Source: Streptomyces sp. SID3343
GTDB lineage: Bacteria > Actinomycetota > Actinomycetes > Streptomycetales > Streptomycetaceae
Assembly (NCBI RefSeq): GCF_009865215.1
Contig: NZ_WWJX01000689.1
Coordinates: 6,565 to 30,564 of the forward strand
Length of the DNA stretch: 24,000 nucleotides
Reading direction: 5' to 3'
The notes below the pieces were generated by a model, which did no database searches, had not been told where the DNA came from, and saw nothing but the letters and a program-made list of their open reading frames with translations. Made by a program: the position numbers and the translations under genes. Shown one piece after another: positions 1-24,000 of this stretch. Each line of letters opens with the position of its first letter. The stretch's first letter is position 1.

Positions 1-653
1 CGCTCGACCGTGCCGATCAGCCAACCCTGGGCATTGGTCAGGCTCAGGTTGCCCGACGCCCACGGGGCGGTGGTCGGCGCCGACTCGATCGCGACGCCGT
101 CGGCCTCGGGGTTGACCATGAACACCGCGAGCGCGCCGTCGACGGACGCGGTGACCAGGACGCGGTGCGCGACGGTGAGCCAGGCCACCGCGCGCTTGTC
201 GCCGTCGAGGTAGTACGCGTCGCCGTCCGCGCGGGCCGTCACCTTGGGGACCGCGGGCAGGCCCGTGCCGACCTCGGCGAGCGCGCCGGCCACGATCCGC
301 GACCCGTCGAGCAGGGCCGGCAGGTCGTGCTCGATCAGGTTCTCCGGGCAGAACTCCAACAGGGGCAGCAGCCCGTACACGACGGTGTCGAGCAGCGGAA
401 TCTGCGCGGTGTAGCGGCCCTGCTGCTCCAGGAGCAGCGCGAGGCCGACCAGACCCAGGTCGCCGCCGCCGCGCTTGTCGTCGATCAGCGCGCCGATCAG
501 ACCCGCGTCGGCGACCTTGCCCCACAGTTGGGCGTCGAACTCGGTGCCGCTTTGCGCGAGCTTCTTGAGCCGGTCGTCGGTGGACTGGCCCGAGAAGATC
601 TCCTCGGCCAGCGAGGCCAGCGCCTGCTGGTCCTCGGTGAGATTGAAGTCCAT
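1..653 (-). CDS. acyl-CoA dehydrogenase family protein, N-terminal part (gene runs off the left edge)
   Basis: Hand translation of the minus strand from ATG 653..651 gives MDFNLTEDQQALASLAEEIFSGQSTDDRLKKLAQSGTEFDAQLWGKVADAGLIGALIDD..., a typical ACAD N-terminal domain. The frame is open to position 1. The start overlaps the upstream stop as ATGA. It is absent from the ORF track because there is no stop inside the window. Confidence 0.7.
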   Translation of the reverse strand, partial: MDFNLTEDQQALASLAEEIFSGQSTDDRLKKLAQSGTEFDAQLWGKVADAGLIGALIDDKRGGGDLGLVGLALLLEQQGRYTAQIPLLDTVVYGLLPLLEFCPENLIEHDLPALLDGSRIVAGALAEVGTGLPAVPKVTARADGDAYYLDGDKRAVAWLTVAHRVLVTASVDGALAVFMVNPEADGVAIESAPTTAPWASGNLSLTNAQGWLIGTVE

Positions 654-1639
654 CAGTTCTCCCCGACCGCTCGGAACGCGGGAACGGTCAACTCGTCGTC
701 GTGGGTGACGAATTCCAGCTCGACCCGCAGGCCGATCCGTACGTCCTCGTGCGGGATGCCGAGCACGTTGCCGAGCATCCGCACGCCCTCGTCGAGTTCG
801 ATCAGGCCGACCGCGTAGGGCATGTCGAAGGCCGGGAACTTCGGGTAGTGCATCGTCACGTGCGAGTAGACGACGCCCTTGCCGGCCGACTCGACGGCTT
901 CCCATTCGAGCGACGCGCAGTTGTTGCAGCCCGGGGCGAACGGGAAGCGCGGCGTCGCGCACTCCACACACTTTTGGTACAGCAGCTTCCCGGCGTCGAC
1001 GCCGTCCCAGTACGCCTGGTTGTCCCGGTTGACCACCTTGCGCGGGCGCAGCGGGCGTGGGGTGGTCGGCGCGGCCTTCGGCTTCTTCTTGTGCGGCGTG
1101 TAGCGCAGGATCCGGAACCGGTGGGTGCCCACCAGTTCGCGACCGTCGTCGCCGTTCACGAAGATGTTGGTCAACGTGGTGATGAAGTGCCCGGTGCCCA
1201 GGCCGGTGGTCTTCTCGTCCGACACGGTCTCGATCAGCTGGTCGTACTCGACGACCTCGCCGAGCCGCAACGGCCGGACGTACTCCTGCTCGCAGTTGGT
1301 CGCCACGACCGAGCCGAAGCCGTTGTCGGTGAAGTGCTTGTACAACTCGCCGGTCGCCGAGTTGACGACCTGACCGGCGGTCAGGCCGCGCATGATCCAC
1401 ACCTGGAGCATGGTCGCGGGCGCGACCACCTCGCCGAAGTGTGTACGCGCGGCGGCCTCGGGGTCGGTGTACACGGGGTTCGTGTCGCCCATGGCCTCGG
1501 CCCAGTGCCGAATCATCGGCCCGTTGACCGGGTCGAGGGCGACGGTGCCCGACTGGTCGTGCACACCCTCGTACTTCTTGACGACCGCGAGAAAAGCGGC
1601 CTTGTCGGTGCTGGTGGTGTCAGTCATCTCGTCCTTCAC
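653..1639 (-). CDS. bifunctional MaoC-family dehydratase N-terminal / DUF35 OB-fold (Zn-ribbon) protein, ChsH2-like
   Basis: 328-aa ORF. The N-terminal half looks hot-dog/MaoC-like (IRHWAEAMGDTNPVYTDPEAA). The C-terminal half has a CxxC...CxxC rubredoxin-like ribbon (CVECATPRFPFAPGCNNC) followed by an OB-fold DUF35 pattern (VVYSHVTMH...AVGLIELDEGVRMLG). GTG start 1639 overlaps the upstream stop as GTGA; an alternative ATG lies at 1627. Confidence 0.85.
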   Translation of the reverse strand: MKDEMTDTTSTDKAAFLAVVKKYEGVHDQSGTVALDPVNGPMIRHWAEAMGDTNPVYTDPEAAARTHFGEVVAPATMLQVWIMRGLTAGQVVNSATGELYKHFTDNGFGSVVATNCEQEYVRPLRLGEVVEYDQLIETVSDEKTTGLGTGHFITTLTNIFVNGDDGRELVGTHRFRILRYTPHKKKPKAAPTTPRPLRPRKVVNRDNQAYWDGVDAGKLLYQKCVECATPRFPFAPGCNNCASLEWEAVESAGKGVVYSHVTMHYPKFPAFDMPYAVGLIELDEGVRMLGNVLGIPHEDVRIGLRVELEFVTHDDELTVPAFRAVGEN

Positions 1640-2817
1640 CGCTTCACTCGCGTCATGCCAAGGCGAACCATGGCGACGATCTCTCGCTGGACTTCGCTGA
1701 CGCCGCCGCCGAACGTGTTGATCTGGGCGCGGCGGTTCATCGCTTCGAGCAGGCCGTCGCTGAACGCGCCGGGCGACTTCGGTCGCAGCGTCGCGTCCGG
1801 GCCGACGATCTCCATCAGGTTGCGGTACACCTCGATGGCACCCTCGGTGCCGAAGAACTTCACTCCCGAGGCGTCACCCGCGTTGAGCGTGTTGTTGCCG
1901 ACGTCGTGCACGAGTCGCCAGCTGAACATCCGCACGGCGGACAGCCGCGCGTAGGTCTCGGCGAACTTGAGCTGCACCCACGGCTGGTCGACGACCTTGA
2001 CGCCCGGCTCGATCTCGGTCTCGCGCGCCCACGCCAGGACCTCGTCGAAGAAGTCCTCGGCCTGCATGCCCAGCGCCGCGAGCGCGACGCGCTCGTGGTT
2101 GAGCTGGTTGGTGAGCAGCTTCCAGCCCGAGTTCTCCTCGTACACGAGGTTGTCGTAGGGCACCCGGATGTTGTCGTAGTAGGTCGCCGTCGTGGTCATC
2201 CCGCCGACGGTGACGATCGGGGTCCACGAGAAGCCCGGATCCGTGGTCGGGATCAGGATCATCGTGATGCCCTTGTGCTTGGGGGCGTCCACGTCGGTAC
2301 GGCACGCGAGCCAGATCCAGTCGGCGCCCTGCGCGGTCGACGTGAAGATCTTCTGGCCGTTGATCACCCACTCGTCGCCCTCGCGCACCGCACGGGTGCG
2401 CAGCGACGCGAGGTCGGTGCCGGCGGAGGGCTCGCTGTAGCCGATCGCGAAGATGATCTCGCCCGCCAGGATCTTGGGCAGGTAGTACGCCTTCTGCTTC
2501 TCGGTACCGAACTTCATCAGCGTGGGGCCGACGGTGTTGAGCGTGACCATCGAGACCGGCGCGCCGGCCCGATACGCCTCGTCGAAGAAGATGAACTGCA
2601 TCTCCGGGCCCTTGCCCTGGCCGCCGTATTCGGCGGGCCAGCCGATGCCGAGCCAGCCGTCCGAGCCCAGTTGTCGGCGGATCCGCTGAGTGGTGGGCCC
2701 ACCTCCCTCGCCCTCACGGTCGAGTTCCGCTCGGACGTCGGGGGTGATCAGGCGGGTGAAATAGTCCCGCAGCTCTGCCCGTAGAGCGTCCTGCGCGGGG
2801 GTCGGGGCGAGATGCAC
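1636..2817 (-). CDS. acyl-CoA dehydrogenase
   Basis: 393-aa ORF with ACAD hallmarks (GWLGIGWPAEYGGQG, AIGYSEPSAGTDLASL, C-terminal FGGGVSEVQREIVA). GTG start is preceded by GAAGGAG 7 nt upstream. Confidence 0.9.
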   Translation of the reverse strand: MHLAPTPAQDALRAELRDYFTRLITPDVRAELDREGEGGGPTTQRIRRQLGSDGWLGIGWPAEYGGQGKGPEMQFIFFDEAYRAGAPVSMVTLNTVGPTLMKFGTEKQKAYYLPKILAGEIIFAIGYSEPSAGTDLASLRTRAVREGDEWVINGQKIFTSTAQGADWIWLACRTDVDAPKHKGITMILIPTTDPGFSWTPIVTVGGMTTTATYYDNIRVPYDNLVYEENSGWKLLTNQLNHERVALAALGMQAEDFFDEVLAWARETEIEPGVKVVDQPWVQLKFAETYARLSAVRMFSWRLVHDVGNNTLNAGDASGVKFFGTEGAIEVYRNLMEIVGPDATLRPKSPGAFSDGLLEAMNRRAQINTFGGGVSEVQREIVAMVRLGMTRVKR

Positions 2818-2956
2818 GTCGCTGCTCCTTCACGTGCTGTGGTCGCGTGGGTCGCGACGCGGGTCGACGCCCGCCGGGCACGGAAGGGTCGCGGTCGGGT
2901 CTGCCCCGCGCTGCACATCGATATGGACCGGGAACGCGTGTCGCCCGGCAACATCG

Positions 2957-2985
2957 AATCTCTCCGACTCGGGATCGCTTGTCAA
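2957..2985 (-). promoter_or_regulatory. candidate sigma-70 (HrdB-type) promoter of the fadE/MaoC-DUF35/fadE operon
   Basis: Minus strand reads TTGACA (2985..2980), a 17-nt spacer, then GAGATT (2962..2957), in the only AT-rich patch of the 2818-3043 intergenic region, about 130 nt upstream of the GTG start. It overlaps the partial palindrome CTTGtcaatatCAAG. Confidence 0.35.
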
Positions 2986-3043
2986 TATCAAGCATTTTTT
3001 GGGGAGCTGGATCACGCCCCGAACCAGGGTGTTTCCGGCCGCC

Positions 3044-3649
3044 TCAAGGCGTGGCGGTCGCCCCGATCACCGGGACCAGTGCGGCGGGCAGCGGGTACGC
3101 GCGCTCCGCGGGCAGCAGCGCGCCGGCGGCGTCGGGATCACCGGCCCGGACGAGGTCGTGGGTCCGGTGCGCGAGCGCGGTCACGTCGGTGATCTTTCGG
3201 GTCCACTCGTCGGCGTAGGCACGGGTGGCCCACCCGGCCAGGCCGAGTTGCAGTGAGCGATGCGCGAGCGGGCGCAGGTGCAGATCGCGCTCGGGGTCCC
3301 ACTGGATCCGTACGGTGGTCGCGTGCAGGCGTGAACCCCACGCGTCCCGATCGGGGTAGGTCGCGTGGTCCCAGTGGCTCAGGCACGCGCCCGCGAGCGC
3401 CGCCTCGAAGCCGTCGCGGCTGATCTCCAGGGCCAGTACGCGTTCTTGGCGCGGCTTCGTGGCCCATCCGCTGCGATACATCATCCAGGTGAAGCTGGGC
3501 TTGACCCAGGTCATCCGCTCCCGGCTCCAGGTGGCCGGAAATCGCTGGTTGCGCACCGCCGAGTCGGCGATCTGCGGCTTGTACGCCTGGTACACGGTGA
3601 CGGTCTCGTCCGTGTAGACGGCGCGAATCTGTCGGTTCGGGATGTCCAT
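3044..3649 (-). CDS. DUF4291 domain-containing protein
   Basis: 201-aa ORF with an ATG start. The MTWVKPSFTWMMYRSGWATKPRQE ... VRIQWDPERDL ... RSLQLGL blocks match my memory of the DUF4291 family. Confidence 0.7.
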   Translation of the reverse strand: MDIPNRQIRAVYTDETVTVYQAYKPQIADSAVRNQRFPATWSRERMTWVKPSFTWMMYRSGWATKPRQERVLALEISRDGFEAALAGACLSHWDHATYPDRDAWGSRLHATTVRIQWDPERDLHLRPLAHRSLQLGLAGWATRAYADEWTRKITDVTALAHRTHDLVRAGDPDAAGALLPAERAYPLPAALVPVIGATATP

Positions 3650-3702
3650 GGCGAGCAGTGTGTCCGCCCCGATCCGAGGCGGACCACTCGTTTTCGTGTG
3701 GC

Positions 3703-3788
3703 TGGGGGTGGGCGCCGACTCGGGCGTGGGGGGCGGTGGCGTGGGTGGGACGAGGCGTGGGCGGGGAGTGGCGTGGGTGGGGTGTGGC
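3703..3788 (+). repeat. G-tract-rich intergenic element (C-rich on the transcribed minus strand)
   Basis: About ten G3-G6 runs in 86 nt. GTGGCGTGGGTGGG occurs twice (3738-3751, 3769-3782). It lies between the SDR stop (3809) and the DUF4291 start (3649). Confidence 0.6.
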
Positions 3789-3808
3789 GCGCGTCCGGCG
3801 GTGCCGGG

Positions 3809-4591
3809 TCAGTGCACGGTCAGGCCGCCGTCGATGCTGACGATCTGCCCTGTCATGAAGCTGCCCGCGTCGGACGCGAGGAGCAGGGCGAGGCCGGTCA
3901 TCTCGTGCGGCTCGGCGATGCGCTTGAGCGGCGCGGCGCCGCGCATCCGTTCCATCGTCTCGGGGCCGGTCTTGCGGACCATGTCGGTGGCGACGGCGCC
4001 CGGGGCCATCGCGTTGACCCGGATCCCGTGCTCGGCGAGTTCGCCGGCCATCGTGCGGGTGAAGGCCACGAGCGCGGACTTGCCGGCGGCGTACAGGCCC
4101 TTGCCCTCGGCGCGGGTGAACACGGCCGCGCTCACCACGTTGAGCACCGACGCGTGCTCGGACGCGATCAGGTGCGGCAGCGCGTACTGCACGAGGAAGA
4201 CCGGTCCGCGCAGGTTGACCGCGAACGACTTGTCCCATGCCTCGGGGGTGATCCGGCCGACCGGCTGGGCGAGTTCGTTCGCGGCGTTGTTGACGACGAT
4301 GTCCACGCCGCCGAAGTGCGCGACGGTCGCGTCGACGAGCGCCGCGAGTTGGCCCAGCTCGCCGCAGTGGGTGGCCACCGCGAGCGCCCGCCCGCCCGCG
4401 TCGGTGATCTCCTTGGCGACCGCCTCGCACGCGTCGGCCTTGCGGCTGGCGATCACGACGGCGGCGCCCGCCCGGGCGTAGGCGTGCGCGATCGCCCGGC
4501 CGATCCCGCGGCTGCCGCCGGTCACGATCGCGACACGTCCCGTCAGGTCGAACATCGCGTTGGCGTCCGGCATTTCGGCTGCTCCGGTCAT
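3809..4591 (-). CDS. SDR family oxidoreductase (FabG-like)
   Basis: 260 aa with Rossmann motif TGGSRGIGRAIA, NNAA, and catalytic YAAGKSAL (YxxxK). ATG start with GAGGTG RBS. Confidence 0.9.
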   Translation of the reverse strand: MTGAAEMPDANAMFDLTGRVAIVTGGSRGIGRAIAHAYARAGAAVVIASRKADACEAVAKEITDAGGRALAVATHCGELGQLAALVDATVAHFGGVDIVVNNAANELAQPVGRITPEAWDKSFAVNLRGPVFLVQYALPHLIASEHASVLNVVSAAVFTRAEGKGLYAAGKSALVAFTRTMAGELAEHGIRVNAMAPGAVATDMVRKTGPETMERMRGAAPLKRIAEPHEMTGLALLLASDAGSFMTGQIVSIDGGLTVH

Positions 4592-4765
4592 GGGTCACCT
4601 CGTGGTTCGTGGGGGTGCTTCGGACGTGCCGCGTGACCGGCTCGTGGCGTGTCGCGCCGACCACGCGGAGTGCGCCGCACGTGACACGTGTGCATGTTTG
4701 TATTGCACAGTCAACTACTTCGGTGCAAGGTGTCCGCGACGGGACAGCCGGCGGAAGGCAAGCGC

Positions 4766-5311
4766 ATGACCGAACTCATCGACGCGCGACGCACGTGGGA
4801 ACTCGCCGAGAAGCGCTTGGCCGCGCAGACGGATCCGCGCCGGCACGCGGTACTCACCACCCTGGTCGCGCACATGCGCGCCGAGCACGAGGGCGACCTC
4901 GACGCCCTGATGGCCACCGTCTCGCCGCGCGCCGTCTACCACCAGTGGGGCTCCTCGTCGGTGGACCGGGCGCCCAAGAGCCACGCCGAGGTTCGCGAGT
5001 TCTATCGCGCCGTCGTGGAGAACGACTGCGGCCGACTCGCCCACCACATCGACCGGCTGACCGTGGATCAGGACACCGTGGTGACCGAGGGCATCCTGCG
5101 GATCGCGTACCCGGGCACCGCGCTCGCGCGGATGGGCAGGCAGGTCGAGGACGTCGACGCGTTCTATCTGTACGAGACGCAGATGGCCATCGTGTGGGCC
5201 TTCGACGAGAACGCGCTCGTGCTGTGCGAGGACAGCTACTCCACCGGCGACGGCTTCGCCGCGATGCGCCGGCTCGACGCGGACGAAGTCCCGGCGCGCA
5301 AGGGCGTTTGA
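4766..5311 (+). CDS. NTF2/SnoaL-like family protein
   Basis: The ORF track gives 4688..5311. The internal ATG at 4766 (MTELIDARRTWELAEKRL...) is preceded by GGAAGG at 4753-4758 and is the likelier start. Size and pattern fit small NTF2-like proteins, but the functional call is weak. Confidence 0.55.
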   Translation: MTELIDARRTWELAEKRLAAQTDPRRHAVLTTLVAHMRAEHEGDLDALMATVSPRAVYHQWGSSSVDRAPKSHAEVREFYRAVVENDCGRLAHHIDRLTVDQDTVVTEGILRIAYPGTALARMGRQVEDVDAFYLYETQMAIVWAFDENALVLCEDSYSTGDGFAAMRRLDADEVPARKGV

Positions 5312-5416
5312 CGGCGTGTCACGGGGTGCGCGGAGGTGGTCCGGCGCACCATGGAGCGCGCGAGGGCCGGCCCGTCCGCCGGCTTGTCCACAGGACGCCG
5401 CTCCATCCACCCAAAG

Positions 5417-5447
5417 TATCCACAGCCTGTGGACAACTTATGGACAA
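5417..5447. promoter_or_regulatory. cluster of three DnaA-box-like 9-mers
   Basis: gTATCCACA (5417-5424, plus strand). TGTGGACAA (5428-5436) is a perfect TTGTCCACA on the minus strand. TATGGACAA (5439-5447) is TTGTCCATA on the minus strand. Boxes 1 and 2 form the palindrome TCCACAG-C-CTGTGGA. TGGACAACT is repeated with 11-bp phasing. Confidence 0.35.
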
Positions 5448-5515
5448 CTGTGAACGAGTGCGAGAGCGGCGTGCTTTCGGCCGGCACAGACCATGACGTA
5501 TCGGTCGAGAAGCAC

Positions 5516-5592
5516 CGGCTGTCGGTCGTCGGCTGTCGGTGGTCGGCTATCAGTCGTCGGCTGTCGGCCCCCCGGTCGCCGGTCGCCGGTCG
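5516..5592. repeat. tandem repeat: 14-mer CGGCTGTCGGTNGT x4 followed by 7-mer CCGGTCG x3
   Basis: Read directly: units at 5516, 5530, 5544 and 5558, then 5572, 5579 and 5586. Located in a convergent intergenic region. Confidence 0.8.
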
Positions 5593-5656
5593 TTGAGGCC
5601 GGCGGCGTCGGGGCCTTGCTCGCCGGTGCCGTAGGCCGATCCCAGCCGGTCGGCCG

Positions 5657-6547
5657 TCAGGTGCCGGCCGCGACCTTGACCGTCAGCGCGAGGATCGCGT
5701 CGAGGGACGGCGCGAAGGCGAACGCGCGCACCTCGGCGATCAGCGCCCTGGCGTCCTGCCGGCTACCGCCGAGTTTCTCGCACGCCTCCAGATCGAGCTG
5801 ATGATCCGTCGATCGCGCGGCCCACGTCCCCTCGCTCGCCCACACCACCCCGAGCCCGCCCACCAGCCGATCGGGCGCCAACTCCCAGGCCCGGCACAGC
5901 TCGTCGATGCCGGCGTCGGGTCCCGTGGCGCCGGACGCGGCGAGCCGGGCCGCGACGATGCCGTTCGCGGCGGCGAGACCGGCGGACAGACCCGGGGTGC
6001 CGCCGACGCTCGACCGCCCGCCGGTGAACTCGCCCGCGATACCCACCGCGTCGCGGATCCGGGCCGGGTCCAGCGCCATCAGCCGAGCCGCGGCCAGCGC
6101 GGCGCCGAAGACCCCCGTCGCGTACGGACTCGACCGCGCGCCCAACCGGCACGCCAACTCGTGGCCCGCGACCACCGCGAGCAACACCTCGTCGCCACGC
6201 GCCTTGACCTCCTGCCCGACTGCGAACGCGGCCGGCAGCACCACCGCCAAGGTGCTTGTGACCAGGTCGGCTTCGGGCGCGAGCGCGTCCATCAACATGC
6301 CGTTGGCCATGGCTGCGGCGGGCGCCGAGATCCGCCCCGCGGCGTGCCCGATCAGCTCGGCCTCGGGCGGCCCGCCGATCCCCACGGCGACGTGCACGGC
6401 CGGATCCACCGTGCCGATCCTGGCCGCTCCGACCCCGGCTGCGATCGCCTCCAGGATCCGTCGGCACGCCGCCCGACGTACCGACTGCGGAACGCTCCGC
6501 ATGGTCAACTCCGCAGCCCACTCGGCGAATTCCCCCGATACCGCCAT
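5657..6547 (-). CDS. MmgE/PrpD family protein (short form)
   Basis: 296-aa ORF. The N-terminus EFAEWAAELTMRSVPQSVRRAACRRILEAIAAGVGAA resembles the PrpD-family N-terminal signature. It is shorter than canonical PrpD (about 450-480 aa). Confidence 0.5.
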   Translation of the reverse strand: MAVSGEFAEWAAELTMRSVPQSVRRAACRRILEAIAAGVGAARIGTVDPAVHVAVGIGGPPEAELIGHAAGRISAPAAAMANGMLMDALAPEADLVTSTLAVVLPAAFAVGQEVKARGDEVLLAVVAGHELACRLGARSSPYATGVFGAALAAARLMALDPARIRDAVGIAGEFTGGRSSVGGTPGLSAGLAAANGIVAARLAASGATGPDAGIDELCRAWELAPDRLVGGLGVVWASEGTWAARSTDHQLDLEACEKLGGSRQDARALIAEVRAFAFAPSLDAILALTVKVAAGT

Positions 6548-6751
6548 GGAACCCCTCCCGGTGCCTCGACTTCACGACGACGTGGTGCGAAAGACGACTG
6601 GCCGGTACACACGCAATGTCCCATTGTGGCCATGCGCGTGACGCCGCGTCAGCCCCCCGTCACATCGGGAACACGGCCCCCGCCGACCACTTTTGGAGCG
6701 GACACTCCGGGGTGGACCGTTGCGAGCCGAAGATCTTCGGCCCCGACCTGC

Positions 6752-8140
6752 TCATCGCACGACGCCCGCCGTGCGGGCGGCGGTCAGCCACTGCGGGAAC
6801 TCGGACAGGATCCGCTCGTACAACTCGACGTCGGAGATCCGGTCGATGTCGTCGACCTGGAAGAACCCGGCGTTGTCCACGAGTCGTCCCGGCATGGTGT
6901 CGATGCGCTCCAGGATGCCGTAGTCGGACCGCCCGAGGCCGACGAACTGCCAGAAAATCGGCAACCCGGCCGCCTCGGTCAGCAGGCGCTGAATCTGCTT
7001 GCTCCGGTTGACCCCGCCGTCGGAGTAGAACAACACCAGCACCGGCGCGCCCGGTTCGCCGCGGTAGCGCCGAAGGATGTCCTCGATCACGGCGGGCTCG
7101 TTGTTGCCGCCGTACACCCCCGACAACAGGTCGGGCACCCGCTGCGACCCGTCGGGCAGCGGCGGCGCCTGCGGGCGCTTGTTGCGCCCGTCGATGTACA
7201 CGTTGTTCGCGATCCACTGCGGCAGTTCCGGGATGCGCACGGTGTCGAGGGCCGCGTATTCGTCCGCGAAGATCCACGCGTCCAACTCGCCGTCGTCGTC
7301 CAGCTTGGCCGCGATCGGCGCCATCCGCTCGACCAGGCGCCCGACCGCGCCGCCGGCGTACAGCTGCCGCATCGACCCCGAGCGGTCGAGCACGAGCGCG
7401 ACCCGCGCCCGTACACCGGTCAGGCCCTTCTTCTCCAGGGTGATCCGCACGGCCTCCTTGCGCAGCGACACCCGCGCGCCGACCTCGGGCGGCAGACCGG
7501 CGAGTTGCGGATCGTCCGCGGGCGCGGGCAGCCGCATCGTCGGCTCGTCGCTGTACGGGGGCGGCTCCCACCCGGGCGTTGCACCGACCGGCACCACCGG
7601 CAGCGTGCCCGCGGGCGGCGTATCGGCCGCGTCGTCGGCGACGTCCACGCCGTAGTCGCCCGCGAGGCCGGCCAAGCCGGTGTCGTAGCCCTGCCCGATC
7701 GCCCGCAACTTCCAGCCGCCTTGGCGCCGGTACAACTCCCCGAGCACCATGACCGTTTCGCTGCCGCCGGCCGGCACGGCAAACGTCGCCGCCGTCACGC
7801 CGGCGCCGTCGAGCAGCGCGAGCGAGAGCCCGGGCACCGCCGCGAACGTGCCCTCGTGCACCGACGCGGCGACCACCACCCGCTCGACGTCGCCGGGCAG
7901 TGCGTCCGGATCGACCGTGACGGCCTCGCCCCCGGCGGTCGGCCCGATGTGGCGAACCGCGCCGTCGGCGGCGGCGGGCTGGTTGTAGAAGACGAAATCC
8001 TCGTCGAAGCGCACCTTGCCGTCGGATCCGAGCAGCAGCGCCGACGCGTCCGCGGTGGGTGCGTTCGCGGAGCGGCGGATCACCAAGGTCAGTGGGCCGG
8101 CGGGAACCGGGACGTTGGCCCCGGCGATCAGAGTCGTCAT
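6752..8140 (-). CDS. TerD-domain / vWA-domain (TerF-like) fusion protein
   Basis: The N-terminus is TerD-like (TLIAGANVPVP...ASALLLGSDGKVRFDEDFVFYNQP...GELYRRQGGWKLRAIGQGY). An acidic/Pro linker follows. The C-terminus is vWA-like (VALVLDRSGSM ... VLFYSDGG ... FWQFVGLG). ATG 8140 (MTTLIAG) is preferred over the track start at 8200. Confidence 0.8.
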   Translation of the reverse strand: MTTLIAGANVPVPAGPLTLVIRRSANAPTADASALLLGSDGKVRFDEDFVFYNQPAAADGAVRHIGPTAGGEAVTVDPDALPGDVERVVVAASVHEGTFAAVPGLSLALLDGAGVTAATFAVPAGGSETVMVLGELYRRQGGWKLRAIGQGYDTGLAGLAGDYGVDVADDAADTPPAGTLPVVPVGATPGWEPPPYSDEPTMRLPAPADDPQLAGLPPEVGARVSLRKEAVRITLEKKGLTGVRARVALVLDRSGSMRQLYAGGAVGRLVERMAPIAAKLDDDGELDAWIFADEYAALDTVRIPELPQWIANNVYIDGRNKRPQAPPLPDGSQRVPDLLSGVYGGNNEPAVIEDILRRYRGEPGAPVLVLFYSDGGVNRSKQIQRLLTEAAGLPIFWQFVGLGRSDYGILERIDTMPGRLVDNAGFFQVDDIDRISDVELYERILSEFPQWLTAARTAGVVR

Positions 8141-8277
8141 GGTCGTCAGTGTGGCCCGAACGGACGCCCTGCCGCAGAGATCCGGCCGGCCGAAAAGCAA
8201 CGGACGTGATCGGCATCACGAGTGATGGACCGTCACTTCAGGAGTGATCGCCCCCATCCGGTGGGAACCAAGCGGTT

Positions 8278-8445
8278 ATGGGCAACAACGGTCATCATGC
8301 GGACGGCAACCGTGTGGACCCCGGCGAGTGGAGCGAAACCGAGCACGAGCGTGCCCGGTTGCTGGTCGAGCGGGCGATTTCGATCGCCCGCCGCCTGGAG
8401 GTGCTGTGCGCGGCCGAGGTCGCGGCGGCACCCAAGCGGCCCTAG
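8278..8445 (+). CDS. possible small ORF (55 aa), hypothetical
   Basis: Hand translation gives MGNNGHHADGNRVDPGEWSETEHERARLLVERAISIARRLEVLCAAEVAAAPKRP* with mostly G/C third positions. It is below the 60-aa track cutoff, and no RBS was seen. Confidence 0.25.
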   Translation: MGNNGHHADGNRVDPGEWSETEHERARLLVERAISIARRLEVLCAAEVAAAPKRP

Positions 8446-8695
8446 CCCGAACTCTGTCACAGCCCTGAAAACGCGCCAGAGGCCCTGAGGGGTCACCGGC
8501 GGCCTCACGGTGCCCCCGGTCGCCTTCGGCGCGTCCTGCGAGGTCTGTGGTGGTGTCACGTGTCGTGTGGAGGCCGGAGGGCGGTTCCTGGGGCGTGGAG
8601 TTCGGGCGCGGGGTCGTGGGTCGGACCCCGGGTCGGGTCGTGGGACCGGGCCGTGAGTCAGGCCCCGGGCCGCCGGTCGAGTCGTGAAACGACGA

Positions 8696-8742
8696 AGGGC
8701 GGTCGCGCCACCCGGTGTGTACACGGGTGGCACGACCGCCCT
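8696..8742 (-). terminator. strong hairpin downstream of rpf (candidate intrinsic terminator)
   Basis: 19-nt arms AGGGCGGTCGCGCCACCCG / CGGGTGGCACGACCGCCCT (one G-U) with a 9-nt loop, 92 nt after the rpf stop. On the minus strand it is followed by TTCGTCGTTTCAC. Confidence 0.5.
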
Positions 8743-8833
8743 CGGTCGCAACGCATGTCGCTCAAATCACCTGGAACCTCTGGGACCTCTGGGGCCCTCT
8801 GGGACCCGAAGCAGGTGACCGGGTCCGCGAGTT

Positions 8834-9790
<957 letters not shown>

Positions 9791-10559
9791 GGACCATAAA
9801 CAGGTTATCCGGCCCTTATCAACCCGCTCGGGCATTTACGCAGGTCAGCCCCGGTATTACAAAAGCCGGTAAGTGGCCCGCCGACGCCCTTACGGCGCGG
9901 ATCCGTGTCCCCGGAGGCCTCTCGACGGGAACCTTTTGTCCTTTTTGGCCATGACGACCACACGCTGTGCAGTTGGCCTGTCACACGCTGTCGAATTGTC
10001 ACCGAGAGCACTCGCTTGGGCACGCTCTACGGGAGGTCGCAAGCCCGTTGCGCACGCAGCCTTTGATGCCTTTATGTCCAATTTAGTCCCGCCGCGTGAG
10101 CGGGGTCACAATTTCCGAGATGGTTGTCGTCTACACCCTCGGGTATACCCGACCGGCATATGTCGGGCACACCGGGCGCGGCCTGCGCATTCTCACCCTA
10201 CGAGAGCACCCCGGTGCGGGCCGGAAAAGTATGCCGAATGCGATCCAGGCCACACCGGGTACTGTGACCCGCGCCACTTTCCCTCTCTCGAACCGGTTTT
10301 AAACCGCCTATCGAGGCGGCGATGCACCGGAACGCCCCCTTCCGGAAGCCGGCCCCGGTTATCGAGCGTCGATATCACGATCGACAGCCGTCGGGAAAGC
10401 GGATTCCGCATAGCGAACGCCGAGGGAACACGAAGGTAAATCGCGCGCCCTCTCCTATATATAGGACGCCGCGCCTTCGACCCGGCGCACGCCCGGCTCA
10501 CCGGCCTTGCCATCCACCCGACCCACCCCCGCCCGGTCCTCCTCCGAAGCCTCCCGAAT

Positions 10560-11000
10560 CCCGCACCCCGAATCGCGAACCCGAAACCGGCGCCGGAACC
10601 CGAGTCCGGAATCCTGATGCCGACCGAGCAACCCCACGCCGAGGACGACGGCGACCGGGTGCCACTCGACCGCGCCGCCGCCCTCACCGGCGTCGGAAAA
10701 GGCACCGTCTTCCACCGCTTCGCCTCCGCGCCGGCCTGCTCCAGGCCCTCTGGAAGGAACGAGCCGGCGAACTACGCCGGCCCGTCGCGCACGGACCGTC
10801 GCCCGGGGACCCGGCGAACCCGCAGGGCACACCTGCGAGCCTCCCTCGACGCGCTCGGCTCGATCGCCGAACCCAACGCGATCCGGCCCTCCACCCACGA
10901 CCAAACCTGCCCGGACGACAAGTACGACGACCCCAGCCACCTCTACCGGCATCGCCACACGGCCGACCTGATCACCGCCCGTCCCGAACGAACGAACGAA
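10560..11000 (+). pseudogene. TetR-family regulator remnant (frameshifted, truncated)
   Basis: One frame reads ...AEDDGDRVPLDRAAALTGVGKGTVFHRFAS (a TetR helix-turn-helix). The expected continuation RAGLLQALWKERAGELRRPVAHGP is in a second frame. A later LRASLDALGSI is back in the first frame. It is cut off by the convergent gene ending at 11004. Confidence 0.45.
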
Positions 11001-11003
11001 CGG

Positions 11004-12029
11004 TCAGCCGCGGTAGTGGTCGGCAATCGCGGCGAAGGCGGCCTTGGGCTCCCAGGGCATGTCGGGGTAGGAGTCACCGTGGCGATCTTCAAGGACCTTG
11101 ACGATGCCGAGACTGGCGAGATCAAGATCGTCACGGGCATCGCCATCGGGGCGGTGGGGCAGGTTGTAGAGCGCGAAGAGAAACACGAAGGCGCTGTCGA
11201 CACCCTCACTGTCGAAGATCTCCAGCAACTCGCTCACATACGCCGCCTGTCCGGCCTCGTCGCGCTCATACGCACCGGTCAGCCGGAGCGGCGCGCCGGT
11301 GGCTTCGTCGTTCTCGAGAACTTCCATGCTTCGAGGCGCGACATCCGGCGCCCCGCGCCAAGTGGCGGTGCCGAAGCCGGTGATGGCAACCGGTTTGGCC
11401 TGCGCGACGAGGCTGCGCACGCCATCGCGGAACAAGTGCGCCACCTCCGCGGACCGAATGAGTTCGAAGGTCACGAAGTCGAACAGGTCCCAGTCGACGC
11501 CTTCGAACTGTATGGCGGCGTACGTGACCTTGCCGTGGAAGCGCTCGCGAACCACCGCCACCGCTTCCCGCAGGAAGGCATCGAGACGGGTGCGGCCGGC
11601 GGCCATCCTTTCGGGACGACGAGCCACGTCGTCCAACAACCAACCGAGCCGCTCCGCGGTGCTGTCGCCATCAAGAAATCCCCGGTTCATGACACTCAGC
11701 TCGACGCCGGTGACGAACACGATCTGGGCTCCCTGCGCCCGAAGTTGCTCGGCCCGCTCCGCACAGTCGGCAACCAGCGTGAGGATCTCGTCGGTGGTCG
11801 ACTCCAAGGGGTAGGGCGAGAACCAGATCTCCAACCCCAACTCGGCGGCGTAACGGGCGGCGAGTTCCAGTCGCTCCGGATCGCCACCGGTGATGTGGAC
11901 GGCGTTGCAGTGAAGATCGTCGCGGATGACGGTCAGTTCCCTCTTGACCAGGTCGGGATCGAAGCTCTCCCGGGAGTTGCTGCCATTGCGGATGAAGCCG
12001 GTGTCGAAGCAGATGCCCTTGGCGCGCAT
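11004..12029 (-). CDS. hypothetical protein, possibly TIM-barrel glycoside-hydrolase-like
   Basis: The ORF track gives 11004..12146. The internal ATG at 12029 (MRAKGICFDTGF...) has a GAGGGAAGG RBS and avoids the operator region. The alternating beta/alpha-like pattern is suggestive only, and I recognise no diagnostic motif. Confidence 0.6.
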   Translation of the reverse strand: MRAKGICFDTGFIRNGSNSRESFDPDLVKRELTVIRDDLHCNAVHITGGDPERLELAARYAAELGLEIWFSPYPLESTTDEILTLVADCAERAEQLRAQGAQIVFVTGVELSVMNRGFLDGDSTAERLGWLLDDVARRPERMAAGRTRLDAFLREAVAVVRERFHGKVTYAAIQFEGVDWDLFDFVTFELIRSAEVAHLFRDGVRSLVAQAKPVAITGFGTATWRGAPDVAPRSMEVLENDEATGAPLRLTGAYERDEAGQAAYVSELLEIFDSEGVDSAFVFLFALYNLPHRPDGDARDDLDLASLGIVKVLEDRHGDSYPDMPWEPKAAFAAIADHYRG

Positions 12030-12071
12030 GCGTCTGAACCTTCCCTCGGATGCCTCGACATTAAAAGCAAA

Positions 12072-12105
12072 TAGTGCGTGCACGCAAGTTTGCGCCCACG
12101 CACTA
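12072..12105. promoter_or_regulatory. nested palindromic operator in the TetR / hypothetical divergent region
   Basis: TAGTGCGTG (12072-12080) and CACGCACTA (12097-12105) are perfect inverted repeats. Inside them sit the palindromes GCGTGCACGC (12076-12085) and CGCAAgtTTGCG (12083-12094). Confidence 0.45.
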
Positions 12106-12125
12106 AATCCCGGGAAACTACCCGC

Positions 12126-12782
12126 GTGACGACAAGACAGCCCCACACCGGACTACGCGAGCAAAAAAAGCAGGCCACCCGAGTGGCCCTGCGCGAGGCG
12201 GCACTGCGCCTGGCCCTCGAACGCGGGCCGGACAACGTCCGCGTCGACGACATCGCGGAGGCCGCCGGAGTATCACCCAGGACCTACAACAACTACTTCG
12301 CCAGCCGCGAACAGGCGATCGTCGCCGCCGTCACCGCCGAACGCGAATCACGAGTCGCCGCAGCCCTGGCAGCCAAGCCCGCCCACACCAGCCTCGCCGA
12401 CGCCGTGACCGAAGCGATCCTGGAGCAGTACACAGAACCGCGCGACCCCGACCAACTACTCCTCCTCACCACCAACCCCACGCTGCGCGACGCCTTCCTC
12501 GACACCGCCGCAACGCTCGAACCCCCTCTGACCACCGCGATCGACCAACGCCTGGGCCACCCAAGCCCACCCACCGCCCACGTACTGGCCGCAAGCATCG
12601 CCGCCGCAGTCCGAGTAGCCCTCCACCAGTGGCTCCACCCACCAGAGCCACCCCTCACCCCCAGCAGCCTCCTCATCCCATCCGGCTCCCTCCCCCACCT
12701 CCTCCACTCCGCCCTGGCCACCCTCAAACCAGCCCTCGAAGCCGCCGAAGCCCAAACCCCCCGACACCACTCACCGCAGTAA
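12126..12782 (+). CDS. TetR/AcrR family transcriptional regulator
   Basis: HTH signature ATRVALREAALRLALERGPDNVRVDDIAEAAGVSPRTYNNYFASREQ. The track start ATG 12078 lies inside the operator palindrome, so the in-frame GTG at 12126 is preferred. Confidence 0.85.
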   Translation: MTTRQPHTGLREQKKQATRVALREAALRLALERGPDNVRVDDIAEAAGVSPRTYNNYFASREQAIVAAVTAERESRVAAALAAKPAHTSLADAVTEAILEQYTEPRDPDQLLLLTTNPTLRDAFLDTAATLEPPLTTAIDQRLGHPSPPTAHVLAASIAAAVRVALHQWLHPPEPPLTPSSLLIPSGSLPHLLHSALATLKPALEAAEAQTPRHHSPQ

Positions 12783-12949
12783 CCCCGCCCCCCACGCCGG
12801 CAACCACGTCCGGCATGGAACGCCAAGCCCACCCCGGACCGCACCCTCGAAGGCCCCAAGCCCACCCACAAGCACGACCCGACCACCGGCGACACCAGGC
12901 ACTACCGAAGACGGCCTACCTCCGGAAGAACGCCGCGCCACGCCACCAC

Positions 12950-13200
12950 GCCGATCTCACCGACGCCTCCCACACGGTCGTCGAATCCGCGGACCTGCCA
13001 CCCATCCGCTTCCACGACCCGCGACACGGCGCCGAAACGATTCATCCGGCCGACGGCGGCGACAGAGGCAGGCCAGTTCATGCCCGGGCACTTCACATAC
13101 GCCTGCACCACAAACGCCTAGGCGAGCGTGCACAGGATGGTCACCGCCACGTCGGCCGATGCCGTCGCCGAACAGTTCATCCCCCACAGGAGCAAAAAGA
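12950..13200 (+). pseudogene. tyrosine recombinase C-terminal remnant
   Basis: The frame of ORF 12629 reads ...ADLPPIRFHDPRHGAET (box II H-x-x-R). After a frameshift it reads FMPGHFTYACTTNA*ASVHRMV, where LGH has become PGH and a TAG (13129-13131) sits where the catalytic Tyr is expected. The N-terminal roughly 250 codons are absent. Confidence 0.5.
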
Positions 13201-13280
13201 CCGCCGGGCACACCTCGGGCACCGTAAGGTCCCGAAACGCGCACCGGCGGTCTCTGTATTCGACATAACCGCAACGTCAG

Positions 13281-13369
13281 CGGAGGACGTGGGATTCGAA
13301 CCCACGAACAGAGTCACCCCTGTTAGCAGTTTTCAAGACTGCCGCCATCGGCCACTAGGCGAGTCCTCC
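13281..13369 (-). tRNA. tRNA-Ser (anticodon UGA)
   Basis: 89-nt cloverleaf read by hand: acceptor GGAGGAC/GTCCTCC, anticodon arm GCAGT-CTTGAAA-ACTGC, long variable arm, T arm GTGGG-TTCGAAT-CCCAC, discriminator G. CCA is not encoded. Confidence 0.9.
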
Positions 13370-13370
13370 A
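13329..13370. repeat. att site (int-proximal), 42-bp direct repeat copy 1
   Basis: GTTTTCAAGACTGCCGCCATCGGCCACTAGGCGAGTCCTCCA is identical to 22428-22469. It equals tRNA-Ser nt 1-41 plus one upstream nt. Confidence 0.9.
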
Positions 13371-13391
13371 CACCCGTTCTGACCTCATCAC

Positions 13392-14510
13392 TTACCCAGC
13401 GGACGAGCCCGGAGGCTCCTCATCTGGCCGCAAATTGGCCGCACGGGTGTTTGAGACATCCTCGGAGAGCTTCTGGCTCCACGCGTCCGTCTCGTTCTCA
13501 AACAGGTGCGCGTAGGTCTTCATCGTGATCGCCGGAGACTGACCGAGAATCCGGGCGACCACCGTGACCGGCGCGCCCTTCGAGATTAGCAGCGAGGCGC
13601 ACGTGTGCCGCAGGTCGTGCACCCTCGTGTCCGTCAAGCCCACCGCAGCGAGCCCCGACGTCCATCCGGCACGGCGGAACTCTGCGGAGCGCGGAGGCCG
13701 ATCGTGGTCACCCCAGGGGAAGATCAGGTCTCCCGGCTCCTTGCCCTCCATCAGGTCGGTCAAGTCCGGCACCAGGACCGCCGGCAGGGGAACGGTCCGC
13801 CGGCGGTGCGTCTTGGTGTCCGTCAGGTGGAACCGGCCCCCGACTTCGGACTGTGTCCGGAGGACATCGACCCGACACCGCACGAGGTCGATGTCCCCAG
13901 CGCGCAGGGAGATACCCTCTGCCCACCGCAGGCCGGTATAGGCGAAGAACCGCACGAGGAGGCCCCACGTCCCCCCGATCTTCGTAGCCAACTCTTCCAC
14001 TCGATCCACCCTCAACGGCATGACCACACGCTTGGTGGACAGCGCCGGCAGATCCACGGTCCGAGCAGGGTGGCGCACCAGGCGCCCGCCCTTCACGGCG
14101 TCATCGAGGATGCGGCCAAGCAGGTGTCCGCACTGGCGGGTACGCGACGAGGACAGTTCGTCATCGAGACGCCCGATCCAGTCGGCCACGCTGTCGTAAT
14201 CGATCTTGTTCAAGGGGATGTCACCCCACTCGGGTACCAACTGCGACCGCAGCAGAGACGCCACCCATTCCTTGGTCTTGGGCTTTGCCCAGCTCTGACG
14301 CGCGAACCACGCTTCCGAGAACGCTCGAAACGTGATCTTGCCGCGCGCCGGATCAACCCACTCCCCACGTATCTGCCGAGACTGCTGTTCCGTGATCCAG
14401 GCAGCCGCTTCGCGCTTCGTGTCGAAGGTCCGAGAACGCTCCTTGCCGTCCGGACCCCGATACCGAGCCCGCCACTTGTCCCCGCGCTTGTTGATGTGTC
14501 CAGACGCCAT
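13392..14510 (-). CDS. int: tyrosine-type site-specific integrase
   Basis: MASGHINKRGDKWRARYRGPDGKERSRTF (SAM-like N-terminus) ... HDLRHTCASLLI ... LGQSPAITMKTYAHLF (R-H-R-Y catalytic set). ATG 14510 overlaps the xis stop as ATGA. The track ORF extends to 14672, but that extension overlaps xis. Confidence 0.9.
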   Translation of the reverse strand: MASGHINKRGDKWRARYRGPDGKERSRTFDTKREAAAWITEQQSRQIRGEWVDPARGKITFRAFSEAWFARQSWAKPKTKEWVASLLRSQLVPEWGDIPLNKIDYDSVADWIGRLDDELSSSRTRQCGHLLGRILDDAVKGGRLVRHPARTVDLPALSTKRVVMPLRVDRVEELATKIGGTWGLLVRFFAYTGLRWAEGISLRAGDIDLVRCRVDVLRTQSEVGGRFHLTDTKTHRRRTVPLPAVLVPDLTDLMEGKEPGDLIFPWGDHDRPPRSAEFRRAGWTSGLAAVGLTDTRVHDLRHTCASLLISKGAPVTVVARILGQSPAITMKTYAHLFENETDAWSQKLSEDVSNTRAANLRPDEEPPGSSAG

Positions 14511-14719
14511 CAGGCCGCCACCCGTCCCCCGAGCCAGACCCGGATGTCTTCCGGGTCGAAACGCAGCCAGCGGCCGATCTTGTAGGCCGCCGGACCCTCG
14601 TTCTTGTAGCGCCACGCGTAGAGCGTCGTGACCTCTACGCCGAGGTAGGCCGCCGTCTCCTCTGCCGTCCAAAGGACGTCCGGCAGCTTCTTTCGAGTCC
14701 TCACAGTTCCTCCGTCCAC
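14510..14719 (-). CDS. xis: excisionase-family helix-turn-helix protein (Xis)
   Basis: 69 aa. LWTAEETAAYLGVEVTTLYAWRYKNEGPAAYKIGRWLRFDPEDIRVWL fits the MerR-like HTH_17 excisionase fold. It lies immediately upstream of and coupled to int. An alternative GTG at 14704 would give GTGA coupling to the upstream ORF. Confidence 0.75.
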   Translation of the reverse strand: MDGGTVRTRKKLPDVLWTAEETAAYLGVEVTTLYAWRYKNEGPAAYKIGRWLRFDPEDIRVWLGGRVAA

Positions 14720-14958
14720 CGAACGCCGCAGGTCTCCGCGATCACCGTCCGAAGGGAAGCGCCGTCCGCCCCCGACACCATCGGAAGCGAGTCCTCACAG
14801 ACGAAGACATGTCCGCCGTCGAAGAACCCGACCGGAACCATCGGAAGGTCACCGCGGCCACATATCAGGCAGGCCAAGCCGTCGAGCTGGGCAGGGCCGA
14901 CCACCCTGGCCGAAGCCGAGGCGATCGACGCGGCGAACAGTTCGAGCTGTCCGTTCAT
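14701..14958 (-). CDS. hypothetical protein (85 aa)
   Basis: ATGA coupling with the tra stop (14955-14958) and the same strand as the tra-xis-int block. No recognisable motif other than scattered Cys residues (CLICG...CED). Confidence 0.5.
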   Translation of the reverse strand: MNGQLELFAASIASASARVVGPAQLDGLACLICGRGDLPMVPVGFFDGGHVFVCEDSLPMVSGADGASLRTVIAETCGVRWTEEL

Positions 14959-16376
14959 ATGGCAGCCACCGTCCCGGAGGTGTACTCCGCCTCAGCCGCC
15001 CAATCCACCAGCGTTTGATCAGGCGTGTACGGGAACCGCACGCGCACCGGCGCGGGATCGGTCTCAACGGTCAGGTAGCCGATGCCAGCCGTTGAGTACT
15101 GGTTGGCTTGACTTGCCGGAGGGATCAGGTGGCAAGCGGCCCCACGATCGGAGGCACCCTCACCAAGAACCATGTCCGTCTCGACATCCGAGGCCAGCCG
15201 AAGGCCGATCCGAGTCGGGAACCAATCCCTCTCCGACGCGTACTGCTTGAGACCGCTCTGTACGAGCGCGAGCACGAACATTCCGACTGATCGCCCTTGG
15301 GAGAGCAACAGGAGGAGATGCGCGCTGGTCTGTTCCCGCCGCTTCTTGTCCGTGTCGAGAGCACCGAGCGCGGCGTACTCATCGATCGCGAGCATGATCA
15401 AGGGTTGAGCTTTCGAGACCACGAAGTCACGACCGGGCAAGTCCTTGCGCCGCTCCAGCTCCTCTACGAGATCGGACAGCAGGGCCGCCCAATCCTCCGG
15501 CCGGTAGGCCACCTGCTGGAACACCTCCGAGCACGACCGGATCTCTTGCCGCTTCGGGTCGATGCCGTAGAGGAGCGCCCGACCCATGGACACCCAGGGC
15601 CGCAGGTGGTTGACCACGCCCCACAGGACGGAGCCCTTGCCGGACCCGGTCCCGCCGACACAGAGCGTGTGCGAAAGGGGCAGGGAGACGGGAACGCCGT
15701 CCTCCCCGAGCGCAGCGTTCCAGCGGAACAGGTCACCGGTCACGGGCCAATCGGAGATCACCGACGTCGGGGCAAGGGGATCGGATATGCGAGCTGTCCA
15801 CTCCAAGAGCCCAGGCCCCGCATCACGGGCACTGACCCGAGCCACAGCCCAGTGATGACGCAGCTCATCGAGCGTGTCTGACGCCAGGTAGCGCGCGGAC
15901 GGCACGCCGGCCACCGGGCGAAACGCGAAGACCGGACCCGCAGCAGAAGGGCGGACCGAGACTAATTCGGGCAGCACAACGACCGGCTCAGCCTCAGCCA
16001 AGCGCACCATCAGTCGGGTGTGCTCCTCCTTGGAGAGCGAGGCCCGCCACACTTCGTCACCCGTGGGACCAGGCCGCCCCTGATCCAAAGCCAACCCAAG
16101 ACGTGGGAGCAGATCCGCCCACCGGTCGAGGACGAACTCAACTACCGAGGCCCCGACTTCGCCGTGAACAAGTTCGAGGAGCCGCCGGCGACGCGCACGC
16201 TCCCAGACCCGAAATGCCCAGAGACCGGCGAACACCAAGGCCACGCCGCCACAGACAGGCGCCAGTGGCACCCCGGCAAGCATCAGGGCGAGGAGACCAA
16301 GCAGCGCGAGCACAGTCCGACGGACCGAACGCACCCGCATCGCCTTCCAGATGTAGAACGCGATGTAGCGACGCAT
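14955..16376 (-). CDS. FtsK/SpoIIIE-family conjugal DNA translocase (TraSA/TraB-like)
   Basis: 473 aa with N-terminal hydrophobic segments, Walker A GGTGSGKGS, and Walker B-like LIMLAIDEYAALG. This is the single-protein dsDNA transfer determinant typical of Streptomyces-type elements. Confidence 0.9.
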   Translation of the reverse strand: MRRYIAFYIWKAMRVRSVRRTVLALLGLLALMLAGVPLAPVCGGVALVFAGLWAFRVWERARRRRLLELVHGEVGASVVEFVLDRWADLLPRLGLALDQGRPGPTGDEVWRASLSKEEHTRLMVRLAEAEPVVVLPELVSVRPSAAGPVFAFRPVAGVPSARYLASDTLDELRHHWAVARVSARDAGPGLLEWTARISDPLAPTSVISDWPVTGDLFRWNAALGEDGVPVSLPLSHTLCVGGTGSGKGSVLWGVVNHLRPWVSMGRALLYGIDPKRQEIRSCSEVFQQVAYRPEDWAALLSDLVEELERRKDLPGRDFVVSKAQPLIMLAIDEYAALGALDTDKKRREQTSAHLLLLLSQGRSVGMFVLALVQSGLKQYASERDWFPTRIGLRLASDVETDMVLGEGASDRGAACHLIPPASQANQYSTAGIGYLTVETDPAPVRVRFPYTPDQTLVDWAAEAEYTSGTVAAI

Positions 16377-16714
16377 CAGGCGCCCACCGACTTCTTAGCG
16401 GGCACCGAGCCGTCGACCGGAGTCAGACCCTCAGCCTTCACCGTCCAGTTGACGCCGTACGTGTCCTTGCCGGACCAGCCGTCAATCCATGCCCGCCCCG
16501 TCAGCCGGTGGGGCATCATCAGGGCCAAGTCGGATACCGCGCCCGGCAGCGTGAGGCGCATCGCCACCGCCTTGGAACCACCGGCAACCATCACGTTCAC
16601 CTCTACGTGAAACGCGACTTCCCCAGTCCGCTTGTCAGCCTGCTCCCGGGTGGCCGCAGCCATCGGGAAGACGGTTACTTCAGAAAGCACGATCGGAAAA
16701 CCTTCGACACTCAC
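16376..16714 (-). CDS. hypothetical protein; Pra-like (replication/integration/excision activator) candidate by position
   Basis: 112 aa, ATGA-coupled to tra and divergent from the GntR/KorSA-like gene, which is the pSAM2 pra position. Sequence similarity was not verifiable here. Confidence 0.5.
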   Translation of the reverse strand: MSVEGFPIVLSEVTVFPMAAATREQADKRTGEVAFHVEVNVMVAGGSKAVAMRLTLPGAVSDLALMMPHRLTGRAWIDGWSGKDTYGVNWTVKAEGLTPVDGSVPAKKSVGA

Positions 16715-16763
16715 CGTTACTCCTCAGTAGTCACAAGCTCGTCGGTCGGGCGAACCCGGCCGG

Positions 16764-16846
16764 AGGTACCTCTAAACGTAGGTCGAGAGGTAGTACGTCT
16801 GGTCGAACCTTTGACAGGTTAGACAGCAGGTAGTACCTCTTGTCAA
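16764..16846. promoter_or_regulatory. kor/pra divergent control region with three GGTA(N)TACC-type operator repeats
   Basis: AGGTACCTCT (16764-16773), AGGTAGTACGTCT (16788-16800) and AGGTAGTACCTCT (16828-16840). The last is bracketed by TTGACA (16811-16816) and TGTCAA (16841-16846). Confidence 0.45.
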
Positions 16847-16874
16847 GGAAATACGTCGTTCGAGTGGAGGAAAA

Positions 16875-17711
16875 TTGACCGGCGAGGAGACCTCAACAGG
16901 ATCAAAGGTTCCCAAATGGGAAGGAATCGCCGAGATTCTGCGAGTGTGGATCTTGGATGATCAGTACAAGCCAGGCCAGGCCCTGGAGAGCGAAGCAGCC
17001 ATCGCGAAGGAGTTCAGCGTCTCGCGGCCCACGGTGCGCCAGGCGATTCAGAAGCTCATTGGTGAGGGGCTGCTGACCGTTGCACATGGGCGAGGAACCT
17101 TCGTCCGCCCTGTACCGGACAGAACGACTCTCGCGATTGGCTCACCGAGCCCGGAAGACCTCATCTCCCCCGGCTTCGACATCGAGGCGTCCGAGTGGGA
17201 GCGCGTGCCCCCGCCGGTCGGGTGGAACCTGCCGGCCGAGGACCTGGATCCCATTCAGGGTCTGGTGCACAGGCCGGGGCGAGAGGAAGCGAAGCTTCTG
17301 CGCATCACCATGCGCGATCTGATCGTTACGCGATTCACTCACATGCGGCTCCGGCGGAGTCAGGACATGATCGTCGTCACGTCGAACATCCCTCTGACCG
17401 TGCTGCACGACGAGGAGAGCGGGCCATTTTCGCCCGAGGAAGTCATCGATCGGGGAGGGATCTACGCCGAACTTGCGAGGAAGCACGGGCCCGTCCGCTT
17501 CACGACGAGCGTTGTTGCCCGGATGCCCGGAGCCGACGACGACGAGGTATTCGGACTTGTTCCCGGAACACCGATGCTCTCCATCCGGCGGTTCATGCTG
17601 GATAGTCACGGCCAAATCTTGGAACTTGTCGAAGTTGACGCTCCGGCCGACCGATTCGACGCGCAACCCGAGACCGCGTCCGACCTTGGCAAGGCCGTTC
17701 TTCGCCTGTAG
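16875..17711 (+). CDS. GntR-family transcriptional regulator (KorSA-like, HutC/UTRA-type)
   Basis: 278 aa. TTG start 6 nt after GGAGG. Winged HTH ESEAAIAKEFSVSRPTVRQAIQKLIGEGLLTVAHGRGTFV with a long effector-like C-terminal domain. Confidence 0.85.
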   Translation: MTGEETSTGSKVPKWEGIAEILRVWILDDQYKPGQALESEAAIAKEFSVSRPTVRQAIQKLIGEGLLTVAHGRGTFVRPVPDRTTLAIGSPSPEDLISPGFDIEASEWERVPPPVGWNLPAEDLDPIQGLVHRPGREEAKLLRITMRDLIVTRFTHMRLRRSQDMIVVTSNIPLTVLHDEESGPFSPEEVIDRGGIYAELARKHGPVRFTTSVVARMPGADDDEVFGLVPGTPMLSIRRFMLDSHGQILELVEVDAPADRFDAQPETASDLGKAVLRL

Positions 17712-17735
17712 TCAAGCTAGAATCTCGACAGCAGG

Positions 17736-17770
17736 AAGCCCCGGTCCACGGGTATTACGGACCGGGGCTT
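17736..17770 (+). terminator. hairpin terminator after the GntR gene (possibly bidirectional)
   Basis: AAGCCCCGGTCC (17736-17747) pairs with GGACCGGGGCTT (17759-17770), followed by TGTCGTG. It sits between convergent genes. Confidence 0.55.
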
Positions 17771-17810
17771 TGTCGTGCCGCATCTTGTAGGCAAACCGAC
17801 GTGAGTTGCG

Positions 17811-18032
17811 CTAAACGCTCAGCGCCGCCGTAAGGACTCGCCACGAGGCCGCCGGGACGGACAGGTGACCGAGGGCGGGAACCTTGCTGTCACGCACCGG
17901 AACGAGGGCCGGGAGGCCGCCGGCCGCCTCCACGCAATTGCCCCCTTCTTGGTTGCTGTAGCTGGACTTGCGCCAGGCGTAGCCGTTGCTTACGGCCTTG
18001 ATCGTCACGGCTGTTGCCTCCCCATACGTCAC
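17811..18032 (-). CDS. DUF397 domain-containing protein
   Basis: 73 aa with the family signature WRKSSYSNQEGGNCVEAA...VPVRDSKVPALGHLSVPAASW. Confidence 0.8.
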   Translation of the reverse strand: MTYGEATAVTIKAVSNGYAWRKSSYSNQEGGNCVEAAGGLPALVPVRDSKVPALGHLSVPAASWRVLTAALSV

Positions 18033-18825
18033 GAATCATGTCGAGTGACACCCGCGACGGAAGCGCAGATGCTCGCAGGTGATCGTAGGTCATGGCGTAC
18101 GCCTTGACCTCTTCCGGATCTTCCATGAGCCGCCCATCGTGCGCACCTTCTGTGTAAGCGACTTCGCGCCCGTCCGGCATCGTCAGGAGAGTCAGCGAAC
18201 CCCCCATCGATGGGTGTTCCCCCTCTGCGAACAACAGCACCTGCACTGTGACGTTTTCGCACGCCAGTATCCGTGTCATCTGTTCCCGCATGACCGCGCG
18301 GCCCCCTACAGGGCGCCGGATCACTGCTTCGTCCAGCACGACCGTGTATGCAGGCGCATTCGGGCTCGCGAACAGCTCTTGTCGGTCGATTCGCAGATGT
18401 ACTCGTTCTTCTAGCTGTGCCTCACTGCGCAGACTGTGTCCAGTTCGCAGCGTCGCTCGCGCGTAGTCCGGTGTTTGCAGAAGTCCGGGCACGGCATGTG
18501 CCGCGTACTCCCGAATGCCAATGGCAATAGCGCTGTACCGAATAAAGAGCTGCAACCAATCGGGATACCTCACCCGATCGAGGTGCACCCATAAGTAGTT
18601 CAGCAGGTCATCAGCGCCCAGCAGCGCATCTAATTGTGCAGCCATTTGCCGTGTGACCGGACTCCCCGACGCGCGCTCAATCTGCGTGATGCGCGATGGA
18701 TCAGTGTGGACCATCTGGGCCAACTGGGCTTGCGTGAGCCCTCGTGCTTCACGAAGTCGGCGCACCCGGTTGCCGAACAGTTTTGCGACCGACTCAGTGG
18801 GATCGATTGGCGGGACCAAGATCAT
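17890..18825 (-). CDS. XRE-family helix-turn-helix regulator with DUF5753-like C-terminal domain
   Basis: HTH LFGNRVRRLREARGLTQAQLAQMVHTDPSRITQIERA, then LLQTPDYARATL ... VQVLLFAEGEHPSMGGSLTLL, typical of DUF397 partners. The last roughly 45 codons (Arg/Gly/Gln-rich) overlap the DUF397 gene by 143 nt. The start is ATG 18825 or TTG 18819. Confidence 0.8.
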   Translation of the reverse strand: MILVPPIDPTESVAKLFGNRVRRLREARGLTQAQLAQMVHTDPSRITQIERASGSPVTRQMAAQLDALLGADDLLNYLWVHLDRVRYPDWLQLFIRYSAIAIGIREYAAHAVPGLLQTPDYARATLRTGHSLRSEAQLEERVHLRIDRQELFASPNAPAYTVVLDEAVIRRPVGGRAVMREQMTRILACENVTVQVLLFAEGEHPSMGGSLTLLTMPDGREVAYTEGAHDGRLMEDPEEVKAYAMTYDHLRASALPSRVSLDMIRDVWGGNSRDDQGRKQRLRLAQVQLQQPRRGQLRGGGRRPPGPRSGA

Positions 18826-18938
18826 CCTTCCTGATTTCTGTGGAAGTAAGGAACGACCGCCTTTCGACCGTACGCCGCGCGACCGATGCTGTCAGGGAGT
18901 GGCCGAATCAGCACCTACGGCAACCGGAAGGTAGCGCC

Positions 18939-19199
18939 ATGCCTAAGCACCTGTTCCCCCTCGTCCAGCAGTGGACTGGAGACGAGGTTGACGAACTCAT
19001 ACGGCGCGTCGACACGGTCCTTGTCCGGGACGAACGCAGTGGGTTGGAAGGTCAGTTGCTCGCTCGCGACGGGCAGCGCGTGACCTTGGCAAAGGGTGTG
19101 AGCACCTTCCGGTTCCGTTTGGACGACCTTCGGGTGCTCGTCTACGTCGACGAGGCGCCGCAGGAAGGGGACGCGGATGTCGACGTTCCGCGAGGGTGA
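18939..19199 (+). CDS. hypothetical protein (86 aa)
   Basis: Internal ATG of track ORF 18744..19199, preceded by GGAAGG at 18926-18931 (MPKHLFPLVQQW...). First gene of a plus-strand operon divergent from the XRE gene. Confidence 0.5.
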   Translation: MPKHLFPLVQQWTGDEVDELIRRVDTVLVRDERSGLEGQLLARDGQRVTLAKGVSTFRFRLDDLRVLVYVDEAPQEGDADVDVPRG

Positions 19200-19380
19200 C
19201 TACGTGGAGCCGATCGACCCGGCCGCGCAACAGGTCCGGCGTCCGGGTCAAATCCTCATGGCTCAGCCGCTTCCCAATACCGGCCAACGGCTCACGGTGC
19301 AGCCGTTCGACGGAGGCGTCATGTGGACCATGCCGGCCGACAGAGTTCAGCCCGCAGAGCGGCCGGCTCCGACTCAGTGA
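19177..19380 (+). CDS. hypothetical protein (67 aa)
   Basis: ATG start overlapping the previous gene by 23 nt. The composition is plausible (MSTFREGDYVEPIDPAAQQV...). No motif recognised. Confidence 0.4.
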   Translation: MSTFREGDYVEPIDPAAQQVRRPGQILMAQPLPNTGQRLTVQPFDGGVMWTMPADRVQPAERPAPTQ

Positions 19381-19392
19381 GAGGCAAGCGCA

Positions 19393-19725
19393 GTGTGGCG
19401 AGAGTTCGTGCCGACCATCACCTACGGGGACGGCACCATACGCGATGGTGACCCGGTCGTGTGGTTAGACGAGCGGGGTATCCCGCAGGAAGCCGACGAG
19501 GAGCACCCTCACGGGGTCCTGATCGGCCGCACAGCGGACGAGCCACCGCGAGCCATCGTCCGGCCTCACACGGCGCACGACAGCTCGGGAGCGATCAAGG
19601 AGTGGCGCGCGCCCTTCGACCGAATCGAGCTTGACGCGTTCCGCAAGAAGGCCGCCGCCATCATCCGTCGCGCGCGCACGCACTACTGCCCGGATGGCGT
19701 GATCGTGCACACCTACCGGGAGTAG
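19393..19725 (+). CDS. hypothetical protein (110 aa)
   Basis: GTG start 12 nt after the previous stop. Balanced amino-acid composition unlike the Arg/Pro-rich shadow ORFs. No motif recognised. Confidence 0.5.
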   Translation: MWREFVPTITYGDGTIRDGDPVVWLDERGIPQEADEEHPHGVLIGRTADEPPRAIVRPHTAHDSSGAIKEWRAPFDRIELDAFRKKAAAIIRRARTHYCPDGVIVHTYRE

Positions 19726-19912
19726 CCGACCTCAGCGACCCCCAACGTCACACCTACGAACTTCCGTACGGCCGTTGGTCGTTGAACCGATCGGCGGTAC
19801 GGCACTGATCGGCCCCGATGCGTGATGAGGAAGGCGCGCATCGGGGCTGCACAACAGGCGCCACTGATCGGCGCCGCACGTGTGGAAAGTCCGCAACCGG
19901 TGACAGGAGGCA

Positions 19913-20098
19913 GTGATGAGGTGTCCGGACTGTGGAGGGAAGGCAGAACTCAAGAACGGGACATGGACGTGCAGCAGTGGGTGCGGCTGGATTCTCACTG
20001 AGAACATCTCGCCCGCAAGCGTGACCTTGCTTGTCGCGTTCGCGTGCTTGTCCTTGTGCGTCCCGAGTGTGCGCCGACAAGGCGCCGGGGCACACTAG
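19913..20098 (+). CDS. small zinc-ribbon protein with hydrophobic C-terminal segment (61 aa)
   Basis: Strong RBS AGGAGG 5 nt upstream of the ATG. CPDCGG...CSSGC ribbon followed by VTLLVAFACLSLCV. Confidence 0.55.
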   Translation: MMRCPDCGGKAELKNGTWTCSSGCGWILTENISPASVTLLVAFACLSLCVPSVRRQGAGAH

Positions 20099-20103
20099 GG
20101 AAC

Positions 20104-20352
20104 ATGAGTGGTGAACCCGAGGTGGTTCGGTCGCCCCGTGTGACCCGTGTGGGTCATTCAGTGCCCGAGCCCTACTACACGTCGCACCGGTGCCCCAGGT
20201 GCGGATCACAGGTGGACGGGCTCCACGGGCGTTGGGCATGCGGACGCTGTGGGGAGTGCTCTCCGTACAAGGACCCGCCCGGCGGTTGGCGCGCGGACCC
20301 TGGTTACGACGAGCCCCCGAAGCAGCTACCCAAGCGCATCCGCAAGAAGTAG
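20104..20352 (+). CDS. small zinc-ribbon protein with basic tail (82 aa)
   Basis: Internal ATG 20104 of track ORF 20044..20352 (MSGEPEVV...). CPRCGS...CGRCGEC ribbon with a C-terminal KQLPKRIRKK. Confidence 0.5.
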   Translation: MSGEPEVVRSPRVTRVGHSVPEPYYTSHRCPRCGSQVDGLHGRWACGRCGECSPYKDPPGGWRADPGYDEPPKQLPKRIRKK

Positions 20353-20359
20353 GCACCAC

Positions 20360-20392
20360 CAGCCCCGATCGGAGCCCATCCGGTCGGGGCTG
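20360..20392 (+). terminator. hairpin terminator of the small-protein operon
   Basis: CAGCCCCGATCGG / CCGGTCGGGGCTG (13 bp, one G-U) with a 7-nt loop, followed by TGTGCTGTGCTGC. It starts 8 nt after the stop codon. Confidence 0.5.
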
Positions 20393-20708
20393 TGTGCTGT
20401 GCTGCTCGCGTGCAGAGTTTCTGTACCGGATCAAGGGGCGCCCCAGGGGGCGCCCGGCCGGCCCACGTGCCCGGCACCGGCTCGCCTTAGCCTTCGGCAC
20501 GGCGGGCCGGACCGGGCAAGGAGCCGGCCACGTCACAGACTCGCATGCGGACAGCATCAGGAGACCGGGGCAAAAACCGGGTAGCGGGGTGATCTCAGGT
20601 GGGACGAGACTGCGCGCTGATCTCGGGTGCGCCACCGAGGCCGCCGTCTTTGCTGACCGGCGTTCGGTCGAGTCCCACAGAACAAACAAGGGCCGCGCGT
20701 CGAGCTGG

Positions 20709-22253
20709 TCATGCATGGGGCTGACCCACCGAGAGCCACGGCGCCGCATCGCCAGCTTCCAGCAGCATCCGCCGGACCCGAGCCGCATCGTCCTTGTACT
20801 CCTGACCCACGACGACCCACCGAAGCACCTCCAGATTCTCAGAGGTCCCCGCGGATTGGTTGTGCTCTCTCCGAACGGCCCGCAGCTCCCGGAAGGTGAG
20901 GCCCGACCACCCCGGACGCGCAAGCACCGCAGGACGCGGCCGAGTCCAACGCATCTTGCACGGACGAGCCGGCACCGCAGCCCGCCCCTTGGTCAACCCC
21001 CGACCGTCCTTACGTACGCGTGGCAGCACCACAGGTCGTTCCTTCGTCCAGCGCACCGGCCCCGAGTGCGGACGCGCCGGCACAGAATCACGACCGCGAC
21101 CAGGACGTGACTGTGTCAGCACGTGACCCCGGAAACCCCATCCTTTGTGCGCACGGCCCGTACACGACCGGCCGCCCGAACAGTTTGCCGAGCACTGCAA
21201 GTCCATGGCCGCGCCTTCGGCCAGGCGGTGATGCAGCCGAGCCGGCGCCGTCTTCTCAGTCTTGGGCAGGTCCGCGCCGAGGTCTTTCGCGGCGTACGTC
21301 GTGAGCTTCCCGAGGTAGCCGGCCACGACCCGGGCATGGGACCGACCGCGCCGAGTCGGATCGACGTATCGCACGTCCACTTGAGGCCCCCAGGAGAGCG
21401 ACACGGCCTCACCGGTCGAGTGGTCAACGACGTCGCTCCGTACGGCCGTTGCAGCCGCAGCCAGGGCCGCGCAGAAGGTGTCCACGTCCGCCGGCACGGA
21501 GGGCAGCCGCAGGAGACAGTGAAAGTGGATCGCGCCGCGTGCCTGCCACTCCCGAACCACGAGGTAATCAGGCCGATCCCCGAGGAGTCGCGACCACCGT
21601 TGAAGCGTCGTGTGCCACAGCCGGCCACTGTGCAGGTTGAACAGCGTCTGTCGGTCGTAGTCGTACGTGCGCATGTCCACAGGCACGCCACGCAGCGAAT
21701 CGCCCACCAGATGATGCGCGCCGCACCGGCACCGCCGAGGACTACGACGTTGACCAGGACGTGCTTTGGTGCCAGCTTTGGGCACGTGATGGACCGCGCC
21801 GAAGCTGGGAGCCGTCAGCGTCACGAAGACGAACACGGCCGAGGGGTCGACGTTGAGCGCGCCCGTCCGGATCAGCCGGGACGCGTCGCCCTTGTACAGC
21901 TTGGAGCAAGACGGGCATTCGGAGGCCCGCCGGTTGCCGCAGCGAATCGGCACGGTTCGTGTGGTGCCGTCCGCGAGCAGGCCCATGGCGGTCAAGGGTC
22001 GTTGGCAGGCGAAGTCCTCAACCGCCCGCCCCGCCGCCGCCCGACGCTGCGCAAGCGCGTCGGATTCCTTTTCCCAGTCAGCTTGACCGAAGCCACCAGG
22101 CCGGCCACCCTCGGGAGGTGACGACGCGGTGACAGGGGATGGGTGCAACATTCCTCGGCTCCGTAACGAGCCGCCGCCGCTGTAACGGGGTCGGCTCAGT
22201 CGTACGAAGACGAGGTCAGAACGGGCCGGATACTGGCCGCAGATTGGCCGCAA
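20709..22253 (-). CDS. RepSA-like replication initiator (HUH rolling-circle type)
   Basis: PIRCGNRRASECPSCSKLYKGDASRLIRTG, HUH motif GAIHFHCLLRL, Tyr motif YLGKLTTYAAKDLG, GFRGHVLTQSR. The N-terminal start is uncertain, with in-frame candidates downstream of 22253 such as 22151. Confidence 0.85.
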   Translation of the reverse strand: MRPICGQYPARSDLVFVRLSRPRYSGGGSLRSRGMLHPSPVTASSPPEGGRPGGFGQADWEKESDALAQRRAAAGRAVEDFACQRPLTAMGLLADGTTRTVPIRCGNRRASECPSCSKLYKGDASRLIRTGALNVDPSAVFVFVTLTAPSFGAVHHVPKAGTKARPGQRRSPRRCRCGAHHLVGDSLRGVPVDMRTYDYDRQTLFNLHSGRLWHTTLQRWSRLLGDRPDYLVVREWQARGAIHFHCLLRLPSVPADVDTFCAALAAAATAVRSDVVDHSTGEAVSLSWGPQVDVRYVDPTRRGRSHARVVAGYLGKLTTYAAKDLGADLPKTEKTAPARLHHRLAEGAAMDLQCSANCSGGRSCTGRAHKGWGFRGHVLTQSRPGRGRDSVPARPHSGPVRWTKERPVVLPRVRKDGRGLTKGRAAVPARPCKMRWTRPRPAVLARPGWSGLTFRELRAVRREHNQSAGTSENLEVLRWVVVGQEYKDDAARVRRMLLEAGDAAPWLSVGQPHA

Positions 22254-22427
22254 GACCCCCAGCGACGTCGGGAAACGCCGCGAAGTGACGCGAGATCAGC
22301 GATCACTCAAAGGGGGTCGCGGGGAAGGCTCGAAACGACCGTGACCAGCACCGGAAGGGGTTCCAGTGCTGGTCACGGGTGGGGCTTCTAAGGGGAGTCC
22401 TCACGGGCCCGGCTTGACCGGCCCACG

Positions 22428-22469
22428 GTTTTCAAGACTGCCGCCATCGGCCACTAGGCGAGTCCTCCA
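22428..22469. repeat. att site (rep-proximal), 42-bp direct repeat copy 2; orphan 5' half of tRNA-Ser
   Basis: Identical to 13329-13370. Beyond nt 41 the sequence diverges (ACCGT instead of ACTGC) and there is no T arm, so it is not a functional tRNA. Confidence 0.9.
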
Positions 22470-22698
22470 GTGCCGCAGCCGGTGTCGGTTGCGGGCGGCA
22501 TCAGTCTCTCACGAGCGATGTCGCGGATCACTGGGGATTCGGTACCGACACGTGTTCGTGTGCGACGGCCGCGGTCGGTCGGGCCGGTCGCGGGTGGTGG
22601 CTCCTCCGGGCGAGCCGACGAATTCCGTGACGGACAACCGGTCGGTGTCGGTCGGTCGGTGAGTCGGACCCGCTGGAGGAGCCGTCACATGCCGGCTG

Positions 22699-23979
22699 TC
22701 AGTTGTCGCCGTCGCGCTGGCCCAAGGTGACGTCCGTGGTGGCTTCCTTGCCGTCGCGTTGGTAGGTGACCTTGACCTTGTCGCCGGGGCGGTGGCTCCA
22801 GATCTCGCTGAACAGGTCTTCGTAGGCGCCGATCGAGCGGTCGCCGAGCTTGGTGATCACGTCGCCGGCCTTCAGGCCCGCCTTGGCGGCCGGGCCGTCG
22901 GGGGTGACCGGGGTCTGGCCGTTGGTGGACTGGGCCAGGATCTGCGCGCCGGCTCCCGTGTAGCGCGAGTCGGGCAGGATGCCCATCTGCGCGTAGACCG
23001 GCTTGCCGGTTTTGATCAGAGTGTCCGCGACCCACTTGGCCTGGTTGATCGGGATCGCGAAGCCCAGGCCGATGCTGCCCGACTCCTGCTGCTGGCCGCC
23101 GAACGGCGACTGGCCGCCGCTGTTGGGTACCGAGCGGATCGCCGAGTTGATTCCGATCACCTGGCCGTCTGCGTTCAGCAGCGGGCCGCCGGAATTGCCC
23201 GGGTTGATCGACGCGTCGGTCTGGAGCGCGTTCATGTAGGAGACGGACTGCTCGTCGCCGGAGGCCACCGGGCGGTCCTTGGCGCTGACGATGCCCGTGG
23301 TCACGGTGCTGTCGAGGCCGAACGGAGCGCCGATCGCGACGACCGGGTCGCCGACCGCGACCTTGTCCGTGTCGCCCAGCGTCAGCGGCTGCGCGGTGGC
23401 CGGCATGTTGTCGACCTTGACGACCGCGAGGTCGTAGCCCTGGGCGCGGCCGACAATCTTGCCCGGCAGCGTCTTGCCGTCGGAGAACGTCACCGTCAAC
23501 TCGCCGCCGTCGGCCGCCAGCGAGACCACGTGGTTGTTGGTGAGGATGTGGCCTTCCTTGTCGAACACGAAGCCCGCGCCCGTGCCCGTCTGGCTGCCCT
23601 GGCCGGAGCCGCCCTTCTTGGTCTTGATCGTCACCGTGCTCGGCACGGCCGCCTTCGCGATGCCCGCCACGCTCGTGGGCGAGCGGTTGAGCGAGGCCGG
23701 GTCGACCGGCGGCGAGGCCGAGTTGACCCCGACCGAGGCCGGCTTGTCGTCGCGGTCCACGATCCACGCGCCCACACCGCCGCCGACACCGCCCGCGAGC
23801 AGCGCGGCCACCACGGCCGCGACCACGATCGACGACGGGCGACGCTTCGGCTTGGGCGCGGGAACGTAGCCCGGGTAACCCGGGTAGCCCGGGTACGCAC
23901 CTGTGTGGCCGTACGGCGGCACCGCGCCGGCGCCCCCCGCACCCGGCTGAGCACCCGGCGCGGCGAATGCCGCGGGCAC
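22699..23979 (-). CDS. HtrA/DegP-like trypsin-family serine protease with PDZ domain
   Basis: Pro/Gly/Tyr-rich N-terminus, TM segment IVVAAVVAALLAGGVGGGVGAWIV, catalytic His (TNNHVV) and Ser (GNSGGPL), and a C-terminal PDZ-like segment. GTG at 23979 is the first start, but the frame stays open to 24000, so the gene may begin outside the window. Confidence 0.9.
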   Translation of the reverse strand: MPAAFAAPGAQPGAGGAGAVPPYGHTGAYPGYPGYPGYVPAPKPKRRPSSIVVAAVVAALLAGGVGGGVGAWIVDRDDKPASVGVNSASPPVDPASLNRSPTSVAGIAKAAVPSTVTIKTKKGGSGQGSQTGTGAGFVFDKEGHILTNNHVVSLAADGGELTVTFSDGKTLPGKIVGRAQGYDLAVVKVDNMPATAQPLTLGDTDKVAVGDPVVAIGAPFGLDSTVTTGIVSAKDRPVASGDEQSVSYMNALQTDASINPGNSGGPLLNADGQVIGINSAIRSVPNSGGQSPFGGQQQESGSIGLGFAIPINQAKWVADTLIKTGKPVYAQMGILPDSRYTGAGAQILAQSTNGQTPVTPDGPAAKAGLKAGDVITKLGDRSIGAYEDLFSEIWSHRPGDKVKVTYQRDGKEATTDVTLGQRDGDN

Positions 23980-24000
23980 CTCGGCCGACGGTCCGCCGAC

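Follow-up and report, generated by a model that had tools for sequence, protein, structure and literature searches.

A pSAM2-type integrative and conjugative element with a 5'-half tRNA-Ser(UGA) attachment block in an Embleya-like actinomycete

We analysed a 24,000-nt stretch of DNA from Streptomyces sp. SID3343 (contig NZ_WWJX01000689.1, positions 6,565 to 30,564; the whole stretch is called the window below) and found a 9.1-kb actinomycete integrative and conjugative element (AICE) of the pSAM2 type at positions 13371-22469. Our preferred reading, to which we give a probability of roughly 85%, is that this element integrated through the anticodon loop of a chromosomal tRNA-Ser(UGA) gene by means of an attP site that carries the 5' half of the gene, leaving behind a chimeric tRNA gene that would be expressed at least partly by read-through from the integrase gene. 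The 5'-half geometry is real and conserved in this clade, but it is a known minority arrangement; an AICE lineage with this geometry is apparently undescribed, and the element is not a new kind of system.

Anatomy of the element and the duplicated tRNA segment

All the modules of a pSAM2-type AICE are present according to profile matches, i.e., a tyrosine integrase (Int), an excisionase (Xis), a RepSA-type replication initiator and an FtsK/SpoIIIE-type translocase (Tra). Table 1 lists these genes together with the att blocks, the candidate regulatory signals and the chromosomal neighbors. If translated in full, the longest RepSA ORF (514 aa, from a TTG start) would run into both the P-arm repeat and the inverted repeat; judging from its length against a 481-aa homologue in Embleya sp. 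NBC_00896, the true start is probably near position 22154.

Table 1. Coordinates of the element's genes, attachment-site features and flanking chromosomal features in the window
Feature	Position	Strand	Details
Chromosomal intrinsic terminator of the tRNA	13191..13255	-	long GC hairpin followed by UUUUUG; -57 kcal/mol, z = -4.75
Intact regenerated tRNA-Ser(UGA)	13281..13369	-	ARAGORN; Rfam RF00005
att identity block, int-proximal junction (tRNA nt -1 to 41)	13329..13370	-	exact 42-nt direct repeat
Inverted-repeat arm GATGAGGTCAGAACGGG in the int-tRNA spacer	13373..13389	.	17 nt, 94% complementary; conserved in Embleya elements
Tyrosine integrase (Int), 372 aa	13392..14510	-	PF00589 1.5e-17, PF22022; 100% match over 372 aa to protein P0121; stop codon 22 nt upstream of tRNA +1
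Arm-type repeat GCGGCCAATTTGCGGCCAG inside int 3' end (P' arm)	13424..13442	-	2 matches in the window vs 0.01 expected
Excisionase (Xis), 69 aa	14510..14719	-	PF12728 HTH_17 1.1e-10
FtsK/SpoIIIE-type conjugative DNA translocase (Tra)	14955..16376	-	PF01580 8.1e-07
GntR/UTRA regulator, KorSA-like	16875..17711	+	PF00392 2.2e-18, PF07702
HTH_31 + DUF5753 regulator	17890..18825	-	PF19054 1.1e-51
RepSA rolling-circle replication initiator, longest ORF	20709..22253	-	PF20199 8.4e-56
Partner inverted-repeat arm in the P arm	22209..22225	.	pairs with 13373-13389
Second arm-type repeat GCGGCCAATCTGCGGCCAG (P arm, upstream of repSA)	22233..22251	-	conserved in NBC_00888 (L002) and NBC_00896 (L011)
Perfect hairpin (18-bp stem, 4-nt loop) with UCGUUUC, about 50 nt after the stub and before repSA	22339..22378	-	fold z = -3.8
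att identity block, far junction (displaced native 5' tRNA-Ser fragment with native upstream region attached)	22428..22469	-	
-10 hexamer of the candidate native promoter	22503-22508	-	predicted to drive only the stub now
Candidate native tRNA promoter	22503..22531	-	-35 GTGATC (22526-22531), 17-nt spacer, extended -10 TGAGAGACT
HtrA-like S1C protease, chromosomal	22699..23979	-	PF13365 and PDZ domains; conserved upstream neighbor of tRNA-Ser in the lineage
Predicted attP junction			GAACGGGTGT + 42-bp block + CGTGGG

The only tRNA in the window is tRNA-Ser(tga), which ARAGORN places at 13280-13369 and Rfam RF00005 at 13281-13369 (52.5 bits as compared to a gathering score of 29); both programs put it on the minus strand, in agreement with the original prediction. 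The exact 42-nt direct repeat, with a spacing of 9,099 bp, is the only long repeat of the region, and on the tRNA strand it reads T followed by GGAGGACTCGCCTAGTGGCCGATGGCGGCAGTCTTGAAAAC. According to the Rfam alignment, the anticodon stem is formed by nt 28-32 and nt 40-44 around a loop of nt 33-39 (CUUGAAA; 13331-13337 in the window). Taken together, the repeat and the alignment confirm that the duplicated segment corresponds to tRNA nt -1 to 41, its last 2 nt lying past the loop in the 3' strand of the anticodon stem. The predicted distance of 22 nt between the int stop codon (TAA, 13394-13392) and tRNA +1 holds as well, with the spacer (13391-13370) and both genes on the same strand. Neither ARAGORN nor Rfam calls a tRNA at the far copy, which carries nt 1-41 and is the 5' fragment it had been taken for; as it contains nt 1 of the tRNA, it counts as an end rather than an internal fragment.

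The plasmid, viral and metagenome collections yielded no free attP form of the element. A tblastn search of the plasmid collection with Int returned no match above 34% identity, and no free circular form was found there. In viral contigs there were 0 matches to the 19-mer of the fragment-side junction, GGCAGTCTTGAAAACCGTG (block end plus P arm, which occurs in attR and in attP). Nine metagenome matches to the same 19-mer (L012-L020) were examined as possible att sites and rejected, as all are unrelated sequences with no tRNA; several of them have flanking sequence in common and may represent a recurring coding motif.

We note two further features of the element. UCA codons make up 19/2,579 codons (7.4 per 1000) in the element ORFs vs 6/2,854 (2.1 per 1000) in the flanking host ORFs, which probably reflects the lower GC content of the element (60-66%); 9/19 of the element UCA codons are in orf389 (19754-20923), whose frame is uncertain. 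The interval between the KorSA-like gene and the DUF5753 gene contains a 19-nt segment (17833-17851, AGGACTCGCCACGAGGCCG) with 84% complementarity to nt 2-20 of the tRNA and hence to both att blocks; it may be due to chance, many similar pairs being listed.

Empty sites, related elements and attP architecture

Using HtrA homologues, we found two genomes with empty sites, Embleya scabrispora (L005) and Embleya sp. NPDC127516 (L006). Both have htrA and then, about 105-115 nt later, an intact tRNA-Ser(tga) without any element. NPDC127516 (empty) and Embleya sp. NBC_00888 (occupied) form a near-isogenic pair for comparison. The 110 nt upstream of the NPDC127516 tRNA are identical to the fragment side of the NBC_00888 element at 105/110 positions and to its int side at 61/110, and the 150 nt after tRNA nt 41 are identical to the intact-tRNA side at 144/150 positions and to the fragment side at 98/150. 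When the window is compared with the two empty sites, the corresponding numbers are 82-84/110 (fragment side) and 64-66/110 (int side) for the upstream 110 nt, and 108-111/150 (intact side) and 89-91/150 (fragment side) for the 150 nt after nt 41. The regenerated gene is therefore made of an element-supplied 5' half and a chromosomal 3' half: tRNA nt 42-89 and all DNA downstream are chromosomal, and nt 1-41 lie inside the att block. Such a chimera had been proposed from the window alone, and both empty-site alignments and the flank identities agree with it. The same comparisons support the placement of the element upstream of the intact tRNA and the claim that the native upstream region, after the htrA stop codon, now adjoins a 41-nt stub. 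The original prediction had also allowed that an empty attB might extend the block to the tRNA 3' end; the empty sites confirm a block of nt -1 to 41.

The HtrA-like protease matches a Streptomyces sp. SID3343 protein at 100% identity and shares 82-88% identity with Embleya proteins. Together with the htrA-tRNA-Ser synteny, the latter groups the source, labelled Streptomyces sp. SID3343, with Embleya, and its genus name is probably out of date. In three Embleya genomes (L005:67-1606, L006:62-1612 and L011:1-1140), a Prim-Pol gene and a 207-aa ORF are conserved some 9-10 kb upstream of htrA; they may be a relic of another integrated element.

A scan of genomes with the integrase identified two relatives in complete genomes, Embleya sp. 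NBC_00896 (CP108776.1, L011; 72% identity) and Embleya sp. NBC_00888 (CP108784.1, L002; 65% identity). In both, tRNA-Ser(tga) is found about 22 nt after the int stop codon on the same strand, and both junctions have the 5'-half geometry. NBC_00888 contains an 8.8-kb element between copies of the identical 42-bp block; in NBC_00896 the block fragment is 12.2 kb away from the intact tRNA, and an insertion sequence (IS) is found within the element. A partial Logan contig (L022; int 70% identical) contains int, 22 nt and then the tRNA block, where the contig ends. Alignments show that nt 1-41 are invariant among the elements and that the 3' half is host-dependent, including a compensatory change in the variable-arm stem. 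As for the IS, it carries a DDE_Tnp_1 transposase (L011:18351-19225), and the greater length of the NBC_00896 element (12.2 kb vs 8.8-9.1 kb in the others) comes from the IS and other extra DNA.

These genomes also bear on the reading that the arrangement is an artefact that came about through chance repetition, faulty assembly or a later inversion of an element that had integrated in the classical way. All that speaks for such a reading is the draft status of the 30.5-kb source contig. Against it, the repeat is an exact 42-mer with a chance expectation of zero (in a scan of the NBC_00896 locus, 0.00 matches to the 41-nt tRNA part of the block are expected with 3 mismatches allowed), the identical geometry recurs in one additional contig and in two complete genomes that were assembled independently, and the empty-site sequences rebuild attB exactly from the two outer flanks. 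We consider an artefact effectively refuted, with a negligible probability.

Outside this group, four integrases with 41-43% identity (L007, L008, L009 and L021) all show the classical layout (4/4), with the tRNA on the strand opposite to int and its 3' end 13-22 nt from the int gene. Their targets are tRNA-Arg-ACG (L007 and L008), tRNA-Lys (L009) and tRNA-Arg-CCU (L021). One more contig (L010) has a tRNA-Met upstream of int, which is compatible with the classical layout, the contig being too short to tell. L007 is a 9.9-kb AICE with Tra (FtsK_SpoIIIE), RepSA, Xis and Int, and its 43-nt repeat extends from the 3' end of tRNA-Arg to the first nucleotide of the anticodon loop. The survey of related integrases thus finds 5'-half att geometry in the Embleya sisters and classical geometry in the outgroups, which makes the 5'-half geometry a derived trait of the Embleya tRNA-Ser clade.

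The arm-type repeat has the consensus GCGGCCAA-NN-TGCGGCCAG, with one copy in the int 3' end and one upstream of repSA. The repeat is also found, as GCGGCCAANNTGCGGCCAG, in the int 3' end of two classical outgroups (L007:11057-11075 and L008:11078-11096), where it encodes AAxxRP, although these integrases are only 41-42% identical and use tRNA-Arg in the classical orientation. On this distribution, the arm motif predates the reversal of the target. Going by coordinates, the int-end arm site is followed by the anticodon loop 87 nt (window) or 96 nt (L007) further on. The attP layout (an arm site in the int 3' end, about 90 bp with the tRNA segment that restores the gene, and an anticodon-loop core) is thus conserved across both geometries, with only the orientation of the target gene reversed. 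Over the last 33 codons of int, identity at third codon positions is 0.75-0.85 vs 0.51-0.59 in the whole gene, which fits an overlapping function of the int 3' end at the DNA level. We also considered whether the P arm holds a second, degenerate copy of the tRNA 5' end (GAGGACTCCCCT) and rejected this as not significant (40/500 shuffles score as well).

As both repeat copies are identical, any crossover position within the 42 bp is formally possible. We propose that the tyrosine integrase joined attP to the tRNA-Ser(UGA) gene of the chromosome and that the 7-nt anticodon loop is the most likely place of the exchange. In attP, tRNA nt -1 to 41 stand right behind the int stop codon and read in the direction of int. 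Upon integration, the chromosomal 3' half and its terminator stay in place and the element brings a new 5' half; the native 5' half and its candidate promoter end up 9.1 kb away as a stub. The symmetric anticodon stem-loop would have allowed the orientation flip.

Transcription across the chimeric tRNA gene

All five genomes, whether occupied or empty, have the candidate native promoter at position -40, and we infer from its -35 and extended -10 that this region next to the fragment acts as a promoter. On the other side of the element, the chromosomal tRNA terminator is the first terminator downstream of int, and no hairpin with a U-tract was found in the int-tRNA interval. Any int transcript must therefore traverse the tRNA, and the absence of a terminator between int and the tRNA fits read-through. 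The original prediction had derived tRNA expression from int read-through or from a promoter in the int 3' end, with decoding of a rare codon tied to element transcription as the outcome; these consequences are plausible.

No convincing element promoter emerged from consensus and relaxed scans of the DNA preceding the chimeric tRNA. The consensus scan for promoters and terminators at both junctions returned nothing; it says little, since in this high-GC actinobacterium the scanner also missed the native candidate. The relaxed scan gave one conserved native candidate and one weak element candidate inside the arm repeat. The latter is the only -10-like hexamer shared by all three elements (CAATTT/CAAATT at -68), and it has a poor -35.

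In one alternative the geometry is the same, but the tRNA is transcribed constitutively and independently of int regulation from a dedicated element promoter, situated within the final ~100 bp of int or within the 22-nt spacer. Besides the conservation of the hexamer in three elements, the final ~33 codons of int and the spacer show much higher conservation at silent sites than the rest of int, actinobacterial promoters often have no recognisable -35, and elements that displace a promoter may be expected to supply one. However, the conserved motif is the arm-type repeat, which is also present in the classical-geometry relatives that need no tRNA promoter, so its conservation is explained without a promoter; as the motif predates the flip, the conservation of the int 3' end is likewise no evidence for one. 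In addition, no hexamer closer than 60 nt to tRNA +1 has both -11A and -7T, and there is no counterpart of the native extended -10. We regard a dedicated element promoter as a real possibility, though somewhat short of an even chance.

Our best guess remains that at least part of the tRNA comes from the 3' end of int-containing transcripts; RNase P would release it, and the transcripts would stop at the terminator that follows the tRNA in the chromosome. A contribution may also come from a weak promoter within the conserved 3' end of int. The int operon is normally kept low in pSAM2-type elements, so read-through alone might give little tRNA.

Alternatively, the regenerated tRNA may be poorly expressed or silent, with UCA covered by another copy of tRNA-Ser(UGA) or through wobble by another tRNA-Ser. 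The promoter scans found no promoter, and UCA is rare in the flanking host genes (6/2,854 codons), as this idea would have it. But all elements examined bring a 5' half without a single deviation from the native one, and the block reaches no further than nt -1, which indicates selection for a working gene; streptomycete genomes usually have a single tRNA-Ser(UGA), and no other Ser tRNA is known to read UCA efficiently. A silent chimeric gene is therefore quite improbable.

In its strongest form, the read-through model would have the promoterless chimeric tRNA made only as the tail of int transcripts. If this gene were the sole copy, decoding of UCA in the host would then depend on the AICE's regulation of int-containing transcripts, and the orphan promoter would make a 5' tRNA-half RNA and/or read into repSA. 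If this were true, host translation and element activity would be reciprocally wired; we hold the strong form to be unlikely.

Regarding repSA, the hairpin in the P arm is identical in NBC_00888, whose P arm is nearly identical overall. From its fold, the hairpin could be a terminator or the RepSA double-strand replication origin. As a terminator it would stop transcripts from the native promoter (in the integrated state) or from int (in the circular state) before they reach repSA, and it would thereby insulate repSA from the orphaned native promoter.

Comparison with known integrative elements

AICE reviews describe attB as overlapping the tRNA 3' end (PMC2440964, PMC3218068), in line with the statement in the original prediction that 3'-portion blocks are the norm for tRNA-targeting elements. 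The block found here (nt -1 to 41) departs from that description, which is a descriptive generalisation and not a mechanistic requirement. The same prediction had held the 5'-half geometry to be remarkable, and this part largely falls in view of precedents. Islander contains a 5' tDNA fragment in 159 of 3,919 islands and a 3' fragment in 3,760 (PMC4383910), and its configuration filter explicitly permits a 5' fragment upstream or a 3' fragment downstream (PMC4383910). 5'-distal recombination is described as 'considerably less frequent' in PMC6563490, where Zhao & Williams 2002 (J Bacteriol 184:859) is cited as a bacterial example of 5' geometry, along with several archaeal cases. The third precedent is pTN3 of Thermococcus nautili, with a 41-bp 5'-half tRNA-Leu block and a minimal site of nt 2-44, for which site-specific recombination was shown in vitro and whose regenerated tRNA gene is 'separated from its original promoter' (PMC5495485).

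The case is a comparatively documented pSAM2-type element with a reversed target (empty sites, two sister genomes and classical outgroups), and it slightly widens the picture given by AICE reviews, which cover only 3'-end integration, with general principles unchanged. It shows how an integrase lineage can reverse the orientation of its target and yet retain its attP architecture. The element is also a convenient system for a question that concerns all 5'-fragment islands, i.e., how a regenerated tRNA gene without its promoter is expressed.

Like pSAM2-type AICEs (pSAM2, SLP1, pMEA300), the element is about 9 kb long and has a tyrosine Int, an HTH_17 Xis, a RepSA initiator, an FtsK/SpoIIIE Tra and a GntR KorSA-like regulator, with attP directly downstream of int and a tRNA gene as the target. 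Unlike the pSAM2-type AICEs in the reviews, its identity block is the 5' half of the tRNA. The gene order is also permuted: here RepSA occupies the far end, followed by Tra and then by Xis-Int, whereas the order in the L007 element is Tra, RepSA, Xis, Int.

By the Islander definition (PMC4383910), the locus is a tDNA island with a full tDNA, a cognate end fragment in the same orientation and the island between them. PF00589 is found in the interval, the length of 9,099 bp is within the 2-200 kb range, and the 5' fragment (22428-22469) is upstream of the minus-strand tRNA (13369-13281), a configuration that Islander allows (PMC4383910). The element thus resembles the 5'-fragment tDNA islands (PMC4383910; Zhao & Williams 2002, as cited in PMC6563490) in carrying the 5' tDNA portion, in having the displaced 5' fragment upstream of the regenerated gene and in using a tyrosine integrase; the promoter-like native region stays with the displaced fragment. 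No AICE or pSAM2-type member of the 5'-fragment class is described in the sources consulted.

pTN3 (PMC5495485) shares with the element a 41-bp 5'-half block and a regenerated tRNA cut off from its original promoter. It differs in its archaeal host, in its SSV-type integrase gene, which is split by integration, in not being conjugative in the AICE sense and in having no arm-type sites.

Finally, the element is similar to the anticodon-loop sublocation class (Williams 2002, as outlined in PMC4383910) in that one end of its identity block is at the anticodon loop, with the symmetric anticodon stem around the 7-nt loop flanking the proposed crossover, whose position within the loop we infer. Unlike in that class, the block runs toward the 5' end of the gene and not toward its 3' end. 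The L007 block, from the 3' end to the loop, is its mirror image.
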